DNA from: a virus | Taxonomy: Duplodnaviria; Caudoviricetes | DNA length: 64,000 nucleotides | Virus record (IMG/VR): IMGVR_UViG_3300033074_001483 | Span: 21,517-85,516 of that record | Reading direction: 5' to 3' (one strand) | Part shown: positions 1-64,000 of the stretch, piece by piece | Layout of the letters: the number at the start of each line of letters is the position of its first letter | Numbering within the stretch: the first letter of the stretch is position 1 | Notes under the pieces: generated by a model | Told to the model about the DNA's origin: nothing | The model's input: only the letters and a program-made list of their open reading frames with translations | Database searches by the model: none | Position numbers and translations under genes: made by a program

Positions 1-452
1 GTGGAAACCACCAATAGGGAATTGTTAACAGAAGCGGATAAGTCGCTTACCACTGTATCAACAGAAAATGACCCAGTTACCATAATTTCGGTCCCATCTT
101 CAAACTTAATCATATCCCCGGCTTGAAGTGACCCGGAATAACCTTCATATATGGAGGAAGAAAAATCTTGGATTCCACCCGGCTTAACATCAAGATATAA
201 AAATCCATTGATTACAGACCCCGAAGAAGCACTGCTCGTGATGAAATTCATTCTGGTTCCAGTTCCCGCAATACCAAGTCTCATACACGTCATATAAGGA
301 TGGGCTGCAACAGCATCCATACCGTTATTAAGAATAAGGTTCTTTCTCCATTCCGGCTGACGCCAGATTTCTTTTCCAGTATTGGTATCTACAACGGCTA
401 CTTTGTAAAATCCTTGGAGCATTGCCCCGCATTGATGTGGTACGTAATTCAT
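1..452 (-). CDS. Virion structural protein, third tandem paralog (cut by window edge)
   Basis: Hand translation MNYVPHQCGAMLQGFYKVAVVDTNTGKEIWRQPEWRKNLILNNGMD matches the N-termini of the next two ORFs. Confidence 0.75.
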   Translation of the reverse strand, partial: MNYVPHQCGAMLQGFYKVAVVDTNTGKEIWRQPEWRKNLILNNGMDAVAAHPYMTCMRLGIAGTGTRMNFITSSASSGSVINGFLYLDVKPGGIQDFSSSIYEGYSGSLQAGDMIKFEDGTEIMVTGSFSVDTVVSDLSASVNNSLLVVS

Positions 453-456
453 ATGT

Positions 457-1764
457 TTAACTGCTTGTTAGTACTCGGTTCCAACTCCACAAATAACGGA
501 AAGTAAGTGCCTGAGTGTTGTATTTAGATTGAGTTTGCTCAAACATCACTGCAAACGTTTGTCCATTTGACGTGGAAGTTCCATATCCACCATTATTATT
601 TCCAAATCCAGTAGTCTTCAGAGTTGTAAAGTTGATCTGTGTCGGATTGAAAGTAGCATATTTAGTCCTCTGATAACTTCCAAGAACATACTCGTCCAAT
701 TCCGAACTTGCTGTTGCCGCTGTCCCAAAACTTGTTCTGGTTGGTGGAGACGATGGCATCTGAACAAGTGATTGAGAATTTGTGGATAACCAAAACCCGC
801 ATATTTGTCCAGAGGAAGGTACATCCAATGTTCCGTTGTTCGTAACAGATGTTCCGTTCGAATTATTTATGTAGGAATAAAACGGTCTTCCAGTAACCGT
901 TGTATGTTGCATCGCCTGTAAAGATTGAGTTATATTTGTGTTTTTGGCCGGTGAAACTGGCCAACCAGAAATAGAGGGATTGGTCATATAGCTTGCAGAT
1001 TCAGGAGAATAACACACATTCAAAGTGTAGTACAATCTTAACCTTTCACTTATTCCAACTGCCACTGGCGAGGTCAAAAGTATTCTTGAAAAAGTGCTTT
1101 TTTGAGGGGAATCGTCTGCATCCCACGCTACTCCTACTTCATTATAATTTCTTAAAATGCTTTCAGAGGCAAAGTCAAAAATCCTTTGGTGATGGATTTG
1201 ATTTACAGATGACGAGTAAGAATAACAAGACGTTGCATTTTCTATGAAATAGGACGCATTGGTTATTCCAGTTCTGGCACATCTTTTAACTTCTATTTGA
1301 AGTCCTGTTTGTGATGTTTTCCATATAGCAAACGATTGGCTGGCAACAGTTATAGTTGAACTTAATGATGCAGAAAAGTCACTGACTCCTGTTACTACAA
1401 CATCCGTTCCATCGTTAAAACGAATAAGATCACCTGCATCCAGAATTCCTCCAATCCATCCTCCATATGTTGTGGTATTCAAATCTTGAATTCCGCTTCC
1501 AACGGGTAATAAATAAAACCATCCACCAATCGCAGACCCCGAGGATTCTCCTCCTTGAAGATTGTTTACACGAGTTCCCCCTCCAGCAATTCCGAACTCC
1601 ATCACTTCAACTGGATACATCGAAGCAAGAGCGTCCATTCCCTGATTTAGAATCAGGTTCTTTTTCCACTCTGGTTGTTTCCAAATCTCTTTTCCAGTTG
1701 CATCTACTACCGCAACTTTATAGAAACCTTCGAGAGTTAATCTAATTTTTCCGTCATAGTTCAT
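457..1764 (-). CDS. Putative virion (tail/baseplate) protein, tandem paralog
   Basis: GFYKVAVVD..KNLILNQGMD..GIAGGGT motif; S/T/G-rich; start moved to the ATG overlapping the upstream stop (TAATG). Confidence 0.7.
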   Translation of the reverse strand: MNYDGKIRLTLEGFYKVAVVDATGKEIWKQPEWKKNLILNQGMDALASMYPVEVMEFGIAGGGTRVNNLQGGESSGSAIGGWFYLLPVGSGIQDLNTTTYGGWIGGILDAGDLIRFNDGTDVVVTGVSDFSASLSSTITVASQSFAIWKTSQTGLQIEVKRCARTGITNASYFIENATSCYSYSSSVNQIHHQRIFDFASESILRNYNEVGVAWDADDSPQKSTFSRILLTSPVAVGISERLRLYYTLNVCYSPESASYMTNPSISGWPVSPAKNTNITQSLQAMQHTTVTGRPFYSYINNSNGTSVTNNGTLDVPSSGQICGFWLSTNSQSLVQMPSSPPTRTSFGTAATASSELDEYVLGSYQRTKYATFNPTQINFTTLKTTGFGNNNGGYGTSTSNGQTFAVMFEQTQSKYNTQALTFRYLWSWNRVLTSS

Positions 1765-3023
1765 TATGCCAAGACTCTGCTCCACGTCCATCGGTAAGTG
1801 AATGAAAGCGTTTGTGTATTGTACTTCGATTGTGTTTGTTCAAACAACATTGCGTATGATTGTCCCGTCGAACGATAAGCATAGTATGTTGTTGGTGAGT
1901 GATAACCAAATCCAAATGAAGCCAGATCTTGGTAGTTCATTTGGCTAAGTCCAAACGTTCCATTCTTATACAATGTATATGAACCAGCAATATAAACATC
2001 TTGTGTAGATGTAGTTGTATCTGCGGTTCCAAAAGAATCTCTGTTGACGGGAGTATTTCCAAACGTCACGAGAGATTGTGAATTGGTTGATGCCCAAAAT
2101 GCACATTGGTTTCCAGTTGAAGCTGGTTCCAGCGGCGTGATAGTTGTTGCAGAAACACCATTCGTGTTAATTGATGATACCAAGATTTGTTGGATAGATT
2201 CCGTCATATTGGTATTCGTAGATGGTGCTACTGGCCATCCATTAACAATTGCATTTGAAACATATTGAGACGATGTTGGTAAGAACGTTACTTGTAATTG
2301 ATAAACCAGACGCAACCTTTGTCCTGTATCAATGGATACAGTTACGGGCAAAAGAATACGTGAGAACGTAGTTCCTACTCCCGATGTCGCCCTAGATACT
2401 CCGACTTCCGCATAAGTAGTAGGAGATACTTCTACTGCAAAGTCATAGGTTCTCAAATATGTTACCACATTTTCTGAAATACTGGATCCACAATTGCCAA
2501 CACCAGTTAGATAGGAGGAACCTACAATACCGCTGCCGCCACGCTTTGATTCATATTGCATCTCCGTTTGTGATGTTTTCCAGATGGTGAATGATTGGGA
2601 AGAAACAGTGTCGGTTGGAGTAACCGCACAAGTTGTTGACCCAACGCCTCCGACCTTTACTTCAGTTCCATCGTTAAATCGAATTATATCACCCGTGGCC
2701 AAACTTCCACTCCATCCACCCCAAATTTCGGTGTCAAAATTTTGGATTCCTCCCGGTTGAGGATCAAGGACCAATCCTCCAAGAATGACGGATGCGGATG
2801 ACGCACTACTGGTAATTGAATTTACACGACTCCCAGTGCCGGCAACTCCGTAACGCATTACTTCGGCTAAGTAAAAAGACGGGAGCATATCCATTCCCTG
2901 ATTAAGAATAAGATTCTTCTCCCACTCTGGTTGTCTCCAAATTTCATTTCCATCAGCACCTACAACGGCGACTTTGTAGAAGCCTTCAAGTCCCAGTTTG
3001 AATTCTTGTGTTATTTCTTTCAT
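1764..3023 (-). CDS. Putative virion (tail/baseplate) protein, tandem paralog
   Basis: Clear paralog of 457..1764 along its length; start moved to MKEITQEF. Confidence 0.7.
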   Translation of the reverse strand: MKEITQEFKLGLEGFYKVAVVGADGNEIWRQPEWEKNLILNQGMDMLPSFYLAEVMRYGVAGTGSRVNSITSSASSASVILGGLVLDPQPGGIQNFDTEIWGGWSGSLATGDIIRFNDGTEVKVGGVGSTTCAVTPTDTVSSQSFTIWKTSQTEMQYESKRGGSGIVGSSYLTGVGNCGSSISENVVTYLRTYDFAVEVSPTTYAEVGVSRATSGVGTTFSRILLPVTVSIDTGQRLRLVYQLQVTFLPTSSQYVSNAIVNGWPVAPSTNTNMTESIQQILVSSINTNGVSATTITPLEPASTGNQCAFWASTNSQSLVTFGNTPVNRDSFGTADTTTSTQDVYIAGSYTLYKNGTFGLSQMNYQDLASFGFGYHSPTTYYAYRSTGQSYAMLFEQTQSKYNTQTLSFTYRWTWSRVLA

Positions 3024-3036
3024 ATGTTTGTTTTGG

Positions 3037-4176
3037 TTATTCTGGAATAACTGTTCCGTTGGAACTTGTGGCGAATCCTGTTCCTCCATAAACAATACTC
3101 CTTGTTCCATTCAAAAATCCTATACTCATAGTTTGATATGCATTCTTAGCAGGTGCAACTATTGCTTCATTCTTTATGGATGCACTATAGAAATTGACAT
3201 CCCACGATGCACTTTCTGCATGTTCGATTTCGACAATTATATCAGAGAGCGACCCGCTATAGAATGTGATGTCCAACGATTGCGACTCCACACTTGCACT
3301 AATTGTCATAACCCGATCAAATATCGAACCACTTAGGAATATAATATCCAGTGATCCAGTATCATTACCATACATTTCTACCGCTTGATCAAACAAAGTT
3401 CCTTGATAGAACCTTGTAATGGCAGTAGTCATGATATCTTCCTCAGTTCTATAATCCAAAGAACCATATACATATCCAACTCCAATTCCAGCTTGAATTC
3501 CTCCAACGCTTATCACTTCGTTAATGTGGGTGTCGTCATAGACTTCACAACTATTGGTGACTTCACCATCTATAATTATGTTTCCAAGTGATCTTATCTC
3601 TTGAACTTTGGAAAACAAATTAGTGCCTGCCAAGAGGTTTTGATATCCATCATCATGAATTTCTACATTATCATCAAGTGAAGTATCATACAATTGAATG
3701 GTATTGGGTACAAGACGATCTCCCCAGAAACGTTGGGGAATGTTAAATAAACGAATGAATTCGGAAATTTGTCGGTCAGTTTTACCAAGCGGGAAATCAA
3801 TGTGGTCCATCCCGAAGATTTTGGTGGGGTCTCGGTAAAGATTATAAAAACTCCTCCACGTTTGATCCCAAACGAGGCGTTTATAGGTTCCGTCTTGATT
3901 CTGAGGAGCATCGGGGAAAAAGAATCCCGACCCGCTCACTCCTTCTTGATAAATAACCTCATTTCCATCCTGTTGCTCAAGAGCAATATTACAGACACGG
4001 TTTAGAATGGGGCTGGAGCCGCCATAGTCAACATAGTCCATCGCAACTGGTACTTCTGGACTATCAGGAGGTTCGATTAAGACTACATCATCATTCTGAA
4101 CATTGTACAGCTCCCACTGCTTACTCGCAGCGAAGGGAGTTGTCAGAAAGTTCTGGTGATTGATGTGCTTGATCAT
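3037..4176 (-). CDS. Hypothetical virion protein
   Basis: 379 aa ORF in structural operon. Confidence 0.55.
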   Translation of the reverse strand: MIKHINHQNFLTTPFAASKQWELYNVQNDDVVLIEPPDSPEVPVAMDYVDYGGSSPILNRVCNIALEQQDGNEVIYQEGVSGSGFFFPDAPQNQDGTYKRLVWDQTWRSFYNLYRDPTKIFGMDHIDFPLGKTDRQISEFIRLFNIPQRFWGDRLVPNTIQLYDTSLDDNVEIHDDGYQNLLAGTNLFSKVQEIRSLGNIIIDGEVTNSCEVYDDTHINEVISVGGIQAGIGVGYVYGSLDYRTEEDIMTTAITRFYQGTLFDQAVEMYGNDTGSLDIIFLSGSIFDRVMTISASVESQSLDITFYSGSLSDIIVEIEHAESASWDVNFYSASIKNEAIVAPAKNAYQTMSIGFLNGTRSIVYGGTGFATSSNGTVIPE

Positions 4177-4186
4177 TCATTCAATC

Positions 4187-5332
4187 TTAGAAGTCGAGAC
4201 GAACTTTGATCAGCAGTTCTTGGTCAAACGATTTAACAGCCGGTCTGCTCATTTTGGCAACTGCTACAAGTTCGTTGCTATCATTGTACAATCCAACCGT
4301 TGTGATATAAGTTTTTGGGTCGTTGATGAAATCAGTATTGAAAATCGTTCCCTTGGAATGACCAGCAATACCATCGGTTCCATCGTACACGTAAGTTGGA
4401 TTGTTGCTGTAGTTGAAGTCTCGGTTCATAACACGCACGAAATAATGTCGTGCGGGAACATATTCACTTTTACGGATCTTAATAGTAGTATCAGCACTTT
4501 GAAGCATTGCTGCTAGAGTTTTGTGATTGTAAGTGTAATCGGTCGAGATCGTAGTGCCAGGAGTATATGGCCACGTACTGTCAGTTCCCGGGCCTCCAGT
4601 ACCTATGCCAGCACCAGTATTTCCACTAAGACCAAGTTTTTCCGCAATTATGGCAGCGTTGAGAATTATGATACCATCATTTGGATAGAAAAGTCCAAAC
4701 CCTTCATAAGTCGGTTCGGCAGGAGGATTATTCAAAGTTCCACGAATGATTTGATAGACAGATGATTGTTGAGTCAAATACTGAGAATTATCAATGAACG
4801 TAATGGAATTTCCATCAGAACCGCTTAACGTAAATTCAATTAGCCCTTCATCAATTCGGTCTTTCATCTTGTACGCTGAAAAATTCATGACCCATATATC
4901 CGTTGCATCTGTTGTCGTACTCGCACTCTGCATTGTGAAAACACCATCCAAATCAGATGTTCCAAGAAGAATATTTTTGTACTGAGTGTAAACGGTTTTG
5001 GCAGGAGAAGCCATAATATTTGCCGTTTCATTTGGGAATGATCCGCTACCAATATCTCCTGCCACACTTCCATAAGCAATCGAGAAGTACGGATCGTTAT
5101 TCACATATGCCGTGTCGCCAGGATACATGTTAAGGTAATACATCGTGCGGCGAACATCATAAAAAGATGTCCCATACGATGGATTTCCTGCGGAACCTGT
5201 TAGTGAAAAGAAGTCATCACGCAATGTGCTTTGACTGATATTCGTAATACCACTTGGCCAAAATCCACTTGCCACACGGGTCGTACGTCCAGCTACAACG
5301 TCTTGATCGGGATTAAATGTTTTGAATATCAT
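4187..5332 (-). CDS. Jumbo-phage structural protein
   Basis: 381 aa; C-terminal YFVRV..FNYSNNPT..YITTVGLYND.NELVAVAK motif typical of large-phage virion genes. Confidence 0.6.
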   Translation of the reverse strand: MIFKTFNPDQDVVAGRTTRVASGFWPSGITNISQSTLRDDFFSLTGSAGNPSYGTSFYDVRRTMYYLNMYPGDTAYVNNDPYFSIAYGSVAGDIGSGSFPNETANIMASPAKTVYTQYKNILLGTSDLDGVFTMQSASTTTDATDIWVMNFSAYKMKDRIDEGLIEFTLSGSDGNSITFIDNSQYLTQQSSVYQIIRGTLNNPPAEPTYEGFGLFYPNDGIIILNAAIIAEKLGLSGNTGAGIGTGGPGTDSTWPYTPGTTISTDYTYNHKTLAAMLQSADTTIKIRKSEYVPARHYFVRVMNRDFNYSNNPTYVYDGTDGIAGHSKGTIFNTDFINDPKTYITTVGLYNDSNELVAVAKMSRPAVKSFDQELLIKVRLDF

Positions 5333-5338
5333 AATCTA

Positions 5339-5977
5339 TTAGGATGTTGGTGCGGTAACGGTGACTTCAATTGCAATGCTTCCGCCAGATTCATTTCCAA
5401 CAATCGTCAAGTTGGTCGTGGTTGTTCTACCAAGACTGCTGTTTGGGACAAAGCGAAAAGTGTTGCCCACAACGACTTGAGCACTAGTCGTGTTGACATC
5501 ACCTGCAAATGTTGGAATTGTATTTGAAACGGCGTTTACCGCATTGGTTTGTTGAACAATGAGAGTTCCTACATTTTTGTTTCCAAGAATGGCAGTGTAC
5601 CCGGCCTGAAGGTTATATGCTGGATTCGTGGAAGGGCTGATGATGATTTCACCAGTGTAGTCTCGTGTTACCAAAATCTTATCTTGAGCAATCGTGATGA
5701 CTGGAATCGCCGTCACACCTTGGTTCAAGGTTACAAGTTTGTACTTCATCACTTGCGTCTCATCCGTCAACGGTTCAAAGATAGGAGTATTCCTCAACGC
5801 AATATCATAGAATGCGCTGCCGTTGGGGTGGTTGGGCTGATAGAGCCGGTAGTCAATCTCATCATCCGCTAAAGCGAACGACGTGATATTCAAATTGCCG
5901 TTTTTTGCAAGAAGTTCACGACCCTTCTTGGTCAGAACGGCATCAACCGTCACAGTTTGATTGTCGAGATATGCCAT
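5339..5977 (-). CDS. Jumbo-phage structural protein
   Basis: 212 aa; MAYLDN..DAVLTKKGRELLA..FALADDEIDY motif. Confidence 0.6.
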   Translation of the reverse strand: MAYLDNQTVTVDAVLTKKGRELLAKNGNLNITSFALADDEIDYRLYQPNHPNGSAFYDIALRNTPIFEPLTDETQVMKYKLVTLNQGVTAIPVITIAQDKILVTRDYTGEIIISPSTNPAYNLQAGYTAILGNKNVGTLIVQQTNAVNAVSNTIPTFAGDVNTTSAQVVVGNTFRFVPNSSLGRTTTTNLTIVGNESGGSIAIEVTVTAPTS

Positions 5978-5983
5978 AAGTTA

Positions 5984-6757
5984 TTATACTCCAATACGTT
6001 GTAAAAGTTTCTGCATAGAAGATGGATTTATTCCATATTTGAATGCTAATTGTCTCTTGTTTATATTACCGGATAAATACATTTCTTTTATTGTTTCATA
6101 TTCTTCTTTTGGAACTTTATTTTTGTGGTATCTGCCTTCGGCAACTGCTTTCTTTACTCCATCTTTTATTCGATTTCGTTCTTTATCCGTGAACATCTTC
6201 GGAGATTCTAATTTACCTTCCGAAATATGCAAACAATGCTCTGAAGAATAAATCCTTCCAAGATTTGCCTGTTGTGCTTTTTGTATATTTTGACGTGAGG
6301 TTACTCTTCCCGCCATTTTCTTTATGGTTTCCACAGAATGGGTTCTTCCCGCTCGGTCAACAGACATCTTCATCTTCTGCTCATTAGTCCATCGTGGAAC
6401 TCCTTTTTGAGCCGCCGATATTTTTTCACGTACCCATTGTGGCCTAACCGAGCCGGAAGCTACAGGACATACTGCACTTTTTCGTATATTGTAACAGTTT
6501 GGTGTTCCAACATATAAATCCAATTCGGTTTGTTCTTTTACCAATAATTCTTCGAGAGAACATTCTTTATAAATTTCAAAAATGAATGAGTCGCCACCAT
6601 ACTTATTCCACGCATTTTGCAAATATGGATTATCGTGTCTGTTTTTCTTCAGATCCAACAAGTGCCTGCTCCATCGGCGAACAACATCATCGGAACTTCC
6701 GATGTAGAATTTCCCATTCTGTTTATTTGTTATTCGATATACACCGACAAAAGCCAT
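5984..6757 (-). CDS. GIY-YIG homing endonuclease with NUMOD3-like repeats
   Basis: GVYRITNKQNGKFYIGSS..RRW..H motif; HSVETIKKM repeats; C-terminal HTH. Confidence 0.9.
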   Translation of the reverse strand: MAFVGVYRITNKQNGKFYIGSSDDVVRRWSRHLLDLKKNRHDNPYLQNAWNKYGGDSFIFEIYKECSLEELLVKEQTELDLYVGTPNCYNIRKSAVCPVASGSVRPQWVREKISAAQKGVPRWTNEQKMKMSVDRAGRTHSVETIKKMAGRVTSRQNIQKAQQANLGRIYSSEHCLHISEGKLESPKMFTDKERNRIKDGVKKAVAEGRYHKNKVPKEEYETIKEMYLSGNINKRQLAFKYGINPSSMQKLLQRIGV

Positions 6758-6811
6758 ATTCTTTTATAAAAAGGTACTCATCTATAAGTATTATCCTGAG
6801 ACCTTTTTCTT

Positions 6812-7489
6812 TTACTTGTTTATGACGTTATCACTCTGAATCAGGTTCAAATTGCTCACTTGAGTCGCCTGAACAGGAGATGTTCCGTCTTCCAATCCAT
6901 CTTCCCCCACTGTAGAGAGATTTGTTTGTTGATTTCTCTTATACGATCCCGAGGTAATTTGGTTGTTTTCTTTACCATAAGTCACAAGACTGTACAGCGA
7001 AAACAAATGTCTTTTGTGAGTAAAGTGATTTCTGGGGTATCCACCAACAATTTCAAAATAAGTACCATCATCCCTAAAAATTGGGGGAGGACCATAAACA
7101 TCCCTCGATTCCAGACTTGAACTCAGAGTGTTATAGGTGTACGTATAATTATTGGTAACGGCGTTTGGGCTGTTTCTAAATGTACTCTCCGTATGTGACC
7201 ATAAGTCGGGAGGATATTGATACTGTGGGGCTGCTGGGGTACGATCTTCTATGCTTGCAGAATAAACAATAGAATCAAACCATTCCTTTGATACGACTAC
7301 ATAATCGTACAAATAAATTGAACAAGTTGAATACAATGCATCTTTTGGGTTATCTGTTCTGCTGTACGATCCACTACGAGCATAAATGGTATGCTTGGTC
7401 CATCTCTTTAACAAAAAGGACGAACTCCCATACAAAGGATGGGTTGTTTTAGTCATGTCAAAAAATATTTCGCCTTTTCGGTTATGCAT
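6812..7489 (-). CDS. Hypothetical virion protein
   Basis: 225 aa ORF directly downstream of the large structural ORF. Confidence 0.5.
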   Translation of the reverse strand: MHNRKGEIFFDMTKTTHPLYGSSSFLLKRWTKHTIYARSGSYSRTDNPKDALYSTCSIYLYDYVVVSKEWFDSIVYSASIEDRTPAAPQYQYPPDLWSHTESTFRNSPNAVTNNYTYTYNTLSSSLESRDVYGPPPIFRDDGTYFEIVGGYPRNHFTHKRHLFSLYSLVTYGKENNQITSGSYKRNQQTNLSTVGEDGLEDGTSPVQATQVSNLNLIQSDNVINK

Positions 7490-7499
7490 AGTCTCTAAA

Positions 7500-10400
7500 T
7501 TATGTTGGGCATCCCAATGTTAAACTCCACGCCGTTCCTCCAAGAGGAGCATAGATTTTAACCGTGGCATAACGACTACTTTCATTCTTAATGAATGACG
7601 TACTTCCCGCTCCCGGTCCTGTAATTGCTTCGGGTGGGTATCCGAGAGAAGTTAACGCATTGTTCAATTGAGATTGATAGCTAGTACTACCTCGGTATCC
7701 AGTGTTAATTACAACACCACCATTCCATTCAACGATAAATTTATCTGGAACATTTTGAGCATTAAATGTTAAATTGACAGTTCCGGTTCCGGTTCCCAAA
7801 TCAACAGTGAACGTAGATGGCATGGTTTGTCCTCCCGAGAACGATTGTGCTCCACCACACGGGATAGATGGAATCAATACATCAATTACATTGTTTGCAT
7901 AATCAACATCTTCACCACGGGAAGCAGTTAGTGCCACATAATATGTTCCACCAACAGCGTAAGTATGAGATGGATTTTCTTCCACACTTGTCCCTCCATC
8001 ACCAAAATCCCATTCGAATCCATTAGCATTTTGACTTAGATTCTGAAAGACTACCGTAAGTGGTTCAAAACCAGTAGATGGAATTGGAATAAAATTGGCC
8101 ACTGGCACAATAGGTGGGGGTTGTACCACTTCGGGGTCTCCAATAAGGTATCCACCGGCAAACGTACCCAGTTGATATACGTCAGCAAAATCACCTATGT
8201 AATTTCCTCCGTAATTAACTGGCAAATCTCTTGTTGAAAGGTTTATGTAGGACAAATCCAAATACATGGAACTACTTTCTTCCAAAGACATTGAAAGACG
8301 TAGAAGTTTTGTATTTGGGTCTTGAAAATAATGAGATGCAGTAATGTCAGCATAGAATACTGAACCAGTATTCATTTCACTCATTATCTCCTTATGAGTG
8401 TATTTTGGTCTTTCCAAAACAGTTGGCTCAATCAAAATTCCGACAATAGCATTTGAACGTGCTGGAACAACATTCTTGATTGCTTCAAAGATGGATCTAT
8501 TAAAGTACATCTTGTAGAGAATCATCAGTTCATTAAACAATGTATTACTTCCACTGTATTCATTCAAAGAAGTAGCATATTGCTTACGGAAATTTTTCAA
8601 TGTCTGGTAACTGGAAGAGTACTGATTTGTTGGATCTCCAATAGCATCCATGAAATCATAGTTTCCGAAATAACGGATGATATCTTTATTCCTGAAATCT
8701 TGGGGGTCTGCAAAAAATCCAATTTGATTGGAGTCTGGTGCTACACTTATTGGGTTTACCCAAGTGGAACGCTCTTTATCATCAAATCTTGTTTCAATGG
8801 ATTGAGAAACGTGGCGAACCTTTTCGTTTCGGAATTTGTTCGGTCCATATTTGGAAACACCCCAAGTGCTCGGATAATCTACAACTTTGAACTGGAATGG
8901 ATAGCAAGATTGAGAAATCCAACATCCCGACCCGCTATCATAAACAAGTTTTTGAGAACCGCTCCAAGGATACCATACTATAGAGTAATCCATAGTAGAT
9001 ACCTCAATTCCAAGGTATTTATCAATTTTTATAGATGAACTAACAGCATAAAATGGATTTGCATTTTTCCAAATGCCCCAAGGTTGGGAAGACGCTCCTA
9101 CGATTGGATCTGCAACGCCAATAGGATTTTGTCTCAAATCAAATGGGTAGTCCGTATGTTGACGGAACATCAAAAATTCATGGAACGGGCGGGATCCACT
9201 AAAAGCATACGAATTGATGTTATTGACGTAATCTTCGAAATTGGAATCTGTCAGTGGATCATACCATACCTGAAGTTTGTCAAATACTCCATGAAATCCT
9301 TGACCATTGTGGTAGGTAAACCATCCACCCCGTAGCAAATAATTCCCGACTCCAATTGAAGAAAATTTCTGGTTGGAGTCATAATCATATGATATCGCAC
9401 TTGAAGTTAAGCGCATTAGTGTCTGTCCACGCTCATTCTTTTGTACGTACAAATCAAAGACACACGGTACAGCATCAGGATTTTCATCAAATTCAAATCC
9501 ATCTGGTGAAAGGTTTCGGCGAATCATTACGCTATAAATGCTTCCATCGAACAGAGGAAATGTATCACTGTACAACTTCAGTTGTGGATTATCTTTAAGT
9601 CCTATTCTAAACCACATCTGTCCAACATTTGGACGTTCACGACGAACAAACCCAACTGCCCATGCCCCAGAACCAGATGGAGTATTTGCTGCTATACTTG
9701 ATGTAACCGCACCCATGATAGCAATTTCTTGGTTATAATTGTAAATGGATGCGTCATCTAGGCACAATTTGAATAAGAATGTCTTGGCATCTGTCGGGTA
9801 GTTGTTGTACATTGTATTGTACTGCGACGATGTATCAAACATGTATAAATACGTTCTTTCATACGTTGTATAAGATGCCCGAGCATCTGTATAAGAAATT
9901 CCACCATACTCACGCATGGTAAGAAGCGTGGACGGAATTCCATAACATGCCAGAATCAACTTAACTGCTTCTTCCGTACCTTTGGTCTTGTAAATCTGTG
10001 GAAGATTTATGAGAAGACGATTGCGGATAGCCTTGAAGCGTTCTTCCGCCGACATCTCATTCAATCCATCTATTTGTTCCGAAGTCAAATAGTTGTTTAA
10101 GAGGTTGGATTGTTCTAACGAGTCGTCTAATGTCCAACCAAAAGTTTCCAACATATAGTCAACGACATGTCGAGTGAACTCTTCCGTTGCTCCATGTCCA
10201 ATTCTTCGTTCGGATGGAATGTTGGCAACATATTCATAAATCTGGTCGAAGAAATGACCAATCATAGACAAGAAAATGATGTAATCATCATTATCGGTAT
10301 TGGTCAAAATGTGTTGTGGGCAATTGTTGACTAAACTATCCAAATTGTTCTTATCATAGGCACTTGCCGAAATATCCATGTCGGCAACATAGCTGGCACT

Positions 10401-12083
10401 GATAAATGCCCCACTAACATAAGTGTAAGCACCACTTCGATAGAGATACGATTCATATCCATCAAAGGAGTTTACAATTTCTGTCATCTTCCCCTGAAGA
10501 TTATTGTACTCTTCTGTATAGAAGGGGTAATAGCTACCACTCGCCAGATAGAATATTTCATTCTTATCATTCAAAGTTTGAAGCGACGAGGTATAAGATG
10601 CCAAACTTATAACCTTATTCTTGAAAATGTTAAGGCGAAGTTGTACCGATGAAAATACAACGAAATTGCTAAAGTTGGTATAGTCAACGCTGAGTTCGGT
10701 CAAGTTTCTGCTGACTGTCAAATCTCTATCCGTTTGATCATCTACCGCCAAATCTTCGGCAGTATAAATCATGTTGGTATTGGTCAAACTAACATTTGGA
10801 ATCGGAAGGGAAAAGTTTGGAGGACCAATTTGATGAATTATTCCATCTTGCGGACTCTTAACAATAGCATTGAGAACGTATGGTGTAAGCGATATGTTAG
10901 AAACCCAACACTTATCTTGAATTGAAATATTGGCCGGAAGCTCATCCTTCAACTTTACGATTAGCGTTAAAGGATCACTTGGATTGACCTTTTCATCCAA
11001 CATCCCATGTTGTAAAATCGGAAGGAGGAGATTGTTTCCAAAATCCAAAGCATTTCGTAAATACGAAAAGTATTTCTCTTTGTAAGTTGTTGCTAGAAGA
11101 TTTGATATTGGTTGATAGTAGTACTTCGTAAAGAAATCATAGACAAATGCCTTTGCCTCTACATAAGGTTGAAGAGGATGTGCTCCAATTGGTTTGAACT
11201 TACGTTCAATAGATGCCGAAACATATCCGTTGAACTGGCGGTCTAGCTCAGAAAAATCAACAATCTCGGACGAATTGGAGAGGAGATAATTGCTGAAGTA
11301 TGTTTGAATACCTTGAATTCGGACGATACTTCCAGTAATAGTATCAATGCTGCCCTGTGCTCTTGGAACAGTAGTATAGATAATCAAATCTTCGTAAAGG
11401 TTACGAAGGAAAGTAAGCATAGCACCATCCGTTGCCAAAAAGAAAATGCTCTTGACAACATTGATCTCTTTGGTGTAGAGAGGACTTATTTTATTGTAAA
11501 TCTGTTCGTATGGGCACTTTGCCGTTGATGTGAGGTAAAGAGGAGAAACATCTTGGACAATGACTTTCTTATTACAAAATGCATTGTAAGTTGGAGAATC
11601 CGTAGCTAACGGAATGAGCTTGACTTCTTTTCTCGATGGAGAGATATCTTTGATAATCAAAGGATCGGCAGAACTTCCTGCCATCTCTCGTGCAAAGTTG
11701 TAAGTGAAAAAGTAGCTTCCAGAATGAACATTGATAGACTCTGAAAGTTGTTCTGGAGGACTGGTCAGAATCTTTTCATTCTTGAAAAGAATGAAATCAG
11801 GTTTTAATTCAGCATAAGAATATGTTACAACCGAGTCAAGAGTATTCAGATAAGAAAGAGTCGTGATATTGTAACTCTTGGACTGATTTAGAACATTCCA
11901 TCCTACAAAATTGTTTTGTCTATCCCACGCCCCAAACTCAATGATATCGTTCGCAGAAAATCCATACCATAGATCGGAAGTAAATCCCTTTACAAACAGG
12001 GAGTGTTCCGTACGGTTCAAATACGAACCCGTATTCAAACTTGCAGTATTCTCTGCAACCATTTGGTATGATGTAAACTCCAT
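7500..12083 (-). CDS. Large virion/baseplate-associated protein with C-terminal PKD domain
   Basis: 1527 aa; PLTVVFQNLS..FEWDFGDG..ENPSHTY PKD signature. Confidence 0.7.
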   Translation of the reverse strand: MEFTSYQMVAENTASLNTGSYLNRTEHSLFVKGFTSDLWYGFSANDIIEFGAWDRQNNFVGWNVLNQSKSYNITTLSYLNTLDSVVTYSYAELKPDFILFKNEKILTSPPEQLSESINVHSGSYFFTYNFAREMAGSSADPLIIKDISPSRKEVKLIPLATDSPTYNAFCNKKVIVQDVSPLYLTSTAKCPYEQIYNKISPLYTKEINVVKSIFFLATDGAMLTFLRNLYEDLIIYTTVPRAQGSIDTITGSIVRIQGIQTYFSNYLLSNSSEIVDFSELDRQFNGYVSASIERKFKPIGAHPLQPYVEAKAFVYDFFTKYYYQPISNLLATTYKEKYFSYLRNALDFGNNLLLPILQHGMLDEKVNPSDPLTLIVKLKDELPANISIQDKCWVSNISLTPYVLNAIVKSPQDGIIHQIGPPNFSLPIPNVSLTNTNMIYTAEDLAVDDQTDRDLTVSRNLTELSVDYTNFSNFVVFSSVQLRLNIFKNKVISLASYTSSLQTLNDKNEIFYLASGSYYPFYTEEYNNLQGKMTEIVNSFDGYESYLYRSGAYTYVSGAFISASYVADMDISASAYDKNNLDSLVNNCPQHILTNTDNDDYIIFLSMIGHFFDQIYEYVANIPSERRIGHGATEEFTRHVVDYMLETFGWTLDDSLEQSNLLNNYLTSEQIDGLNEMSAEERFKAIRNRLLINLPQIYKTKGTEEAVKLILACYGIPSTLLTMREYGGISYTDARASYTTYERTYLYMFDTSSQYNTMYNNYPTDAKTFLFKLCLDDASIYNYNQEIAIMGAVTSSIAANTPSGSGAWAVGFVRRERPNVGQMWFRIGLKDNPQLKLYSDTFPLFDGSIYSVMIRRNLSPDGFEFDENPDAVPCVFDLYVQKNERGQTLMRLTSSAISYDYDSNQKFSSIGVGNYLLRGGWFTYHNGQGFHGVFDKLQVWYDPLTDSNFEDYVNNINSYAFSGSRPFHEFLMFRQHTDYPFDLRQNPIGVADPIVGASSQPWGIWKNANPFYAVSSSIKIDKYLGIEVSTMDYSIVWYPWSGSQKLVYDSGSGCWISQSCYPFQFKVVDYPSTWGVSKYGPNKFRNEKVRHVSQSIETRFDDKERSTWVNPISVAPDSNQIGFFADPQDFRNKDIIRYFGNYDFMDAIGDPTNQYSSSYQTLKNFRKQYATSLNEYSGSNTLFNELMILYKMYFNRSIFEAIKNVVPARSNAIVGILIEPTVLERPKYTHKEIMSEMNTGSVFYADITASHYFQDPNTKLLRLSMSLEESSSMYLDLSYINLSTRDLPVNYGGNYIGDFADVYQLGTFAGGYLIGDPEVVQPPPIVPVANFIPIPSTGFEPLTVVFQNLSQNANGFEWDFGDGGTSVEENPSHTYAVGGTYYVALTASRGEDVDYANNVIDVLIPSIPCGGAQSFSGGQTMPSTFTVDLGTGTGTVNLTFNAQNVPDKFIVEWNGGVVINTGYRGSTSYQSQLNNALTSLGYPPEAITGPGAGSTSFIKNESSRYATVKIYAPLGGTAWSLTLGCPT

Positions 12084-12084
12084 A

Positions 12085-12546
12085 TTACGTATTCTTGTTC
12101 TTCACGATTGGGGTGTATGGGAAATCTTCCGAAAAATCCGTCTCAACTCTACCTTGTCCAAGTGCTTTCCTGAGTTCCAAGATAACGGTCTTGGTTGCCA
12201 TTTGATCGGCGACAGACCCACTTACTTCATTCTGTGTAATCACTGAATCGAGTTGTGTTTTGAGCGTGACATTCTCTTGTTGCACAATATCCAATTGCTG
12301 CTGTAAATTGCTGACGCTTTCTTGTGTATCTTGAATTACTTGAGGAACAAACTCTTCAAAATTGACATTGTACATCGTCTCAATTTTGGAGTTATCGTAC
12401 ACCGGATTTTGCAATGGGAAGGCGACATAAACTTGATTGAAGTTTACCGAACAACTATCAAAAATCATATTACCTACACTATCAAATTTGTAAGTGTAGG
12501 TGCCATATTTTTGAAAGTTCCAGATGTCTTGTGAAAAGTCTGCCAT
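12085..12546 (-). CDS. Hypothetical protein with coiled coil
   Basis: 153 aa ORF in operon. Confidence 0.5.
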   Translation of the reverse strand: MADFSQDIWNFQKYGTYTYKFDSVGNMIFDSCSVNFNQVYVAFPLQNPVYDNSKIETMYNVNFEEFVPQVIQDTQESVSNLQQQLDIVQQENVTLKTQLDSVITQNEVSGSVADQMATKTVILELRKALGQGRVETDFSEDFPYTPIVKNKNT

Positions 12547-12547
12547 A

Positions 12548-15127
12548 TTACGGTGTCTGACTTGCGCTGATGTATGGAATACCCAACGGCCAAGTAAAGA
12601 ATGTTACGCTAGATGGATATTCTACTCCACCACGGACAATTTTGAATGTTTTACCAGTGTCAATGGTATAGATTTCATCCTCATCTTGAACTCGGATTAG
12701 AACTCGATAGTAACGCTCTTGTGGAAGTGCCGTTGTATCCACAAAGAAGTAATTGCCATGAGGGTAATTACAACTTATCTGAGTATAACTATCAAAATTG
12801 AGCACAATTTCCTCAGTTTGATCATCTTTAAGCGCATAGAAAGACGACGATGGAAGGTACTCTGGAATCATGTATTGTTCTTGCTGAGTTGCCTTTCCGA
12901 AGTATTTCAATGGAAACTTTTTACGTCCAAACACATTCATTCTTACAACATCTCCCACTCTATATTGGGGTTGGAGGTTCTGTAAGTTAATGCTAAACGG
13001 ATATGAAATGTCCATAGCAGTCATAACACTGGCAGACATTTCTACGCTGCTGGTGTATTGATAGCTTGACGTAAACACGCTTCCGCTCAGTTGGAGATTG
13101 ACTGCTGCTCCGAGAAGCGGACCATCAATTAACTGGCCGACAAAACTTGCACTATTTGCTCCCGCACTTGCTGTATCAGGAGAACCATTGGAACCACTGA
13201 TTGTATAGAGACCAATAGCATTTCCCCAAACGTAAGTTCCATTGATGTAGGCATACGCATATGGTTCAATTGCAGACGGCAATATAATATTGACTCTTGC
13301 GCCAAGCAAGGATGCCTCTGTCCAAGAACCAGTCAAATATGCATTTTCAAACTTATGGTCCACGTAGAATGCACCAAATGTGCTTCCACTCCACACTCCG
13401 TTCAAAAACGATCCGGATGCAAATGATGCACTGAAAGATTTTCCGCAAGGTCCATTGACAAGTGATTCAGAAACAGAAACCAATCCTGAGACATTTCCGA
13501 TAACCGGCAATCCGAGAATATTTCCGCCCAATCCTTGACCAACAACAAATCCATAGAACCAGTTACTTGCTGTATCGAAGTAGAATCCATTAAATGAACC
13601 CGAGAAATCAATTACAGAAGCAGTTACTTCTCCAACATAGGCATAAATACTACCAGTTGTCTCAATAGACCCACTCAGAATGCCAATGATACTTCCAGAA
13701 ATTCCAGTATCACTGACTTCAACATCTATTCCTTCTACCGACCCGCTGAAATATGATGATGTGAAAATGCCACTGCCCGACAGAGATCCTGACACATAAG
13801 ATGCTCGCCCATCCAAAGCTCCCGAAACATTTGCTTCTACTCGATAGATAACACTATCAAAACTAGGATTGCTTTCTGTAATGTAGTGAGAAGTAAGCGT
13901 TAATAACGCACTTCCTGAAAATATTCCGGCTACTCCACCAGCAATTGTTAATGATGAACCACTCTGAATAGACGCAGAAATTCCAGAACCAGTTGTGGCA
14001 ATAGTCACGCTTCCTGTTGAAATACTGCCGGTGACATAAACGGAGTCATTCCAACAAACATCCAGAACAGGTGAGTAAATTGTATTGGTATCTTTGCTGA
14101 AGAACTTCAGCACAAAACCAGAACCAGTAGAAACTAGTTCGTCGGAACTGATAAGAATAAATCCATTGTTCGGATGACTACCACTAATCCATCGCATTAC
14201 CATTGCCGTGACATCCATATCAATGTCGGCAGATTTGTATCCGAAATTTTGATGGCTGTACATGTCAGTGTACCATGTTCCACCACCATATCCGAATGAT
14301 TGAGTAGCAAGAGAAGGAGTGTTGATGAAGTCAATATCCCCACGAGTTCCGCTCACATAGGTATTATACCAAGGAGTTCCATCGTTGTTATCCCTATACA
14401 ACCAACTCACACCTTCATCTGACCCACCATCTGACCAATAACCATTACCCATGTTCCAACTTTGACTTACTGCCAAAGCAAAAATGGTATAGTTGATTGG
14501 AAGTTGGTATTCATTACATATCTTTATCTTGAGATAGAACTTGGGGTCTGTAATGACACCCTCGGCAATTGATTGCGAAATCACAGTCAAATCAAATCCA
14601 AGCATGGCTCTATCAACGTATTTGACTGTTCTCGTTGTCCAATTTCCTTCGTTGCGTGTATCTATACCCGACCCCGTTCCCGTCAAGCACCCACTGGAAC
14701 CGCTCAAAGTTCCTTCAAATAATCCTGTGGAATAGGTAGCCGAAATAGAACCAGTGATGTAACCATCAACCAAACTTCCCGAGACTACACTTGCACTTAA
14801 CTCTTGAGGAGTTCCATCAATTGAACCCGAAAAATATGAGGCACTGAAATCAAGATTGCTTCCTGAAATGCTTCCACTTGCGAAATCTACCGTTCCAGAA
14901 AAAGAACCCGTGAAGATAGCTGTAAAATAAGTAACCTGTTGGTTATTGAAGATGGCATTGGTATATGGATAATCCTTTGTGGCACTATACACTCTCTGAG
15001 GAATGTTTGTTGTACCTATTTGTAGGATTTCGTCAATACCAAAGTTCTTATCTTCATAACCTGAGCGGTTACTGATGTAGGTATCTTCTGCTGGATATAT
15101 GAAATGATGCACGGTTATCCCTTCCAA
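12548..15127 (-). CDS. Ser/Gly-rich virion protein
   Basis: 859 aa; many SGS/ASF beta-repeat-like motifs; structural operon. Confidence 0.55.
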   Translation of the reverse strand: MEGITVHHFIYPAEDTYISNRSGYEDKNFGIDEILQIGTTNIPQRVYSATKDYPYTNAIFNNQQVTYFTAIFTGSFSGTVDFASGSISGSNLDFSASYFSGSIDGTPQELSASVVSGSLVDGYITGSISATYSTGLFEGTLSGSSGCLTGTGSGIDTRNEGNWTTRTVKYVDRAMLGFDLTVISQSIAEGVITDPKFYLKIKICNEYQLPINYTIFALAVSQSWNMGNGYWSDGGSDEGVSWLYRDNNDGTPWYNTYVSGTRGDIDFINTPSLATQSFGYGGGTWYTDMYSHQNFGYKSADIDMDVTAMVMRWISGSHPNNGFILISSDELVSTGSGFVLKFFSKDTNTIYSPVLDVCWNDSVYVTGSISTGSVTIATTGSGISASIQSGSSLTIAGGVAGIFSGSALLTLTSHYITESNPSFDSVIYRVEANVSGALDGRASYVSGSLSGSGIFTSSYFSGSVEGIDVEVSDTGISGSIIGILSGSIETTGSIYAYVGEVTASVIDFSGSFNGFYFDTASNWFYGFVVGQGLGGNILGLPVIGNVSGLVSVSESLVNGPCGKSFSASFASGSFLNGVWSGSTFGAFYVDHKFENAYLTGSWTEASLLGARVNIILPSAIEPYAYAYINGTYVWGNAIGLYTISGSNGSPDTASAGANSASFVGQLIDGPLLGAAVNLQLSGSVFTSSYQYTSSVEMSASVMTAMDISYPFSINLQNLQPQYRVGDVVRMNVFGRKKFPLKYFGKATQQEQYMIPEYLPSSSFYALKDDQTEEIVLNFDSYTQISCNYPHGNYFFVDTTALPQERYYRVLIRVQDEDEIYTIDTGKTFKIVRGGVEYPSSVTFFTWPLGIPYISASQTP

Positions 15128-15750
15128 TCCAAATGATTGTGTTTTTTGAGATTATCCTCTTTTGATAGAGGTTGTAAATTGGTATAATGAAATGCTTTTT
15201 TCTGTTCGTCTTCATCAGCCAAATTGAACTTACTAATTGGATTTATATGGTCAATATGCCACACAAGTCCATGATTTTCCCACGTCCATTCTTGTCTAAA
15301 TTGACGTTCTAAATGAAGTTTTAGATCATTCAATGTACATCCAAACAATTCCGCCGATTTTTTGACTAATTTATTAGCGTTTTGAGTTTTCAATGCATTG
15401 CGTAATCTGCTACGATGCAATGATATAATTTTGTAAATAGGGTCCGTATGATATTTGTTTTTTGTATAGTGTTTATGATGATTTTTATATTCAATACTAC
15501 TGTATTTTTTCAAATATCTATCACGCACCAATTTCTTGTTTTCAGTTCTGTATTTTAGGCAGGTATCTAAAATGTGTTCCTTTTTCTCCAAATATCTATC
15601 GGCATTATAAGTAGCGATTTTATCCTTATTTTTGTCTTGCCATTTTTTACAAGCCATAAGAATTTGCTTTTTATTTTGTTGATAATAAAGACGTTTACGT
15701 TCTTTTTCACGCTCTTTATTAGCTTGATAATATGATTGATTCTTATTCAT
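15115..15750 (-). CDS. HNH homing endonuclease
   Basis: WHIDHINPIS..FHYTNLQPL..DNLKK motif; basic repeat N-terminus; start moved to MNKNQ. Confidence 0.8.
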   Translation of the reverse strand: MNKNQSYYQANKEREKERKRLYYQQNKKQILMACKKWQDKNKDKIATYNADRYLEKKEHILDTCLKYRTENKKLVRDRYLKKYSSIEYKNHHKHYTKNKYHTDPIYKIISLHRSRLRNALKTQNANKLVKKSAELFGCTLNDLKLHLERQFRQEWTWENHGLVWHIDHINPISKFNLADEDEQKKAFHYTNLQPLSKEDNLKKHNHLDWKG

Positions 15751-15751
15751 A

Positions 15752-17731
15752 TTATAATACCGATCCTCGTATGTCGGAATCTGGGTATTTGACCTCAAAA
15801 ATTGATGGATCAACAGATGGATAAATGATTCCATTTTTGGTTGCCGAAACAATGTCATACTCTACGGTAGAGTAATCACCATCTAGTGATGTCTTATTGT
15901 AAACCTTAATGTCCACCACTGCTTGAACCCCATCTCTTTTGGCAATCTCAAGACTCAACTGACTCAAGTTAATTGGTTGTGAGAAGTTCCATTGGTCAAT
16001 GTTGAAAAAGTCCTTGACTGTATTGATACAATCTAAGAGGACATCCTTCTTGTTAAATCCTTTGTACACCGTAATTGTAAAATCCACACCGATGTTAATA
16101 ATATAACCATCAATGATGTTTACAGCATCGGTCAACATCCTATACTGCTTCAAGTAAGTGATTAGATTTGTAATCAGTGCTTGATTTGGTCTCGTCAGTT
16201 TTTTATTGGCATCAAATGAAAGCAAATATAAGTTGATGGCAAATGGATTCGTGGTATCATATGTCAATCCTCGGAAATAGTTAGTACTGACATTATTGAC
16301 CAAGGATGCCATGTTATCTTGGTCAACGACTCCTACCAAAATCTTATTTACACCAACTGCCAGATTTGTATCTGTAATCACCTGTGCTTTAGCAATAGAA
16401 CCAAATTTGGGTGGTAATGAATAAATACGAGCAAGGAAATCGTTCTGGGTTACAGCACGATTTTGGGCGGCAAAGTTTGCCATTGCGTTGAGTTTGATTT
16501 CCTCGTCTGTTTCTGCCTCGCCTCCTCCCACGATTGGTGCAAGATTGGTTACTCTTAAAGAATTCTTGACCGTGGTGAGCATATCCACTTGTTCTGGCAA
16601 CAATCCTTCGGACGAGTTATCAAACTCTGCCTGAACAACATTTCGTATTTCATCTCCTTGACAATTGCTTGCCAACCCTCCCCCAACAAGATACTTAATG
16701 GTCAATGTTGTATTCTGCGGTGCAATACCATAATTTTCACTCTTGAGGAAATTACTTGGATCAATTGGAACATTGACATTTCGGATGTTCCCGAGTCCTT
16801 GCCCAATCAGGGCAGAATCGAACGTGACAAGTTCATCATCCATTCCATTGATGCCTGCTCCAAATTGTAAAGTGGTAATATTGTTTTCATCTACCCGTGT
16901 AATGAAGCGACGAGAAGTTTTGAGATACTTCAAAATATATGGAACAGAATCCTTGTACTGTTTCAGCGATCCTTCATATTCAGCATCGTTGGGAACAGAA
17001 GTTGGGACCAATTCTTGTGCCAAAAAATCTACTTCATACCATTTATTGTTATCCGAATCTACCACTTCAAGTACTGCCAGAACATTATTCTCCTCCAACT
17101 GTACTTCATAGAAAGATGTCGGGTCATTAACTGTTATTTCTTTTGTCAATATTTGACCAGCACTTACCGGACCTTCTTTTCCAAGAAGGAAAAATTCAGG
17201 AGTTCCGTCATCATTTCTTGAGTAAACTGTTTCCGTTCTTGGAGAATTGGAAGAACTAACTGAAAAATCAACCCCCGAAGTCAAAACGTAATAGGAATTG
17301 GCGTTGTTTGAAAACTGACTATTTTCTCTAACCAACAACATGTAATCGGGATCTGGATAGTAGTTTCCTGCTCCATCGTCGGCGGATGGACAAATTTGAT
17401 ACAACATGACATTACCAGAAGCTGCACGAGAAGTCTTTACTCTGTATCCAAGAAAATTAGCAAGACTAAGAATATTCCTACGTTCCGTTGCACTCAACAT
17501 CAAACCTTCTTTGAATGCATAATCGGTATAATAACTCAGAACATCACCTACATATGCCGCTTGTTCAATGAACATCATGCCGGGGGAAGCTGCCGAAAAA
17601 TCTTTGTAGGTATTTGGATAGTAGGTCTTGGCAAAGTTAATCAGGGCATCTCGCAACTGTGCAAAATCACGGTTTAGATAGCGAATATCCTTGCTATTTG
17701 GGGTGAATGACTTTTGTACTGTGCTTGGCAT
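15752..17731 (-). CDS. Baseplate wedge subunit (T4 gp6 / baseplate J-like)
   Basis: YLNRDFAQLRDALINFAKTYYP, GGGEAETDEEIK..AQNRAVTQNDF motifs. Confidence 0.85.
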   Translation of the reverse strand: MPSTVQKSFTPNSKDIRYLNRDFAQLRDALINFAKTYYPNTYKDFSAASPGMMFIEQAAYVGDVLSYYTDYAFKEGLMLSATERRNILSLANFLGYRVKTSRAASGNVMLYQICPSADDGAGNYYPDPDYMLLVRENSQFSNNANSYYVLTSGVDFSVSSSNSPRTETVYSRNDDGTPEFFLLGKEGPVSAGQILTKEITVNDPTSFYEVQLEENNVLAVLEVVDSDNNKWYEVDFLAQELVPTSVPNDAEYEGSLKQYKDSVPYILKYLKTSRRFITRVDENNITTLQFGAGINGMDDELVTFDSALIGQGLGNIRNVNVPIDPSNFLKSENYGIAPQNTTLTIKYLVGGGLASNCQGDEIRNVVQAEFDNSSEGLLPEQVDMLTTVKNSLRVTNLAPIVGGGEAETDEEIKLNAMANFAAQNRAVTQNDFLARIYSLPPKFGSIAKAQVITDTNLAVGVNKILVGVVDQDNMASLVNNVSTNYFRGLTYDTTNPFAINLYLLSFDANKKLTRPNQALITNLITYLKQYRMLTDAVNIIDGYIINIGVDFTITVYKGFNKKDVLLDCINTVKDFFNIDQWNFSQPINLSQLSLEIAKRDGVQAVVDIKVYNKTSLDGDYSTVEYDIVSATKNGIIYPSVDPSIFEVKYPDSDIRGSVL

Positions 17732-17733
17732 AA

Positions 17734-18153
17734 TTATACTTTGCTCTTGTTAAGGACAATTTCAACAACATCCTCTTGATTGATAGCATCAACAGTAAAT
17801 TTTACTGCGATGTACAGTTTATAAATATCTCGTAGGTCTGTACTTTCGTCGTTTTCAAAGTATTTCACTTCAACAGAATTTACTGTGACCCCGGGAATCC
17901 ACTGGGCGATGTCTTCTTTTATCGTATTTTCTACCTTGGCTGGTATAAAATCATCATTCGGCTCAAAGGTAATATTCCACAAACGACTCCCGAATGTTGG
18001 GTTCATTCGACGTTCTCCCGGTGCTGTCCGAATGAGATTGATGATATTCATTCGGTACGCAGTAAAGGTATCAGTAGATTGGTCAAAATATCCTACTGGT
18101 CCGCTGGTGATTGGAAGGTTAATCCCAATCGGAGTATTTTTGACTACTGCCAT
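17734..18153 (-). CDS. Baseplate wedge subunit (T4 gp25 / GPW-like)
   Basis: NIINLIRTAPGERRMNPTFGSRLWNITFEP motif. Confidence 0.9.
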   Translation of the reverse strand: MAVVKNTPIGINLPITSGPVGYFDQSTDTFTAYRMNIINLIRTAPGERRMNPTFGSRLWNITFEPNDDFIPAKVENTIKEDIAQWIPGVTVNSVEVKYFENDESTDLRDIYKLYIAVKFTVDAINQEDVVEIVLNKSKV

Positions 18154-18830
18154 TAGTGTCTTGGTCCTTTAGATTGTTGGAGAATTTTTCTCATACGATC
18201 AAAATTCGTCAACGCCGCTCCAACTGCTCCCGGCACTATTCCCGCCCGAGCTACGTCCAAGGCCGATACTTCGCCCATCGCTTCCATAGGGATATGTGTA
18301 CTTTCTTGACCTTCGACAAGTTGAGGAGGACGTGCTAACGGTACTCCGGGGCTTACTCCCGGCATACTTGGCATACGAGCAAATGATGGCATTTCAGATT
18401 CATCCATCATTTCTCCAACCCCAGTCATTGCCGTTGGACCTGTTGGCATACTTGCCATTGCTGCCACAACTCCCGGTCCACCACCCATTGCCATTCTTTC
18501 TTGGCCACTAAATGGACGGGTTTGATTCAAAATTGAATTGAGAACTGGGTCTTTAGTAAATTGTTTAGGTTGTTTTGGACCCGACGGTTGATTTTTCATT
18601 ACTGGAGTACCCGCAAACATTTCTCGTAATGATTGTTTTAGCGTAGTTTCTTCGGTTTCCATTTCCTCTTGAACAGGTTGAGATTCTGGTTGCCTTGCTT
18701 CGGCAACGACAGTTCTACCCATCATGTTTTGGAATGTTTCGGCAATAATCCCGGGAAGTTGCTTTCGCACTTCCTTTGCTACAAGGATTTCGATTATCTG
18801 TGTGAGTTGTGTAAGTTCGGACTTTTTCAT
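18153..18830 (-). CDS. Hypothetical protein (Met/Pro-rich)
   Basis: Start moved to MKKSEL, 3 nt after a TATTTATA motif. Confidence 0.55.
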   Translation of the reverse strand: MKKSELTQLTQIIEILVAKEVRKQLPGIIAETFQNMMGRTVVAEARQPESQPVQEEMETEETTLKQSLREMFAGTPVMKNQPSGPKQPKQFTKDPVLNSILNQTRPFSGQERMAMGGGPGVVAAMASMPTGPTAMTGVGEMMDESEMPSFARMPSMPGVSPGVPLARPPQLVEGQESTHIPMEAMGEVSALDVARAGIVPGAVGAALTNFDRMRKILQQSKGPRH

Positions 18831-18844
18831 AGGTATAAATATCC

Positions 18845-20443
18845 TTACGCTGGCCGATAGTTCGCACCTTTCCATCCTCCCGGTACTCCATTTCCAGACC
18901 CCACGCTTATTTTTATAGGCGCAGAACCTTCGGGAATTGAAGCACCATCTTGCCCCGGGGCTAATCCACCACCCGTGGTGAATACTCTTCGGCTCATTAG
19001 TGTGTGTAGTTTGTCTCGTAATGCAATCAACTGTTGTACTTGCACTGGCAATTGAGTCTGAGACGGGGACTCTTTACCAGCATCCGTGTGCGAATGCTTA
19101 TACCAATGGGTATGTGCAAGTAACCAATTGCAAAGTTCATAAAGCCAATTGACTGCCGTTTGACCAAGAAGAACAGGCTCGCTTGTTTGGTCATATTCTC
19201 CCAAATAAATGGCGGGGGAGTTAATGACAGTCTTCGTGTGCGTTGTCATGACAATCTGTTGGTGGGCATCCACTGTATATTCGTTGTCGGTTACAACAGC
19301 ATAACGTTTCTTAGAGTAATGGAATGTTTCGCCATAACGTGCCGAAAGAACTAGACGGTCTGTATTGATTACGATCTGATCACCATTGAGTTTTGGATAT
19401 TTGAATGAACTTTGTCCTTTGAATTTGGACACTTCTTCACCCTTTTCATCTCCAAACATTCTCTTATAGCACGTCGTTACCCATTGACTTATGGTCTGAC
19501 CGCACGAAATGAAAATTGTTGACCCATCGTGATTGATATTCTCATCCAAAAATCCCCCAACATTTTTTTCCATTTTTGTCCCGACAACAGTTGCGGGGTT
19601 CGGACTGTGTTGTAAAGAAAGAGGTTGTCCTTCTTTTAATAATGGACGCTGGCGATTGCGAATGATAATCATTGGATTACCACCATCTTTGTAATCCTTG
19701 TATTTGGGATCTCCTACATCGTTTCCTCTATTGGTGTCATATGCCGTGAAATGAATTCCCTGTCCATGACGACTTTCCAGTAACAAGTCTCCTTCAAACC
19801 GACGAATAGTACGAATTTTCGGGTTAGCCCAGAAATACTTTCCAGCGTATCCATGATATCCACTGTCCTTTTGAAGCATTTCTTTGGAAGGAGCTTTGAT
19901 GAGAGACTCTTTTCTACCAGTATAAGGGTCAGTTGAAAACAACTCGGTATTTGATTTTCCCGCAACCGATGTATTGGCAGTAAAATCCAGATTGTTGTTT
20001 GGCCAGTTATGATAATTAAGTTTTCGGGTGTAATACAACTTCCCGTTTTGTGTCAATAGGATTACTGTTTCATTGATGAGGGGGTACTCGGAAATGTTGG
20101 CATCCAGAGGATATGCCCATTGAAGTTGATCCTTGTCCGTCAGTTTTTCCGATACTAGTGGTCTTACCAGTGCCCGTCCGATCCAAGTGTAATCTAAATC
20201 GTCTTTGAGAGGTTGGGCATCGTTCAAATCAACAGGCCATCGGTCAATATCAATCTTTTTATGAAGCTTATCTCCTTTAGTAAAAATAGGATGCCTTTCA
20301 TCCATGACAACATCCAACACAACACCCGGTTCCATCTCATAAAATTCGCCCATCCCACCGCCCTGCCCGGGAGTGTGTGTCGTTGCTAGACCAAAGCTAT
20401 CTAGCGTACGAGAGTTTTTTGATAGATTTTTCCAGTAAGACAT
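18845..20443 (-). CDS. Putative baseplate hub/spike protein
   Basis: 532 aa next to gp25/gp6-like genes; FEGDLLLESRHGQGIHF, GDQIVINTDRLVL motifs. Confidence 0.5.
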   Translation of the reverse strand: MSYWKNLSKNSRTLDSFGLATTHTPGQGGGMGEFYEMEPGVVLDVVMDERHPIFTKGDKLHKKIDIDRWPVDLNDAQPLKDDLDYTWIGRALVRPLVSEKLTDKDQLQWAYPLDANISEYPLINETVILLTQNGKLYYTRKLNYHNWPNNNLDFTANTSVAGKSNTELFSTDPYTGRKESLIKAPSKEMLQKDSGYHGYAGKYFWANPKIRTIRRFEGDLLLESRHGQGIHFTAYDTNRGNDVGDPKYKDYKDGGNPMIIIRNRQRPLLKEGQPLSLQHSPNPATVVGTKMEKNVGGFLDENINHDGSTIFISCGQTISQWVTTCYKRMFGDEKGEEVSKFKGQSSFKYPKLNGDQIVINTDRLVLSARYGETFHYSKKRYAVVTDNEYTVDAHQQIVMTTHTKTVINSPAIYLGEYDQTSEPVLLGQTAVNWLYELCNWLLAHTHWYKHSHTDAGKESPSQTQLPVQVQQLIALRDKLHTLMSRRVFTTGGGLAPGQDGASIPEGSAPIKISVGSGNGVPGGWKGANYRPA

Positions 20444-20444
20444 A

Positions 20445-20834
20445 TTATTTTGTTGGAGGGGTTGGAACCACTACAGAATCGAGTTCTTTCTTGATTTCTG
20501 TAAGTTTTGCTGTAGTAGCACTTTGAAGAAGTTGCTCTTTCTCTTCGTCACTCAATCCGGTGGTATCTCCACCAGTTGCTTCGATCTGAGTAGATTGCAG
20601 ACGTTGAACTACCGAGGCGAGTTTCACAAGTTGCTCATCATTTTTGATACCTACATCGAGTAGTTCTTTGATGCGTGGAAGAAAGACTTGGGCATCATTG
20701 GCGTTCTTAATGAGGGAACGCACTTCTGAAAACAGGGTATCAAGTTGGTCCTTTTTACTAGTGCTTCTATCTAATATATCTTTACACAAATCCCTAAATG
20801 ATTTCCCGTCAGCAACCTCGAAGTCAAGATTCAT
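20445..20834 (-). CDS. Hypothetical protein
   Basis: 129 aa helical ORF. Confidence 0.5.
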   Translation of the reverse strand: MNLDFEVADGKSFRDLCKDILDRSTSKKDQLDTLFSEVRSLIKNANDAQVFLPRIKELLDVGIKNDEQLVKLASVVQRLQSTQIEATGGDTTGLSDEEKEQLLQSATTAKLTEIKKELDSVVVPTPPTK

Positions 20835-21570
20835 AAATGTTTTCTTTCAGTATTTCTGGAATACGTTCAAATTCAAAATAAGGTATTCGAACAAGTTTAA
20901 TTCCTCTTTGTTTGGCATATTCGTTTTTTATTCCATCCCTCCATTTTGTTTCTTGTAAATCTTTTATAGTTTTATGATTTTTTCCAAGATACATTGGTCG
21001 GAAATGTTGTTCTCCATCATATTCTATAAGTATCTTCTTACCTAAAATATAAAAATCAAACTTGAAAGGATAATTGGTTTTTGGATTTCGACAGTCAGAA
21101 AAGGTTTGTTGTTCTTTGAATAAAACATTGTTAGTTTCTAACCATTGTCGGATAGCTATTTCACCACGAGAAGAATTACATTTTGGGCATCCGTGTTTTA
21201 AGTTTATATGCCACGCAGGAGCTTGCCGAAATATGCCATGTTTTTTACATATTATATCCACCTTTTTCTTTGCATTGACATATTTGACCAGCGAATAGTC
21301 ATATACATCTCCGTGAATTTTGCGTGCGTCTGTGGTAAACTTTTCAAAAGATTTTATACGATTGCATCCATTCCTCAAATATCTACACTTTGGGCATCCT
21401 TGCCCTCTCATATGAGAATATGCAATTTGAGAAAATTGTCCATGTAAAGGACAGATGATTATTACCTTATCCGAACAACAAATGTAGTTCACTAAAGAAT
21501 AATCATATCTTTCGCCATGAAAAAATTTCGATCTTCTAAGAAAAGTTTCTATTGACAATCTATGATTCAC
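20824..21570 (-). CDS. Putative homing endonuclease (zinc-ribbon repeats plus PD-(D/E)XK/Vsr-like domain)
   Basis: Two YDYSLV..ICP.HG.F repeats; FDFYI..LIEYDGEQHF. Confidence 0.8.
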   Translation of the reverse strand: MNHRLSIETFLRRSKFFHGERYDYSLVNYICCSDKVIIICPLHGQFSQIAYSHMRGQGCPKCRYLRNGCNRIKSFEKFTTDARKIHGDVYDYSLVKYVNAKKKVDIICKKHGIFRQAPAWHINLKHGCPKCNSSRGEIAIRQWLETNNVLFKEQQTFSDCRNPKTNYPFKFDFYILGKKILIEYDGEQHFRPMYLGKNHKTIKDLQETKWRDGIKNEYAKQRGIKLVRIPYFEFERIPEILKENIYES

Positions 21571-21648
21571 ATAAATAAATATGGGTCAATACCTGAAAAT
21601 CAAAGTTATTTATTCAGAACCAGCATTTATTTTAACTTTACGCTTAGC

Positions 21649-22542
21649 TCAGCTATAGCGTTCAGTTACCACATCCCCATTCTCAATGTAAGAACGCTGA
21701 ATGTTATCGTGATATTGCTTCATCTTGTTAATAACCTTGGTTATCTGCTGTGTTTTACACGATGCCATTTCACGGATGTAAAGGTACAATGCTTTTTTGT
21801 TGAAGGCGTCAATTCTCTCCGAATTTCGGAACAGATTGACCACGGCATTGGCAATGTTTAAGTCTCGTTGTTTAGTGAAGATTTTGTCAACATTCTTTTC
21901 CCAAAAGTCAACAATCAATCTGATAAAGTCGGACATCTCCTGTTGGGCATAGTACTTATCATGTGCTTGAAGTTGGACTGTATGCTCGTCTCTTTCCTCA
22001 CTTATCTCTACATTTTGATTGAACTTCTTGTAGTTTGTATTATTGAGAAGAATGAGATAGTGCTTGGCAATGATGGAAAAGTAAGCGAATGCTTTAGTCT
22101 TCTTGTTGGGGTCGGTCTTACTCTTGCGTGATGGGTCAAACTTGTGCATGTTGGCAACAAGGTGAGTTAGACATTCCTTCTGAACATCTTGGGGACCAGT
22201 TTCAAAATAGGAAAACTTGAAAGTATTGAAAACATTCTCTACCAATTTTTGGAATGGATGAAGAATCTGTTCACGAAAAATTTTCTCACGAACATCTTGG
22301 TTTGTTTCTTTGTTGTACAAAATAATAGCATCCTCAGTTTCCTGAGTAAAATACATTCGTGAAACGTTTTTGGTCCGTCGTCTTCGCCGACGTTTAGGAG
22401 CTTGAACGGGGGGAGAAGAAACCAAAATTACAGGAGATTTAACGACGATTCGCTTTATGCGTCTTGTCTTTATTGCCCTGGTGATTTTCTTTTTTGGTGT
22501 GCGCCGTGCCTTAACATGTATAACCTTTTTCTTTTTATGCAT
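21649..22542 (-). CDS. Late sigma factor, T4 gp55-like, with very basic N-terminal extension
   Basis: KFDPS..KAFAYFSIIAK motif resembles the gp55 family. Confidence 0.65.
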   Translation of the reverse strand: MHKKKKVIHVKARRTPKKKITRAIKTRRIKRIVVKSPVILVSSPPVQAPKRRRRRRTKNVSRMYFTQETEDAIILYNKETNQDVREKIFREQILHPFQKLVENVFNTFKFSYFETGPQDVQKECLTHLVANMHKFDPSRKSKTDPNKKTKAFAYFSIIAKHYLILLNNTNYKKFNQNVEISEERDEHTVQLQAHDKYYAQQEMSDFIRLIVDFWEKNVDKIFTKQRDLNIANAVVNLFRNSERIDAFNKKALYLYIREMASCKTQQITKVINKMKQYHDNIQRSYIENGDVVTERYS

Positions 22543-22548
22543 ACGGAG

Positions 22549-22839
22549 TTATTGTGTCCTCTCATTCAACTTCTCTATGAGGTCCAATAACTCCTTGAAG
22601 ATTCGTCCCACTTGATCATCCGATTCGAAATTCCCCTTATCATTTAATGATGTAGCAAACGTACCTTCTTTGTCTATCGCTCGCATCTCTTCGAGAGTAT
22701 TTACCAAATCCATTTTGAATTCCAGTATCCAGTTCTCGTAAGTTTTGATTTTGAAAAGGAGTCTTCTGATAAGAATGAAAGCAGCGAAACAAAATCCTAA
22801 CGAGATAATCAGGCCGAAAGTCAATAGAAAAGTAATCAT
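22549..22839 (-). CDS. Hypothetical membrane-anchored protein
   Basis: N-terminal hydrophobic helix. Confidence 0.5.
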   Translation of the reverse strand: MITFLLTFGLIISLGFCFAAFILIRRLLFKIKTYENWILEFKMDLVNTLEEMRAIDKEGTFATSLNDKGNFESDDQVGRIFKELLDLIEKLNERTQ

Positions 22840-22842
22840 GGT

Positions 22843-22980
22843 TTAATCTTCTTCACTGGGAGCGTCAGAATCAAGAAATTCCTTTAAGGTTTCGTTTGCT
22901 TCTTCGACGATATCCCAATCTTTATTTGCAATTGCATCTGTCAGTTGCTCTATGATGTATTTTATGTCGGATTGATCCAT
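22843..22980 (-). CDS. Small acidic hypothetical protein
   Basis: MDQSDIKYIIEQL; start moved to internal ATG. Confidence 0.4.
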   Translation of the reverse strand: MDQSDIKYIIEQLTDAIANKDWDIVEEANETLKEFLDSDAPSEED

Positions 22981-23108
22981 AGAATGTTTTGCCTTTTCCA
23001 AGGTTAACCGACCCATACATATAGACAAATTTTCAAAAAAGGTAAAAATCTACCTTCATTGACGTAATAATATACTAACCAATTCGATCTGTCAACTTAT
23101 TTTAAGTG

Positions 23109-24110
23109 TTACATCCAAGGCTGACGATTGTTGATTGGATGATGTCCTTCCTCATGTGGATGCTCATGAGTAGTTCCATCTTCGTGGGTATGTTTCTCAG
23201 TTTCTATTTTGGGTTTTTCAGCAGGAGTTTCAATTATTTCTTCTGGAAGGGAGGATTTTATAAACGGCATTGGAGGTTCCGGTTGAGGATTGCTAGTTGC
23301 TTCTTCCTCCCTGTTCTTATACGTTGCCACGTTATAGGCCAGAATTAAAGCAACGGCTAGTGGGTCAAATACGAAGATAAGAGTGATGATAAACCACTTG
23401 GCAACTTTGTCAAGACTTGTTCCGAATTGATCTGCTACAAACTTGAAGGTCTGAATGTCTTTCTTTTCCGCCGAAGAAAACTTCATCTCATTTACTTGTT
23501 GGTCAATCTTAGCAATTTCATCCACGGTAGTCTGAATTTTATCGTTTTCAGAGCGAATATCACTATCCGCAGACTTGATAAGTTCGGCGGTCTGGTCTTG
23601 AATCTGCTTCAACTGAATAGGATTGCGGGTCAAGAAAGCATTGGTGAGTGCTTCGTTCATACGGCTTTCTTGCATAAGACGCATATCATTGAGGGTCTTG
23701 ATACGAGTCTTGGACTGTGAAATCTTGTCTTGAAGATAGGTCTTTTGCTCCTCCACCATCACAATCTTGTCCTGTGCTGCCTTAAACTCAAGGGAAGACT
23801 TCTGATATGCTGCTGAAAGGTATCCAAAAATACCCAAGGAAGTCACGAGCATTAAAACAAGTGTTGCGATGCTAAGGTACGTCTTTAGAAATCCCTTGGT
23901 CTTCTTCCAGTAGCGGTAAAGGTAGGTTACGGCAACCAATTTACCAACCTCTAATGCAGATGCCATGATTGCTGTAAGGACAAATGCCCCTGCGAATAAA
24001 GTAGCAATACCATATACAGAGAAAAATGCTGCCACGAGTGCGATAACGATGGCAGTAATGCCAAGCAATCTATCGAATCGGATGAATCGGTCAATTATAC
24101 GATCTTTCAT
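23109..24110 (-). CDS. Membrane protein with long coiled coil
   Basis: Three N-terminal TM helices, coiled coil, C-terminal FDPLAVAL TM segment. Confidence 0.65.
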   Translation of the reverse strand: MKDRIIDRFIRFDRLLGITAIVIALVAAFFSVYGIATLFAGAFVLTAIMASALEVGKLVAVTYLYRYWKKTKGFLKTYLSIATLVLMLVTSLGIFGYLSAAYQKSSLEFKAAQDKIVMVEEQKTYLQDKISQSKTRIKTLNDMRLMQESRMNEALTNAFLTRNPIQLKQIQDQTAELIKSADSDIRSENDKIQTTVDEIAKIDQQVNEMKFSSAEKKDIQTFKFVADQFGTSLDKVAKWFIITLIFVFDPLAVALILAYNVATYKNREEEATSNPQPEPPMPFIKSSLPEEIIETPAEKPKIETEKHTHEDGTTHEHPHEEGHHPINNRQPWM

Positions 24111-24139
24111 ACGTGGTTATAAATATCCCCTGTACATGC

Positions 24140-24162
24140 AAAAACCCCCGATTTCTCAGGGG
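24140..24162 (-). terminator. Intrinsic terminator after Hsp20
   Basis: CCCC-TGAGAAATC-GGGG hairpin followed by a T-tract on the minus strand. Confidence 0.55.
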
Positions 24163-24183
24163 TGTGCATAACTACATACGTAC

Positions 24184-24657
24184 TTATTGAACCGCAATCT
24201 GTCTTACTTCGACGGGTTTGGGGTCTGGTTCTCTTTTTGGAAGAGTGACTTCAAGAACACCATTTTCAAACTTGGAAGCAATCTTATCGGTGTCAATGTT
24301 TTTTCCGAGGGCAAACGAGCGACAGAAGGCAGAATGCTTCAATTCACGATGAACGTAAGACTTACCTTTCTTTTCATCTACATCCTTCTTTTCGCCTTTG
24401 ATACGAAGGATACCACCCTCAAGTTCTACTTTGACTTGCTCTTTTTTCAAGCCGGGAACCTCGGCCTCAATAACCATCTGAGTTTCTTCGTCACGAACGT
24501 CAACTTTTGGATAAGTTCCCTTTTCAAAAAAGTCCTTCCCAAAAACGTCAAACGAATCATTGAAGAAGTCGTCAAATAGAGTTGAGAATGGGGTTAAGAA
24601 CTCGTCCTTGTTGAAGACCGCAGGACTAAACGGAGATGTAATTCTTGCGAGTTGCAT
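24184..24657 (-). CDS. Small heat-shock protein (Hsp20)
   Basis: YPKVDV..IEAEVPGL.KE..KFENGVLEVTLPK alpha-crystallin motif. Confidence 0.95.
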   Translation of the reverse strand: MQLARITSPFSPAVFNKDEFLTPFSTLFDDFFNDSFDVFGKDFFEKGTYPKVDVRDEETQMVIEAEVPGLKKEQVKVELEGGILRIKGEKKDVDEKKGKSYVHRELKHSAFCRSFALGKNIDTDKIASKFENGVLEVTLPKREPDPKPVEVRQIAVQ

Positions 24658-24786
24658 AGCTTTTTTCCTTTCTTTAACTACAAGTTGTCAGTTAAAATAT
24701 CTGCCCTCACAAGAGGCACAGATATGAATGCTAAACAGCATTCTATGGATACATATAATACATCCAACAAAAATTGTCAAGAATTT

Positions 24787-26163
24787 TTAGTACACCACAA
24801 TCTGAAACCACACATTTTCTGGATATCCAGACCAGTCACCTGTACCTCTTACGGAGGCAGTAAACTTGGTTGTCGTTCGACGTGCCCAAGGATAAGTCAT
24901 GACAGTAAACACTTCGTTACCTTGTTCTCCACCCGCACCAAATGCAAAATACGTTGTATCAGACATTGCGGTTGTTAACGTAACGATAAAGTTTCCAACA
25001 TTCGTTGATCCATTGTAACTTTGTGTATATGGATAAGGAAATGATCTCACAAAGCTTGTGTTTATATCTGTAATTGTGTTAAACCCAACCGCTGGGTTGA
25101 TATCTCGTCCTGCCCATGATACATCAGAGATATTATGTCCGGCAACAATCATTGGTTTATTAAGAGCGTTTCCAGTGATTTGATCTGCGGGAGTATTTGT
25201 GCTATAGTTCGAGGCTGTTGGCACAATAACATATGCCCACGCCTTTGCCGATCCGGGCATAAGTGCTCCATCAACATAGCTTGCAGTTTTTGCTTTGTCA
25301 GACCAACTGGACGTTCCAAGAAAACCTACCCGTTCTTCCCCAACAAGACTTGCTGTGAAATCAGTTGCTTCAACTTTTCTGACATAAAGTTCTCCATTAG
25401 TTGAAAGAAACATGAGACTTGAACTATCCGAAGTTGAATAATCCCAAGTGGACCAGAAAAATCCCGGCTTATTAACGTATTGCAAATCAATATTGGGACC
25501 CAGAGGATATGGATCATCGTTATTATCAAGATGATCAAACCGAATATGTCCTTTATCCTGAACTTCTTCAATGAAATAGAGCCTTCCCCAGTCATTTTTC
25601 AAAGGATCAGGCCCGCCACTATTGGATCCTCCTTGGAAGAAAATACAGTTTGTGTGATTATCATAAGCCAGACTTTGTTTCATAGGAATGATAAGTCTTG
25701 ATCCGGATGCCACCCTTATAGCAATGCTTGCGGTAAGAGTGCTTACATGACCACTTCCAGTAAGATAACTAGCCGTAAGGGATGAAGTAGCATAAAGTGA
25801 CTGGGTAGAAAATAAACTTTGTGTAGCAAATCGTGACTGGGTAGCAAATGCACTTTGAGATGCATATAAACTACTGGTTGCGAACAAAGATTGAGTTGCA
25901 AACTCTGCTTGAGTTGCATTTTCTATTGTTATTGCACTAATATTAACATAGCTGGCAGTTTCGGCAAAGCTTGCGGTTTCTGCATAGGACGCAGAAATAG
26001 ATGCAGTCGCATGTCCAACGGGAACACTTGCGGAAATAAACGCTCCAAGTGCGTCTAAGCTTGTGCGATACGTAGTCAATGAGCTACTATCAACAAGAGG
26101 AATGAAATCTTCTGCTATTACAGCAGAAAAGTCATTGAGTTCACTGATTTTGATGCTGGCCAT
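24787..26163 (-). CDS. Tail fibre-like protein
   Basis: IKISEL N-terminus; AS(Y/F)A / ATQS repeats. Confidence 0.6.
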   Translation of the reverse strand: MASIKISELNDFSAVIAEDFIPLVDSSSLTTYRTSLDALGAFISASVPVGHATASISASYAETASFAETASYVNISAITIENATQAEFATQSLFATSSLYASQSAFATQSRFATQSLFSTQSLYATSSLTASYLTGSGHVSTLTASIAIRVASGSRLIIPMKQSLAYDNHTNCIFFQGGSNSGGPDPLKNDWGRLYFIEEVQDKGHIRFDHLDNNDDPYPLGPNIDLQYVNKPGFFWSTWDYSTSDSSSLMFLSTNGELYVRKVEATDFTASLVGEERVGFLGTSSWSDKAKTASYVDGALMPGSAKAWAYVIVPTASNYSTNTPADQITGNALNKPMIVAGHNISDVSWAGRDINPAVGFNTITDINTSFVRSFPYPYTQSYNGSTNVGNFIVTLTTAMSDTTYFAFGAGGEQGNEVFTVMTYPWARRTTTKFTASVRGTGDWSGYPENVWFQIVVY

Positions 26164-26164
26164 A

Positions 26165-27256
26165 TTAGAATTCGATTACTGTTAAGCTAGATGTTCCAAA
26201 CTTGGTTCCGTTGAAAGACCGATTGATATAATAGTCCCCATCGTCATTGTATGCCCGAGCTATGTAGTAAACCGTTTCTCCTTGCAATGCTGTTGGGGTA
26301 TCAAGATAACTTGTACAAATTGTATCAACACTGTCTAAACTTGATGAAGATATACCAATTGTATTGATCAGAGCAACATCCCCACCTATGGACGCACTTC
26401 TCCACAAGGATATACCTGTCACTCCTCCAACGGCTACGGACAGATTTACCAAATATGTTGGAGCATCATTTGTAACAGACATGGTAACAACCAAATCAAT
26501 AATGTTATCGGGAGAAGTTTCAGTAATACTATTTCCTGTTTGTTTTTCGACCGAAATGGCAGATTGTTTATCTTGAATACCATTGTTTGCTGTTCCCGCT
26601 GTTCCTGCCACAGTAGCATAAGTTGCCGTATTTGCTGTTCCAGTAACAAGACTGAATGAAGCAGTTATGGCATTGGATGCTGTAACAGCACTGGATGCTG
26701 TGTACATAAACGAAGCGGTATAAGCATATGCCGACGCTGTAGCATAAGAAGCTGAAAATGCAAAAAATGATTGTGTTGCATAACTGCTACTTATTGCATA
26801 AGATGCAGTTCCATTTCCCACCAATGGCGAGTAAATCAAATAGGAAGCACTACGAGCATAATCAGCAAAAGCAGATGAATAAATCAACTGAACAGAAGAT
26901 GTGAGAGCATAGGAAGCAGTTATAACATACGATCCACTTAATGACCAAGATGCTGAAAGTGCTGTAAGAGCATGTGATGCTGTAATAGCACTCAATGCAA
27001 GAGCGGCAATAGCGGCATAAGAGGAAGACGCTTGTGGGGGTGCCCAAGATGCTGAGACTGCTTTTTCCGCCCAACTTGATGTCCCAAAAAGTGAACCAGA
27101 AAGGTTGCCGCCTGAAAGCAGATAGCTGCTAAGTTCTGTGAGCGTTAACTTTTTGGATTCAGGATTCGGCGCAACATCTGCTAAGAGCAGGAGGTCGGAA
27201 GGACTCAACTCCGCAGCTGTGATTTGAACCAGTTCTGATACTCGCTTATTTGCCAT
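26165..27256 (-). CDS. Tail fibre-like protein
   Basis: KRVSELVQIT N-terminus; many ASYA/ASWA repeats. Confidence 0.6.
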   Translation of the reverse strand: MANKRVSELVQITAAELSPSDLLLLADVAPNPESKKLTLTELSSYLLSGGNLSGSLFGTSSWAEKAVSASWAPPQASSSYAAIAALALSAITASHALTALSASWSLSGSYVITASYALTSSVQLIYSSAFADYARSASYLIYSPLVGNGTASYAISSSYATQSFFAFSASYATASAYAYTASFMYTASSAVTASNAITASFSLVTGTANTATYATVAGTAGTANNGIQDKQSAISVEKQTGNSITETSPDNIIDLVVTMSVTNDAPTYLVNLSVAVGGVTGISLWRSASIGGDVALINTIGISSSSLDSVDTICTSYLDTPTALQGETVYYIARAYNDDGDYYINRSFNGTKFGTSSLTVIEF

Positions 27257-27286
27257 ATACGATAAATAGCGACCACAGAGCTTTTT

Positions 27287-28075
27287 TTACTTGGCATTTG
27301 ACGTATTGAGCGGGGTCGTCTCTTTTCGTATCTTACGAATAATGAACTGAACTAGACCACTTCGGACAATATCATCTTCAGTAAAGCGGAACACATGAAT
27401 ACCATTCGCACGGCTTTCTTCGTCGTCCAAATGTCCAAGCATTTTTATAAAACCACTCTTGCCATTGATGTCGCTTTGCTCTGGATCACCCAATATAAAT
27501 ACTTTTGAAAACTCCCCGGTGCGTGTAATAAGCGTGAAAAGTTCCTTGAAGGTCATGTTCTGAGCTTCATCGGCTATAATAACTTTCGCATTCCAGTTCA
27601 ATCCACGGAGGAATCCTACGGGAATGCCGGTGACACGTTCTTCTTTCAAAAGAATATCAATATCACCCTTTGGAAGCATTTCCGACATCTTATCCAGTAG
27701 AGGTTGAATATAAGGTGCCAGTTTTTCATCCGCTTCACCGGGAAGAAATCCAAGTTTGGCGTCAGCACTCTCAACAGCACTGCGAATGTACACAAGATCA
27801 CTGACTCGCTTTTCGTTAATCATGGTGAGAGCATGAAATACAGCAAGAAAAGTCTTGCTGGTTCCAGCAGGACCAGAAACAAACATGATTTTAGTTGTCT
27901 TGGATGCTGCAAGAGTTAGAAACTCTTTTTGTTTTTCGGTCAAGTCTCTTTGATACAATTTCAAGAGACCTTTCAGTTTAGATCGTTGTGGAATAATATG
28001 GCTTTTGTCTGTTCTTACTGACTCATTCGTTATCGGATTGATCTGGTCTTGGGCGATTCGGTTTTTCTTTTTCAT
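27287..28075 (-). CDS. phoH: PhoH-family ATPase
   Basis: GPAGTSKT, LGFLPG, RG, DEAQN, GDPEQSD, DIVRSGLV motifs. Confidence 0.95.
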   Translation of the reverse strand: MKKKNRIAQDQINPITNESVRTDKSHIIPQRSKLKGLLKLYQRDLTEKQKEFLTLAASKTTKIMFVSGPAGTSKTFLAVFHALTMINEKRVSDLVYIRSAVESADAKLGFLPGEADEKLAPYIQPLLDKMSEMLPKGDIDILLKEERVTGIPVGFLRGLNWNAKVIIADEAQNMTFKELFTLITRTGEFSKVFILGDPEQSDINGKSGFIKMLGHLDDEESRANGIHVFRFTEDDIVRSGLVQFIIRKIRKETTPLNTSNAK

Positions 28076-28400
28076 CAGTTTTTTCTTTAAGCAGTTTGCG
28101 TAACGCTTCTACTCTCGGGCACAACTCAAATATTTGATTTTCCGTATAGTATTTGCCAATGTGCTCCAAATTGATACCAAATTCTCGTTCATTGAGGGTA
28201 ATAACAAACGGAGAATTGCTGAACTGAAAGACTTCCACAATAGGAAGTTTGTTTTCGATAGCGAACTTGATTGAAGATACAACATGTTCCATCATGTCAA
28301 CTTTGAATTTGTTGACGAAGACTCTCATCTCGTCATTAGGTGACGGGAGAACATATAACTCATTTTCTTTCATATTGGTCCGCTTACTTCTTTTGACCAT
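28023..28400 (-). CDS. Hypothetical protein
   Basis: Start moved to MVKRSK after a TATTTAT motif. Confidence 0.5.
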   Translation of the reverse strand: MVKRSKRTNMKENELYVLPSPNDEMRVFVNKFKVDMMEHVVSSIKFAIENKLPIVEVFQFSNSPFVITLNEREFGINLEHIGKYYTENQIFELCPRVEALRKLLKEKTDEKEKPNRPRPDQSDNE

Positions 28401-28498
28401 ACCAATAAATATGACGAAGCGTGATGAAGCACATAAACAAAGATCGGAAATGTACACAAAAAAGCACTATGACGTGCTTTTCTATGATACTTATTTGT

Positions 28499-28942
28499 AT
28501 GAATACTGAAATATGGAAAGATGTTTGTGGATATGAAGGGTTGTATCAAATCTCATCATTTGGAAACGTGAGACGAACAACGGAGAAGTATAAACGTATG
28601 AGGACTATGAAGTTTATGAAGTCTAAGCGAGGTTATCTAAGGATTATGTTGTGGAAAGATGGCATTCGAAAACCGTATGCAGTTCATCGTTTGGTAGCAA
28701 TTGCATTTATTTCTAATGATTGCCCAGAAAAGATTTTTGTTCATCATAAAAATCATAAACGAGATGATAATAGAGTGGAAAATTTAGAGTGGGTCACTGC
28801 TAAAATGAATTCAGATTACAATCCATCTGTTAGTGATGTAATCAATCATACTCTAAAAGAAGTATTTTATATTATGAAAATAAAAAAACCGAGCAGTATC
28901 ACCTGCTCGGTCATTATGGACTCTCTTTACAGAGATATGTAG
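28499..28942 (+). CDS. NUMOD4-HNH homing endonuclease
   Basis: EIWKDV.GYEGLYQISSFGNVR; VHRLVAIAF..VHHKNHKRDDNRVENLEWVT. Confidence 0.92.
   Translation: MNTEIWKDVCGYEGLYQISSFGNVRRTTEKYKRMRTMKFMKSKRGYLRIMLWKDGIRKPYAVHRLVAIAFISNDCPEKIFVHHKNHKRDDNRVENLEWVTAKMNSDYNPSVSDVINHTLKEVFYIMKIKKPSSITCSVIMDSLYRDM
28882..28911 (-). terminator. Intrinsic terminator
   Basis: ACCGAGCAG/CTGCTCGGT hairpin with T7 on the minus strand. Confidence 0.65.
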
Positions 28943-28972
28943 CAACATTTCATCCCCAATTGCTACACAAAC

Positions 28973-29230
28973 TTACCATACTCGATGTTTCTTCGGGTCG
29001 AAGACTTCCACTTTCACGGGTGCTCCATGAGAATGGTATCTCTCCACCTTTGACCAAAATTCCAACTCGCTGACACAAGCTGGATCATTAACATCGGAGT
29101 ACTCCTTATCGGAGACCCGATAACCAGCACGAAGTACAACGTACGTTACTGGTCTCGCCTCTGCTGTTTTTCCGTCTGTCACCTGTTGAGGTTCAGGTGC
29201 GGCCTTCTCAGTTTTCTTTCGTTTTCCCAT
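28973..29230 (-). CDS. Hypothetical protein
   Basis: Start moved to MGKRK. Confidence 0.45.
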   Translation of the reverse strand: MGKRKKTEKAAPEPQQVTDGKTAEARPVTYVVLRAGYRVSDKEYSDVNDPACVSELEFWSKVERYHSHGAPVKVEVFDPKKHRVW

Positions 29231-29501
29231 TTTGTAGGTACTTGTTGATGAACTCGGCAACCTGTTTTGCATGTTCTGGAGTTACGATGATATTGTCTGC
29301 CCACGGGTTGCCCGTACGTAGGATATTCCAACACCATCGGATTCGTTCACGCCAACAGAGAGGTCGGGAAGGGGCGTGCTCCCAAATAGAAAACCAGAAT
29401 TCGTCAGGACAATCTTTATTTGGCCAAAAAGTGACTTCAATGGCTTCGCCATGACATTCACACTTAACCATTAAGGACTGTTCTTTTAGTTCTTCAGGCA
29501 T
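29208..29501 (-). CDS. Hypothetical protein
   Basis: 97 aa ORF. Confidence 0.5.
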   Translation of the reverse strand: MPEELKEQSLMVKCECHGEAIEVTFWPNKDCPDEFWFSIWEHAPSRPLCWRERIRWCWNILRTGNPWADNIIVTPEHAKQVAEFINKYLQNGKTKEN

Positions 29502-29546
29502 TGTGCGAGAACTTTACCACGGATGTAACCTGTTGTCAAGTCCAAT

Positions 29547-29900
29547 TTACTGAGTCGGAGATGCAAAATTGGTCACGACTGATGGAGAACTCGCAGGGAG
29601 TTGAACAATGGCAGATTGATTAGTGCCGGTGCCAACTACATTGACGGCAAATGCTCGAAACTTGTAAATGAATCCGGGCTGGAGATTTCTTACTACAGCA
29701 GAGTTAGTTGTGGACGGAACATACGTGATGTAAGTCCAATTCGTCACGGCAGGAATCTTTTGGTATTCAATTCGGTATCCAGTAACCAGCTCGTGTGCTG
29801 GGTTTGGTGTCCAAGTGAAAGTTGCATTGTAAGATACAACTTGTGCAATGGCGACTGCCAAAGTTCCAACGAGTAGAATGGATGCGAGTAGTTTCTTCAT
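29547..29900 (-). CDS. Secreted fibronectin type III domain protein
   Basis: Signal peptide; FTWTP..VTGYRIEY..VRNLQPG..YKFRAFAVN. Confidence 0.85.
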   Translation of the reverse strand: MKKLLASILLVGTLAVAIAQVVSYNATFTWTPNPAHELVTGYRIEYQKIPAVTNWTYITYVPSTTNSAVVRNLQPGFIYKFRAFAVNVVGTGTNQSAIVQLPASSPSVVTNFASPTQ

Positions 29901-29916
29901 ACCTATAAATAGTTGT

Positions 29917-30264
29917 TTATTGTATCACCAGCCTAAAATCTTTTACCATACTTGGGAGACTTTGAGCATCTGATGGAGTTATTACAGCTATCTCATTGCC
30001 GAGGTCGCCTTCTAATCCATTATATGCTTTCGCTCTTGAGGAAAGATAAAGTAAAGTATTTGGAGGTAGATTGGAAATTGTTGCACTTGTCATATACCCG
30101 ACATTGATTGAGTTAGTATAGTTTTGACTGGATGGACCATAGTACAAAACAAAACCCGCCGTATCATTAGTACTTCCTTGATAAGAAATGTTGACTTTCA
30201 AATCCGAAGCAAGTACAGCGCATACGGCGGCAATGCAACAAACAATGGCGAGTAGTTTTTTCAT
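29917..30264 (-). CDS. Secreted fibronectin type III domain protein
   Basis: Signal peptide; AGFVLYYG.SS.NYTNSINVG..ATISNL..AYNGLEGD. Confidence 0.8.
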   Translation of the reverse strand: MKKLLAIVCCIAAVCAVLASDLKVNISYQGSTNDTAGFVLYYGPSSQNYTNSINVGYMTSATISNLPPNTLLYLSSRAKAYNGLEGDLGNEIAVITPSDAQSLPSMVKDFRLVIQ

Positions 30265-30269
30265 GAAAT

Positions 30270-30357
30270 TGGCGGATGGTAAGAGAATCGAACTCTTGCT
30301 CGGTTTACCGAGGCCACAGTTTTCGAAACTGGCCCATTACCTCTCTGGCAACCATCC
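30270..30357 (-). tRNA. tRNA-Ser(CGA)
   Basis: Loop TT-CGA-AA, long variable arm, CCA. Confidence 0.9.
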
Positions 30358-30408
30358 AAATTTTGACGGATAAGTGTGTTTTTGAAAATTTGTTTCATAT
30401 TTATTTGT

Positions 30409-31122
30409 ATGAAACTTCTTATACCAATAAATACACTTGATAAATATAAAAGTCGTGATCAAATACCATTAGAATGTGAAATCTGTAAGATTACCTTTTA
30501 TAGAAACAAAAATGATATTCAATGGGCATTGAAATGTAAAACCAAAAATTGTTTGAAGGTCTGTGGGAAAAAATGTCAACAGATAATCAATGATAAACGT
30601 CTCACTCTTGAATGTTATCAGTGTGGAACTTCTATCAAACGACAAAGACAATCAATCGCCAAATCAAAATTCCAATTCTGTTCAAGCAAATGTTCCGCAA
30701 CATATTGGAATTCTCACAAAACTTGGGGAAGTAATCGTTCCAAACTTGAAATGTGGATTGAACAACAACTCACTACTACATACCCCAACCTTCCCATTGA
30801 ATATAACAAAACCGATGCCATCAATGCTGAGTTAGATATTTACATTCCATCTTTAAAACTTGCGTTCGAGCTCAATGGCATATTCCATTATGAACCCATC
30901 TTCGGGATAGACAAACTAAAATCATTCCAAACAAATGATGCTCGAAAATTCCAATCTTGTATGGAAAATGGAATAGGACTTTGTGTTATTGATACATCTT
31001 CAATAAAGTACTTCAAAGAAGAACGAGGAAAGAAATTCCTTTCGATAATCACCCAAATCATAGACAAGAAAGTGGCGGAAGGCACAGAGCACGATTCTGA
31101 TGCACATTTAAGGCACGTATAG
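30409..31122 (+). CDS. Zinc-finger plus PD-(D/E)XK/Vsr-like endonuclease (putative homing endonuclease)
   Basis: CxxC motifs; ELDIYIP..AFELNGIFHY; antisense between two Ser tRNAs. Confidence 0.75.
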   Translation: MKLLIPINTLDKYKSRDQIPLECEICKITFYRNKNDIQWALKCKTKNCLKVCGKKCQQIINDKRLTLECYQCGTSIKRQRQSIAKSKFQFCSSKCSATYWNSHKTWGSNRSKLEMWIEQQLTTTYPNLPIEYNKTDAINAELDIYIPSLKLAFELNGIFHYEPIFGIDKLKSFQTNDARKFQSCMENGIGLCVIDTSSIKYFKEERGKKFLSIITQIIDKKVAEGTEHDSDAHLRHV

Positions 31123-31161
31123 ATTTCCAATCTATCCCCACACCTAGCAGGTTTACCTTCC
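31073..31161 (-). tRNA. tRNA-Ser(GGA)
   Basis: ATAGA-TTGGAAA-TCTAT; long variable arm; atypical T-loop ATCGTGC; CCA. Confidence 0.85.
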
Positions 31162-31413
31162 AGTTCTTGGCATAGTCTTATGGAAGTTTAATACCTAGAC
31201 CATTTCGCCGTCATCGCTATCCCTCTTTAGGCTGGGAGACCTGTCATGGTCTTCGGGTGAACTTAACACCTTACTTATTGTCCATGATTTCCCCGTGTGT
31301 CCACACTACGGGAGTTCATTTTTCGGTATTCCTGCTATGTCAAAGAACTATAAATCTTCGAGCATAAATATAGCAGAAGTTTTCCAAGGATGCAAGAAAA
31401 AAGTTTAAGAAAA

Positions 31414-31737
31414 TTACTGTTTGAGTTCCCAGTGTAAAATATCGTGGCAATTACCACATAGAACTTTACACTTGGCAATTTCCAAAAGAATTCTCTCCTT
31501 ACACCAGTTGTGTCGCCTGACAGCTGTGCTGACATCCAAATCTTTTTTGGAAGGATCGAGATGATGAAATTTGATTACTGCGGGATGCTTGAAACCACAT
31601 CCCTCACACTTCAATGTAGATTTGTAATCATCAAACCATTCAATGATTTCACGTTTGCGAGCATCAACACGTTTTCTATGGTGAACTTTATTCTGTTCAT
31701 ACCACGACTTGTTTTGTTGTTTAGTGGCCATAGACAT
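31414..31737 (-). CDS. HNH homing endonuclease
   Basis: CEGCG..FHHLDPS.K..EIAKCKVLCGNCH. Confidence 0.85.
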   Translation of the reverse strand: MSMATKQQNKSWYEQNKVHHRKRVDARKREIIEWFDDYKSTLKCEGCGFKHPAVIKFHHLDPSKKDLDVSTAVRRHNWCKERILLEIAKCKVLCGNCHDILHWELKQ

Positions 31738-31772
31738 AAATATGTCTGAACCACAGAAAGAAGTTCAGAAAA

Positions 31773-31846
31773 TGGCTGGGACGGAAGGAGTTGAACCCTC
31801 ACTGAACGGGTCAGAACCGTGTGTGCTACCATTACACCACGTCCCA
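31773..31846 (-). tRNA. tRNA-Gln(CTG)
   Basis: Loop TT-CTG-AC; U1:A72; CCA. Confidence 0.9.
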
Positions 31847-31903
31847 GTAAAGCGGGGAAACCATATTTCAGATCGCCCCATCGCCTTGCGGCGAGAAGTA
31901 AAT

Positions 31904-31977
31904 TGGTGGAGCCACGGGGAATCGCACCCCGATCTCAAGTATGCCATACTCGTGTCCTACTGTTGAACGATGGCCCC
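31904..31977 (-). tRNA. tRNA-Ala(GGC)
   Basis: Loop AT-GGC-AT; G3:U70; CCA. Confidence 0.9.
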
Positions 31978-32231
31978 GACACCAAGGGGAAGTGCCCCTC
32001 GGGTGGATTCGCTACACCATAAGGTGCAGGAGTTCCGACGTTTTTTACAAGATTGTCTCAAACTTGTTCTCGGCAGAGGTCGCTAACTACAAAACTATGA
32101 CCGCCTTGCCTTCTTGGAATTCTCCTAGAGCAGTGGACGGAATGACATTTTGTAATTCCCTCAGTCACCGAAAAGTAGCACGGCGTCTGGTGCGATTGTT
32201 GATGAAACATTTCGTACGCCGTTTGTTAAAT

Positions 32232-32306
32232 TGGTGGAGCTACGGGGAGTCGAACCCCGATCTGCGGCTTGCAAAGCCACCGTATTACCGTTATACAGAT
32301 AGCCCC
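32232..32306 (-). tRNA. tRNA-Ala(TGC)
   Basis: Loop TT-TGC-AA; G3:U70; CCA. Confidence 0.95.
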
Positions 32307-32310
32307 ATAC

Positions 32311-32396
32311 TAGATGCCAGTTTTATACTCACTACGAGTCCCTTTCGGAGTTATGGTGAGCCCGGAGGCTCAATTATTGGTTGCAGTGTGCATCTA
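32311..32396 (-). ncRNA. RCAGCWA-helix family RNA (variant ACTGCAA)
   Basis: TAGATGC/GCATCTA closing helix, ACTGCAA, GAAA hairpin, A-rich linker. Confidence 0.6.
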
Positions 32397-32518
32397 TTTC
32401 TAAACACTTAATGTCCGTTTGGGTGTCACCCCACGCTCTTAGCCCGACAATTAGGCGGCTCGGTAGTCCGAAAGTTATGTTGACAACATAACACACTCTT
32501 TAGCACAAGTGAATTGGA

Positions 32519-32629
32519 AATTGTTCTTGGGTTACAGGACTTATTGGCCAATGCCTACTCGCTCTCCATCATTCTAACCGGAGATCATCCCGGCAGAGTA
32601 TCAGCATCACGAGCTTGCTGAGAACAATT
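32519..32629 (-). ncRNA. Possible RCAGCWA-helix family RNA (divergent)
   Basis: 9-bp AATTGTTCT/AGAACAATT closing helix followed by CAGCAA. Confidence 0.45.
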
Positions 32630-32633
32630 AAAT

Positions 32634-32723
32634 TGGTAGCGGAAGTAGGAGTTACACCTACCATAGTTAGCAGTGCTAACGCACGTTATGAGCGTGCTTG
32701 GCGTCTTCCGGCCTGTCCCCGCA
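32634..32723 (-). tRNA. tRNA(CAT) with long variable arm
   Basis: GCACG-CTCATAA-CGTGC; variable hairpin GTTAGC/GCTAAC; T-loop TGTAACT; 1:72 mismatch; CCA. Confidence 0.8.
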
Positions 32724-33170
32724 ATAAATCTCAAAGAACTTTTGTCTGTACGACTGGCATTGAATACCTGTCCGTATCCGATGGCATTTTGCACATCTCA
32801 CCGAACACTTTTCAATCTCCAATCTAATCTTATCCCACGAAAATCCTCTCACAAGCATTGCATACACGGCGTCTTCTTTTTGTGAAGGGTCTTCGTGATC
32901 AAAGTCTAATACTCGTATGTCTGTTTCCCCACAATCTACGCACGGATGTATCATCAAATACTCACACACTTTTTGCTGTGAGTCTGCCAGTCTGCGTTTC
33001 GTTCCTTTGTTTGAACGAGTGATATACTCCCGTCTATTCTGTTTGTAATGCTGTTTTACGTACTTCCCATGACACTCTTTACATTCAGAACAACGAAGAT
33101 TTTTCGCTTTATTTCGGAATGAGAAACACTCATCCTCTTTTGGCTTTTTACAAGTACAACATTCTCTCAT
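32676..33170 (-). CDS. HNH homing endonuclease
   Basis: PCVDCGE.DIRVLDFDH..EIEKC.VRCAKCH; 3' end runs into tRNA(CAT). Confidence 0.88.
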   Translation of the reverse strand: MRECCTCKKPKEDECFSFRNKAKNLRCSECKECHGKYVKQHYKQNRREYITRSNKGTKRRLADSQQKVCEYLMIHPCVDCGETDIRVLDFDHEDPSQKEDAVYAMLVRGFSWDKIRLEIEKCSVRCAKCHRIRTGIQCQSYRQKFFEIYCGDRPEDAKHAHNVR

Positions 33171-33223
33171 ACTCATAAATATCATCGTGGAGTCAAAAAC
33201 ATCAAAGTATTTTGACTACAAAG

Positions 33224-33295
33224 TGGTTGCGGTCGCTGGAATCGAACCAGTCCCTCACCTTATGAGAGTGAGATGCACCATTACAACTCCCCGCA
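33224..33295 (-). tRNA. tRNA(CAT) (Met or Ile2)
   Basis: TCACT-CTCATAA-GGTGA; two acceptor mismatches; CCA. Confidence 0.75.
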
Positions 33296-33322
33296 ATTCA
33301 AAGAACAATCTTACGTTCTGCC

Positions 33323-33354
33323 TATAAATATAGCAGGACTTTTGAAAATGTCAA
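33323..33354 (-). promoter_or_regulatory. Sigma70-like promoter overlapping a TATTTATA motif, followed by boxA-like GTTCTTTGA
   Basis: TTGACA-16-TATATT. Confidence 0.55.
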
Positions 33355-33365
33355 GCCTCCACGAA

Positions 33366-33581
33366 TTATTTTATTCGGTCCTGAATATCCTTGGAAGTCA
33401 AAGATTTCAATGCTTCCCGGTCCTCTTTTTTGAGGCGATTTACCAAATACCCCGGCTTTTTCGGACCAGTACCCAATGCGGCATGAAGAAGCAAACTATC
33501 AAAAACTTCTTGTGCTCGGCGTCGTTGTCGTCTAGTCAGTGATGACATATTTTCGGTATTCCTCGGGAGAAATTTTTTCAA
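33366..33581 (-). CDS. Small hypothetical protein
   Basis: 71 aa ORF downstream of coaD. Confidence 0.4.
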   Translation of the reverse strand: MKKFLPRNTENMSSLTRRQRRRAQEVFDSLLLHAALGTGPKKPGYLVNRLKKEDREALKSLTSKDIQDRIK

Positions 33582-33987
33582 TTGCTCTCAATGCGCTGGA
33601 ACTGATATGTCTCAAATTTGGATTGCAATAAAATGCAACAATCTTGACATAGGGTTCCATACTTCTCAGAAATGCAACGAAATTTTGTTCGTATTCCAAA
33701 TCTGCACCGCTGCGGAGTCCACGAACAAGTGTTACATCGTAATCCAAATTCCTTTCAAGACCCCGAATGTAATCGGAAAGTAATCCCCCGAATTCATCAC
33801 TATCCACATCCATATCTTTCAAGAAATTAACAGGAAGAGGGTGAGTAGAAAGTGGTTTTTCTGGATTAACACCACGAGCAACAATCACTTTGTCAAAAAC
33901 TTTAGTTGCCTGTTTGACAACATCTAAATGCCCAACGTGAAAGGGGTTGAACGAACCGGCGTAAACTCCAACTTTTAGTTTGCTCAT
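33532..33987 (-). CDS. coaD: Phosphopantetheine adenylyltransferase
   Basis: YAGSFNPFHVGH, RGLR..ADLEYE, ISSSALR motifs. Confidence 0.9.
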   Translation of the reverse strand: MSKLKVGVYAGSFNPFHVGHLDVVKQATKVFDKVIVARGVNPEKPLSTHPLPVNFLKDMDVDSDEFGGLLSDYIRGLERNLDYDVTLVRGLRSGADLEYEQNFVAFLRSMEPYVKIVAFYCNPNLRHISSSALRAIEKISPEEYRKYVITD

Positions 33988-34583
33988 ACTTTTACGATTA
34001 GTGCTTTATAACTCGGCAAACCCTTGACTCCCATCAATGGTACAATCTTCTCGGGTTTATCTTTGAAAAATTCATCTGTGGCAACTTTTGGTCCGGGCCA
34101 CAAATCCGTTCCGTAATCATCTATCAATACCACTGCACCTTTTTCCAGATGATTGTATATCAATCTTAATGCCGACTCAGTACTTGTTTTCAAATCACCA
34201 TCAAGATGTGCGAATGAAATCTTTAACGGAATGTCGGATTCGGTCAACTGTTCAAACCATCCTTTATGGATAATTGGGATAGGAACATTATACGATCTGA
34301 ATGTCAATAGAAAAGACTCTACCGAACTTGACATTTCTCCACCATGACCTTCAGCCCTTGGCAATCCCATAAAGCTATCATAAACATGAACGGGACGATT
34401 TGTGAGAGCATTTATCATTCTGGCAGTGTAACCCTCATGACATCCAAACTCAACTACATCACCTTCCAAATGCTCGGTTTCCATGACATAATGGCAAATG
34501 TGTACTATCCGTGAAAAGTCCTGCATTCCAATACAGGACTTCAACATTGTGGCAAGTTTTTGTGATAATGTTTCATCAAACAT
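33984..34583 (-). CDS. TylF/MycF-family O-methyltransferase
   Basis: GDVVEFG..G, YDSFMGLP, FAHLDGD, IDDY motifs. Confidence 0.88.
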   Translation of the reverse strand: MFDETLSQKLATMLKSCIGMQDFSRIVHICHYVMETEHLEGDVVEFGCHEGYTARMINALTNRPVHVYDSFMGLPRAEGHGGEMSSSVESFLLTFRSYNVPIPIIHKGWFEQLTESDIPLKISFAHLDGDLKTSTESALRLIYNHLEKGAVVLIDDYGTDLWPGPKVATDEFFKDKPEKIVPLMGVKGLPSYKALIVKV

Positions 34584-34584
34584 A

Positions 34585-34971
34585 TTACCACCATAGATGT
34601 CGGAACCACTCGGCAAATAATTCTATTCCCGCTTCATAGCGTTTCCAGTTTTTGTCTTGTTCTTCGGCAGTAAGTTTTGAATACTTTTCGTTTTCATGAT
34701 TAAGAGACCAATCAAATGCAAAAATCATTTCGTCCAAGTAATCATCCCATTGTTTAGAAGTCAACTGGCCGGGGAATCCCATATTGACTTCTTTGAAGCG
34801 AATAAGTCGTGGAAGAATAAACTCCGCAATCACCGAATCCAGACCCCAAGTTTCAGCATCCGAAAACCCTTGGGTTTTCAATTGTCTAAAATGCTTTTTG
34901 TATCGTTTGTCGGTTTTCTCAAGGTATAATGGTTCTTTGAGAGACCAACGACTTGTTAGTTTTTTGCTCAT
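34585..34971 (-). CDS. Hypothetical protein
   Basis: 128 aa, translationally coupled in the operon. Confidence 0.55.
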   Translation of the reverse strand: MSKKLTSRWSLKEPLYLEKTDKRYKKHFRQLKTQGFSDAETWGLDSVIAEFILPRLIRFKEVNMGFPGQLTSKQWDDYLDEMIFAFDWSLNHENEKYSKLTAEEQDKNWKRYEAGIELFAEWFRHLWW

Positions 34972-35423
34972 AGTGATGCATATAGACGACGAAATGCTGC
35001 TTCTTCATCCCACGTTCCTCCTGTCAGAACCTCGATACATCTTCCATGTGGGAGTTCAAAATCTGGAACATGATACTTTTCTCTTCCTCGGATTTCTCCT
35101 GTGAAAACATGAATTTCAACAACATCATTTCGTGAACCTTTGAATTCTTCTCGAACATCACGATACGGATTAACTGTTGACACAATGACATCAATTCCTT
35201 GATCTGCTATATGTGCTACAAACCGTTGGAGAGCACGAGTCTGTTCAATACGATATTCTTTGGTGAAATTTTCAGGTTTGTCGTAAGGAACAGCAAAGAT
35301 TTTTCGGAGGTTATCACCATCAAGATGGAGAACTGCTGAACCTTTGGCACGCAATTCAGAAGCGAGTCGTTTTGCCAATGTAGTCTTGCCACAACCGGGT
35401 TGTCCTATAAACCAGTAAATCAT
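34968..35423 (-). CDS. Adenylylsulfate kinase (CysC)-like P-loop kinase
   Basis: WFIGQPGCGKTT, LDGDNLR, VIVSTVNPY..R motifs. Confidence 0.8.
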   Translation of the reverse strand: MIYWFIGQPGCGKTTLAKRLASELRAKGSAVLHLDGDNLRKIFAVPYDKPENFTKEYRIEQTRALQRFVAHIADQGIDVIVSTVNPYRDVREEFKGSRNDVVEIHVFTGEIRGREKYHVPDFELPHGRCIEVLTGGTWDEEAAFRRLYASL

Positions 35424-35465
35424 GCCGTTATTATAGCATGGATACTATTGAAGTCAAGTGGAAAG

Positions 35466-35539
35466 TGGTGGAGCTAAAGGGAATTGAACCCTTATCTTCG
35501 CAGTGCGAGTGCGATGTCCTGCCGTTGAACGACAGCCCC
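35466..35539 (-). tRNA. tRNA-Ala(CGC)
   Basis: TCGCA-CTCGCAC-TGCGA; G3:U70; CCA. Confidence 0.92.
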
Positions 35540-35544
35540 ATTCG

Positions 35545-36225
35545 GGCAACTTGTCAGTCACCCACGATGTTACTCGTTATCCAAACCTATTTCTACGAGC
35601 TGCACGTAGATGCCAGTCTTGACCCTACCTCGGAACCTCGGTCAATCCTATAGCACGTTACTACAACAAAAGCCGCCGTTCCGCAGCGACGTGTCAGTTT
35701 AGAAATTCGGTGCTCATGGTCTGCTTATAGTACTCTGGAGGTCTCGCAGAAGCCCTGACCCAGACACGAGCAAAATATCGTTTGCAGATCGTATCGTCGA
35801 ACGATACGCTGTGCAAACGGAAAAATGGTGAGATGGGCAGTGCAAACTGCTTTCTACAGGGGGGACGGCACCACGTCTGTCCCTTATGGAGTACTCCTTT
35901 CGGGACGCCCATCTCATTCTGTTTTTGTCGCAGCCGTAGCCGCAATTCTGTTCTATCTCTACATTTTTCTCAAGGTCAACCATACGGTTGCCAAGTCCCT
36001 CACGGGATGCCTCAACCCGGGCTTTACAATGGGAAGCACTACCCTTTGCCCTGTTTGAGTTGCTGTTACTTTGTGGTGTTAACGAATGGTTTGCCCACGG
36101 TCAAGAGGGCGTCGGTAAAGACCCATTCTCCCAAACAGCTGCTTTACAGTTGCGAACTTCCTCTGGTTGCTCCTGTTCAGGCGGAACCAGCGTAGAGTCG
36201 CTTACGACAAAATTCTCAAAGAACT
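35545..36225 (-). ncRNA. Large structured ncRNA candidate (GOLLD/ROOL size class)
   Basis: ~680 nt without a credible ORF, many long hairpins, own promoter and boxA-like motif, adjacent to a tRNA. Confidence 0.6.
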
Positions 36226-36231
36226 GGTGGT

Positions 36232-36259
36232 ACGATACCACACTTCGTCAAAATGTCAA
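36232..36259 (-). promoter_or_regulatory. Sigma70-like promoter for the large RNA
   Basis: TTGACA-16-TATCGT with extended -10 TG; GTTCTTTGA at 36216-36224. Confidence 0.6.
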
Positions 36260-36264
36260 CCTTT

Positions 36265-36576
36265 TTATGGGATGACTGCACCTTGCCCCGGTGCTGGAGG
36301 GGGAGTAACCACTGGTGGAGTTACAACTGGAGGCGTAACCACTGGTGGTTGAGTATTGACTCCTGTTTTATTCTCCAAAAATCGTCTTGCTGTATAAGTT
36401 CCACAGAGGACCAGAGTTACATAAACATATGGTTCTGGTACATCGGCAAGTTTGTCCGTTTTGAAAGTGACGTATCCGATAAGTGTCATAAAGAACACCA
36501 TCCATATGAGAAACATCAGTCCTGTGCGGGACATTCTTCCTCGGTGGTCCAAGAGTAGTTCGATTGGTTTTGCCAT
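36265..36576 (-). CDS. Small membrane protein (holin-like topology) with PPVVT repeats
   Basis: Two TM helices; (PPVVT)3 tail. Confidence 0.55.
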   Translation of the reverse strand: MAKPIELLLDHRGRMSRTGLMFLIWMVFFMTLIGYVTFKTDKLADVPEPYVYVTLVLCGTYTARRFLENKTGVNTQPPVVTPPVVTPPVVTPPPAPGQGAVIP

Positions 36577-36689
36577 ATGTGATAAAAGTTGGTGCTGCCT
36601 ATCAGATTCGAACTGATACATTCTACCTTCTCAGGGTAGCGACTCCTTCCAGTTGGTCTAAGGCAGCGTTTGACTATCTATAAATAGTT

Positions 36690-37046
36690 TTAGAACCCCT
36701 GTTCCGACTCACGAAATTTCTTGATGTCTTCTAGCAATCCTTCTCGGTCATCACGGTATTTCTGAATCATGTAGGCAAATCCCTCACGGTCTTCTTCCTC
36801 CACCATTTCTGTAACGAATCTGGCAATGTCTTCGTCGGAGGGTTGCCAGTCAAACTCTTCACAAACAGCGGCGATTTTGGTTCCCATCGGGGTCATGTTG
36901 AATGCACATTCTACAAGACCAAGCTTTTGAATTTGGTCAAGGTAATGGATAATCATCATTACCGAAATGGTTTGGGTTGGTTCTTCAAACACACCCTCTA
37001 ACTTGAGGCGTTCGAGAATTGCCTTTACTGTTTCGTCAATTGTCAT
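36690..37046 (-). CDS. Hypothetical acidic protein
   Basis: 118 aa ORF with own promoter. Confidence 0.55.
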   Translation of the reverse strand: MTIDETVKAILERLKLEGVFEEPTQTISVMMIIHYLDQIQKLGLVECAFNMTPMGTKIAAVCEEFDWQPSDEDIARFVTEMVEEEDREGFAYMIQKYRDDREGLLEDIKKFRESEQGF

Positions 37047-37100
37047 AGGAAATTTTACCTTTCGGGAAGACTATAACATACATCTTCCCGAAAGTCAAGG

Positions 37101-37472
37101 TTAAAACCAGAGCCAATCGGCGTCCTTCTTGAAGGTGGGCATTACAGCATCGTAGTCGCCTTGGCGGATTTTCGCCAAGACACGACGCTCTTGTGCCTTG
37201 CGTTGTTTCCACAGAGTTTTACGGAAGTGTTTGGGAGCGTGATTCCAGTGTTTGTGAGTCCCATTTTCGATGGCACGGGCTTGACGCTCAATGCTTTCGA
37301 AATGACTTTTGATTTGTTCCAAAGTATCCCACAATCGCACCCAGTAGTCACGGGGAGCAACGTCAATGCGATACGGACAGAGAGTCTCGTAGGGATGATT
37401 TTGGTTACGGATACGATTCCAGTGTTTGACACGGAAGCGTCGGTTGCGAATGTACTTGTTTTCAGTTCTCAT
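37101..37472 (-). CDS. Hypothetical basic protein
   Basis: 123 aa ORF. Confidence 0.5.
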   Translation of the reverse strand: MRTENKYIRNRRFRVKHWNRIRNQNHPYETLCPYRIDVAPRDYWVRLWDTLEQIKSHFESIERQARAIENGTHKHWNHAPKHFRKTLWKQRKAQERRVLAKIRQGDYDAVMPTFKKDADWLWF

Positions 37473-37551
37473 TGGTTATGCGAACCTACACCTTTATGAT
37501 GTAAGTCACATACCAAAGAACATGAGTTGAGTTGTCATATACATAAGAAAT

Positions 37552-37629
37552 TGGTCGGAGTGATAGGATTTGAACCTACGACCTTCTGCTCCCAAAGCAG
37601 ACGCACTAGCCAAGCTGTGCTACACTCCG
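37552..37629 (-). tRNA. tRNA-Pro(TGG)
   Basis: TCTGC-TTTGGGA-GCAGA; CCA. Confidence 0.95.
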
Positions 37630-37642
37630 TTGTCTATAAATA

Positions 37643-37990
37643 TCAGTACGGTCTTGGTTTAGTTTTACCATCAACAATTGTTAAAGTTCCTTTTATTTTT
37701 GGCAATTCTTCAACTAATCCACCTACCGAGACGAGCGATTCGTTTTCGATTTTCGCTTTCTCTTGCAAATTCTTCTCGTCACGAGCAATGGTTTCGTCGG
37801 CGAGTTTCTTGTATTCGTCGGGGAGAGACTCTCCAACAGCTTTAAGAACGTCTCTAGCGAACTCTGCGTCCTTCTGGAGCCTTTCTTTAACAAACTCTTG
37901 GGCGAGTTCGACCTTTTTGCGTTGCACTTCTTGTGCGATCCAAACGTTCTTGGCATTCAGTTTTCTCTTTGCTGATCTTAATCCACCCAT
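37643..37990 (-). CDS. Hypothetical coiled-coil protein
   Basis: Start moved to MGGLRS to avoid overlap with the upstream gene. Confidence 0.45.
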   Translation of the reverse strand: MGGLRSAKRKLNAKNVWIAQEVQRKKVELAQEFVKERLQKDAEFARDVLKAVGESLPDEYKKLADETIARDEKNLQEKAKIENESLVSVGGLVEELPKIKGTLTIVDGKTKPRPY

Positions 37991-38006
37991 AACTAATTCT
38001 TTCTCA

Positions 38007-38339
38007 TTACTTGTTTTTATTTTGCCCCTGTCCTTGCCCTTGCCCCTGACTTCCCGAGTTTTGGTTTCCACCACCCTGATTGCCGCCTTGATTCCCCTGA
38101 TTTTCTTTGTCTTTCTTTTCCTTAATCTTTTTTCCATAGAAAAGACGACGAATCTTTTTCCATTCTTTTTCGTCATCGGTCAACGGCTTCCCGTGCTTGA
38201 CATCTGCTTCGATAAAAGAAGCAAGACTAGAAGATTCTGTAGTCATTACTTCTTCAGGGTCCAATGGACCAATGAAAGTAATATCGAGAAATGCGTACTG
38301 CCTTGTCTCAATGAATTCTTGTGCTTGATCTTCTGTCAT
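38007..38339 (-). CDS. Hypothetical protein with Q/G/N low-complexity tail
   Basis: Start moved to MTEDQ. Confidence 0.5.
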   Translation of the reverse strand: MTEDQAQEFIETRQYAFLDITFIGPLDPEEVMTTESSSLASFIEADVKHGKPLTDDEKEWKKIRRLFYGKKIKEKKDKENQGNQGGNQGGGNQNSGSQGQGQGQGQNKNK

Positions 38340-38343
38340 AAAT

Positions 38344-38417
38344 TGGTGGGCCATGATGGTTACGCTCCATCGTCTCATCAGTGTCAGTGATGAATTCTAC
38401 TATTAAACTAACAGCCC
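38344..38417 (-). tRNA. tRNA-Val(GAC)
   Basis: CATCA-CTGACAC-TGATG; T-loop AGCGTAA; CCA. Confidence 0.9.
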
Positions 38418-38489
38418 GTATTCCGTGATTAAAGCGGGTTCACGGAAAAAGAAACCATATCGCACGCCATAAGGCTGCGAGGAGCGACA

Positions 38490-38861
38490 TTAAGGAATGT
38501 CTCCGACCTTTAGCCACGTTGGGATAAACCCAATGTCATCAAGGACTCTTTTCTTGGTCTGGTTTATCACCGACTTGTAAACCCAATCGGGATACCCTTG
38601 ACAATACTCACGAATCTCTTGAGGAAAGAACAAAGGACACTGCAATTGCCGATCCCACATTCCTTCTGACCAAAGTTTGATTTGAAGATTGACCGACTCT
38701 TTCCCTTCTTGGGCACGCTTCACTAAGTCCCATTCCCGTGTCGGCACCATCAATCCATTTTCCAAACAGAGAAAGCTATACATTCCACTTTCACCATTTG
38801 GTTCATTCGGAGGTAAAAATCCCGGATGACATTCAAAGAGCTTTGGGAAATTGATGTACAA
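38490..38861 (-). CDS. Hypothetical protein
   Basis: 123 aa ORF. Confidence 0.5.
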   Translation of the reverse strand: MYINFPKLFECHPGFLPPNEPNGESGMYSFLCLENGLMVPTREWDLVKRAQEGKESVNLQIKLWSEGMWDRQLQCPLFFPQEIREYCQGYPDWVYKSVINQTKKRVLDDIGFIPTWLKVGDIP

Positions 38862-38973
38862 CTCCCAATTTTCAACAAATTCTTTTCTCTTAACCGCCCG
38901 ATACTTCGGGAGATTAACAGGCTTTAGATTCCCTTGTCCTTCATTGCGTTTGGCATTGTCATAGCATCCTCCG

Positions 38974-39159
38974 TCATTTGTTTTGTTGATGTCGCAGTAT
39001 GCGAAACACCGTACTAAGAATAATTACTATCGGCCACACCAAAACATTCAGTAACCAGAACGATATTCTCTCTTGCCAATTACCAAGGGGTGCCATTTCC
39101 ATGTACAGCAAAAAACCCCATACTAACCCGACCAGTAAATAAAGGACGATGTATAGCAT
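38974..39159 (-). CDS. Small membrane protein
   Basis: Two hydrophobic helices. Confidence 0.5.
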   Translation of the reverse strand: MLYIVLYLLVGLVWGFLLYMEMAPLGNWQERISFWLLNVLVWPIVIILSTVFRILRHQQNK

Positions 39160-39173
39160 GGGAGAACTCTACA

Positions 39174-39338
39174 CTATTTTGAAGTATCTGTCAAGTGCCA
39201 TTTCTTGCACGCCTTACATCGGTAAGGGCGAAGACAAGCCCCGAAACCGCCAAGCGACTCTTGAAGGATGCGATGAATCTCCCGCATTACTTCTTCTTTG
39301 GAAGCGTACTCACGCTTTCCTTGGCAGTGGAACTTCAT
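39174..39338 (-). CDS. Small zinc-ribbon protein
   Basis: Hand translation MKFHCQGKREY..RPYRCKACKKWHLT. Confidence 0.55.
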   Translation of the reverse strand: MKFHCQGKREYASKEEVMREIHRILQESLGGFGACLRPYRCKACKKWHLTDTSK

Positions 39339-39343
39339 GAATG

Positions 39344-39417
39344 TGGTAGGCGATATTGGAGTTGAACCAATGCCTGTTCTGTGTGAGAGAACTATTCTAC
39401 CGTTATAATAATCGCCT
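39344..39417 (-). tRNA. tRNA-Val(CAC)
   Basis: GTTCT-CTCACAC-AGAAC; CCA. Confidence 0.92.
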
Positions 39418-39421
39418 ATTG

Positions 39422-39718
39422 TTAGATTTTGACAAACTTACCGATGTTTCTTTCAATTGACTTCTTGGATTTGGGATCAAATCCCATTTCCCAACAATTG
39501 TCTTCGGCATCGGAATGACACCATAGAGATGGACTTCCCATTTCACCACCCGTATCAAAAATGACAACTTTCACTTTACTGCCATCCTTGAGTTCCATCT
39601 CGTCTTTACATTCTCCCCAACAAATCATAAAGACATCAGCAAGTTTATGAATCTTGCGCTTCTTTACGAACTTCAATCCGAGGGACTTCCAGTTTGTAAC
39701 TAATTCTTGGTTTGTCAT
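39422..39718 (-). CDS. Hypothetical protein
   Basis: Start moved to MTNQ. Confidence 0.45.
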   Translation of the reverse strand: MTNQELVTNWKSLGLKFVKKRKIHKLADVFMICWGECKDEMELKDGSKVKVVIFDTGGEMGSPSLWCHSDAEDNCWEMGFDPKSKKSIERNIGKFVKI

Positions 39719-39722
39719 AAAT

Positions 39723-39813
39723 TGGCGGTAGGCTGAGGTCACGCTCCCCACACCCGTCTAAGGGGTGCAATCACGTTAGCACCGTGTTCTGGGCCTCGCC
39801 CAGTTAACCTACC
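39723..39813 (-). tRNA. tRNA-Ser(GCT)
   Basis: Loop GT-GCT-AA; long variable arm; T-loop AGCGTGA; CCA. Confidence 0.85.
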
Positions 39814-40178
39814 AAAAACTGCGGTATTGTCGAAACACTTATTTGATTTCTTCCATCGAGAATGTTTGATGGAATGAGATACTTTTTCTCATCCCCATCT
39901 ACAATGAATACCAAATCACAATCTTCTTTGGATAAATGTTTGATGTCCAACTTTTTTCCTCGTGTGTTACTTACGGTTCTCAACTCAACATTATAAGTGT
40001 TGTGTTTGTTTTTCTTAAAGCACGTTTTTACTTGAACTCTAAGACACTTACCGTCCTTTTCCACAATCAAATCATAAGGTTGACTATCAGATAGTGGAAC
40101 TGCAACTGTATATTCCATTTTGAGGAAATACGCAATCGCATATCCAGTTCCAACATCACCTTGTTTTCGACTATTCAC
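39804..40178 (-). CDS. PD-(D/E)XK homing endonuclease, I-Ssp6803I-like
   Basis: QGDVG..PLSDSQPYDLIV..RVQVKT motif; stop codon inside tRNA-Ser(GCT). Confidence 0.85.
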   Translation of the reverse strand: MNSRKQGDVGTGYAIAYFLKMEYTVAVPLSDSQPYDLIVEKDGKCLRVQVKTCFKKNKHNTYNVELRTVSNTRGKKLDIKHLSKEDCDLVFIVDGDEKKYLIPSNILDGRNQISVSTIPQFLVG

Positions 40179-40304
40179 TTAAATCGGTCCAGTATTTTCA
40201 TATTGAAAACCTGTGTAAAAAGTCACGGATCAAGTTCGCCACAATTTCCTGCCTGTGGACTTAACCACTCAGCTCATGGTCGGTGTTGACCGAGTACCTC
40301 AGAT

Positions 40305-40574
40305 TCAACGAATGTATTTTGCTTTCTTTATTCGCTCAACACATTCAAATCCATATTCGTCTTGCCACTTTGCCGAAGCCGCCCACATCGTTCTTACTTC
40401 TTCCAAAGTTGGTGGAGGCATTGCTCTCAACTTCGCCATTCGATCTTTCAACCATTGTGGTGCCCCAATAACCCATTCACCAAGTACCTTTGTCCATCGG
40501 TCTCGATGCTCACACTGGCAAAACCCCGGAATCAACCCGTGACATGTACCACATGTTTTCATGACATGCAACAA
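40305..40574 (-). CDS. Hypothetical protein
   Basis: 89 aa ORF with N-terminal CxxC. Confidence 0.45.
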   Translation of the reverse strand: MLHVMKTCGTCHGLIPGFCQCEHRDRWTKVLGEWVIGAPQWLKDRMAKLRAMPPPTLEEVRTMWAASAKWQDEYGFECVERIKKAKYIR

Positions 40575-40730
40575 ATAATTGCTGCCATCATCATTGCATC
40601 GTCAGAATCACGTCGGCGACGATCATCATCATCTTCATCTCGTTTGCGCTTACGCTCACATTCATCACATTCATTGCGATAGTTGAGATTTTTCACTTCT
40701 CGGTTGCATTTGTAGCACTTTTCATAAATC

Positions 40731-40809
40731 TGGTGCGCTTGACAGGACTCGAACCTGTGATGATAAGTTGCGTGTAAAGCAACCGCCGTCGCCGCTGGGC
40801 CACAAGCGC
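40731..40809 (-). tRNA. tRNA-Val(TAC)
   Basis: GTTGC-TTTACAC-GCAAC; CCA. Confidence 0.93.
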
Positions 40810-40898
40810 ATTGTCGGGTATAAATATGCCACAAACTTCCAAAAAAGTCAAGCTGTTTCAGGGTTTAGACCACTACTTATAGTAGAGATGGTCTAAAT

Positions 40899-41318
40899 AT
40901 GAAACAGCAAAGCAATTGTTTATCTTGTAATTCCCTTATTGAGTATGATGACGGAAATGAGTACGGTCATTTTTGCAACAACCGCTGTCAACAAGAGTAT
41001 CGGTATTTACACAATACGAAACCACGAATAGAAATGGGTAAGGTGTCCGAACGACATACCCTTAAAAGGTATCTAATTCGAGAGCGTGGAGAAAAATGTG
41101 TTATCTGTAACAATCTTCCTGTGTGGAATGGAATGCCCCTCTCATTGATTGTAGATCATATAGACGGAAATTCCGACAACCATTCCCCAATCAATCTTCG
41201 TTTAGTATGTCCTAACTGTAATTCTCAACTTCCAACTACAAAAAATAGGACAATGAAATCTGCGAAGCGAAACGTGTACCTGCGTAAGTATAAACAAACA
41301 CACGAGGTTAGAAACTAA
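40899..41318 (+). CDS. HNH homing endonuclease
   Basis: CVICN..LIVDHIDGNSDNH..NLRLVCPNCNSQ. Confidence 0.9.
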   Translation: MKQQSNCLSCNSLIEYDDGNEYGHFCNNRCQQEYRYLHNTKPRIEMGKVSERHTLKRYLIRERGEKCVICNNLPVWNGMPLSLIVDHIDGNSDNHSPINLRLVCPNCNSQLPTTKNRTMKSAKRNVYLRKYKQTHEVRN

Positions 41319-41321
41319 AAT

Positions 41322-41409
41322 TGGCGGTAGGCTGAGGTCACGCTCCCCACACCCTTTCAGGTGCGATCCGATTTCAAGTCGGTCCTGAGTCTCACTCAGT
41401 TAACCTACC
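41322..41409 (-). tRNA. tRNA-Ser(TGA)
   Basis: Loop CT-TGA-AA; long variable arm; acceptor and T arms nearly identical to tRNA-Ser(GCT); CCA. Confidence 0.88.
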
Positions 41410-41562
41410 GTTTATTTGGGTCAATACAGTAAACGTCAAACATTCTTCCGTTAGGAAGACGAAAACGTATCACTCGTTCTTTCGACTTCTCTTGTCTCCT
41501 AAACAGTGATTTGATCCATTTCATCATATCTGTCTATAAATATACCACGTTCCCGATAAAAG

Positions 41563-41991
41563 TCAAGGAGAAGTTCTCAACTCTTTTGGAGGAACTGGTT
41601 TATCGTTCTTGTTGGTAATTGTGAACCCACATTTCGCTTCTTTAATGTAGGCGGTTTCCGTTCCGTCGGGATAAATGAATGTATAGGCAGTGAAAATCTG
41701 GTTACTCAATACTAATCCATAAATCGGTATGCTGACGTAATTTGATACAGTTGATGGAACACAATTGTATTGGTCATACCCTGTGTATGGAGTAGAAGTA
41801 AAATTAGTCACCGCAACCGTTACACTATTGGTATATGTATTGGTTCTACTACCATAGTAAACACGAATGTATGCCGGAGGTTGCCCATCTTTGAGCGGAG
41901 CATTGTCAGGGTTCCATCTGAAAATAACCATTGCTGGATATGCTATGTAAATGGAGAGACATAGCACAAGCATCATGAATATCTTTTTCAT
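41563..41991 (-). CDS. Secreted FN3-like protein
   Basis: Signal peptide; FRWNP..YIRVYYG..YTNSVTV. Confidence 0.65.
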   Translation of the reverse strand: MKKIFMMLVLCLSIYIAYPAMVIFRWNPDNAPLKDGQPPAYIRVYYGSRTNTYTNSVTVAVTNFTSTPYTGYDQYNCVPSTVSNYVSIPIYGLVLSNQIFTAYTFIYPDGTETAYIKEAKCGFTITNKNDKPVPPKELRTSP

Positions 41992-42158
41992 TCATCTTTT
42001 TTGATTACTTCGTCCCGATAGTACCCGCACGGACACCACAGACGAATTGTGTTTTCTTTGTCAACTACCAAGTGTTCATCCCTTTTAGGGATTCGCCTAC
42101 GTAATGGACCATGACATTTTGGGCAATGGTCATTGTTGAGAAAATACTGTTGCTCCAT
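41988..42158 (-). CDS. Small zinc-ribbon protein
   Basis: CPKC..CPCG. Confidence 0.5.
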   Translation of the reverse strand: MEQQYFLNNDHCPKCHGPLRRRIPKRDEHLVVDKENTIRLWCPCGYYRDEVIKKDE

Positions 42159-42169
42159 ACCTATAAGTA

Positions 42170-42571
42170 TCAAGCAATTGCACTGTCTTTAGCGATAGTG
42201 CAATGAAAACATTTAGAATATCCCGGTGGGGGAATGGTAATGCGACTCTTTATAGAAAGACCAATCTCTTTACGAATGTCTTCCATCGTCACACACCACA
42301 GATTGAACCACCAAAATCCACCTTCGTATAGAATTGTGGGGTCATAAACAAAGGGAACTATTTCACCCTCATGCTTTCCCCAATTCTCAAGATTTGTTGG
42401 ATTATCTTCGGGACGAACTACAGTAACGTGTGCTTTCCACCGAGGGCGAACGACCCGAAGCGATTTCGGGATTAGAGAATAGTAATAGTCAGCGAGTTGT
42501 TGATTTACGCTGACGTTGCACCAATGCCCTTCGGCAGTGTCATAGTGAACTATTCCGTTGGATGAATACAT
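42170..42571 (-). CDS. 2H phosphoesterase-family protein
   Basis: Two HxT motifs (AHVTV, FHCTI) about 70 aa apart; start moved to the ATG after tRNA-Gln. Confidence 0.7.
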   Translation of the reverse strand: MYSSNGIVHYDTAEGHWCNVSVNQQLADYYYSLIPKSLRVVRPRWKAHVTVVRPEDNPTNLENWGKHEGEIVPFVYDPTILYEGGFWWFNLWCVTMEDIRKEIGLSIKSRITIPPPGYSKCFHCTIAKDSAIA

Positions 42572-42574
42572 GGA

Positions 42575-42648
42575 TGGTTCCCCGTCCACGATTTGAACGT
42601 GGACTAACAGATCCAAAGTCTGCTGTGCTACCGTTACACCAACGGGGA
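42575..42648 (-). tRNA. tRNA-Gln(TTG)
   Basis: GCAGA-CTTTGGA-TCTGT; CCA. Confidence 0.9.
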
Positions 42649-42654
42649 GTGATG

Positions 42655-42921
42655 TTACCCGTTATACGGAGAATCCTCTACCTGCATTTCTCTCACAACT
42701 GCCGCATGGCGATTGAACTTGAAAGATGCCTTATCTTGAACTACCTTTTGAATGTAAGTCAAAAAGCATCCTTCGCAGCAAAAGAAATAGGTTGTAGTAT
42801 CCGTCCGAGTGTTGTAACACTTGTCGCAGTGATGCGACTTGTTCAGTTCTACATGGACGCTAACGGAATCCAGACCGATGCTGGTTCCGTTGCAGTTGTC
42901 ACAATGTACTAATTGCATCAT
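42655..42921 (-). CDS. Small Cys-rich protein
   Basis: CDNC, CDKC, CCEGC motifs. Confidence 0.5.
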   Translation of the reverse strand: MMQLVHCDNCNGTSIGLDSVSVHVELNKSHHCDKCYNTRTDTTTYFFCCEGCFLTYIQKVVQDKASFKFNRHAAVVREMQVEDSPYNG

Positions 42922-42927
42922 AAAGTT

Positions 42928-43009
42928 TGGTGGGCGAGGCGGGAGTCGAACCCGCATTTGCATTCCAATTATGCACGTACTCTTTAGGAAAGAGTGCCAT
43001 TACACGCCC
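42928..43009 (-). tRNA. Atypical tRNA-Arg(CCT): no D-arm, D-like arm in the variable position
   Basis: ACTCT-TTCCTAA-AGAGT follows the acceptor via a 7-nt linker; canonical T arm; CCA. Confidence 0.75.
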
Positions 43010-43016
43010 ACTTGTT

Positions 43017-43583
43017 TTAGTAACGATTGCGGCGAGGGTAACTCGGTTCCGCATCAGTCACTACTTCTTTCTCCTTTTTCGTTTCCTTCACCGTGAACTT
43101 ACCCACTGCACGATTAGAAATGTTCTGATAGACGTTGGCAAGAGCCTCGTAAATCATGTTGAAGAAATCACCCGTCAGAGTCCAGAACAAATCCCAAGGC
43201 CAGAAAGCGATCCATCCAGTAATGAGTGCTTTGTGTTCAGAAGCAGAAACCTCACGTTTCAACTCATGGAGTTGAGATTCGGTTAGAGAATCCCCATACT
43301 TTTCACGGTAATATGCTGCTTTTTTGTTGACACGTCTGAACCACTGGAATGTTGACCAGATAGCACCGGCAACGGCGAATCCGCCTACAATTAGAGCCAA
43401 AACAGCCCACGGAACGGCGACGAGAGCTTTCCAGTAAATGATTGCCAAGAGAATGGCGATGATAGAAGGTGTTGGATAATGCTCGTTTTCAACGCAAGCG
43501 ATAATGATAACGCTGGCAACGGCAACGATTAACCAGAACCAAAAGGTTCCGACAGCAAGTGCGGCGAGTAATGTTTCAATCAT
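43017..43583 (-). CDS. Membrane protein
   Basis: Several TM helices. Confidence 0.6.
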   Translation of the reverse strand: MIETLLAALAVGTFWFWLIVAVASVIIIACVENEHYPTPSIIAILLAIIYWKALVAVPWAVLALIVGGFAVAGAIWSTFQWFRRVNKKAAYYREKYGDSLTESQLHELKREVSASEHKALITGWIAFWPWDLFWTLTGDFFNMIYEALANVYQNISNRAVGKFTVKETKKEKEVVTDAEPSYPRRNRY

Positions 43584-43627
43584 AGGACGCCATTATAGCA
43601 TACCTACGAATGAAGTCAAGTAGAAAA

Positions 43628-43709
43628 TGGCAGCCACGGAGGGAGTTGAACCCTCATTTTCATTCCAATTATGCACATCCTGCTTAGAAGGCAGAGCCAT
43701 TACGTGGCC
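43628..43709 (-). tRNA. Atypical tRNA-Arg(TCT): no D-arm, D-like arm in the variable position
   Basis: TCTGC-CTTCTAA-GCAGG; same architecture as 42928..43009. Confidence 0.75.
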
Positions 43710-44071
43710 ATTTTTGTTACAGGAAGATAGGAAGTAATCATCCATCCCTTCTTCCATTTGACAGTACCATTGGGTTCGCCAAAAATACCATCGTAAATCT
43801 TATCTCCATCTACCACAACCCAATGCCAACCACTTTTCCGTTTGGGGTCGCTTAGATGACCAATGCCAAGTGGAGGGCGGGGTATTTTCTGACATCTATC
43901 GGGGCAATCAAATCCCAATGCTCGCAAACCACGAGCAAGGTCTTTGGTAGTGGTGCTGCCTTTCTTTCCAATTGCAGTCTCGGCAACAGAAAGAGAAACA
44001 TCGGCGATGACTGCTACAGCAATGACACCGCAGTTTTTCTTGTTAGGTAACTGTCTGATCCATTTTCTCAT
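43700..44071 (-). CDS. Papain-like (C39-like) peptidase domain protein
   Basis: NCGVIAVA..HWVVVDG..IYDG motif; last codons overlap the tRNA-Arg(TCT) 5' end. Confidence 0.6.
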   Translation of the reverse strand: MRKWIRQLPNKKNCGVIAVAVIADVSLSVAETAIGKKGSTTTKDLARGLRALGFDCPDRCQKIPRPPLGIGHLSDPKRKSGWHWVVVDGDKIYDGIFGEPNGTVKWKKGWMITSYLPVTKMAT

Positions 44072-44571
44072 TTTCGATTCCTTTCACTATTTCTTCCAGA
44101 AAAAGTTGGAGTTTGAGAATTGCAGTTGGGACAAATAAAGCGTAGATTACTTAGCCGGTGATCAGAATGTTTTCCATTGATATGATCTAAAACAAAAGTC
44201 AGTGGCATCCCATTCCATTCTGACGTTTGCTTACAAATGGAACACGCTGCACACGAAATTAGACCCCACTTCAAGATCAATCTTCGCAACGTAGAGTTGT
44301 CTTTGATTACACCATTATTGATAGCATCAACGATGTTTTCTTGTGTATATTTTCTTACGAAGCGGCGACCTTTGTTGCTATTAAGTCCAGTCTTAATGTG
44401 GGCAATATCAATACCATCTTCACGAATGCGTTTTTTGAGGGTATTGTAATTTCCGGCTTCAGCTTCAAGTCCAAAACTTCGGATGATTTGGGCGAGGGAC
44501 GAATGTTGGCGGCAAAGTGCATAAAAGTCATCTTTCGATAACTTCCATATTGGCGATGTTCTATTTCTCAT
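44068..44571 (-). CDS. HNH homing endonuclease
   Basis: CSIC..FVLDHINGKHSDHRLSNLRFICPNCNSQT. Confidence 0.9.
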   Translation of the reverse strand: MRNRTSPIWKLSKDDFYALCRQHSSLAQIIRSFGLEAEAGNYNTLKKRIREDGIDIAHIKTGLNSNKGRRFVRKYTQENIVDAINNGVIKDNSTLRRLILKWGLISCAACSICKQTSEWNGMPLTFVLDHINGKHSDHRLSNLRFICPNCNSQTPTFSGRNSERNRK

Positions 44572-44628
44572 ACCAATAAATAGCAATAAGGATAGGATTA
44601 TTCACAAGAAAATAATGTCCTATCAAAA

Positions 44629-44707
44629 TGGTATCGGTAGGGGGATTTGAACCCACCAAGTCTTCTGCGTGAAAGGCAGATGTGTTAGCCAATTACACCA
44701 TACCGAC
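44629..44707 (-). tRNA. tRNA-Glu(TTC)
   Basis: TCTGC-CTTTCAC-GCAGA; CCA. Confidence 0.92.
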
Positions 44708-44712
44708 ATAGT

Positions 44713-44763
44713 TGCCTGCCTACAGGCTTAACGGTCTTGTTGTAGCCTACTACAATAGCGGTC
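44713..44763 (-). repeat. GTAGGC double-hairpin element, copy 1
   Basis: Near-identical to 53456..53506 with compensatory stem changes. Confidence 0.75.
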
Positions 44764-44775
44764 TTAAAGCAAGAA

Positions 44776-44943
44776 CTATTTCTGCAACACACGAAGAACG
44801 AGTTTCGCTTTCTTCAACTTTTGTTCAGTCTTCTCGTACTCTTCTTGTGAGACATTCTTCTTGAAATTCGCACTGCGAAGACGATTCTCAAGGAACTTGA
44901 TGTAGTCCTCTTCGTGCTTAATGCGCTTTTCATTTGTTGTCAT
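44776..44943 (-). CDS. Small coiled-coil protein
   Basis: Hand translation MTTNEKRIKHEEDYIKFLENRL (55 aa). Confidence 0.5.
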   Translation of the reverse strand: MTTNEKRIKHEEDYIKFLENRLRSANFKKNVSQEEYEKTEQKLKKAKLVLRVLQK

Positions 44944-44947
44944 AAAT

Positions 44948-45032
44948 TGGTGCTACTGGTCCGATTCGAACGGGCAAAGGATACTTGGTCCTAAGCCAAG
45001 CGGTTGTGCCAGCTTCCCTTATCCACAGTAGC
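44948..45032 (-). tRNA. tRNA-Leu(TAG), enlarged D-loop, short variable region
   Basis: CTTGG-CTTAGGA-CCAAG; CCA. Confidence 0.85.
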
Positions 45033-45192
45033 AAAAGTATATGTAGTGAATCGTCTTTTTATTGTCTCGGCTCATTAGGCCGGTGTGGACAGACGGCGTT
45101 ATGGTTTTGAGTGGGAACGCCGTTACTCTGCTCACTCCACGATTACCGTAGCCACGCACGCATAGTGCCTTGTTAGGCCACTACATACAAAT

Positions 45193-45267
45193 TGGTCAGG
45201 ATGGAGAGATTTGAACTCTCGGTCTCTTGCTCCCGAAGCAAGCGTGTTGCCGCTACACTACACCCTG
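45193..45267 (-). tRNA. tRNA-Pro(CGG)
   Basis: CTTGC-TTCGGGA-GCAAG; CCA. Confidence 0.93.
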
Positions 45268-45477
45268 AAAAATGTCATGGGTTGAGGGCAATCTCTCGCC
45301 GACAGTCATGACTATCATCAACCTACGTGAGTCTTAAGCCTCGTAGGACAGCTACTGCGTATCACCCTATCGTCAAATGCCGATCAAGCACATATTTTCA
45401 GGTGAAGTTTTACGACACTCAACCCATAACGTACATATCGTAGCACATCATGAGAAGAATGTCAAGTAGGAAGAAAT

Positions 45478-45553
45478 TGGTGGCCCCGTGGGGACTTGAA
45501 CCCCAAACCTTGTGATTAAGAGTCACCTGCTCTACCAATTGAGCTACAAGGCC
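45478..45553 (-). tRNA. tRNA-Lys(CTT)
   Basis: Loop CT-CTT-AA; CCA. Confidence 0.95.
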
Positions 45554-45757
45554 AGAAATACCGCACTACTCTGGATGGGGAGAGCGTGTGCGGAGCAATT
45601 TCCCCTTGCCGGGGTTAATATGTTACCCATCTGTTAACCGATACGGAGTGGAGCCTGTCGGTGTCCAATTCTTCAATCCACCATTAGCAACATGATTCAC
45701 ATGCTTTGTTGTCGGCCCCTCAGTGTATAGACAACTCTCACCCGAGGGGAATCTGTT

Positions 45758-46012
45758 TCACTTGGCATCTGGTAAAGATGACTCAAGGTTAAACTCGTAC
45801 TGCCCGTTCGCCTCTTTCGGAGCGAACGGTCTCAACATTGCCGACAACTCTTTCGGGAAGTCGAAATAGAAACAGAGAGAGTCACTCCCAACATAAACAT
45901 TGGGTCCGAGTTGCCGTTTGACTGCTTTATCAAACGCTCGCATGTTCTCAAAATCTGCTTCTGTAAATGTCAATTGCAGTTTCATAAAAAGAGTCGCTTT
46001 TCTAACCTCCAT
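45758..46012 (-). CDS. Hypothetical protein
   Basis: 84 aa ORF. Confidence 0.45.
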   Translation of the reverse strand: MEVRKATLFMKLQLTFTEADFENMRAFDKAVKRQLGPNVYVGSDSLCFYFDFPKELSAMLRPFAPKEANGQYEFNLESSLPDAK

Positions 46013-46147
46013 GAGCCAGATATTCCTCTATGAGCGGCGGTCCCAAGGGGGTCGGGACTTGTGCCTCTGGTTCAGCGTCCGATTAGGAGGCTTTGTATGT
46101 CCGTAGAGTATCACATCTACGGAATTTGTCAAGAAGAAATAGAATAA

Positions 46148-46386
46148 GGGGAGGATTTCACGGGCGTTCCATTGTCTCCAGCGTGCTGCCATTGACACTA
46201 CCGCCCCATAAGCGGGGCAGGTGGGACTCGAACCCACACTTCACGGATTACTGTCTATCTCCATCAGAGGATTATCACTTGGAAACACGTCTGTTTCAAC
46301 CTTGTTCCACCCACACATGGCCTTGCGGAGTTTGAATCCGGTTCTTCGGCGTAGAGGCCGACATTTTACCACATAAACTATCGGGC
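46148..46386 (-). pseudogene. Three degenerate tRNA-like sequences (46148-46207, 46212-46316, 46318-46386)
   Basis: Recognisable D or T arms but broken acceptor or anticodon arms; the last has a 6-nt loop CTCTAC. Confidence 0.55.
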
Positions 46387-46419
46387 GGGGTGTCTATCTC
46401 TGACTTTACCTATTCAAAT

Positions 46420-46497
46420 TGGCGGGATGCACGAGATTCGAACTCGCAAGTCTTCTCCGTGACAGGGAGATATGTTAGCCAATTACACCAGCACCCC
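46420..46497 (-). tRNA. tRNA-Asp(GTC)
   Basis: TCTCC-CTGTCAC-GGAGA; G73; CCA. Confidence 0.95.
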
Positions 46498-46502
46498 AAA
46501 AT

Positions 46503-46580
46503 TGGTCAGGATAGGCAGATTTGAACTGCCGGTCTCAAGTCCCCCAGACTTGCGTGTTGGCCAGACTACACTATACCCTG
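46503..46580 (-). tRNA. tRNA-Pro(GGG)
   Basis: CAAGT/ACTTG stem with CT-GGG loop; C1:G72; CCA. Confidence 0.85.
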
Positions 46581-46608
46581 ATATTTACACGGGTGTCAAT
46601 TCCGTGTA

Positions 46609-47049
46609 TTATGAAATTCTGTTTTTGTACCAATGATTATTCTTAGCAAACTCTCGTTTGATATGGCAGTGGGCACATAAAAGATCACATTTCGCAATCT
46701 CTTTCAATATGCGTTTCCAACCGAATATCGTTAGCATTGTTGAAACATCATAATCCTTTTCGTTGGGATCACGATGATGAAATTGAAACAAGCGGATGTC
46801 GGTCTCGGGACAATCTTTACAAGTCTTACCTTGTAAAAACTGAATCATATTTTCCCGATTTCTATCACGCTGAATGCGTTTATTTTTGTAAGCTCTTTTT
46901 AACGCATCTTTTCTATGTTTTTTGTAATGTTTTCTGCTGTAAGAATCGTGGCATTCTTTACATTTGCTTTGCAAGATTCCCATTGCTTTGTTACGGAATG
47001 AGAAATGCGACTCGTCTTTTGGATTATGACATGCACTACATATTTTCAT
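46609..47049 (-). CDS. HNH homing endonuclease
   Basis: CKDCPE.DIRLFQFHH..EIAKCDLLCAHCH; paralog of 31414, 32676 and 49019. Confidence 0.88.
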   Translation of the reverse strand: MKICSACHNPKDESHFSFRNKAMGILQSKCKECHDSYSRKHYKKHRKDALKRAYKNKRIQRDRNRENMIQFLQGKTCKDCPETDIRLFQFHHRDPNEKDYDVSTMLTIFGWKRILKEIAKCDLLCAHCHIKREFAKNNHWYKNRIS

Positions 47050-47103
47050 GGTAATACATATCGTCGGAGGACTTGAAACTACGGAAAAGTTTCAAGTCAA
47101 AGA

Positions 47104-47181
47104 TGGTCTGTGGGGTGAGATTTGAACTCACATTTTTCTTGGCTCCAGACCAAGTACCATCCCAAGTTAGGCGACCCACAG
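47104..47181 (-). tRNA. tRNA-Pro(TGG), atypical C33/A37
   Basis: CTTGG-TCTGGAG-CCAAG; C1:G72, A73; CCA. Confidence 0.8.
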
Positions 47182-47193
47182 AGTTTGTTGTTT

Positions 47194-47364
47194 TTACTTA
47201 CTATACACTACCGAACGTGCTTTACGTGCGAGCAGTGCCTTTTCCTCGTTGGAAAGTCTCCGACCAGATTTCTTGATCTTCTCAACTTCCTTCAGGAAGT
47301 CCTCAGTTGCTTGCTGGTTTCCAAGTCCTAGATGATACTGGACCAGCTTTTCGTTTTCATTCAT
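47194..47364 (-). CDS. Small hypothetical protein
   Basis: Hand translation MNENEKLVQYHLGLGNQQATEDFL (56 aa). Confidence 0.5.
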   Translation of the reverse strand: MNENEKLVQYHLGLGNQQATEDFLKEVEKIKKSGRRLSNEEKALLARKARSVVYSK

Positions 47365-47367
47365 ATT

Positions 47368-47502
47368 TGGAGCCGTGCGATGGACTTGGCACCATCAGTT
47401 CATCTGGCATTATTCATCGCAGGGCAATCACCCCGCTAACTTCTCCGTTCAGGGAGACTCTTTGCTTTTCAAGAGACGTGTTCTACATTGAACTAGCACG
47501 GC
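47368..47502 (-). ncRNA. Oversized tRNA-like RNA (135 nt)
   Basis: 7-bp acceptor GCCGTGC/GCACGGC + TCCA, D arm, T-like arm, ~60-nt multi-hairpin insert. Confidence 0.75.
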
Positions 47503-47603
47503 ATAAAGTCTGCTTTATCGGACATTATCCCACATAACGTCAGACAAATAAGGCTTCATATATGATACGTTATGCCTTATTACGTATCATACATGTTACA
47601 TTG

Positions 47604-47713
47604 TGGTCGCACCGATAGGATTTGCACCTAACTTTTCCAAACTCCTTGTAAGGCGTTGGTTACTTGCAGATACCTCCGGGGTACGCCTCGGCCCTACTGC
47701 CAACTACAGTGCG
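47604..47713 (-). ncRNA. Oversized tRNA-like RNA (110 nt)
   Basis: 7-bp acceptor + ACCA, T arm TGCAAAT loop, 7-bp GAGGCGT/ACGCCTT stem with large loop instead of an anticodon. Confidence 0.7.
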
Positions 47714-47818
47714 ATAAATGACTTTTGATAACATATTTATACACATATGCCATCTGACCATCTGTGGTTTCATCTAATGGAAAGCGTCTCCTTCCCTTCT
47801 GAGGAATAACTTATTGTT

Positions 47819-48736
47819 ATGAAATCCGTGATGGACGGAAAAAATCTTGCGGATGCTGCCAAAGACCTCTCTATTTCTACCAAAGAGGCGAAAGAACTTC
47901 TCAAATCTGGAATGCAACGTGCCAACCTTCAAAATCTCTACGAACTAATCATATTTGGACTGAGAAGTGGTATTATCAAAGATGACCCCATTGACATTAA
48001 AGATGTAGAAAAACAATTTGAAACTCCCGGGTTTTACGAGGCTAACCCAACTTGGTTGCACATTATGAATCAACTTGTCACTGGCAAAACTCTTCAAGAC
48101 ATTGAGCGTGAAGGTGGTGGTGCAAAAACAAGCATTCAGAACGCAATCAAAAAACTTTCAGGAAAGTTTGGACTTGGGGATTCGATGGCAAAACTCATTC
48201 GTTTTTCTTTGGCAGCTTTGAATCCCATCACTCCAAACCCCCGTGTTCGTGGATTCAAACCATTTGTTTCATGGGCACAAAAACAAGGAGTTGGTTCTCA
48301 ATTTCCATTGATAAAAAGTAAGTTTCGTTCTGCCGATGTTGACCCAGAGATTCCCGTTTACAATGCATCCAAAAAATACAATGTTGGTGACACGGGTGAT
48401 AAACCCAAACTTCCAAAACCAGCAATGTCTTTTGCTGATAGGAAAAAACTTCCACCACCAATTGTAAGAAATACTTCCATTCAAACCGCATTGTGGTTAT
48501 TGGGTATAGATAAAAAAGTCATTACTCCTACCGCACTTCAAGGATCGTTTTGGAACAGACCCTCTTCTTTCTTATGGAAGCTTCTGGAACTTGCCAAGAG
48601 ACGATATGAACTTGAAATGTTGCATAATCATCCTGACAGAGGCGGCGACTCACGACGAGCGGCACAAATTAGTGCTGCTTGGGAATTAGTGAGACACTTG
48701 TTCGCCAAGCACGGATACGAACTTCACAAGCGGTAA
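47819..48736 (+). CDS. Tandem LuxR-type HTH protein with C-terminal J-domain-like HPD motif
   Basis: GKNLADAAKDLSIST.. and GKTLQDI.. HTHs; RYELEMLHNHPDRGGD..ISAAWE. Confidence 0.65.
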   Translation: MKSVMDGKNLADAAKDLSISTKEAKELLKSGMQRANLQNLYELIIFGLRSGIIKDDPIDIKDVEKQFETPGFYEANPTWLHIMNQLVTGKTLQDIEREGGGAKTSIQNAIKKLSGKFGLGDSMAKLIRFSLAALNPITPNPRVRGFKPFVSWAQKQGVGSQFPLIKSKFRSADVDPEIPVYNASKKYNVGDTGDKPKLPKPAMSFADRKKLPPPIVRNTSIQTALWLLGIDKKVITPTALQGSFWNRPSSFLWKLLELAKRRYELEMLHNHPDRGGDSRRAAQISAAWELVRHLFAKHGYELHKR

Positions 48737-48738
48737 AT

Positions 48739-48822
48739 TGGTGCTACTGATAGGAGTCGAACCTACATGGTGTTACCCGCTTGCCCCTCAAGCAAGTGTG
48801 TCTGCCATTCCACCACAGTAGC
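48739..48822 (-). tRNA. tRNA-Leu(GAG)
   Basis: CTTGC-TTGAGGG-GCAAG; normal type II; CCA. Confidence 0.93.
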
Positions 48823-48828
48823 ATAAAT

Positions 48829-48933
48829 TGGCGAGATGCCGAACCCTTTCGGGCTTGCCGGGGTTTGAACCCAGCTCACTGTTCATTTTCAATATGAATG
48901 TTTTTCCTTTTGGGATTTGCTGCAAGCATCTCG
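48829..48933 (-). ncRNA. RCAGCWA-helix family RNA with anticodon-like and T arms, CCA end
   Basis: CGAGATGC/GCATCTCG + CCA; GCAGCAA; TTCAT/ATGAA arm; T arm TTCAAAC loop; GAAA hairpin. Confidence 0.75.
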
Positions 48934-48939
48934 TAAATT

Positions 48940-49028
48940 TGGTGCAGCCGACAGGATTCGAACCTGCGTGGGAAATGGTTATCCATCAGCTTAAAAGGCT
49001 GTTGCCTCGGCCACTTGGCTACGACTGC
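48940..49028 (-). tRNA. tRNA(TTT) (Lys anticodon) on a type II-like scaffold
   Basis: Loop CT-TTT-AA; Leu/Tyr-type D arm; ~18-nt variable region; A73; CCA. Confidence 0.85.
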
Positions 49029-49435
49029 ATTTGACGTTTTTTCCACTCCAACTTTCTATGACAATTGGAGCAAATAACATCGCATTTTTCAATTTCAGCA
49101 AGAAGTTTCTCTTTTGGCCATCCAGCATAAACAGCCTTGCTGATTTCCATCTCTTTTGTAGATGGGTCTCGATGATGAAAATCCAATGTAGCAATATGAA
49201 TTTCTGGGCATAGCAAACATTTGGATTTTGCTTTGATGTCATTGACTAAATCCAGAAGCTCCGCTTTTTTGCTCTTGATATATGCCTTGTGTTTTTGTTT
49301 ATTTGAGGCATAGTATTTCTTGGATGATTTGCGATTACACTCTCGGCACACGCCCTGCAATCCATCTTTTTTGGATGCTTTGCGATTAAACTCGGAGAGC
49401 GGTTTTTTCTTTTTACAAGTATTACATCGTTTCAT
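49019..49435 (-). CDS. HNH homing endonuclease
   Basis: CLLCPE..LDFHH..EIEKCDVICSNCH; TAG stop inside the tRNA. Confidence 0.88.
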   Translation of the reverse strand: MKRCNTCKKKKPLSEFNRKASKKDGLQGVCRECNRKSSKKYYASNKQKHKAYIKSKKAELLDLVNDIKAKSKCLLCPEIHIATLDFHHRDPSTKEMEISKAVYAGWPKEKLLAEIEKCDVICSNCHRKLEWKKRQMQS

Positions 49436-49487
49436 ATACTCATAAATAGTGATTTTAACTCTCAAAAGAGTTAAAATCCAAAAGAAC

Positions 49488-49622
49488 TAGATACGGTTTT
49501 TTTCTTCCCTTGCGGGACCGACGTTCTACATTAAACTACAGCCCCGATATGTGGCGGGGCCGACTGGGTTTGTCCAGTACTTGCGGTTTGACATAAGAAT
49601 GTTTTCTTGCTGTCCGTATCTA
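49488..49622 (-). ncRNA. Circularly permuted tRNA-like RNA (Asp-like) in an RCAGCWA helix, 135 nt
   Basis: 3' half + GCCA, 6-nt linker, then 5' half; 9-bp closing helix. Confidence 0.8.
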
Positions 49623-49630
49623 AATTGAAT

Positions 49631-49860
49631 GGGAAAGATAGTGTGCTATTACGCCAAAGACCTCAGACCGTCGCTTTCTCTTTCTCTTTGATTAGAATGA
49701 TTTGCTGCTTCTGCCTGTACCTCTGACGAGATACGAATGCGATACTTGCGATTAGGTGTGCCTCTATCCCTATGTTTCCACGGGGCGAAAAAAGACAAAC
49801 ATTTGCACTCAGTCACTCATTATAGGATTGCTGCCTCTAAGCCAACCTCCTAACTTTCCT
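49631..49860 (-). ncRNA. 23S rRNA L11-binding (H43-H44) domain mimic with internal insertion
   Basis: GGAGGTTGGCTTAGAGGCAGCAATCCT..GAGTG and GCGTAATAGCACACT, closed by GGAAAG/CTTTCC. Confidence 0.75.
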
Positions 49861-49865
49861 CAAAT

Positions 49866-49942
49866 TGGTAGCCCCACTCGGCATCGAACCGAGTTTCTCT
49901 GCTTGAAAAACAGAAGTCCTTACCAGACTAGACGATGGGGCC
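49866..49942 (-). tRNA. tRNA-Glu(TTC), copy 2
   Basis: TCTGT-TTTTCAA-GCAGA; CCA. Confidence 0.9.
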
Positions 49943-49950
49943 ATAAAAGC

Positions 49951-50085
49951 AAGATGCGTTTTTTTGTAGGCTTTCGCCGACTCCTGCTCTACTCACTGAG
50001 CTACCCAGCCATATGGTGGCTGAGGGTGGATTTGCACACACCGACACGGAGTTCCTCATACATTTTGTTTAGCTGTACGCATCTT
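49951..50085 (-). ncRNA. Circularly permuted tRNA-like RNA (Phe-derived) in an RCAGCWA helix, 135 nt
   Basis: 3' half + ACCA, 3-nt linker TAT, then 5' half; 9-bp closing helix. Confidence 0.82.
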
Positions 50086-50089
50086 AAAG

Positions 50090-50164
50090 TGGCCCGGACA
50101 ATCGGTAACGCTCCGATCTCTTCAGTTTTTCAGACTGACGCTAATCTATCTCAGCTATGTCCGG
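50090..50164 (-). tRNA. tRNA-Phe(GAA)
   Basis: TCAGT-CTGAAAA-ACTGA; T-loop AGCGTTA; G73; CCA. Confidence 0.85.
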
Positions 50165-50229
50165 AAATATCAATAGGCATCATCACGGGTACTCTTGAAT
50201 AGGTATTTGATAACCATTGATATAGAAAT

Positions 50230-50305
50230 TGGTCCCGCCCCCCGGTATCGAGCCGGGTTGTCTCGCTCTTCAGGCGAGTGCATTGACCTCAATTGCTTGA
50301 GCGGG
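50230..50305 (-). tRNA. tRNA-Phe(GAA), copy 2
   Basis: CTCGC-CTGAAGA-GCGAG; CCA. Confidence 0.85.
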
Positions 50306-50416
50306 GAAAACGAATAGCTGCTACTACCGCACCGCAATTGTCAGCACGGATTTGCCTTATTTAACCGATCCTATCGGCACTAGACGTGCTGTACAACCTA
50401 GTACAACACGACAAAT

Positions 50417-50491
50417 TGGTACACCCATCAGGACTCGAACCCGAAACTCTACGTTCGAAGCGTAGAATGATTTCCATTTCACCATGAGTGC
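50417..50491 (-). tRNA. tRNA-Arg(TCG)
   Basis: CTACG-CTTCGAA-CGTAG; CCA. Confidence 0.92.
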
Positions 50492-50759
50492 ATTGAAGAC
50501 GCTTATTTTAGAGCGGCTAACGTCGTCCCGCCCCAACATGCGTCACGATTTACAACAAAAATGTTGTATTTCGTGAAACCGATGATCATCGTTGTTTATC
50601 GGTGTTGAAAAGACACCCGCAGAACGGGTGTCCAACTTTTTCCACCATTGGTGGATAAGATATTGCTCGCAGGGCACCCAAGATACGAGTGTCTTCTTTA
50701 CTCCGTCTGTGCTGACTGGAAGTACTACTCCACTTGGCCTGTAGCAAATTGTTTAAGAA

Positions 50760-50835
50760 TGGCTCCTCCCGCAGGACTTGAACCTGCAACCTACTGGTTA
50801 ACAGCCAGTCGCTACTACCATTGAGCTAGAGAGGA
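50760..50835 (-). tRNA. tRNA-Asn(GTT)
   Basis: ACTGG-CTGTTAA-CCAGT; CCA. Confidence 0.95.
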
Positions 50836-50843
50836 ATGTAAAT

Positions 50844-50939
50844 TGGCTCTCGGGGATGGACTCGAACCACCATACGGGCTATCACGCCCGATTGCACGGC
50901 ATTAACAGTGCCGCCACTTACCAATTAGTGTACCCGAGA
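50844..50939 (-). tRNA. tRNA-Asn(GTT) with long variable arm
   Basis: CGGCA-CTGTTAA-TGCCG; variable hairpin CGGGC/GCCCG; G73; CCA. Confidence 0.85.
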
Positions 50940-50940
50940 A

Positions 50941-51103
50941 TGGCTCCAACAACGAGACTCGAACTCGCACATCCAGCTCAAATTGCCGGAATGCTTCCTA
51001 CTAGAAATGCGGAGTGTTTTCATGCTTACTTCATCATCCTTATTACGTAATTCGGGATGCCTTCATCCATTACTTCTCCGACTAGCGATTACATCATGCT
51101 GGA
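50941..51103 (-). ncRNA. Oversized tRNA-like RNA (163 nt)
   Basis: 7-bp acceptor TCCAGCA/TGTTGGA + GCCA; canonical T arm; ~115-nt core with CTAG and CGGAG/CTCCG helices. Confidence 0.75.
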
Positions 51104-51111
51104 ATTGAAAG

Positions 51112-51201
51112 TGGTGCCAGAATTTGGATTTGAACCAATACATACCTGTGGTTTATTGCGGCAAACATCTTGATGAAAAGCTAGATGTCTTTTCATTCTG
51201 G
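51112..51201 (-). ncRNA. tRNA-like RNA (90 nt) without canonical D or anticodon arms
   Basis: GCCAGAA/TTCTGGC + ACCA; TTCAAAT T-loop; 8-bp AGACATCT/AGATGTTT arm. Confidence 0.65.
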
Positions 51202-51207
51202 CGTAAA

Positions 51208-51285
51208 GTGGTGGGGTAGGGAGAATCGAACTCCCAACCGCTTGTGTGTAGGACAAGCACTCTTCCGTGTTGAGATTACCACCCC
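51208..51285 (-). tRNA. tRNA-Val(TAC), copy 2 (C33)
   Basis: CTTGT-CCTACAC-ACAAG; CCA. Confidence 0.8.
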
Positions 51286-51348
51286 GAAGAACTTGGCTGA
51301 TTTTCTTGACTCATTTAAGGTGTCCCTAAACACCACCGAGTTCAAAAA

Positions 51349-51433
51349 TGGTGGGCGGGATACCTCGTCATTATTTAGACAAAATCACAAGTAGAATCCT
51401 CAGATTCAGTTGTATGTCTATCAGACGCCGCCC
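51349..51433 (-). ncRNA. CCA-terminated irregular hairpin RNA
   Basis: GGGCGG/CCGCCC + ACCA; nested TAGACA/TGTCTA and GAATC/GATTC stems. Confidence 0.45.
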
Positions 51434-51439
51434 ATAAAT

Positions 51440-51523
51440 TGGTGGGAGCGCAAGGAATCGAACCTTGTACCTATGCGGGTTAGACGGGTTACAGCCGCCC
51501 GAGGCCCATGCCACTTCACTCCC
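51440..51523 (-). tRNA. tRNA-Tyr(GTA)
   Basis: GGCGG-CTGTAAC-CCGTC; variable arm; CCA. Confidence 0.85.
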
Positions 51524-51884
51524 AAACATCCATATACACACCACCATTTGTATCATCAATGATTTCGGTAGCGTGATATTTTTTTGCAAGCTCCATCAGA
51601 GAATCTGACTGAACTTTAGAAGGTCTTTTTCCTTTGCGAGTATTGAAGTGAACTCCATTAACTCCAAGATAACCGAAAATTGAAACTCTTATCCAACCCA
51701 AATCGTACATCGCACCATAAACATCTTCGGGTGCTTTGCCGAATTGAGTCATTGAAAGATATTGTGCTGCCCAAGGCGCATGACCTTCACGAGGAACACG
51801 GGTGATTTTTCCATCGGGGTCCATCCAAATGAAAATCTCTTGAATGTGCTCTGCTTCACGCAATAATAATTTGAGCTTTATCAT
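51516..51884 (-). CDS. Hypothetical protein
   Basis: 122 aa; stop overlaps the tRNA-Tyr 5' end. Confidence 0.55.
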   Translation of the reverse strand: MIKLKLLLREAEHIQEIFIWMDPDGKITRVPREGHAPWAAQYLSMTQFGKAPEDVYGAMYDLGWIRVSIFGYLGVNGVHFNTRKGKRPSKVQSDSLMELAKKYHATEIIDDTNGGVYMDVWE

Positions 51885-52204
51885 CGGTCCTTGCGTTCAA
51901 TGTCATCCATTCCCATGATGACTGGTTTCACACCTTCAAGTAATTTGGCAACCATTTGAAGTTGAACCAGTGCTCCACGAGTATTGGGTAACGGACCATG
52001 AAGACGTGGAGAATAAAGAGAAGGAAAATCCATCATCTCATTGATGACATCTTCAAGAGCAGAAATCATTTTGAACCAAGGTTCACCAGTCATTGTTCTG
52101 GTAGAAATACCATCATGAAGATGCTCAAGATTTACTCTTCCCTCTGCGAGAAGAGCTTTTTGTACTTCTTCCTTGATTAGTGCCTTGAGTTGTTCTGGAT
52201 TCAT
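51881..52204 (-). CDS. Hypothetical protein
   Basis: 107 aa; TATTTATA 3 nt before the ATG. Confidence 0.55.
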   Translation of the reverse strand: MNPEQLKALIKEEVQKALLAEGRVNLEHLHDGISTRTMTGEPWFKMISALEDVINEMMDFPSLYSPRLHGPLPNTRGALVQLQMVAKLLEGVKPVIMGMDDIERKDR

Positions 52205-52234
52205 ATCTATAAATATGACTCAGATTGCCAAAAG

Positions 52235-52309
52235 TGGCTGGGGCAGAAGGAGTCGAACCCTCACTAGCTGGGTAACAACCAGTCGTGCTACCATTGACAC
52301 TACACCCCA
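52235..52309 (-). tRNA. tRNA-Asn(GTT), copy 3
   Basis: Loop TT-GTT-AC; U1:A72, G73; CCA. Confidence 0.88.
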
Positions 52310-52566
52310 ATAAATCACTTATTACTACCAACTTCCTTCTCAAGTTCGCTGGCACGAGATTCCAATGCCAAACGTTGAGCGGCGACGAGTTCGCCAGTAG
52401 CGAGTTTCTTACGACATCTCTTCAAACGATTGCGCTTTCTTCCGATAATGTGTGCTGCATTCATATACTTTTTCCTTTTGAAATTGGTGCGTTCTCTCCC
52501 GCCGCCAAGCTTCCATCCCCGCTGTACTGGCGGTTAGGGATTGCAGGGTGCTTTACCTGTTGAATC

Positions 52567-52651
52567 TGGTGCCCAAGGACGGATTCGAACCGACAAAAGA
52601 TAGGACGTTTTAAGTGTCCCGGTTGTACCAGCTTCCCTTATCCACTTGGGC
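52567..52651 (-). tRNA. tRNA-Leu(TAA), enlarged D-loop, short variable region
   Basis: Loop CT-TAA-AA; CCA. Confidence 0.83.
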
Positions 52652-52656
52652 GAAAT

Positions 52657-52743
52657 TGGTGCGCCGTGATGGAGTCGAACCACCCGAGCCTTAAAGACAA
52701 CAGATTTACAGTCTGTCCCGCTACCCCTACGGTATAACGACGC
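52657..52743 (-). tRNA. tRNA-Tyr(GTA), copy 2
   Basis: ACAGA-CTGTAAA-TCTGT; variable arm; CCA. Confidence 0.93.
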
Positions 52744-52847
52744 ATGATGATAAATAGTGTATGGGGATGGGGATTCTCCAACATTTTCGTGGTGGTCCCG
52801 AGCTAACGGGGTCACGATATTCTGTAGTTTGAATTACCCATACAAAT

Positions 52848-52920
52848 TGGTCCTCCAGAGGAGACTTGAACTCCTATACTGCGCTCATCAGGCACAGGGA
52901 CTACATTATCTTACCGGAGG
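52848..52920 (-). tRNA. tRNA-Ile(GAT) with G37
   Basis: TGTGC-CTGATGA-GCGCA; CCA. Confidence 0.8.
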
Positions 52921-52924
52921 AAAT

Positions 52925-52999
52925 TGGTAGCCCATGTCGGTGCTGCCCCGACGTTTTTAGATTGAGAATCTAATGTCCTAGCTGTTAGACGAATGGGCC
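52925..52999 (-). tRNA. tRNA-Glu(CTC)
   Basis: TTAGA-TTCTCAA-TCTAA; T-loop GGCAGCA; CCA. Confidence 0.88.
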
Positions 53000-53079
53000 A
53001 AAACGGCGTACTCAGGGGTTTCACGAGCGTTCCACAAGTTACGTACGATACCTTGTGTCTATCCCTTTCTGCTACAAAA

Positions 53080-53154
53080 TGGTGCTGCACCCGAGAGTCG
53101 CACTCGGAATTCAACCTTCGCAGGGTCGTGTGATATCTATTTCACCAGCGCAGC
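53080..53154 (-). tRNA. tRNA-Arg(GCG)
   Basis: CGACC-CTGCGAA-GGTTG; CCA. Confidence 0.88.
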
Positions 53155-53161
53155 GTGGTTT

Positions 53162-53224
53162 TGGTGTAAGAAATTGGTTTGAAGCTGTTCACATCTTGAC
53201 AAGATGCTATTATTTTCTTACCCA
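53162..53224 (-). ncRNA. Armless mini-tRNA-like RNA of the RCAGCWA family (Asp anticodon loop, ACCA end)
   Basis: GTAAGAAA/TTTCTTAC + ACCA; GCATC-TTGTCAA-GATGT then GA-ACAGC. Confidence 0.6.
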
Positions 53225-53228
53225 AAAT

Positions 53229-53313
53229 TGGTACACTCGGAGAGACTTGAACTCTCATATAGCTTTCGCTCTTGGTTCGTAGCCAAGTGCCAATCCAGTT
53301 TGACGACGAGTGC
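53229..53313 (-). tRNA. tRNA-Arg(ACG) with extra variable hairpin
   Basis: CTTGG-CTACGAA-CCAAG; AGC-GAAA-GCT; CCA. Confidence 0.85.
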
Positions 53314-53374
53314 ATAAATTTGCGAGGTTCTTCCCCTCGCCGTTCCCAATCTTTCGATCAGACTAGGAACAAAT

Positions 53375-53450
53375 TGGCTCCCTCTGCACGAATCGAACAT
53401 GCGCTTCCGAGTTCAAAGCTCGGGTTGCTACCATTACAAACCAAGAGGGA
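53375..53450 (-). tRNA. tRNA-Gln(TTG), copy 2
   Basis: CCGAG-CTTTGAA-CTCGG; CCA. Confidence 0.88.
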
Positions 53451-53455
53451 ATGAG

Positions 53456-53506
53456 TGCCTGCCTACAGGCTTAGCGGTCTTATTGGTCGCCTACGACCAT
53501 AACGGT
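53456..53506 (-). repeat. GTAGGC double-hairpin element, copy 2
   Basis: Matches 44713..44763. Confidence 0.75.
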
Positions 53507-53513
53507 TTTAGAT

Positions 53514-53587
53514 TGGTCGTAGTACGTGGTACTGCCCCACGGTCTAGCGATTATCAGTCGCTTGCTCTACTTTTGAGCTATACTACG
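53514..53587 (-). tRNA. tRNA-Ile(GAT)
   Basis: AGCGA-CTGATAA-TCGCT; T-loop GGCAGTA; CCA. Confidence 0.9.
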
Positions 53588-53980
53588 TTTGCTTTGGAGA
53601 TATAAAGCTCCTTCTCGCATTCTTTTTCTACCTTCGTGAGAAGCATTTTTTACTCCCCACGTTTCTGTTTGAGTATGACAGTTGGGACAAATCATTCTCA
53701 AATTTTCACGGCGGTTATCTTTTTTGTTTCCGTTGATGTGGTCTATTTGAAGACGTAGTGGTTTTTTGTTCCACTCCATTCCTTGTCCACATTCTCCACA
53801 AACCTGTGGAAAGTTTTCATATATCCACCGCCTCATTTGTTTATTCATTGTAGAACCAAGAACAAGACGTTGACTTATGGTATAATCACCACGGCATTTG
53901 TTAGAACAAAATTTTCCACGAGTTTGACTTGGGCGGAATTCAAACTGTTTCTTACAGAATTGGCAGATTGCTTCTTGCAT
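53567..53980 (-). CDS. HNH homing endonuclease
   Basis: CGECG..LQIDHINGNKKDNRRENLRMICPNCHTQT; stop inside tRNA-Ile. Confidence 0.9.
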   Translation of the reverse strand: MQEAICQFCKKQFEFRPSQTRGKFCSNKCRGDYTISQRLVLGSTMNKQMRRWIYENFPQVCGECGQGMEWNKKPLRLQIDHINGNKKDNRRENLRMICPNCHTQTETWGVKNASHEGRKRMREGALYLQSKRSIAQK

Positions 53981-54031
53981 ACCAATACATATTAGACTCC
54001 TACCTCAAACACATAGAAGTCTAACGTAAAG

Positions 54032-54106
54032 TGGCCCTCCATACGAGACTCGCACTCGTTACTTGATCGTGACAGGATCATATGATACCTCATTCAACAA
54101 TGGAGG
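54032..54106 (-). tRNA. tRNA-Asp(GTC), copy 2
   Basis: TGATC-CTGTCAC-GATCA; G73; CCA. Confidence 0.88.
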
Positions 54107-54109
54107 AAA

Positions 54110-54183
54110 TGGCGGCCCAACGGGGTTACGCTCCCCGGACTTCCGATAGACAGTCGGTTAGGTTACTATTACTTTACTGGGCC
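54110..54183 (-). tRNA. tRNA-Asp(GTC), copy 3 (U37)
   Basis: Loop CT-GTC-TA; G73; CCA. Confidence 0.8.
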
Positions 54184-54187
54184 ATAC

Positions 54188-54246
54188 GAGATACATTTTC
54201 TTTGTTTGCTTAACAGGCAAGTAGAATTGGTTGCTGTGAGTATCTC
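54188..54246 (-). ncRNA. RCAGCWA mini-RNA with Asn anticodon stem-loop
   Basis: GAGATAC/GTATCTC; ACAGCAA; TTGC-CTGTTAA-GCAA. Confidence 0.72.
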
Positions 54247-54316
54247 AAAAATCGCCGTGTCCCACAAGATAGTGAGATGATCGCTCACGAATTGCGAGCA
54301 CGGACTAAAAAGGACT

Positions 54317-54370
54317 AGGTGCTGTTTTTTCATTTTACAGATGAATGATTTTTGCTTGCTGCAAGCACCT
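54317..54370 (-). ncRNA. RCAGCWA mini-RNA with Tyr anticodon stem-loop
   Basis: AGGTGCT/AGCACCT; GCAGCAA; TTCAT-CTGTAAA-ATGAA. Confidence 0.72.
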
Positions 54371-54375
54371 AAAAG

Positions 54376-54453
54376 TGGTCTCCCAGAGAGGATTTGAACC
54401 TCCATTATTCATGCTCCCAAAGCATGTGCCATACCAAGTTAGGCGACTGAGAG
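54376..54453 (-). tRNA. tRNA-Pro(TGG), copy 3
   Basis: CATGC-TTTGGGA-GCATG; CCA. Confidence 0.92.
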
Positions 54454-54458
54454 GAAAT

Positions 54459-54537
54459 TGGTGCGCCGGGTGGGTACTGCCCCCACACGAATCGTCTGGT
54501 TAAGAGCCAGCTGCCCGTCTTTGATAGCTTCCGACGC
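54459..54537 (-). tRNA. tRNA-Lys(CTT), copy 2
   Basis: Loop CT-CTT-AA; T-loop GGCAGTA; CCA. Confidence 0.85.
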
Positions 54538-54546
54538 ATTTGAAAT

Positions 54547-54621
54547 TGGGGTGATAGACGGGAGTTGAACCCGCTCCTTGAGTTCCACAAACTCAGGTAC
54601 TGCCGTTATACGACTACCACC
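54547..54621 (-). tRNA. tRNA-His(GTG)
   Basis: Loop TT-GTG-GA; G-1, C73; CCA. Confidence 0.92.
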
Positions 54622-54680
54622 ATAAGAGAGGCTCGTTCGGGCAAGCCTCGGGCAAAGGATACTATCCTCTGCGGGGAAAT

Positions 54681-54755
54681 TGGGGTGGATAACGGGTTAC
54701 GCTCCCGCTCTAACAGCTTCACAGGCTGTGATGCTACTATTACAACATATCCACC
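54681..54755 (-). tRNA. tRNA-His(GTG), copy 2
   Basis: ACAGC-CTGTGAA-GCTGT; G-1, C73; CCA. Confidence 0.9.
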
Positions 54756-54763
54756 ATACAAAT

Positions 54764-54840
54764 TGGCAGGCGCAGCAGGATTCGAACCTGCACCAGCGGT
54801 TTTGGAGACCGTCATGCTAGCCGTTAAACACCATACGCCT
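54764..54840 (-). tRNA. tRNA-Trp(CCA)
   Basis: Loop CT-CCA-AA; G73; CCA. Confidence 0.93.
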
Positions 54841-54848
54841 ATTGAAAT

Positions 54849-54924
54849 TGGTGCTGCCAAAGGGACTTGAACCCTTAACCCTCGGATTAAAAGTCCGATG
54901 CTCTACCAATTGAGCTACGACAGC
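54849..54924 (-). tRNA. tRNA-Lys(TTT)
   Basis: TCGGA-CTTTTAA-TCCGA; canonical; CCA. Confidence 0.95.
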
Positions 54925-55262
54925 ATTGAAAAATGATATTTATGATGACATCTCCTACACAAAACTTTCAAATCGGAGAGTTGTACATCATAGAGATTGT
55001 GATATTGAAGATGATGTGGTTCTATTCGCTTATGACTTCCGCATTCTTCGCAAAGTGGATGGAGAAGAAGTTTGATAGCACGAAGTATTTTCCAGTGTGT
55101 AGAATGAAGATATTGTTGTCTGTAAAAATCTCTATCTCCATAGTAATAACGATACTTATTTCGTTTCTTACCACACGATTGAATTCTTCGTCTGCGAGAT
55201 TTTGGTCTCGTAGGAATGAAGTATTTTCGTGCTCTAACAAGAGTACTTGATGCTGTGAACAT
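54915..55262 (-). CDS. HNH endonuclease
   Basis: CEECG..EPHHLQY..DLKVLCRRCHHKYH; TAG stop inside tRNA-Lys. Confidence 0.85.
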   Translation of the reverse strand: MFTASSTLVRARKYFIPTRPKSRRRRIQSCGKKRNKYRYYYGDRDFYRQQYLHSTHWKILRAIKLLLHPLCEECGSHKRIEPHHLQYHNLYDVQLSDLKVLCRRCHHKYHFSMLS

Positions 55263-55269
55263 AGGCAGA

Positions 55270-55298
55270 ATAATACACCTTCCACATTCTCTTGTCAA
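55270..55298 (-). promoter_or_regulatory. Sigma70-like promoter
   Basis: TTGACA-17-TATTAT. Confidence 0.7.
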
Positions 55299-55463
55299 TT
55301 ACATTATCGCCAATACGTCCTCCGAACTCATCGCTCGGCTAGCCGCATGACCAATCACCTTTTTTTAGGGAGAAAAGCAGACACTCGTACCTAAAACCAT
55401 TGCAAGTCTTAGGAGAAGTGCCGATGGAGTTTGCTTAAACCCAATTCAACAAATCTTTTCAAC

Positions 55464-55491
55464 AAAAAAACCGAACCCACTTTGGTTCGGC
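55464..55491 (-). terminator. Intrinsic terminator / putative attenuator
   Basis: CCGAACC-AAAGTG-GGTTCGG followed by T7. Confidence 0.8.
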
Positions 55492-55518
55492 TCTCTTTGA
55501 CGTATGTATGTAAGTACT

Positions 55519-55653
55519 TTACGTCGAGAGCCTTCCTTCTGGGCGATCATTAAGATAAACACTCTTTGCTACGAAACTAATCGAAGCAGAGGGGTTCGTC
55601 ACCCGAAGGACCGGGTTTCTAAACCATTGTTTATGTAATGACTGCATGTTCAT
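55519..55653 (-). CDS. Putative leader peptide (44 aa)
   Basis: MNMQSLHKQWFRNPVLRVTNPSASISFVAKSVYLNDRPEGRLST between a promoter and a terminator. Confidence 0.55.
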   Translation of the reverse strand: MNMQSLHKQWFRNPVLRVTNPSASISFVAKSVYLNDRPEGRLST

Positions 55654-55724
55654 ACTACCAATAAATACTTTGTCGTTTTTGTTTTCGCTCGGTTTTCTTA
55701 ACCGATTTTCATCTTACGTGGCAT

Positions 55725-55753
55725 ACTCTACCACACTTGAAGGAAGTTGTCAA
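55725..55753 (-). promoter_or_regulatory. Sigma70-like promoter
   Basis: TTGACA-17-TAGAGT with extended -10 TG. Confidence 0.65.
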
Positions 55754-55772
55754 CAACTTTCTTCAGAAATTT

Positions 55773-55848
55773 TGGAGGCCCGTGTCGGTACTGCCCCGAC
55801 CTTATTCCGCTTTGCAGGCGGCTGCATTCCCTTGTCTGCCACCGGGCC
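55773..55848 (-). tRNA. tRNA-Cys(GCA)
   Basis: Loop CT-GCA-AA; U73; CCA. Confidence 0.9.
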
Positions 55849-55852
55849 ATAA

Positions 55853-55921
55853 TGCTCGTGCTGGATTAGATCCAGCGTCTTCGCTTTATCAGTGCGGTGT
55901 TCTGCCACTGAACTAACGAGC
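55853..55921 (-). tRNA. Degenerate tRNA-Ile(GAT), no encoded CCA
   Basis: Loop CT-GAT-AA; mismatched anticodon stem. Confidence 0.55.
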
Positions 55922-56003
55922 ATGATTGGACTGCAACTTCCCACGAGCGTCAGAGCCTTTTCAGGCTGCGAGTTGCATCGCTCTGATATTTGTCCAATCA
56001 AAT

Positions 56004-56077
56004 TGGAGCCAGATGTCGGTACTGCCCCGACGCATTTAGTTTACGAAACTAACAGGCTGCTTTTACATCAATCTGGC
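56004..56077 (-). tRNA. tRNA-Thr(CGT)
   Basis: TTAGT-TTCGTAA-ACTAA; CCA. Confidence 0.85.
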
Positions 56078-56078
56078 A

Positions 56079-56152
56079 TGGAGCCGAGTGTCGGTACTGC
56101 CCCGACTTTTGAAGTTTACAAAACTACTGTAATACTTTTATACTAACCCGGC
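56079..56152 (-). tRNA. tRNA-Thr(TGT)
   Basis: Loop TT-TGT-AA; CCA. Confidence 0.85.
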
Positions 56153-56174
56153 ATTCAAAGAACAATCTACAAAT

Positions 56175-56259
56175 TGGTGCCACTGGTCCGATTCGAACGG
56201 GCAAAGGATAACAGGTTTTGAATCTGTCGGTTGTGCCAGCTTCCCTAATCCACAGTGGC
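56175..56259 (-). tRNA. tRNA-Leu(CAA), enlarged D-loop, short variable region
   Basis: Loop TT-CAA-AA; near-identical body to Leu(TAG); CCA. Confidence 0.83.
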
Positions 56260-56272
56260 GTCTCAAAGAACA

Positions 56273-56533
56273 TTACTGCTTCGGCAAGTGATTCCTTAAC
56301 AAATCACCGCTTTCGCTCAAGTGAGATGCAATCGTGCATCCAACTCGGTGCGGACAAGCCGTCGTGCAATACATCTCACGAATTAGCCATCCATAATCCT
56401 TGATAAATGATTCAAGAGCTGTATTCTTGTCATCTATCTGCCGCAAATACTTATGTTCGTCTAAATGCCTCTTGACGACCTCAAGTTGGGTCTTCATGAA
56501 CTCTCTCAAATGTGAACACGAGACCTCTTGCAT
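56273..56533 (-). CDS. Hypothetical protein
   Basis: 86 aa ORF. Confidence 0.5.
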   Translation of the reverse strand: MQEVSCSHLREFMKTQLEVVKRHLDEHKYLRQIDDKNTALESFIKDYGWLIREMYCTTACPHRVGCTIASHLSESGDLLRNHLPKQ

Positions 56534-56542
56534 TTTTCAAAT

Positions 56543-56635
56543 TGGTCGGCGTGCTCGGTACTGCCCCGAGAACTCACACTCATCTAGTGTTTAAGCAGTT
56601 TATAAGGCTGCTGGCTTTCTTTAAGCTACACGCCG
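56543..56635 (-). tRNA. tRNA-Ile(TAT) with long variable arm
   Basis: GCAG(C)-CTTATAA-(A)CTGC; variable hairpin ACACT/AGTGT; A73; CCA. Confidence 0.78.
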
Positions 56636-56636
56636 A

Positions 56637-56915
56637 TTAACGCATCAAAGAATTGAAAATCGGTGGATTATTGGTATCCAATTTAGATCCCAATGAAGGT
56701 GTGTACCACCTTTTTGTATCCAACGGTTCAATCTTTTCCCATAGTTCCACTGTTACTGTGCCGTCTGCATTCGCCATTTCTGGTGAAACAAAACGATACT
56801 TTTGTCCACGAACATCAGTGACCACTGTGGGATCAATGTAAGGTTGCTTTTCAACTACCGGACGACATCCGAGGACGAACACCGATAGCAAAATCACTAA
56901 CCATACATTTCTCAT
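56637..56915 (-). CDS. Putative lipoprotein
   Basis: Signal peptide with lipobox VLGC. Confidence 0.6.
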   Translation of the reverse strand: MRNVWLVILLSVFVLGCRPVVEKQPYIDPTVVTDVRGQKYRFVSPEMANADGTVTVELWEKIEPLDTKRWYTPSLGSKLDTNNPPIFNSLMR

Positions 56916-56921
56916 ACAAAT

Positions 56922-56995
56922 TGGAGCCCAAGGACGGTTACGCTCCGTCGTCTCAGCTTTACCAAAGCCGTGTACTGCTATTGTACTACATGGGC
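56922..56995 (-). tRNA. tRNA-Thr(GGT)
   Basis: CGGCT-TTGGTAA-AGCTG; CCA. Confidence 0.88.
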
Positions 56996-56996
56996 G

Positions 56997-57071
56997 TGGA
57001 GCACTATGTCGGTAACGCCCCGACTACTGATGGTTGGAAGCCACCTGTGTATCTATAAACACCTATAGTGC
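56997..57071 (-). tRNA. tRNA-Gly(TCC)
   Basis: GGTGG-CTTCCAA-CCATC; U73; CCA. Confidence 0.87.
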
Positions 57072-57073
57072 GT

Positions 57074-57147
57074 TGGAGCATCGTGCGGGAATCGAACCCG
57101 CTTGGCCAGCTTGGAAGGCTGGAGCACGGCCAATATGCCAACGATGC
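57074..57147 (-). tRNA. tRNA-Gly(TCC), copy 2
   Basis: CCAGC-CTTCCAA-GCTGG; U73; CCA. Confidence 0.92.
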
Positions 57148-57246
57148 ACTTACAAAGATCAAATCCGTTAGACAGACTCGGAACCTCACATCATACGGAG
57201 GGTTTATCCGAATGGCTCTTTTTGGCACTTCACATCTGTCAAAAAT

Positions 57247-57320
57247 TGGAGCGGATGAAGGGAATCGAACCCTCACTTCGGCCTTGGCAAGGCTGTAGGC
57301 TACCACTACATCACATCCGC
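57247..57320 (-). tRNA. tRNA-Gly(GCC)
   Basis: Loop TT-GCC-AA; U73; CCA. Confidence 0.92.
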
Positions 57321-57339
57321 ATCAAAGAACAATCAAAAT

Positions 57340-57413
57340 TGGTAGCTGATACTGGTTCTGCCCCAGTGTCTTGACCTTATGAGGATCTTGTTCTACTATT
57401 GAACTAATCAGCC
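57340..57413 (-). tRNA. tRNA(CAT), probably elongator Met
   Basis: Loop CT-CAT-AA; T-loop GGCAGAA; CCA. Confidence 0.85.
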
Positions 57414-57424
57414 ATTACACCGCT

Positions 57425-57453
57425 ACTCTACCTGATAAATAGATGCTTGTCAA
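57425..57453 (-). promoter_or_regulatory. Sigma70-like promoter heading the tRNA region
   Basis: TTGACA-17-TAGAGT; TATTTAT in the spacer. Confidence 0.65.
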
Positions 57454-57567
57454 ACAAAATCGCATTTTTCTGCGACTTTTTTTAACCGCCATTTGCTCGG
57501 GTTGAAGGCGTTCTCAACGTTACGGGAAGAAGTATATCACACTTCTTGGATTTGTCAAGCCCCTATT

Positions 57568-58056
57568 TTAATCGTCTGGGGAATCGCCTCCCAGAGGGTC
57601 TCCGTGTTGTTTGTGGTATCGAATCTCTTCCGCATTGTTGTCAACATAATCGGCATATTCTTGTTCCATATGTCCTTCAACAAGTCTGTCAATTCGTTGA
57701 GCAGCAAGTTTAGCTTTACGCTCGTCCAAAATGTCTTTTTCAGTGAATGCTACATCAGCATCCAGCTTATAAACAACATCTTTGTTGCTTCCACCTTCAA
57801 TGAAAATTTCTGCATAGATGGTGTACTCGGGGAAAAACGTAATGTTATCATCCGATGCCAGCTTCAAATCAATATGAGTTTCAACATCATCTTGCCATTC
57901 TTCATCATCCATTGATCCCATGACGGAAACTTGCTTTACCAATGGAACATGACCCTCACTTTTGAGAGTAATCTCCCAGTCTTTACCAGCAGACCATTTT
58001 TGTTTCTGCAATTCCCGCACAATCCGCAGGAGAATGGCTTGGATTCGTTCGTTCAT
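57568..58056 (-). CDS. Hypothetical acidic protein
   Basis: 162 aa; TATTTATA upstream. Confidence 0.55.
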   Translation of the reverse strand: MNERIQAILLRIVRELQKQKWSAGKDWEITLKSEGHVPLVKQVSVMGSMDDEEWQDDVETHIDLKLASDDNITFFPEYTIYAEIFIEGGSNKDVVYKLDADVAFTEKDILDERKAKLAAQRIDRLVEGHMEQEYADYVDNNAEEIRYHKQHGDPLGGDSPDD

Positions 58057-58077
58057 ACAGGTATAAATATAACCGTA

Positions 58078-58395
58078 TTAGGGTAAAGTGATATGTTTGA
58101 TAAACTCCTTTACCTCATCCTTGAAAGGATATGGCAGGGGAGGTTCCACGGGGGCGGTTGAATAAACTCCCCAAGCACACCACCAACCACATTCTGGACA
58201 AGAATTGCTTCCTCCACCATCCTTGGTCTTGACCGTAATCATGTTTGGGTGGGGACATTTCGCCTGATAGTCAAACTCTTGCTGAACTATCTTCATTACT
58301 TCTTCATTGAAGATGTCATCAATGCACTTTTTCAAATCTTCTTGCTGCTTGCGAAGAAGATTCTTCTTCTCGGTCATTCGTTCAGTAAAGGTCAT
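58078..58395 (-). CDS. Hypothetical protein with zinc ribbon
   Basis: CPHP..CPECG. Confidence 0.55.
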   Translation of the reverse strand: MTFTERMTEKKNLLRKQQEDLKKCIDDIFNEEVMKIVQQEFDYQAKCPHPNMITVKTKDGGGSNSCPECGWWCAWGVYSTAPVEPPLPYPFKDEVKEFIKHITLP

Positions 58396-58399
58396 GCGC

Positions 58400-59536
58400 T
58401 TATTCCTTTTTGAATTCTTTCTCAGGGGCGTTGTACGCTTCCTTCAAATACTGTGTTGGGTCTTGAAGGTAATGAATACTTTTCTCATATCCGTCAGATG
58501 GTTTGTAATATCCATGAGGATACATTTCAATGTGGAGCATACTTGGCTTCCAACCCTGAAGTTCTGGATGCTGTGGTCTATCTGGCGGAATTACCCGCAG
58601 TACTTCACCAATGCGAGTATCGCCCCGACGAACTTTGTCACCAACACGTACGCACGGCTTGATTTCGCCATAGCACACCACACCCGTTGCTCCTTCAACA
58701 AGAACACAGTCGGTATCCAACCACCAAGGACTGTTATCTTTTGGACCCGTGAATGGTTCAACCGCTACAACTATACCATTTTCAACTGGCACAACGGGTG
58801 TACCAACATCACAATACAAATCCACGCCTGTATGCGTAGAGTTCTTTCGCTTGGCATTGAATGCTCCCGGGTGAGTGCAAACGGGAATGCCTTCACAAAG
58901 TTGTTTCTCCCACGGATATTGGCCGGGGATGGGGAAAGACCATCGCAACGCCTCTTGGGTCGCTTCTACAATATCCTCAATGTTTGCCATAGCACCCATT
59001 CCATAGGTATTACAGGCAAGCATCTTTGCTTGGGGAGGAACAATTTTGTATCCCCAACTACGAAGCGTCTTGATATGCTGCTCTGTAATGGGATGATTCC
59101 ACATGTGAGTATTCATTGCGGGTGCAATGATAACAGGACGATTTTGATCCCACGCCCGAGCAACAGACGTAAGAAGATTATCGCACAATCCATTTGCCAG
59201 CTTCGCAAGTGTATTGGCAGAACATGGAGCAATCACCAAAACACTATACTTATCCCGAAGCTCAATATGGAGAACGGGGTCATCTTTTCTCCATTTGGAT
59301 TCCATGTGGTCATCATGGTTGAAAAACTTGCCTTTGCTCGGCGTATCCGAATGAAACCAGTGCCACTCGTGCCATTCACGCAAGACTTTGATTCCATTGA
59401 ACTCGTCTGAGACAAAATGCTCCGCTCTCGGTGTGAGAACAGTCGTTACATCTCCAACTTTCTGAAGCTCATTGACCAGTTTCACGTACAAAACTGATGC
59501 AACGCTTCCAGTTAGTCCAAGCAATACTTTTCTCAT
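58400..59536 (-). CDS. coaC: Phosphopantothenoylcysteine decarboxylase fused to an M23 peptidase-like domain
   Basis: GLTGSVA, HIEL, APCSANTLAKLANGLCDNL, PAMNTHMW, LAC..G.GAM; C-terminal HTGVDL..LHIE. Confidence 0.88.
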   Translation of the reverse strand: MRKVLLGLTGSVASVLYVKLVNELQKVGDVTTVLTPRAEHFVSDEFNGIKVLREWHEWHWFHSDTPSKGKFFNHDDHMESKWRKDDPVLHIELRDKYSVLVIAPCSANTLAKLANGLCDNLLTSVARAWDQNRPVIIAPAMNTHMWNHPITEQHIKTLRSWGYKIVPPQAKMLACNTYGMGAMANIEDIVEATQEALRWSFPIPGQYPWEKQLCEGIPVCTHPGAFNAKRKNSTHTGVDLYCDVGTPVVPVENGIVVAVEPFTGPKDNSPWWLDTDCVLVEGATGVVCYGEIKPCVRVGDKVRRGDTRIGEVLRVIPPDRPQHPELQGWKPSMLHIEMYPHGYYKPSDGYEKSIHYLQDPTQYLKEAYNAPEKEFKKE

Positions 59537-59880
59537 AATCCTCTTTCTCTTACTTCCAACTCGCCCAAATTACCAACAGCGTGTGCCAATTCGTGATAGT
59601 AAACTTGTCTCACAGATTCCATCGCTCCTTTCATATCTTGATTGCAGTGTTCATAAATCTGCCCTGCAAAAATAGCAATGGTGTTTGTCCATTTGTTATA
59701 ACACCCCAAAACCGTAGCATTCTTCCACACATCAAGCGGAAACTGATACTTATCCACTATAGTAAGAATCTGGTCTGCTTTCTTCCCCACTTCTGGTGGA
59801 AGATCATTTTGTGCCTGTACAATAGTTGTATCTACTGCATCACAAATCTCATTCCACTGTTCGTCGGTGAATTCAATCAT
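59533..59880 (-). CDS. Small zincin-like metalloprotein
   Basis: YYHELAHAVG HExxH motif. Confidence 0.7.
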   Translation of the reverse strand: MIEFTDEQWNEICDAVDTTIVQAQNDLPPEVGKKADQILTIVDKYQFPLDVWKNATVLGCYNKWTNTIAIFAGQIYEHCNQDMKGAMESVRQVYYHELAHAVGNLGELEVRERGL

Positions 59881-60620
59881 AATTTGACAGTGTGTTCGGC
59901 AACCATTCGTGCCAAGAAATTTGGGTCGCTTGGGTTGGTCTTGTAAGTGACGGGTTCTTTATTTGGGAATACCAAATGTACCTGATGTTTATTTTCCTTG
60001 ATGTCCTGCAAATCATTGGCAACAATCATATCACATTTGTTATCGGCGATACTCTTCTTAGCAGCATCAATGAGTTGATAATCTTTACTACCAACGAGAA
60101 GTTTGAACCCCACCAATTTGGTTGTAGGCAACCACTCTTTGATAAAGTAAATCAACTTTGGCAATTGCTCCAACTCAATCTTGAGAGCATCATTGGAGCG
60201 AATCTTTCCTTTGACGGGGTTCTTGACGCCATAATCGCTAACCGCAGCAGCGAGAACTACAACATCTGGACGATAGATTTTGAGAATGCGCTCAAGGCGT
60301 TCCTTGTAATCATCGAAGGTGCGATATTCCATCTGTTTGTAGCGATTGAGCATCGGAACTTTTTCCTTCATCATCTCAATCGCCAGAAGATGTTTCATCG
60401 TCCAGCCTTCCGTATCACCCACACCATAACCTTCGGCAAGGTCAATCTCAAATTTGAATGGAGTACGTCCTCCTTTGGCAGTAAAGAAAAAGACTTCATG
60501 CCCCAACTTGAGCAACTCCAAGGCAATCTTGCTGCCGAAAGTGCCACGAGACATATTCGTAATGTCCCGCACCATATCAATGGGTATTTTAGTGCCGCCC
60601 GACGTAACGAGGATATTCAT
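59877..60620 (-). CDS. coaB: Phosphopantothenate--cysteine ligase
   Basis: LVTSGGTKIPID.VR.ITN.S.G.FG, LAAAVSDY, LVGFKL, IVANDL motifs. Confidence 0.9.
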   Translation of the reverse strand: MNILVTSGGTKIPIDMVRDITNMSRGTFGSKIALELLKLGHEVFFFTAKGGRTPFKFEIDLAEGYGVGDTEGWTMKHLLAIEMMKEKVPMLNRYKQMEYRTFDDYKERLERILKIYRPDVVVLAAAVSDYGVKNPVKGKIRSNDALKIELEQLPKLIYFIKEWLPTTKLVGFKLLVGSKDYQLIDAAKKSIADNKCDMIVANDLQDIKENKHQVHLVFPNKEPVTYKTNPSDPNFLARMVAEHTVKL

Positions 60621-60912
60621 AACCTATTTCCTTCTCCCACGCAATGCGTAGGCATTTGACAACTTGAAGTGGAGTCATGCCCATTCGGTATGCTTTCCGA
60701 AAAGCACGCACCATTCCATTCAAAAATGCTTGTTCTCTTATTTTACTCATATGCTTCCAGCAACGGGTGTCTATTCAAGTAGAATATCAATCCTATTGGT
60801 TGGAATAACGGTTTTACCGATAGAAATTCTTTTCCATCGGGAGACATTTCAACTTCAACTTTGTTGCCGTTATCACATTCGAGCAACAGTTTGACAGATT
60901 GAATCGTTACTC

Positions 60913-61308
60913 TCATACAACGATAGGACCGGACAACCAAAAGTCCGCATAGCTTTCCACATAGTTGTTTGTGCCATCAACCACCAACAACACAATCAAA
61001 TCGGTGGTATCAATATGACAGGAGTGGGTGTACTGACCAACTTGTAGTCCGTATAATCCTCTACCACGACCAAGACCCCCAATCTTCCAGAACTTCATAC
61101 CCGGCTTGATTTCGTATCCAAAACCTTCATAAAGAGCGATCAGTTCTTCCCGAGTCATCACATTGGCATCAGCAATCTTTTTCTGACGTTCTTCGATGAT
61201 GGCATCCAACTTCTCTTCAAATGCCTCAAGTTCATCTTCGTCAAGACTGAGGATTTTGACTACCAACTCGTCGCCGAGTGCTTCTGCTGCTTTTGCTATG
61301 TTCTTCAT
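60913..61308 (-). CDS. Hypothetical protein
   Basis: 131 aa ORF. Confidence 0.5.
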   Translation of the reverse strand: MKNIAKAAEALGDELVVKILSLDEDELEAFEEKLDAIIEERQKKIADANVMTREELIALYEGFGYEIKPGMKFWKIGGLGRGRGLYGLQVGQYTHSCHIDTTDLIVLLVVDGTNNYVESYADFWLSGPIVV

Positions 61309-61309
61309 G

Positions 61310-61606
61310 TCAATGATAGGGGTTCTTGTCCCGAAACTTACCGGGGCTGGATTTGAATAAAGTGGTTGCTGGTTGTTTACGACGCCACTTCAAGAACTTC
61401 TGAAAACCTTCATTGGCAAGGATGCTCTCCACCGAATTGAAGACATCCCGAAGTTCATTGTGTGACCACGTTTTGTGAATGTAGGACTCACACGTTTCAC
61501 AAGTGGGAACAATGGTCGTTCCGCCCTTTGACTTGGGCACAACATGATGACCACGGGTATGCGTGGTGAATCCACAGAAGGCGCACTTGTTAATTTCTGC
61601 TGCCAT
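61310..61606 (-). CDS. Small HNH-like protein
   Basis: [24 protein letters not shown]. Confidence 0.75.
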
Positions 61607-61865
61607 AACACACTTTATGAACGTCTTGTCGGGTGATTGCTTTCTTACCATCTTTGCTCAATTGCTTGATGGCGTATTCTTTCTTCATCGCTTCCGATTT
61701 GCTGTTGAAAGAATCAAACCACAGAAGTTTTACGGGCAATCTGCCTCGGGTGTACTTTGCACCTTTACCTTTGTTATGAACGGCAAGGCGTTTTTGAACA
61801 TCCGTAGTCCATCCAGTGTAGTATGTGCCGTCAGCACAGAACAGAATGTAAACGTAGTACTTCAT
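61590..61865 (-). CDS. GIY-YIG nuclease (UPF0213/YhbQ-like)
   Basis: [37 protein letters not shown]. Confidence 0.9.
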
Positions 61866-61898
61866 CAACAAGAAGGATAGCATAGAGCTATCCATTTG

Positions 61899-62207
61899 TC
61901 AACGACGTTTTTTCTTGCGTCTGTATCCCAATCGCCATAGAAGATTGGCGATAGTTGTGCCTGCTTTCAGGATGAATGCTTCTGGTTTTCTTGGAAGGAG
62001 TTCGTGAAGTGCCTCATGAATAAGCGTGTCCATGTAATCTTTGGGACACTGCCGAGGATCTATTTCTATAACGTAAGTGCGTGTTCCCGGCCAACATCTG
62101 CCAACACACTTATCTTCTTCAAGCAAACGTTTATTGTTGACCACCCACAATTTAAGTGGTCGTTTGGCTTTTGTCTTACCGACAACAGGGTATCGCTTAC
62201 GTTTCAC
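61899..62207 (-). CDS. HExxH metalloprotein-like
   Basis: TLIHEALHELL. Confidence 0.6.
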   Translation of the reverse strand: MKRKRYPVVGKTKAKRPLKLWVVNNKRLLEEDKCVGRCWPGTRTYVIEIDPRQCPKDYMDTLIHEALHELLPRKPEAFILKAGTTIANLLWRLGYRRKKKRR

Positions 62208-62345
62208 CTGCGCTTTTACTGACGATTGTTTTGGTCAGTTCAAACGCTTGTTCGGTGGTGAATCCAACTCGAAGGAATGCATCGAACAAGCTTTTCACTG
62301 CCTTTGCATAAACTTCTTCGGATACTTCTACTTTCTTTGGTTTTC

Positions 62346-62918
62346 TCATGGAATAGAAATGGTCGGAGCATTTTGGAGTGCTCGGTAAACTGATACATAA
62401 CTGGTTACATTCTGTCCCAGAAAGATTTCTGGAGATTTGAACACCAACATATCCTTTCCTATAGTATTGGTTGCCGTATAAACTACCGTTGGCAACGAAA
62501 GTGATGCGACACCGTTTGATGGAGAACTAGCCAACGTAAACAGTGGAACGTTGGTTGAAATGGTATCGAAAACAGTGATAGACGTTGACTTACCGAATCC
62601 GTTGACAAGAATGTTTTGTCCACGAATCTTATTGGATGGGTCGCTTTCCAATCCTGTGTTATCTTTTGCGGTTACGTACAATTCATAAACTACGTTTGGT
62701 ACGGCAGCAATGACACCATTAGTGTTGAGTCTTCCACTGATGTTGGTGGAAGAAAAATTGGTTACGGCAATGTTTCTATAATAAAGAGCGTATTGTGTAA
62801 CATTTGCGTCCGGCGAGGCATCCCAACGAACTCTGAGTTGATTAGGATTATTCGTGGACTGAGCGAACATCGTAACAGCCGTTACGAGCGAAAGGAGAAT
62901 TAAGGAGAGTTTCTTCAT
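62346..62918 (-). CDS. Secreted fibronectin type III domain protein
   Basis: Signal peptide; VRWDASPD..QYALYY..YELYVTAKD..LESDPSN. Confidence 0.85.
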   Translation of the reverse strand: MKKLSLILLSLVTAVTMFAQSTNNPNQLRVRWDASPDANVTQYALYYRNIAVTNFSSTNISGRLNTNGVIAAVPNVVYELYVTAKDNTGLESDPSNKIRGQNILVNGFGKSTSITVFDTISTNVPLFTLASSPSNGVASLSLPTVVYTATNTIGKDMLVFKSPEIFLGQNVTSYVSVYRALQNAPTISIP

Positions 62919-62931
62919 AACAATAAATATC

Positions 62932-62974
62932 AAAAAAACGGGTGGGAAACCTTTTTATAAGACTCCCACCCGTT
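62932..62974 (-). terminator. Intrinsic terminator after the outer-membrane protein gene
   Basis: AACGGGTGGGA/TCCCACCCGTT hairpin with T7. Confidence 0.8.
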
Positions 62975-63022
62975 GGGGGCGTTTTGCCCTTCCACCATTT
63001 GCGGCACAAGTCCGCAAATCAC

Positions 63023-63619
63023 TTAGAATACAAGGCGAAGTCCACCTTGGACAGACACCGCACCATTACCCCAATTTTGGAATTCATGGTTACGATATTG
63101 ACCTTCGGCGAAGATGCCCCACTTCTTATTCAGACGAACTTCTGTACCCACCTTGGCAATGTATGCCCAATCTTGAGCATCATTCCAGTTATAGACGCCG
63201 CCAAGACCGACATAAGGAGCGACATTCTTGAGGATTGCCTTGTCTTCGGACAACGGCAAGCGGAACAACAGACCTGCCTGAACTTCGTCAACACTTACAC
63301 CCTTTGTTTGATAAAACGGAACATTGGCTTCAACACCAACGTTTCGGAATGGAAACCAAAACGCACCTGCGGTCAGGTTAAACGTATATGGTTCGCCAAA
63401 CAGCGTTTCACCATTGATGGTATTTGCTGCACCAACATCATATCCTGTGGACAGACTCAGACCAACTTCACCTGCGTTAAACAGAGAAGTAGATTGAGCA
63501 GCTACCGATTCCACAGCAACACCACTCGTTCCGCTCACTACCTTATCAGCAGCGAAAGCAGAGGTTGCCAGTGCCAAGGCGCAAAAAACGCCAACGATCA
63601 TTTTTGTGAATTTCTTCAT
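63023..63619 (-). CDS. Outer-membrane beta-barrel protein (8-strand type)
   Basis: Signal peptide, amphipathic strands, PYVGLGG, C-terminal GGLRLVF. Confidence 0.85.
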   Translation of the reverse strand: MKKFTKMIVGVFCALALATSAFAADKVVSGTSGVAVESVAAQSTSLFNAGEVGLSLSTGYDVGAANTINGETLFGEPYTFNLTAGAFWFPFRNVGVEANVPFYQTKGVSVDEVQAGLLFRLPLSEDKAILKNVAPYVGLGGVYNWNDAQDWAYIAKVGTEVRLNKKWGIFAEGQYRNHEFQNWGNGAVSVQGGLRLVF

Positions 63620-63733
63620 ATTTTTTTCCTTTGGTTGTTTTCATAGCCTTGCCACATGACAAGACTAGCTTAACTTGGATAAGTATATCCTCTTCCAAGT
63701 AAATGTCAAGATGTTTTTTGGATTTTTTATAAT

Positions 63734-64000
63734 TTAGCGTCTCCGCTCTATACGACGGATATATGCTCGATTGTAAGCGGATTGTCTATCGAGTAGAAGT
63801 TGTTCCCAACGAAGACGTTCCACCCATTCTTGGGGCAAAACAACAAGTTTGTTGGTATTAACTTCTGACACTACATTAGTCGCTGGCACAGAGTTGGTTG
63901 TGGTCACGAAGTAGTTGTTAATGACCACTTGCGAATTCGAAATGTGGATGATATTCGTCTGTGCCCAAGTAGAGCATAGGCAGAATATCGCTCCAAGGAG
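63734..64000 (-). CDS. Secreted protein (5' end beyond window)
   Basis: Frame open to the window edge with signal-peptide-like LLGAIFCLCSTWAQ. Confidence 0.55.
   Translation of the reverse strand, partial: LLGAIFCLCSTWAQTNIIHISNSQVVINNYFVTTTNSVPATNVVSEVNTNKLVVLPQEWVERLRWEQLLLDRQSAYNRAYIRRIERRR

What the first reader, a model, noticed from the sequence alone, without database searches (positions are those of the whole stretch)
47368..51433. Oversized CCA-ending tRNA-like RNAs with the anticodon arm replaced
Seen: 47368-47502 (135 nt, U73, D and T arms, ~60-nt multi-hairpin insert), 47604-47713 (110 nt), 50941-51103 (163 nt, canonical T arm, long irregular helix reminiscent of tmRNA P2), 51112-51201 (90 nt) and 51349-51433. 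Each keeps a 6-7 bp acceptor stem plus NCCA but has no YU-NNN-R loop. 47368 shares TAGTT(C/T)AATGTAGAAC with the permuted Asp-like RNA. Known: T4 makes tRNA-like species of unknown function. Inference: non-decoding, possibly chargeable mimics acting on RelA-type sensors, EF-Tu or tRNA-sensing defences.
Basis: partly seen in the sequence, partly recalled or inferred. Interest (0 to 1): 0.7.

Follow-up and report, generated by a model that had tools for sequence, protein, structure and literature searches.

The report
Conserved tRNA-framed RNAs in phage
The oversized genes in this giant phage's tRNA cluster are real, conserved RNAs that keep the ends and corner of a tRNA, carry extra folded domains and most likely do not read codons, which makes them new examples of the long-known, unexplained phage "tRNA-like stable RNAs" such as T4 species 1 and T5 RNA1.

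Summary
All five units lie on the minus strand of a roughly 60-gene tRNA array in a fragment of a giant myovirus-like phage. Each has homologues in related uncultured phages, and A, C and D carry compensatory base changes, so none is chance or a decayed pseudogene.

- **A** is a full cloverleaf with a 59-nt three-way-junction module set into the anticodon loop. A Y-U-U-N-A-R-A heptamer survives, but its middle base differs among orthologues (UGA, UAA, UCA).
- **C** is a full cloverleaf with an 87-nt arm in the D loop. Its anticodon stem is kept, but the loop is unconserved (6-8 nt, no U33 in the window copy).
- **B** looks derived from tRNA-Pro and has a huge extra arm.
- **D** keeps only the acceptor and T arms.
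- **E** is a 6+4-bp CCA minihelix with a variable insert.

Best reading: these are non-decoding RNAs that use a tRNA frame for processing and stability, and the added domains do the work. Splicing of A into a decoder is not excluded, and no partner or function is shown. The kind is known (T4 rnaC, T5 RNA1/RNA2, Lak-phage "intron" tRNAs). This scan has already noted similar RNAs in at least 21 other genomes.

The parts
47368..47502 (-). A: 135-nt tRNA-shaped RNA. It has a 7-bp acceptor stem, U73, CCA, a D arm (GUUC/GAAC), a 5-bp anticodon stem, and a T arm with an 8-nt UGCCAAGU loop.
   Evidence: Rfam tRNA 32.8 bits with a 63-nt insertion. ARAGORN in intron mode. Four orthologues: 36 pairs, 14 with compensatory changes, 142 of 144 cells paired.
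47466..47473 (-). A: 8-nt anticodon-like internal loop, CUUGAAAA. The orthologues read CUUAAAAA, AUUCAAA and UUUAAGAA.
   Evidence: U33, U34, A36 and R37 are kept, and position 35 is G, A, C or A.
47407..47465 (-). A: 59-nt add-on module. It consists of a 3-bp closing helix (GCN/N'GC), the invariant hairpin UCUCC-CUGAAC-GGAGA, the hairpin GCGGGGU-GNUU-GCCCUGC, and the joiner GAUG(U)AAUNA.
   Evidence: RNAalifold consensus. In the most distant orthologue the module is 88% identical and the tRNA body 67%.
47604..47713 (-). B: 110-nt tRNA-like RNA. It has C1-G72, A73, CCA, a D arm with GG, and a T arm (UGCAAAU). A weak hairpin CGUAC-CCCGGAG-GUAUC (47669-47685) is followed by a 37-nt extra arm (47632-47668).
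   Evidence: Homologues in L093 (90% identical) and L106, which has 39 nt more in the extra arm. The acceptor stem has one compensatory pair. The T arm is 94% identical to that of tRNA-Pro(UGG). Neither Rfam nor the ARAGORN deletion scan calls it a tRNA.
50941..51103 (-). C: 163-nt tRNA cloverleaf. It has U1-A72, G73, CCA, a D stem AUGU/GCAU and a canonical T arm GCGAG-UUCGAGU-CUCGU, plus a large D-loop arm.
   Evidence: Six homologues. For the three best-aligned, 40 pairs are 97.5% paired and 18 carry double changes; 0 of 500 shuffles reach this, and slid controls give 1-4. All 7 acceptor pairs covary in the six-sequence alignment.
51000..51086 (-). C: 87-nt arm inserted in the D loop between A14-A15-U16-C17 and A-G18-G19. 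Four stacked helices enclose an internal loop GAUGAAGG / AUGWAGUAAG (it contains AGUA and GAA, so it is loop-E-like). The apical loop holds an invariant palindrome UACGUA.
   Evidence: An ARAGORN deletion scan shows that removing 87-91 nt here restores a tRNA call.
50972..50990 (-). C: 6-bp stem with the 7-nt loop AAUUUGA at the anticodon position. There is no U33.
   Evidence: The stem covaries (4 of 6 pairs). The loops in the homologues are CUUAUA, AUUCUAA, UAUAUCU and two 6-8-nt variants.
51112..51202 (-). D: 91-nt RNA. It has a 7-bp acceptor stem, A73, CCA and a T arm (UUCAAAU). The core is not a cloverleaf and contains the helix ACAUCU/AGAUGU (51165-51188).
   Evidence: Rfam tRNA 21.9 bits, below the cut-off, with only the acceptor and T arm aligned. 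There is one homologue, in L093, with compensatory changes in the acceptor stem and the core helix. No single deletion gives a tRNA call.
51349..51433 (-). E: 85-nt CCA-ending minihelix. The conserved core is GGGCGG-CGUC-UGA ... AUAAU-GACG-AGGUAUC-CCGCCC-A-CCA (5' core 51421-51433, 3' core 51349-51374). A non-conserved insert lies in between.
   Evidence: Eight homologues were parsed, and a ninth contig matches only the 3' core pattern. The core is almost invariant and the insert is 0-63 nt. The L093 copy is a bare ~45-nt hairpin.
48829..48932 (-). It has an 8-10-bp terminal stem, G-CCA, a T-arm-like hairpin CUGGG-UUCAAAC-CCCGG, and an extra GAAA hairpin between that hairpin and the 3' strand.
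   Evidence: Homologues in L093, L101 and L120.

Best explanation
These are non-decoding small RNAs built on a tRNA frame.

Inferred steps:
- They are transcribed with the tRNA array.
- The acceptor/T-arm minihelix and, in A-C, the D/T elbow let RNase P cut the 5' end.
- The encoded N-CCA gives a tRNA-type 3' end.
- The product is therefore excised and stabilised like a tRNA.

The working part is the added domain: the 59-nt three-way junction in A's anticodon loop, the 87-nt loop-E-like arm in C's D loop, the extra arm of B, the core of D, and the bulged minihelix of E. These domains most likely bind a protein or RNA partner as a sponge, decoy or platform.

Shown: the genes are real, conserved, structurally constrained, and sit in a tRNA frame, and C, D and E lack a usable, conserved anticodon. 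Not shown: processing, stability and partner binding. The partner is unknown.
For: - **Position in the array.** All units share strand and spacing with about 60 tRNA genes, and strict tRNA-end signatures occur only on that strand.
- **Conservation.** Homologues exist in phages whose baseplate protein is only 55-75% identical.
- **Covariation.** A has 14 of 36 pairs compensatory and 142 of 144 cells paired. C has 18 of 40 pairs compensatory, with 0 of 500 shuffles reaching this. In C's six-sequence alignment all 7 acceptor pairs covary.
- **Selection on the add-ons.** A's module is 88% identical against 67% for its body in the most distant pair. C's arm motifs and E's core are nearly invariant.
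- **Anticodon not under decoding selection.** A's triplet is UGA, UAA, UCA or UAA on one body type that has U73 and no long variable arm. The window already carries an ordinary class-II Ser(UGA) gene at 41322-41409. C's loops are unconserved and 6-8 nt long. D and E have no anticodon arm.
- **Insert always present.** None of the four A orthologues lacks the insert. A BLAST of A's joined flanks against the 385 tRNAs that ARAGORN calls in the arrays matched only A and its G005 orthologue. The module occurs in no other context.
- **Permissive site.** The same D-loop site hosts C's arm and a small hairpin in the L101 copy of A.
- **Precedent.** T4 rnaC and T5 RNA1/RNA2 are annotated stable tRNA-like RNAs inside tRNA clusters and have the same top-half layout.
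Against: - There is no expression, end-mapping or binding data.
- A has a well-formed Y-U-NNN-R-A string exactly where a 37/38 intron would leave it, and removing the insert gives a normal 74-nt tRNA.
- Two circularly permuted tRNA genes lie 2 kb away and are conserved in relatives. Relatives also encode Rnl1/Rnl2-type RNA ligases. A cut-and-rejoin RNA pathway in this clade is therefore plausible.
- B may still present a proline-type NGG triplet in a hairpin loop.
- B and D rest on only 3 and 2 sequences.
- No known protein-binding or ribozyme motif was identified in any module.
Confidence: 0.6

Rival explanations
1. A, and possibly C, are intron-bearing tRNA genes. The insert would be cut out and the halves rejoined by a phage or host pathway, perhaps the same one that must mature the two permuted tRNA genes nearby. 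The product would be an ordinary 74-76-nt decoder.
For: - ARAGORN calls A as tRNA(UGA) with a 61-nt insert at the canonical 37/38 site.
- The deletion scan restores tRNA calls for A and C.
- All four A copies keep U33 and R37.
- Permuted tRNA genes are conserved in relatives.
- RNA ligases are present in relatives, and one lies inside the G005 array region.
- Lak megaphages are reported to have conserved 'introns' in their tRNAs (PMC6784885).
Against: - By manual inspection of the sequence around A's insert I found no bulge-helix-bulge motif, and there is no group I intron or ribozyme hit.
- No RtcB and no EndA-type endonuclease was found in the window's own contig or in four relatives. One of these is 100% complete (no A-E homologue was found in it) and one is 74% complete and carries C.
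- The would-be anticodon of A changes among orthologues, while the identity-bearing acceptor end (U73) stays the same. UGA and UAA would need Ser or Leu identity, which this class-I body lacks.
- After arm removal C would have A33 (window copy) or a 6-nt loop (G024 copy).
- The inserts are more conserved than the exons, and no insert-free orthologue was found for A.
Confidence: 0.12
2. They are decaying tRNA pseudogenes, or tRNA genes disrupted by selfish insertions, with no function.
For: The array is interspersed with HNH-endonuclease-like ORFs. Some features are degenerate: C33 in B, A33 in C, and a C-C mismatch at the base of E's stem.
Against: Compensatory changes maintain every helix, including those of the inserts. 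The inserts are conserved at 74-91% identity across phages with 55-75% identical structural proteins. E's core is almost invariant in nine contigs.
Confidence: 0.03
3. This is the first reader's specific version: aminoacylatable mimics that engage RelA-type sensors or EF-Tu, or that act as bait for tRNA-targeting defence nucleases or toxins.
For: - Intact acceptor/T minihelices and CCA ends.
- A displays a conserved U-U-N-A-R-A anticodon-loop-like string.
- Phage tRNAs are known to counter tRNA-cleaving defences (PMC10264068, PMC11464382; titles and abstracts seen).
- Other first-stage readers of this scan noted further mimic-like RNAs in this array. A weak Rfam match to the 23S GTPase-centre region lies at 49801-49865.
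Against: - Nothing was tested.
- The exact CCA is lost more often than in true tRNAs.
- C's loop is not conserved, so it cannot be the bait.
- No aaRS identity set is complete in any family. A has U73, G1-C72 and C2-G71 like tRNA-Gly but lacks C35 and C36 (identity rules from my own knowledge).
Confidence: 0.2
4. B alone is a working, if odd, tRNA-Pro with a giant variable arm, like the Asn, Lys and Arg tRNAs with long variable arms in the same array.
For: - C1-G72 and A73, as in the array's tRNA-Pro genes.
- A T arm 94% identical to that of tRNA-Pro(UGG).
- A hairpin loop containing CGG (window and L093, the latter with U33) or GGG (L106).
- Other tRNAs here carry long extra arms.
Against: - The stem has only 4 bp, including one G-U pair.
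- The window copy has C33.
- A37 replaces the G37 that the canonical tRNA-Pro genes of this window show (Pro(UGG) 37552-37629; Pro(CGG) 45193-45267).
- L106 has an 8-nt loop.
- There is no Rfam hit, and ARAGORN makes no Pro call after any single deletion.
- Only three sequences are available, and this hairpin shows no covariation.
Confidence: 0.25

Closest known systems
Bacteriophage T4 species 1 RNA (rnaC, 139 nt) and species 2 RNA (rnaD), NC_000866 70908-71171
   Same: They are small stable RNAs encoded inside the phage tRNA cluster, on the tRNA strand and abutting a tRNA gene. rnaC has a canonical T arm (CCGGG-UUCGAAU-CCCGG) next to a terminal stem and an enlarged, non-tRNA middle. From my own knowledge, their function has been unknown since the 1970s.
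   Different: There is no sequence similarity; the only nhmmer hits of the families to the T4 and T5 loci fall on ordinary T4 tRNA genes. T4 rnaC does not encode CCA. A and C here keep complete cloverleaves, and the extra domain sits at defined sites (anticodon loop 37/38, D loop).
Bacteriophage T5 RNA1 (144 nt) and RNA2 (125 nt), NC_005859 30501-30644 and 32959-33083, annotated 'tRNA-like stable RNA with unknown functions'
   Same: They are oversized, lie within the tRNA region, and have acceptor-type terminal stems, D-like and T arms, and an expanded centre.
   Different: There is no sequence similarity. The phage lineage is different. The T5 RNAs are experimentally known as stable species, whereas these are predictions.
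'Intron'-containing tRNAs of Lak megaphages (Devoto et al. 2019, PMC6784885)
   Same: They are phage tRNA genes with highly conserved inserts, found only when eukaryote-type intron settings are used. Their nature is described as enigmatic. A would be annotated in the same way.
   Different: Lak inserts show presence/absence polymorphism between genomes, and one may itself encode a tRNA. A's insert is present in all four orthologues, and its triplet varies.
Class II tRNAs and engineered 'tRNA scaffolds'
   Same: An L-shaped tRNA tolerates a large extra helix while remaining a substrate for processing enzymes. From my own knowledge, engineered scaffolds place a cargo RNA in the anticodon stem.
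   Different: Natural class II arms sit in the variable region and are 10-25 nt long. Here the add-ons are 37-87 nt and sit in the anticodon loop, the D loop or the variable region.
tmRNA tRNA-like domain
   Same: A CCA-ending acceptor with the anticodon arm replaced by other RNA.
   Different: ARAGORN and Rfam find no tmRNA at these sites. There is no G3-U70 and no tag reading frame. C keeps its anticodon stem, and E has no T arm.

Membership tests
Canonical tRNA (Rfam RF00005) | Score at or above the gathering cut-off of 29 bits | tested here: inconclusive
   A scores 32.8 bits, but only by skipping a 63-nt insertion. D scores 21.9 bits, below the cut-off. B, C and E give no hit.
Canonical tRNA (Rfam RF00005) | A 5-bp anticodon stem closing a 7-nt loop with U33 and a purine at 37, and an anticodon conserved among orthologues | tested here: not met
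   In A the heptamer lies in an internal loop, and the triplet is UGA, UAA, UCA or UAA. In C the loops are 6-8 nt, unconserved, and the window copy has A33. D and E have none.
Archaeal/eukaryal-type intron-containing tRNA | A bulge-helix-bulge motif at the exon-intron junctions, and a splicing endonuclease (PF01974) plus RtcB | tested here: not met
   A's junction has an 8-nt loop on the 5' side and 1 nt on the 3' side, with no 3-4-3 BHB (manual inspection of the sequence). PF01974 and PF01139 are absent from the window's own contig and four relatives. These records are mostly incomplete.
Group I intron in tRNA | At least ~200 nt with a P1-P9 core and a match to the Rfam intron models | tested here: not met
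   The inserts are 59-87 nt, and there is no intron or ribozyme hit at E <= 10.
tmRNA | Detection by ARAGORN or Rfam, G3-U70, a T arm and a tag ORF | tested here: not met
   No call at these sites. A, B and E pair position 3 with 70 as C-G, C-G and G-C.
Phage tRNA-like stable RNAs (T4 species 1, T5 RNA1/RNA2 type) | Encoded within the phage tRNA cluster on the tRNA strand | tested here: met
Phage tRNA-like stable RNAs (T4 species 1, T5 RNA1/RNA2 type) | A tRNA-type terminal stem and T arm, with an oversized centre that does not decode | tested here: met
   A-D meet this. E has only the terminal stem. The T4 and T5 RNAs were folded for comparison.
Phage tRNA-like stable RNAs (T4 species 1, T5 RNA1/RNA2 type) | Accumulates as a stable, processed RNA in infected cells | not testable with these tools
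   This is an uncultured phage and no transcript data are available.
Phage tRNA-like stable RNAs (T4 species 1, T5 RNA1/RNA2 type) | Sequence homology to the T4 or T5 RNAs | tested here: not met
   nhmmer of all families against the T4 and T5 loci finds only T arms of ordinary T4 tRNAs. The class is defined by layout, not by homology.

The most novel reading that the evidence does not exclude
A is a genuine split-by-insert tRNA. Its 59-61-nt module at position 37/38 would be removed, and the two circularly permuted tRNA genes 2 kb away would be re-joined, by an undescribed bacterial-virus RNA cut-and-ligate pathway. That pathway would use the clade's Rnl-type ligases and an unknown endonuclease or RNA catalyst. 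This would be the first short, non-group-I tRNA splicing system in the bacterial world.
Probability: 0.1. Interest if true: 0.9.

Novelty: new member of a known kind. Interest (0 to 1): 0.4.

Why it matters
Phage tRNA clusters have been known for fifty years to hold stable tRNA-like RNAs with no assigned function (T4 species 1 and 2; T5 RNA1 and RNA2). This clade of giant phages adds six conserved families with well-defined architecture. Two of them, A and C, show exactly where a tRNA body can take a large extra domain: the anticodon loop at 37/38 and the D loop just before G18-G19.

The add-ons are better conserved than the frames, so they are concrete handles for pull-downs and deletions that could finally give such RNAs a function. 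For annotation, these genes will be missed, or mislabelled as intron-bearing Ser or Leu tRNAs, by standard pipelines.

Tried and rejected
- **Known RNA families.** Permissive Rfam scans of both sub-regions found no riboswitch, ribozyme, intron, tmRNA or other family. The AdoCbl hit over B is chance-level at 20.7 bits against a cut-off of 50. By hand, A's module does not fit a hammerhead, an HDV-like or theta fold, or a twister. E's UGA/AAUGA motif is not a clean kink-turn.
- **Close relatives by neighbouring proteins.** The 305-aa and 107-aa neighbours gave nothing in viral contigs. Exact 20- to 27-mers of A found only one other contig.
- **Cultured phages.** No homologue was found, only generic tRNA matches. 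The nearest cultured relative by baseplate protein is Microcystis phage Mel-JY01, at 44% identity.
- **Parent tRNAs.** BLAST of the tRNA bodies against the 385 array tRNAs gave only T-arm-level matches.
- **Insert-free orthologue of A.** None was found.
- **Alternative hairpin in A** (CUCUU/AAGAG). It is partly supported, but RNAalifold prefers the closing helix GCN/N'GC. A pseudoknot is possible.
- **Promoter and terminator scan.** Counts do not differ from shuffles.
- **Linked small ORF.** The 57-aa ORF just downstream of A is not conserved beside A's homologues.
- **Literature.** Searches found no description of these families.

Full report
**Setting.** The window is the last 64 kb of an 85.5-kb IMG/VR contig, estimated at 24% complete. 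It is a giant myovirus-like phage with baseplate-wedge and tail-fibre genes. The nearest cultured relative, Microcystis phage Mel-JY01, shares only 44% identity in the baseplate protein. From 30 to 57 kb the minus strand carries a tRNA array. ARAGORN finds 40 genes and Rfam 49. Across ten of the array loci, 219 of 227 ordinary tRNAs encode CCA. All five units of the finding lie on this strand.

**Is it more than chance?** A bare 7-bp stem plus NCCA is common on both strands (173 against 157 hits). The combination of a perfect acceptor stem, NCCA, a T stem and a U[U/G]C[A/G]A loop at 80-220 nt occurs 24 times on the minus strand, including B, C and D. It never occurs on the plus strand and occurs 0.02 times per shuffle. 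More decisive are the homologues.

**Finding relatives.** I collected relatives through the baseplate protein (562 hits) and through a conserved 123-aa protein of the array. I then searched their records by BLAST and nhmmer.

| Family | Contigs, including the window |
|---|---|
| A | 4 |
| B | 3 |
| C | 6 |
| D | 2 |
| E | 9 |
| F (a sixth unit, 48829-48932) | 4 |

**Unit A (47368-47502).** Rfam scores A as tRNA (32.8 bits) with a 63-nt insertion, and ARAGORN with introns calls Ser(UGA) with a 61-nt insert at 37/38.
- *Structure.* A structural parse of the four orthologues gives 36 pairs, 14 with compensatory changes, and 142 of 144 cells paired. The consensus from RNAalifold is a normal acceptor stem, D arm, anticodon stem and T arm.
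- *Loop and module.* The anticodon stem opens into an 8-nt 5' loop (CUUGAAAA, CUUAAAAA, AUUCAAA or UUUAAGAA) with 1 nt opposite. A 3-bp helix (GCN/N'GC, covarying) follows and closes a three-way junction. The junction holds an invariant hairpin, UCUCC-CUGAAC-GGAGA, and a second hairpin with one compensatory pair.
- *Against decoding.* The triplet is UGA, UAA, UCA and UAA on bodies that all carry U73 and a short variable region. This fits neither Ser nor Leu identity rules (my own knowledge). The window already has a class-II Ser(UGA) gene at 41322-41409. In the most distant orthologue the module is 88% identical and the tRNA body 67%.
- *Distribution.* A BLAST of A's joined flanks against the 385 tRNAs that ARAGORN calls in the arrays matched only A and its G005 orthologue, so no insert-free copy was found. 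The module occurs nowhere else.
- *Extra hairpin.* The L101 copy also carries a small hairpin in its D loop.

**Unit C (50941-51103).** The 'long irregular helix' is an 87-nt arm inside the D loop, between A14-A15-U16-C17 and A-G18-G19.
- *Cloverleaf.* The D stem (AUGU/GCAU), a 6-bp stem at the anticodon position and a canonical T arm are all present.
- *Covariation.* On the three best-aligned sequences, 40 pairs are 97.5% paired and 18 carry double changes. None of 500 shuffles reaches this, and slid controls give 1-4. With six sequences every acceptor pair covaries.
- *Deletion test.* Deleting 87-91 nt at the D loop restores an ARAGORN tRNA call.
- *Loop at the anticodon position.* It reads AAUUUGA, CUUAUA, AUUCUAA or UAUAUCU, plus two 6-8-nt variants. 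It is therefore not a conserved anticodon.
- *Arm motifs.* The arm keeps an internal loop GAUGAAGG / AUGWAGUAAG, which contains the AGUA and GAA of a loop-E-type motif (my reading). Its apical loop holds an invariant palindrome UACGUA, which could support loop-loop dimerisation (a hypothesis).
- *3' end.* Two of the six copies end in CCU.

**Units B, D and E.**
- *B (47604-47713).* It has C1-G72 and A73, a D arm with GG, a T arm resembling that of tRNA-Pro, a weak hairpin whose loop holds CGG or GGG, and a 37-nt extra arm that is 39 nt longer in L106. Neither Rfam nor the deletion scan calls it a tRNA. I treat the tRNA-Pro derivation as probable and decoding as open.
- *D (51112-51202).* It aligns to the tRNA model only at the acceptor and T arms (21.9 bits). 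Its one homologue has compensatory changes in the acceptor stem and in a core helix.
- *E (51349-51433).* It is not tRNA-shaped. An almost invariant 6-bp terminal stem, a 4-bp helix, a 7-nt 3' bulge and A-CCA flank an insert of 0-63 nt. The L093 copy is a bare ~45-nt hairpin. A pattern search finds the 3' core in only four IMG/VR contigs, so the family is confined to this clade.

**Splicing or not.** I found no bulge-helix-bulge motif at A's junction by manual inspection, and there is no group I intron or known ribozyme. There is no RtcB and no EndA-type endonuclease in the window's own contig or in four relatives, one of them complete. However, Rnl2- and Rnl1-type ligases are present in relatives, and one lies within the G005 array region. 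The two circularly permuted tRNA genes noted earlier by this scan fold as described. BLAST finds matches to them in several relatives. A cut-and-rejoin route therefore cannot be dismissed for A. For C, D and E splicing would not yield usable tRNAs.

**CCA ends.** The exact CCA is missing in 4 of 23 tRNA-like copies, against 8 of 227 ordinary tRNAs (p = 0.017). This is weak evidence that charging is not essential.

**Comparison with what is known.**
- T4 annotates rnaC and rnaD ('small, stable RNA; species 1/2') directly beside tRNA-Arg.
- T5 annotates RNA1 and RNA2 as 'tRNA-like stable RNA with unknown functions'.
- Folding shows T arms next to terminal stems with enlarged centres in T4 rnaC and T5 RNA1/RNA2, the same layout as here; rnaD shows no such layout. 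There is no sequence similarity.
- Lak megaphages were reported to have 'enigmatic', highly conserved tRNA introns (PMC6784885). A would be annotated in the same way.
- Earlier follow-ups in this scan reached the same class assignment for oversized tRNA-framed RNAs in at least 21 other genomes. I checked the T5 and Lak leads myself.

**Verdict.** The genes are real and conserved. 'Non-decoding tRNA-like RNA' is the best-supported reading at 0.6, with the added domains as the functional parts and the tRNA frame serving processing and stability. The partner and function remain unknown. The class is known, and these are new families of it.

Noticed in passing
window 48829-48932 (-): A sixth tRNA-like unit (F). 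It has an 8-10-bp terminal stem, G-CCA, a T-arm-like hairpin, and an extra CCC-GAAA-GGG hairpin between that hairpin and the 3' strand. It is conserved in L093, L101 and L120.
   Followed up: partly
window 50662-50755 (-): A 94-nt conserved element just downstream of tRNA-Asn. It is 86-91% identical in two relatives (G018, G041) and 72% in G005. It folds as a long irregular hairpin with 6 covarying pairs and has no CCA end, so it is a separate uncatalogued RNA.
   Followed up: partly
window 50844-50939, 48940-49028, 53229-53313 (-): Otherwise normal Asn(GUU), Lys(UUU) and Arg(ACG) tRNAs carry class-II-like long variable arms (96, 89 and 85 nt). This is unusual for these amino acids in bacteria.
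   Followed up: no
window 49488-49622 and 49951-50085 (-): The two circularly permuted tRNA genes (Asp GUC and Leu GAG by my reading) fold with a 9-bp closing helix, a GNRA hairpin and an A-rich tract. BLAST finds homologues in several relatives (G041, G048, G044, G037).
   Followed up: partly
L081:4727-5179 (G005 50726-51178): An Rnl2-type RNA ligase gene (PF09414, 103 bits) lies inside the region fetched for the tRNA array of a related phage. Rnl1-type ligases are present in G028 and G046.
   Followed up: no
window 46609-47049 and 49019-49465 (-): Cys-rich ORFs that read like HNH or zinc-finger homing endonucleases are interspersed in the array and conserved in relatives at 31-57% identity. 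Pfam gave no hit at E <= 0.001.
   Followed up: no
window 47819-48736 (+): This is the only sizeable plus-strand ORF in the stretch (305 aa). Near its C-terminus it has an HPD motif in an LHNHPDRGGD context, which resembles a J domain. There is no Pfam hit and no relatives were found.
   Followed up: partly
window 51209-51285 (-): A tRNA that default ARAGORN misses (Rfam 35.9 bits, anticodon loop CCUACAC, Val UAC-like) lies between D and E. Several other tRNAs here have non-canonical T loops (AGCGUAA, GGCAGUA, UGCGANU).
   Followed up: no
L101:3537-3567: The A orthologue of this phage has a 14-nt hairpin (CCAU-UGAAAU-AUGG) inserted in its D loop, at the same site where the C family carries its 87-nt arm.
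   Followed up: partly

What the first reader, a model, noticed from the sequence alone, without database searches (positions are those of the whole stretch)
49488..50085. Two 135-nt circularly permuted tRNA genes split at the anticodon loop
Seen: both read closing helix, 3' tRNA half with NCCA, a 3- or 6-nt linker, 5' tRNA half, GNRA hairpin, closing helix. 49951-50085: ...TGAGGA-ACTCC-GTGTC-T arm-CTCAGCC-ACCA-tat-GGCTGGG-TA-GCTC..GAGC-A-GGAGT-C (Phe-like body; GGAGT/ACTCC pair). 49488-49622: ...TGTCAA-ACCGC..CGGCCCC-GCCA-catatc-GGGGCTG..GAAC-G-TCGGT-C. Joining C32 to U33 in each rebuilds a normal 7-nt loop: CU-GUC-AA with G73 (self-consistent Asp) and CU-GAG-GA. Known: permuted tRNA genes occur in Cyanidioschyzon merolae and some archaea via a circular intermediate; YrlA RNAs also use T-acceptor-D order. 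Inference: either a phage route to mature tRNA through cleavage and ligation, or stable anticodon-less mimics immune to anticodon nucleases.
Basis: partly seen in the sequence, partly recalled or inferred. Interest (0 to 1): 0.9.

Follow-up and report, generated by a model that had tools for sequence, protein, structure and literature searches.

The report
Phage tRNA mimics on Y-RNA-like clamp
Two real RNA genes in a jumbo phage look like tRNAs written back to front, but they belong to a family of clamped tRNA look-alikes that travels with a Ro60-shaped phage protein, so they are more likely mimics or decoys than precursors that get spliced into working tRNAs.

Summary
In detail: both 135-nt elements have the stated order, a 7-bp acceptor stem, NCCA plus linker, and rebuild a 7-nt loop on paper. 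It closes five RNAs in this array, three carrying only an intact anticodon stem-loop (one with a T arm). Of 25 family members from related phages, 7 have no acceptor arm yet mostly keep the same anticodon junction, including two in RNA1's syntenic slot. Four more lack NCCA, only 7 of 18 acceptor-bearing members rebuild a canonical loop, and none has a BHB motif. In other phages the handle sits beside DUF2828, whose model matches Ro60. E. coli phage Bas63 gp130, a published counter of Ppl defence, is DUF2828 and is followed by four handle RNAs. Best reading: YrlA-like mimics, probably opened at the CCA linker into two-piece RNAs, not spliced tRNAs. No DUF2828 gene was found in this 24%-complete genome or its partial relatives, and there are no transcript data. 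The scan noted this handle class before on many other genomes; I found no paper describing it.

The parts
49951..50085 (-). RNA2: handle-closed permuted tRNA-like RNA (Leu-like, GAG, A73)
   Evidence: 115 bits to own model R1
50070..50085 (-). RNA2 handle, 5' side: 9-nt helix strand plus ACAGCUA
   Evidence: invariant columns
50014..50058 (-). RNA2 3' tRNA half, U33 to CCA (anticodon segment 50058-50053; CCA ends at 50014)
50011..50013 (-). RNA2 3-nt linker ending A-U, like the leaders of ordinary tRNAs in the array
49979..50010 (-). RNA2 5' tRNA half, G1 to C32
49951..49978 (-). RNA2 GNRA hairpin, second helix strand, A-tract and 3' strand of the closing helix
49488..49622 (-). RNA1: handle-closed permuted tRNA-like RNA (Asp-like, GUC, G73)
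   Evidence: 109 bits
49607..49622 (-). RNA1 handle, 5' side: 9-nt helix strand plus ACAGCAA
49552..49593 (-). RNA1 3' tRNA half, U33 to CCA, with a 6-nt T loop
49546..49551 (-). RNA1 6-nt linker
49516..49545 (-). RNA1 5' tRNA half, G1 to C32
49488..49515 (-). RNA1 GNRA hairpin, A-tract and closing strand; a 12-bp hairpin (49451-49478) flagged as terminator-like follows
48833..48932 (-). Sister handle RNA: intact anticodon stem-loop (UGA), a T arm and a hairpin
54187..54247 (-). Sister handle RNA: intact anticodon stem-loop only (GUU, Asn)
54316..54371 (-). Sister handle RNA: intact anticodon stem-loop only (GUA, Tyr)

Best explanation
The two genes encode Y-RNA-like tRNA mimics. Each has a protein-binding handle (terminal helix, unpaired ACAGC(A/U)A, A-rich opposite strand) and a tRNA-shaped cargo joined through the anticodon stem, the topology of YrlA. 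Shown from sequence: the anatomy, its conservation, the interchangeable cargo, and the handle's linkage to DUF2828 in other phages. Inferred steps: (1) they are co-transcribed with the tRNA array and released by processing of the flanking tRNAs; (2) the handle binds a DUF2828/Ro60-like ring protein (about 0.7, since the gene has not been found in this clade); (3) where NCCA and a tRNA-type leader are encoded, RNase P and 3' exonucleases open the acceptor loop, giving a two-piece RNA with a free and possibly chargeable CCA end (about 0.6); (4) C32 and U33 are not ligated, and U33-N38 is displayed in a junction stacked on the anticodon stem; (5) the particle acts as a decoy or tether against host defences that attack tRNA, mostly Asp, Tyr and Asn types (about 0.4 for this function; RNA repair or decay tethering is the alternative).
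For: Five handles in the array with different cargo. 25 distinct clade members: 7 lack the acceptor arm but mostly keep the junction, 5 of them rebuilding a canonical loop by script. In two syntenic relatives RNA1's slot holds an acceptor-less GUC version (L159, L194), and RNA2's slot holds versions without CCA (L159, L193). Gut-phage members have a whole anticodon loop 5' of the T arm and a sealed acceptor. Handle-bearing loci picked by RNA pattern alone hold DUF2828 next to the handles (L119, L121, L130, L138, L145; L117 within the same 2.4-kb locus). All four near-complete records hit by model R1 encode it. The complete relative G021 lacks both. The DUF2828 model (pLDDT 93.8) has Ro60 proteins as its top 13 Foldseek hits, best E 2.6e-7. 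Bas63 gp130 is DUF2828+DUF7788, is followed by four handle RNAs, one with T-acceptor-D order, and counters Ppl defence (10.1101/2024.10.10.617714). M. smegmatis YrlA with a 7-bp acceptor is cut by RNase P and gains CCA (PMC4201824). NCCA in 14 of 18 acceptor-bearing members with linkers of 2-9 nt that mostly end A-U, as do ordinary leaders here (-1 U in 28/39, -2 A in 25/39). The phage already has two ordinary Asp(GUC) and two Leu(GAG) genes.
Against: No DUF2828, DUF7788 or TROVE gene in the own record (24% complete), in partial relatives G003, G011, G019, G024, or in about 54 kb of a 168-kb relative. Binding of the handle to DUF2828 rests on gene linkage only. Rfam YrlA scores 18.9 bits against a cut-off of 69 and the GNCGAAN motif is absent. 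21 of 25 members keep exact 7-nt spacing, and the discriminator follows the anticodon in 11 of 13 (members are not independent), which also fits splicing. No RNA data.
Confidence: 0.62

Rival explanations
1. True circularly permuted tRNA genes: an unknown nuclease, perhaps guided by the handle, cuts after C32 and before U33, a phage RNA ligase circularises the body, and RNase P plus 3' trimming open it into mature tRNA-Asp and tRNA-Leu.
For: Both window copies and 5 homologues rebuild canonical loops and carry NCCA. 7-nt spacing in 21 of 25. Spliced RNA2 is called tRNA-Leu by ARAGORN. Discriminator agrees with anticodon in 11 of 13. Rnl1- and Rnl2-type ligases occur in complete relative G021 and in L192. 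Wang et al. raise the possibility for YrlA (10.1101/312249).
Against: No BHB in 25 of 25; no EndA in 5 records; no RtcB or Rnl in the own record. Syntenic orthologues have lost the acceptor arm or CCA yet kept the junction. 11 of 18 acceptor-bearing members give non-canonical loops (A32, C33, pyrimidine 37, 6 or 8 nt). The split point moves to 26/27 in gut phages. Ordinary genes for the same anticodons are present.
Confidence: 0.13
2. The RNAs are unspliced tRNA mimics, but in this clade they act without a Ro60-like partner: as free decoys, or bound to a host or unrelated phage protein.
For: No DUF2828 or TROVE gene in any handle-bearing record of this clade examined. In many other phages the gene lies next to the handles, which it does not do here.
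Against: All such records are 6-34% complete or were read only in part. The handle word is invariant in the clade alignment, as expected if the same protein family binds it. G021 lacks both handle and gene.
Confidence: 0.15
3. The handle is excised and the cargo ligated at 32/33, but the products are decoys: small circles from acceptor-less copies and tRNA-like molecules from full copies.
For: It would explain why 7-nt spacing and C32 are kept even without an acceptor; ligases exist in relatives.
Against: No recognisable splice signal. Sister handles already carry intact loops with nothing to ligate. Spacing could be kept simply to display the anticodon.
Confidence: 0.07
4. Decayed rearrangements of tandem tRNA genes with no function.
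For: A 3' half, spacer and 5' half arise naturally at the border of tandem tRNA genes; T loops are degenerate (5 of 16 with TTC against 33 of 39 ordinary tRNAs).
Against: Compensatory changes in 14 of 20 pairs, conserved synteny across genomes and an invariant handle.
Confidence: 0.02

Closest known systems
YrlA Y RNAs with Rsr/Ro60 (Rfam RF02553; Chen et al. 2014, PMC4201824; Wang et al. 2018, 10.1101/312249), especially M. smegmatis YrlA
   Same: Terminal stem module joined through the anticodon stem to a T-acceptor-D tRNA-like domain; found in phages; 7-bp acceptor predicted to be cut by RNase P; sister RNAs with simpler cargo; partner with a Ro60 fold.
   Different: Handle word ACAGCAA rather than GNCGAAN; partner family DUF2828/DUF7788 rather than TROVE (and not found here); CCA encoded in the gene; anticodon segment retained, whereas YrlA lacks the anticodon loop; acceptor-less forms; 18.9 bits against 69.
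Circularly permuted tRNA genes of Cyanidioschyzon merolae, green algae and Thermofilum pendens (Soma 2014, PMC3978253)
   Same: [quoted passage not shown]
   Different: Those need a BHB motif and the archaeal/eukaryotic splicing endonuclease; neither is found here. Many homologues cannot yield a tRNA.
Bas63 gp130 (Felixounavirus; 10.1101/2024.10.10.617714) and Thermus phage phiLo Ro60 with Yrl1/Yrl2 (PMC12135203)
   Same: Phage Ro60-like proteins. gp130 lies upstream of a tRNA array, is DUF2828 and has four handle RNAs downstream.
   Different: The Bas63 paper only guessed that some annotated tRNAs are Y RNAs and did not identify handle RNAs. The Bas63 permuted RNA has a sealed acceptor without CCA. 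phiLo RNAs use CGAA.
Two-piece (permuted) tmRNA (own knowledge)
   Same: Permuted gene opened at an intervening segment after CCA into a two-piece RNA.
   Different: No G3-U70 pair, no tag reading frame, and a full D arm and anticodon stem are present; ARAGORN and Rfam call no tmRNA.

Membership tests
YrlA (RF02553) | Score at or above the Rfam gathering threshold | tested here: not met
   18.9 bits against 69, E 0.46, RNA2 only
YrlA (RF02553) | T arm, acceptor hairpin, D arm order inside a terminal stem | tested here: met
YrlA (RF02553) | GNCGAAN(0-1)G Rsr-binding motif near the 5' end | tested here: not met
   ACAGC(A/U)A occupies that place
YrlA (RF02553) | TROVE/Rsr gene within about 4 kb on the same strand | tested here: not met
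   No PF05731 or DUF2828 in the 85.5-kb record; the genome is only 24% complete
YrlA (RF02553) | Binds a Ro60 protein | not testable with these tools
   Gene linkage in other phages and fold of DUF2828 only
Circularly permuted tRNA genes (C. merolae / T. pendens type) | 3' half upstream of 5' half with a pairing acceptor and intervening sequence | tested here: met
   7/7 pairs in both
Circularly permuted tRNA genes (C. merolae / T. pendens type) | [quoted passage not shown] | tested here: not met
   0 of 25 members form the 4-bp central helix for a 32/33 junction; relaxed no-H forms were not scored
Circularly permuted tRNA genes (C. merolae / T. pendens type) | tRNA splicing endonuclease available | tested here: inconclusive
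   No PF01974 in 5 records, one complete; host unknown, presumed bacterial
Circularly permuted tRNA genes (C. merolae / T. pendens type) | Joining yields a canonical tRNA across homologues | tested here: not met
   7 of 25 have acceptor, NCCA and a canonical loop together
Circularly permuted tRNA genes (C. merolae / T. pendens type) | Circular intermediate and charged mature tRNA detected | not testable with these tools
Two-piece tmRNA | G3-U70 pair and tag reading frame | tested here: not met
   G3-C70 and C3-G70; no tmRNA call
ACAGCAA-handle RNAs linked to DUF2828 (undescribed; earlier scan notes) | 7-9-bp terminal helix, ACAGC(A/U)A, variable tRNA-derived cargo, several copies in a tRNA array | tested here: met
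ACAGCAA-handle RNAs linked to DUF2828 (undescribed; earlier scan notes) | DUF2828 gene in the same genome | tested here: inconclusive
   Absent from the partial records read

The most novel reading that the evidence does not exclude
These are the first circularly permuted tRNA genes of the bacterial world: a handle-guided cut-and-ligate pathway without BHB or EndA joins C32 to U33 and, after RNase P cleavage, delivers mature tRNA-Asp and tRNA-Leu, with the handle keeping the anticodon loop open and out of reach of anticodon nucleases until then.
Probability: 0.13. Interest if true: 0.92.

Novelty: new variant of a known kind. Interest (0 to 1): 0.6.

Why it matters
The handle/DUF2828 pairing looks like a second, uncatalogued Ro60-Y RNA system, and DUF2828 alone occurs in 696 cultured phage records. 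This clade adds a form no described Y RNA has: an encoded CCA behind a cleavable linker plus a displayed anticodon segment, which could make a chargeable two-piece mimic. The link to Bas63 gp130, which counters the Ppl defence system, gives a laboratory E. coli model in which the long-open question of what tRNA-like Y RNAs do can be tested directly. If splicing were shown instead, it would be a new tRNA maturation route in bacteria.

Tried and rejected
BLAST against cultured phages found only ordinary tRNAs. Protein-guided searches of viral contigs with 47819-48736 and the CoaC-like gene found nothing. The GTDB genome scan returned 13 chance matches and no cellular copy of this clade's form. 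About half of the 23 metagenome pattern hits were chance. A single-sequence fold of DUF2828 failed (pLDDT 36) and was redone with an alignment. A sequence search of the PDB gave no Ro60 hit; the link is structural only. Walking the 168-kb relative over about 54 kb found no DUF2828; the 364- and 312-kb contigs could be read only near the array. Group I and group II intron signals are absent at the junction by inspection. I first took the degenerate elbow as evidence against tRNA function, then down-weighted it: RNA2 has a matched A18/G55 swap that ordinary tRNAs of this phage also show. Automatic register calls were partly shifted; counts come and hand parsing, where L094 and L106 remain doubtful. 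The RNase P-like RNA noted earlier at 35922-36212 gave no Rfam match, so I do not rely on it. Literature searches found no permuted tRNA in a phage and no functional paper on DUF2828; subscription journals are largely missing from that library.

Full report
Setting. The window is part of an 85.5-kb IMG/VR fragment, 24% of a roughly 350-kb jumbo phage. It holds a minus-strand array of at least 40 tRNA genes at 30-57 kb. Neither element is called by ARAGORN or by Rfam at gathering level.

Observation. Both elements are as described. RNA2 (49951-50085) and RNA1 (49488-49622) each read: 9-nt helix strand, ACAGC(A/U)A, A-rich spacer, short helix strand, U33-N38, anticodon-stem 3' strand, variable loop, T arm, acceptor 3' strand, NCCA, linker, acceptor 5' strand, D arm, anticodon-stem 5' strand, C32, GNRA hairpin, A-tract, closing strand. 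They fold better than shuffles (z -5.0 and -2.5). Over 16 homologues, 14 of 20 consensus pairs show changes on both sides. Spliced in silico, RNA2 is called tRNA-Leu(GAG); RNA1 is not called.

The handle. The closing helix plus ACAGC(A/U)A is not specific to these two genes. It closes five RNAs in the array: the two in question, two that carry only an intact anticodon stem-loop (Tyr at 54316-54371, Asn at 54187-54247) and one with a stem-loop plus T arm (48833-48932). A strict scan found 4 in 8 kb against 0.003 expected. The ACAGC core is invariant in the family alignment.

Homologues. Pattern scans, synteny walks and a covariance model gave 25 distinct members in this clade. Eighteen have a 7-bp acceptor hairpin, and 14 of these have NCCA right after position 72, followed by a 2-9-nt linker. 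Four do not (L079, L092, L159, L193). Seven have no acceptor arm: the T arm joins the D arm directly, yet the anticodon segment, N32 and the GNRA hairpin are kept. In the 168-kb and 312-kb relatives the slot of RNA1 holds such an acceptor-less GUC copy; in the 168-kb and 364-kb relatives the slot of RNA2 holds a copy without CCA. A canonical YU-NNN-R loop is rebuilt in 7 of 18 acceptor-bearing and 5 of 7 acceptor-less members, and 7-nt spacing in 21 of 25. So the feature that prompted the splicing idea is at least as common in RNAs that cannot become tRNAs. Most triplets have U35 (Asp, Tyr, Asn types). In gut phages the same handle carries a T-acceptor-D body with the whole anticodon loop on the 5' side and a sealed acceptor, so the split point is not fixed across the family.

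Splicing signals. Known permuted tRNAs need a BHB motif and the splicing endonuclease (PMC3978253). No member forms the BHB central helix, and no EndA was found in five records. The own record has no RtcB, Rnl1 or Rnl2, but the complete relative G021 has Rnl1 and Rnl2 types, so ligation capacity cannot be excluded.

Processing at the linker. NCCA is conserved while the linker varies, and linkers mostly end in A-U like ordinary leaders here. M. smegmatis YrlA, with a 7-bp acceptor, is cut by RNase P and gains CCA in vivo (PMC4201824). I infer the same opening here, giving a two-piece RNA held by the anticodon stem and the handle. The discriminator agrees with the triplet in 11 of 13 members, but these fall into two or three subfamilies, so this is weak. 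It fits a chargeable mimic as well as a mature tRNA.

Protein partner. Loci picked only by the RNA pattern carry a DUF2828/DUF7788 gene beside the handles. All four near-complete records hit by the RNA model encode it, and G021 lacks both. An alignment-based model of DUF2828 (pLDDT 93.8) has only Ro60 proteins among its top 13 matches: Xenopus, human, Deinococcus Rsr and phiLo. Bas63 gp130, reported as Ro60-like and as a counter of Ppl defence, is DUF2828 and is followed by four handle RNAs, one with the permuted body (model R1 E 1e-4). The gap: I found no such gene in this genome fragment or in any partial record of its clade.

Mechanism. Most likely these are unspliced, handle-tethered tRNA mimics. 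They are released from the array transcript, bound by a Ro60-like ring, opened at the acceptor where CCA is encoded, and display an anticodon segment and elbow as a decoy or tether in the conflict over tRNA. Anatomy, conservation and gene linkage in other phages are shown. Expression, cleavage, binding, charging and function are inferred.

Comparison and novelty. They work like YrlA but fail membership (score, motif, neighbouring TROVE gene). They resemble permuted tRNA genes in order but fail the BHB test and the test that homologues rebuild tRNAs. I found no paper on the handle class. I had reached the motif and the DUF2828 lead; one search then showed that the scan had noted the same class on many other genomes, and I reuse its word "handle". 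What this locus adds is the CCA-plus-linker form with a retained anticodon segment, the acceptor-less orthologues, and the Bas63 link. Verdict: real, a new variant of a known kind, interest 0.6; true permuted tRNA genes about 0.13.

Noticed in passing
window 46148-46262 (-): A third T-acceptor-D permuted module in a different frame (short covarying clamp and conserved flanking words, no ACAGCAA). Sealed acceptor here; three relatives (L194:16286, L193:14727, L010:4678) have ACCA in the loop. YrlA model 20 bits, E 0.07.
   Followed up: partly
window about 49797-49850 (-), between the two RNAs: Close copy of the 23S rRNA L11-binding region (Rfam LSU model positions 1081-1156, E 0.011), also present in relative L108. 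Possibly a ribosome mimic beside the tRNA mimics.
   Followed up: partly
window 47368-47502 (-): 135-nt CCA-ending tRNA-shaped RNA with two extra hairpins in the anticodon arm, matched in 6 related contigs at 75-87% with covariation; the apparent anticodon is not conserved.
   Followed up: partly
window 47604-47713, 50941-51103, 51112-51201 (-): Other oversized CCA-ending RNAs, each conserved in related contigs.
   Followed up: partly
L165:16072-16907 (Bas63, MZ501086.1 about 82070-82910): Four unannotated handle RNAs downstream of g130; one overlaps an annotated opposite-strand hypothetical ORF.
   Followed up: partly
L154:9493-11560: A contig in a giant-virus bin carries handle RNAs next to a DUF2828-like gene; it may be bin contamination by a phage.
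   Followed up: no
window 58400-60620 (-): Phage CoaB/CoaC-type flavoprotein genes, one fused to a weak M23 peptidase match, conserved at the head of the tRNA array across the clade.
   Followed up: no
window 50093-50164, 38344-38417, 56922-56995 (-): Ordinary-looking tRNAs with strongly altered T loops; the first is missed by ARAGORN but scores 44.8 bits in Rfam.
   Followed up: no
window 46609-47049, 49019-49465, 53567-53980 (-): HNH or endonuclease VII-like genes inserted between tRNA genes, one directly downstream of RNA1.
   Followed up: no
L002:6336-8789: An 817-aa phage protein with a eukaryote-type RdRP-like domain (PF05183, E 2e-11) near a handle-bearing tRNA cluster.
   Followed up: no

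Follow-up and report, generated by a model that had tools for sequence, protein, structure and literature searches.

A phage RNA family with the fold of the 23S rRNA GTPase-associated domain, encoded among tRNA genes

Why does a phage carry, in the middle of its tRNA genes, a short piece of DNA that reads like the GTPase-associated centre of 23S rRNA? The question is raised by a stretch of 64 kb (hereafter the window) taken from an IMG/VR record of 85.5 kb, which is estimated to represent 24% of its genome. The window belongs to a large uncultured phage, with baseplate wedge, tail-fibre and endolysin genes, and contains approximately 40 tRNA genes at positions 30000-57500, all of them on the minus strand. 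It had been proposed from the letters alone (the original prediction) that a non-coding element in this array is a mimic of the L11/L10 site of 23S rRNA. We analyzed the structure, distribution, conservation and genomic context of this element, and weighed the mimic against a chimeric assembly, an interrupted rRNA gene fragment, a cis-acting signal and a carrier for other RNA.

The element occupies 228 nt of the minus strand (49859-49632), where the strings quoted in the original prediction were found, and is a self-closed copy of helices H43 and H44 (positions 1054-1105 of 23S rRNA; Escherichia coli numbering is used throughout). Its features are listed in table 1. An arm of 160 nt splits the rRNA-like part between U1090 and G1091. 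When this insert is removed, the two halves are colinear with rRNA, and of the 52 positions of the joined halves, 47 agree with the bacterial LSU consensus of Rfam. The remaining five show A1070G, C1076A, U1101A and the swap of the 1082-1086 pair from U-A to A-U, in line with the count of about two mismatches over the first 27 nt made earlier. Both factor-contacting loops, those of A1067 and A1095, can be read in the sequence, as had been claimed. The closing stem contains ten pairs including one U.U, and a CAAUUU motif resembling tRNA trailers is present 8 nt downstream of its 3' strand. The 5' end of the element lies 6 nt after the encoded CCA of a tRNA-Glu(UUC) gene (49866).

Table 1. Features of the rRNA-like element and the adjacent tRNA gene, in window coordinates
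Feature	Position	Strand	Remarks
tRNA-Glu(UUC)	49866..49942	-	ARAGORN; Rfam tRNA 51.1 bits; encoded CCA, then AUUUGA
Closing stem, 5' strand (1046-1055), GGAAAGUUAG	49859-49850	-	replaces H42; pairs with 49641-49632
5' half (1056-1090)	49849-49815	-	
H43 hairpin (1057-1081)	49848-49824	-	1067 loop UUAGAGGCA at 49840-49832
Residues of H43: A1067; G1070; A1076	49838; 49835; 49829	-	
Junction triloop (1082-1086)	49823-49819	-	closed by A1082-U1086
H44, 5' strand GAGU (G1087-U1090)	49818-49815	-	
Variable arm (insert), 160 nt	49814-49655	-	between U1090 and G1091
Arm-closing helix GACU / GGUC	49814-49811 / 49662-49659	-	
Linker UUUG, after the arm-closing helix	49658-49655	-	
3' half with rest of H44 (G1091-U1105)	49654-49640	-	
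1095 loop GUAAUA	49652-49647	-	A1095 at 49650
A1101, family hallmark	49644	-	
Closing stem, 3' strand (1104-1113), CUAUCUUUCC	49641-49632	-	pairs with 49859-49850

Searching the element with the Rfam model of bacterial LSU rRNA (LSU_rRNA_bacteria), a check suggested with the original prediction, gave a weak local match (14.9 bits, E 0.025), because the rRNA-like domain is short and split. A covariance model (R1) was built from 31 other phage copies, none of which comes from the subclade of the window copy. This model matched the window element over its whole length (positions 1-187 of 187; 86.2 bits, E 2.8e-24) at 49631-49860 on the minus strand, and it also matched the genuine site in E. coli 23S rRNA (52.8 bits, E 3e-14). 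Thus, the central claim was confirmed: the phage encodes, as a free-standing element, a look-alike of the uL11/GTPase-associated domain. BLAST of the element against E. coli genomes returned 23S rRNA only, with 81-83% identity over 42 nt. R1 detected a single copy in the 64-kb window and the Rfam search detected no further rRNA anywhere in it, consistent with the statement that no other rRNA is nearby. An ordinary 23S gene fragment was rejected as an identity, since the LSU match is limited to 14.9 bits and the flanks pair with each other rather than continue H42. The free minimum-energy fold of the element (z -1.3) differs from the rRNA fold, which is not surprising where tertiary contacts hold a domain together.

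To what extent is this architecture shared? A scan of IMG/VR with a 16-mer spanning the linker and the H44 loop gave at least 126 matches, and at least 100 of the 126 listed have the H43 motif 74-472 nt upstream. The reverse scan used an H43 18-mer alone, so the 3' half played no part in finding copies; nevertheless, an H44-like 3' half was present downstream in 91 of 94 unique copies. In these 91 copies, the consensus of the 3' half is GCGUA[A/G][U/C/A]AGCACAC, position 1101 is nearly always A, and 69 have the linker UUUG and 10 the linker UUUA. Copies without an insert gave 0 matches in IMG/VR and were absent among the 91 found via the 5' half, and the junction between U1090 and G1091 is common to all 63 standard copies. 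In bacterial genomes (596 Gb), where about 550 chance matches of the 16-mer are expected at the size of the database, 14 of the 120 listed matches are real copies, all of them on MAG or draft contigs.

The same split architecture was found in complete genomes of isolated phages, namely Serratia phage BF, six Erwinia pEa_SNUABM phages, Cronobacter GAP32, Pectobacterium CBB, Pseudomonas pf16 and Xanthomonas XacN1, which excludes an assembly chimera with host rDNA, a concern raised with the original prediction. A copy is also present in cultured phages of Aeromonas. The copies of isolated phages score 84-114 bits, and all are unannotated. That of BF is located at about 285210-285461 (KY630187), and that of pf16 is placed between the genes for tRNA-Asn and tRNA-Pro. 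The inner closing pairs GUU/AUC are common to GAP32, CBB, BF and the window, and the first three additionally have a common arm end; the copies of GAP32, CBB and BF, which are Rak2-like giant phages, are therefore orthologous. The family is common in large phages from many environments, and its presence in related as well as unrelated phages provides the conservation on which the original prediction depended. No family of this kind is present in Rfam 15 and no description was found by full-text literature search, so that the phage RNA family is apparently undescribed. Phage T4 also has stable RNAs in its tRNA cluster, rnaC and rnaD, but these are not members.

One match was rejected, that in Paenibacillus phage Pd_22F, which is genuine 23S rRNA with U1101, no insert and an LSU score of 1306 bits. 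The end of this record (MZ092003.1, 83276-84708) corresponds to positions 400-1835 of the LSU model and probably derives from the host, through the assembly or through packaging. On a separate note, three copies (L115, L035 and L126) have an rRNA likeness that reaches further into H42, with AGACAGCCAGG upstream and CACUGGC(C/U)GAG downstream, and L035 and L126 have a second hairpin inserted after approximately position 1078. Judging from their sequences, these three may lie nearer to the form that was first captured from rRNA.

Residues and pairs were counted in 63 unique standard copies, and the covariation score was computed from a 31-sequence alignment. Each of the closing pairs 1051-1054/1105-1108 occurs as three to four Watson-Crick types (n = 63), and covariation extends over pairs 1051-1055/1104-1108, with as many as four types. 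Within the rRNA-like core, pair 1057-1081 is A-U or C-G and pair 1058-1080 is U-A, G-C, A-U or C-G in all 63 copies, whereas pair 1082-1086 is U-A, C-G or A-U in 59. At the base of the arm, the initial three pairs are present in 63, 62 and 59 of the 63 copies and show 4-5 pair types. The covariation score is 0.586 versus 0.153 in shuffles, none of 500 of which reached it, and does not exceed 0.20 with slid partners; similarly, 90% of the paired cells are filled by pairs, compared with 34-54% when partners are slid. The residues of the tertiary fold (U1060-A1088, and the base-triple residues G1071 and C1072) are invariant (63/63), and U1090 is kept in 62 copies. The cores of the window copy and the BF copy show four differences, which amount to two compensatory pairs (1054-1105, A-U/G-C; 1058-1080, G-C/U-A), and their arms are unalignable.

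Covarying helices, invariant tertiary residues and unalignable arms together demonstrate selection on the rRNA-like fold. The phage family thus mimics the fold of this domain, and the mimic is under purifying selection in a setting of phage genomes and tRNA arrays. We have little doubt that it represents a selected, functional RNA with the fold of the GTPase-associated rRNA domain. The mimicry had been extended to the L10 site; the uL11 domain is indeed copied, but no copy of the uL10 site is apparent, as the stem at the place of H42 covaries while its sequence is arbitrary in most members.

Conservation of the two loops provides further information. A1067 is kept in 54 of the 63 copies, with G, C or U in the other 9, and A1095 in 84 of the 91 copies found without using the 3' half. 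In rRNA, A1095 takes no part in tertiary contacts but touches cofactors (PMC6239185). Since both adenines are largely kept, selection appears to act on what the loops touch, beyond the fold alone. In the subclade of the window copy (10 of the 63 unique copies), H43 contains a G1062.A1076 mismatch. The window copy also has G1070, a G found in 16 of 63 copies where rRNA invariably has A (PMC6239185), and may for these reasons bind somewhat differently from rRNA. The heptamer GCAGCAA in the H43 region had been taken as a hint of shared origin with a small-RNA family of the window. In fact, 52 of the 63 members have GCAGCCA like rRNA, and GCAGCAA is a derived change of one subclade, which therefore lends no support to a common origin with the other small RNAs of the window. 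The heptamer is mildly enriched there, with 15 scattered occurrences versus 6.5 expected.

Without exception, the arm branches off H44 between U1090 and G1091, has a closing helix at its base and leads back through the linker. The original prediction was thus right about an insert but not about a simple looping out: arm and linker create a three-way junction at a fixed place in H44, in which U1090 and A1101 now form a Watson-Crick pair. The second degenerate copy of the rRNA motif suspected within the insert did not hold up, as it is an 11-nt match with one mismatch that is reached by 156 of 2000 dinucleotide shuffles (p approximately 0.08). Arm length varies from about 25 to 445 nt across the family, some arms (e.g., that of L115) being plain hairpins of about 45 nt, and arms are unalignable even among closest relatives. 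A blastn comparison of 75 arms with an entire E. coli rrn operon yielded only short matches (9-19 nt) at scattered places, with no recurrent site.

Some arms share a CACCCC-hairpin-GGUAAGG module, whose hairpin pair covaries. Besides the GTPase-associated centre, the factor-binding site of rRNA has a second element, the sarcin-ricin loop. A stem-closed hairpin similar to it, with the layout AGUA-C-GNRA-G-GA, was found in 3 of about 165 arms (L124, L274 and L297), compared with 0.2 expected by chance. All three are long arms and the loops are GAAA or GGGA, not GAGA; the motif is absent from the arm of the window copy.

These observations bear on an alternative view, in which the rRNA-like module is a folding or protein-binding handle, which uL11 would stabilise, and the arm carried in H44 is the functional part. 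tRNA-like modules that carry other RNAs offer a model for such an arrangement, and both the occurrence of an arm in every copy and the recurrence of modules and sarcin-ricin-like hairpins in arms are consistent with it. However, the range of lengths, the plain hairpins, the failure of arms of close relatives to align and the fold energy of the window arm, which is ordinary and no better than that of shuffles (z -0.9), do not point to a conserved cargo. The part that is conserved and covaries is the rRNA-like core, including loop residues which the fold can spare. We therefore regard a cargo function of the arm as unlikely.

Another explanation is that the locus is a fragment of 23S rDNA with an intervening sequence at 1090/1091, either a mobile intron with its exon stubs or a functionless relic. 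The insert is found at one exact rRNA position and its removal restores perfect colinearity, its borders, a preceding U and a terminal G, resemble those of group I splice sites, and a gene for an HNH endonuclease is located 190 nt downstream. On the other hand, no group I, group II or ribozyme family in Rfam gave a match at E values up to 10, inserts as short as 25-47 nt are too small for self-splicing, and the two ends of the insert pair together, which is not group I architecture. A self-splicing intron was accordingly rejected. In addition, the supposed stubs have a covarying stem of their own as well as the family-specific A1101 and a linker absent from rRNA, HNH genes adjoin only 7 of 77 copies, and rRNA is absent from the vicinity. 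An interrupted rRNA fragment is thus very improbable as an explanation of the family.

The genomic neighbourhood was then considered for all 77 unique copies. At most loci the element is placed between tRNA genes: a tRNA is found within 5 kb of 48 copies, 402 of the 403 tRNAs concerned are on the same strand, 14 copies begin no more than 30 nt after the end of a tRNA, and 14 end no more than 30 nt before the next one. Copies of the Rak2-like phages are flanked by small ORFs of the same orientation. Any given protein family recurs next to the element at no more than 7 of 77 loci, so that none counts as a regular neighbour, and BF, G000 and three more IMG/VR phage records with the RNA, two of which are complete giant-phage genomes, yielded no gene for uL11 or RelA/SpoT. 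The partner of the RNA is therefore probably a host molecule. Such a context makes it most improbable that the RNA is a cis-acting element, i.e., a ribosomal-protein-type autoregulatory leader or a signal that directs processing or termination of neighbouring genes: although mRNA leaders that mimic rRNA are an established feedback route of ribosomal proteins (e.g., L1 and L10(L12)4) and the small same-strand ORFs of Rak2-like phages would suit this role, the element has no conserved downstream gene and mostly lies between tRNA genes, and a ribosomal-protein leader was rejected because no ribosomal-protein gene adjoins it and the leaders in Rfam give no match.

Several additional genes were observed near individual copies. 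In the window, the location between tRNA-Glu and a permuted tRNA was verified: two circularly permuted tRNA-like genes (49943-50060 and 49520-49600, both on the minus strand) flank tRNA-Glu and the element. Each of them is arranged as T arm, 3' acceptor strand, CCA, a short AUAU linker, 5' acceptor strand and D arm, and the upstream one shows a weak match to YrlA, a Y-RNA-like family (18.4 bits, E 0.4). The HNH homing-endonuclease gene occupies 49019-49441 (minus strand; phrog_2255, E 4e-32), with a 12-bp terminator-like hairpin (49478-49451) between it and the element, and N-terminal stretches paralogous to it occur in the tRNA array at about 33106-33187 and 46985-47066 (families D14, D16 and D17). 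In another phage contig, which has 36 tRNAs around its copy, a full bacterial class A RNase P RNA is encoded (L012:9376-9703, minus strand, 263.7 bits). In XacN1 (AP018399.1), the copy lies approximately 10 nt after the stop codon of a gene annotated as 2'-5' RNA ligase, an RNA repair enzyme.

The context also suggests how the RNA might be produced. About 27 tRNA genes of the array have CCA followed by AAUUU (repeat family D1), which is likely a shared 3'-processing signal. Because similar motifs stand before the element and 8 nt after it, we infer that the RNA is expressed and released by tRNA processing. It would be co-transcribed with the tRNA array and excised by tRNA-processing enzymes, the 3' processing of tRNA-Glu setting its 5' end, and tRNA 3'-end processing together with RNase P setting it free. 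The ends of the released RNA would then pair in its own closing stem to give a free-standing replica of the GTPase-associated centre, with H43, H44 and their tertiary core.

What could such a replica do? The isolated 58-nt rRNA domain folds alone and binds the C-terminal domain of uL11, and thiopeptides then bind the cleft of A1067 and A1095 together with the N-terminal domain of uL11 (PMC1802607). Binding of host uL11 is proposed for the phage RNA because the residues of the fold recognized by the uL11 C-terminal domain and the two exposed adenines are kept and no uL11 gene was found in the phage genomes searched. The replica would bind uL11 off the ribosome and thereby present the RNA-protein surface of the stalk base. 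As far as can be judged from sequence, the balance of evidence tips towards a uL11-binding RNA with the role of a decoy or sponge, and the best overall explanation, to which we lean with slightly less assurance, is a stable RNA of approximately 228 nt, processed from the tRNA array and serving as a uL11-binding decoy.

Three targets of a decoy may be envisaged, and any one of them taken singly is doubtful. First, uL11 could be withheld from ribosomes or from RelA-dependent signalling, which would be blunted; titration of so abundant a ribosomal protein would need very high levels of the RNA. Second, the replica might intercept a toxin or immune effector directed at the GTPase-associated site. 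A precedent for attack on this site is the Rhs toxin Tre23, which ADP-ribosylates H44 around 1095-1098 (PMC8661411). Third, a translational GTPase could be engaged, to which the occasional sarcin-ricin-like hairpins point. Certain features argue against a decoy: A1067 varies in 9 of the 63 copies, and G1062.A1076 and G1070 of the window's subclade depart from rRNA.

A more speculative version, for which the chances are rather low, is that phages build a working model of the factor-binding site, in every member with the GTPase-associated centre and in some with a sarcin-ricin-loop hairpin in addition. Loaded with host uL11, this model would intercept a still undescribed host immune effector that attacks translation, or else RelA or a GTPase. 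Such an effector might be an ADP-ribosyltransferase, a nuclease or a glycosidase that shuts down translation at the rRNA site. If this is true, the RNA does for rRNA what phage tRNA arrays do for anticodon nucleases. The neighbourhood in the window, with its 40-tRNA array and two permuted tRNA-like genes, fits a toolkit of look-alikes of translation RNAs.

Comparison with known systems places the family close to several of them. The bacterial 23S centre itself (1051-1108), a 58-nt fragment bound by uL11 and thiostrepton that comprises H43, H44 and the top of H42, has the same helices, 1082-1086 pair, tertiary residues and both loops, and one model scores both. Unlike it, the phage RNA is located outside an rRNA gene, is closed by its own stem of arbitrary sequence and has an arm (160 nt in the window) and a UUUG linker in H44; it has A1101 where the rRNA consensus is U, with the mismatch of the window's subclade and G1070 of the window copy as further departures. 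The leaders of ribosomal-protein operons, such as the L10 leader and the L1 site of the L11 operon, are likewise imitations of ribosomal binding sites outside the ribosome. However, they are cis-acting 5' UTRs of cells with partial mimicry, whereas the phage RNA is a near-exact, self-contained copy among tRNA genes. Phage tRNA arrays, tRNA-like decoys that counter host nucleases and the bacterial YrlA RNA, which has a tRNA-like module, are also copies or mimics of translation RNAs and occur in the same transcription units, but the arrays and decoys copy tRNA and the RNA described here copies a functional centre of rRNA. Tre23 and the thiopeptides recognize exactly what the replica displays, that is, the H44 loop and the H43/H44 cleft. 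To our knowledge, no agent of this type is known in phage defence, and we know of no stand-alone RNA from any virus that copies a functional centre of rRNA.

Loci of this kind are easily mistaken for rRNA contamination or spurious ORFs, a point of relevance for annotation, and the copies in cultured phages make the RNA family testable at the bench now. If binding of uL11 or diversion of molecules that read this site proves true, the family would represent a new phage strategy for manipulating or protecting translation, and it could point to host defences that target rRNA.
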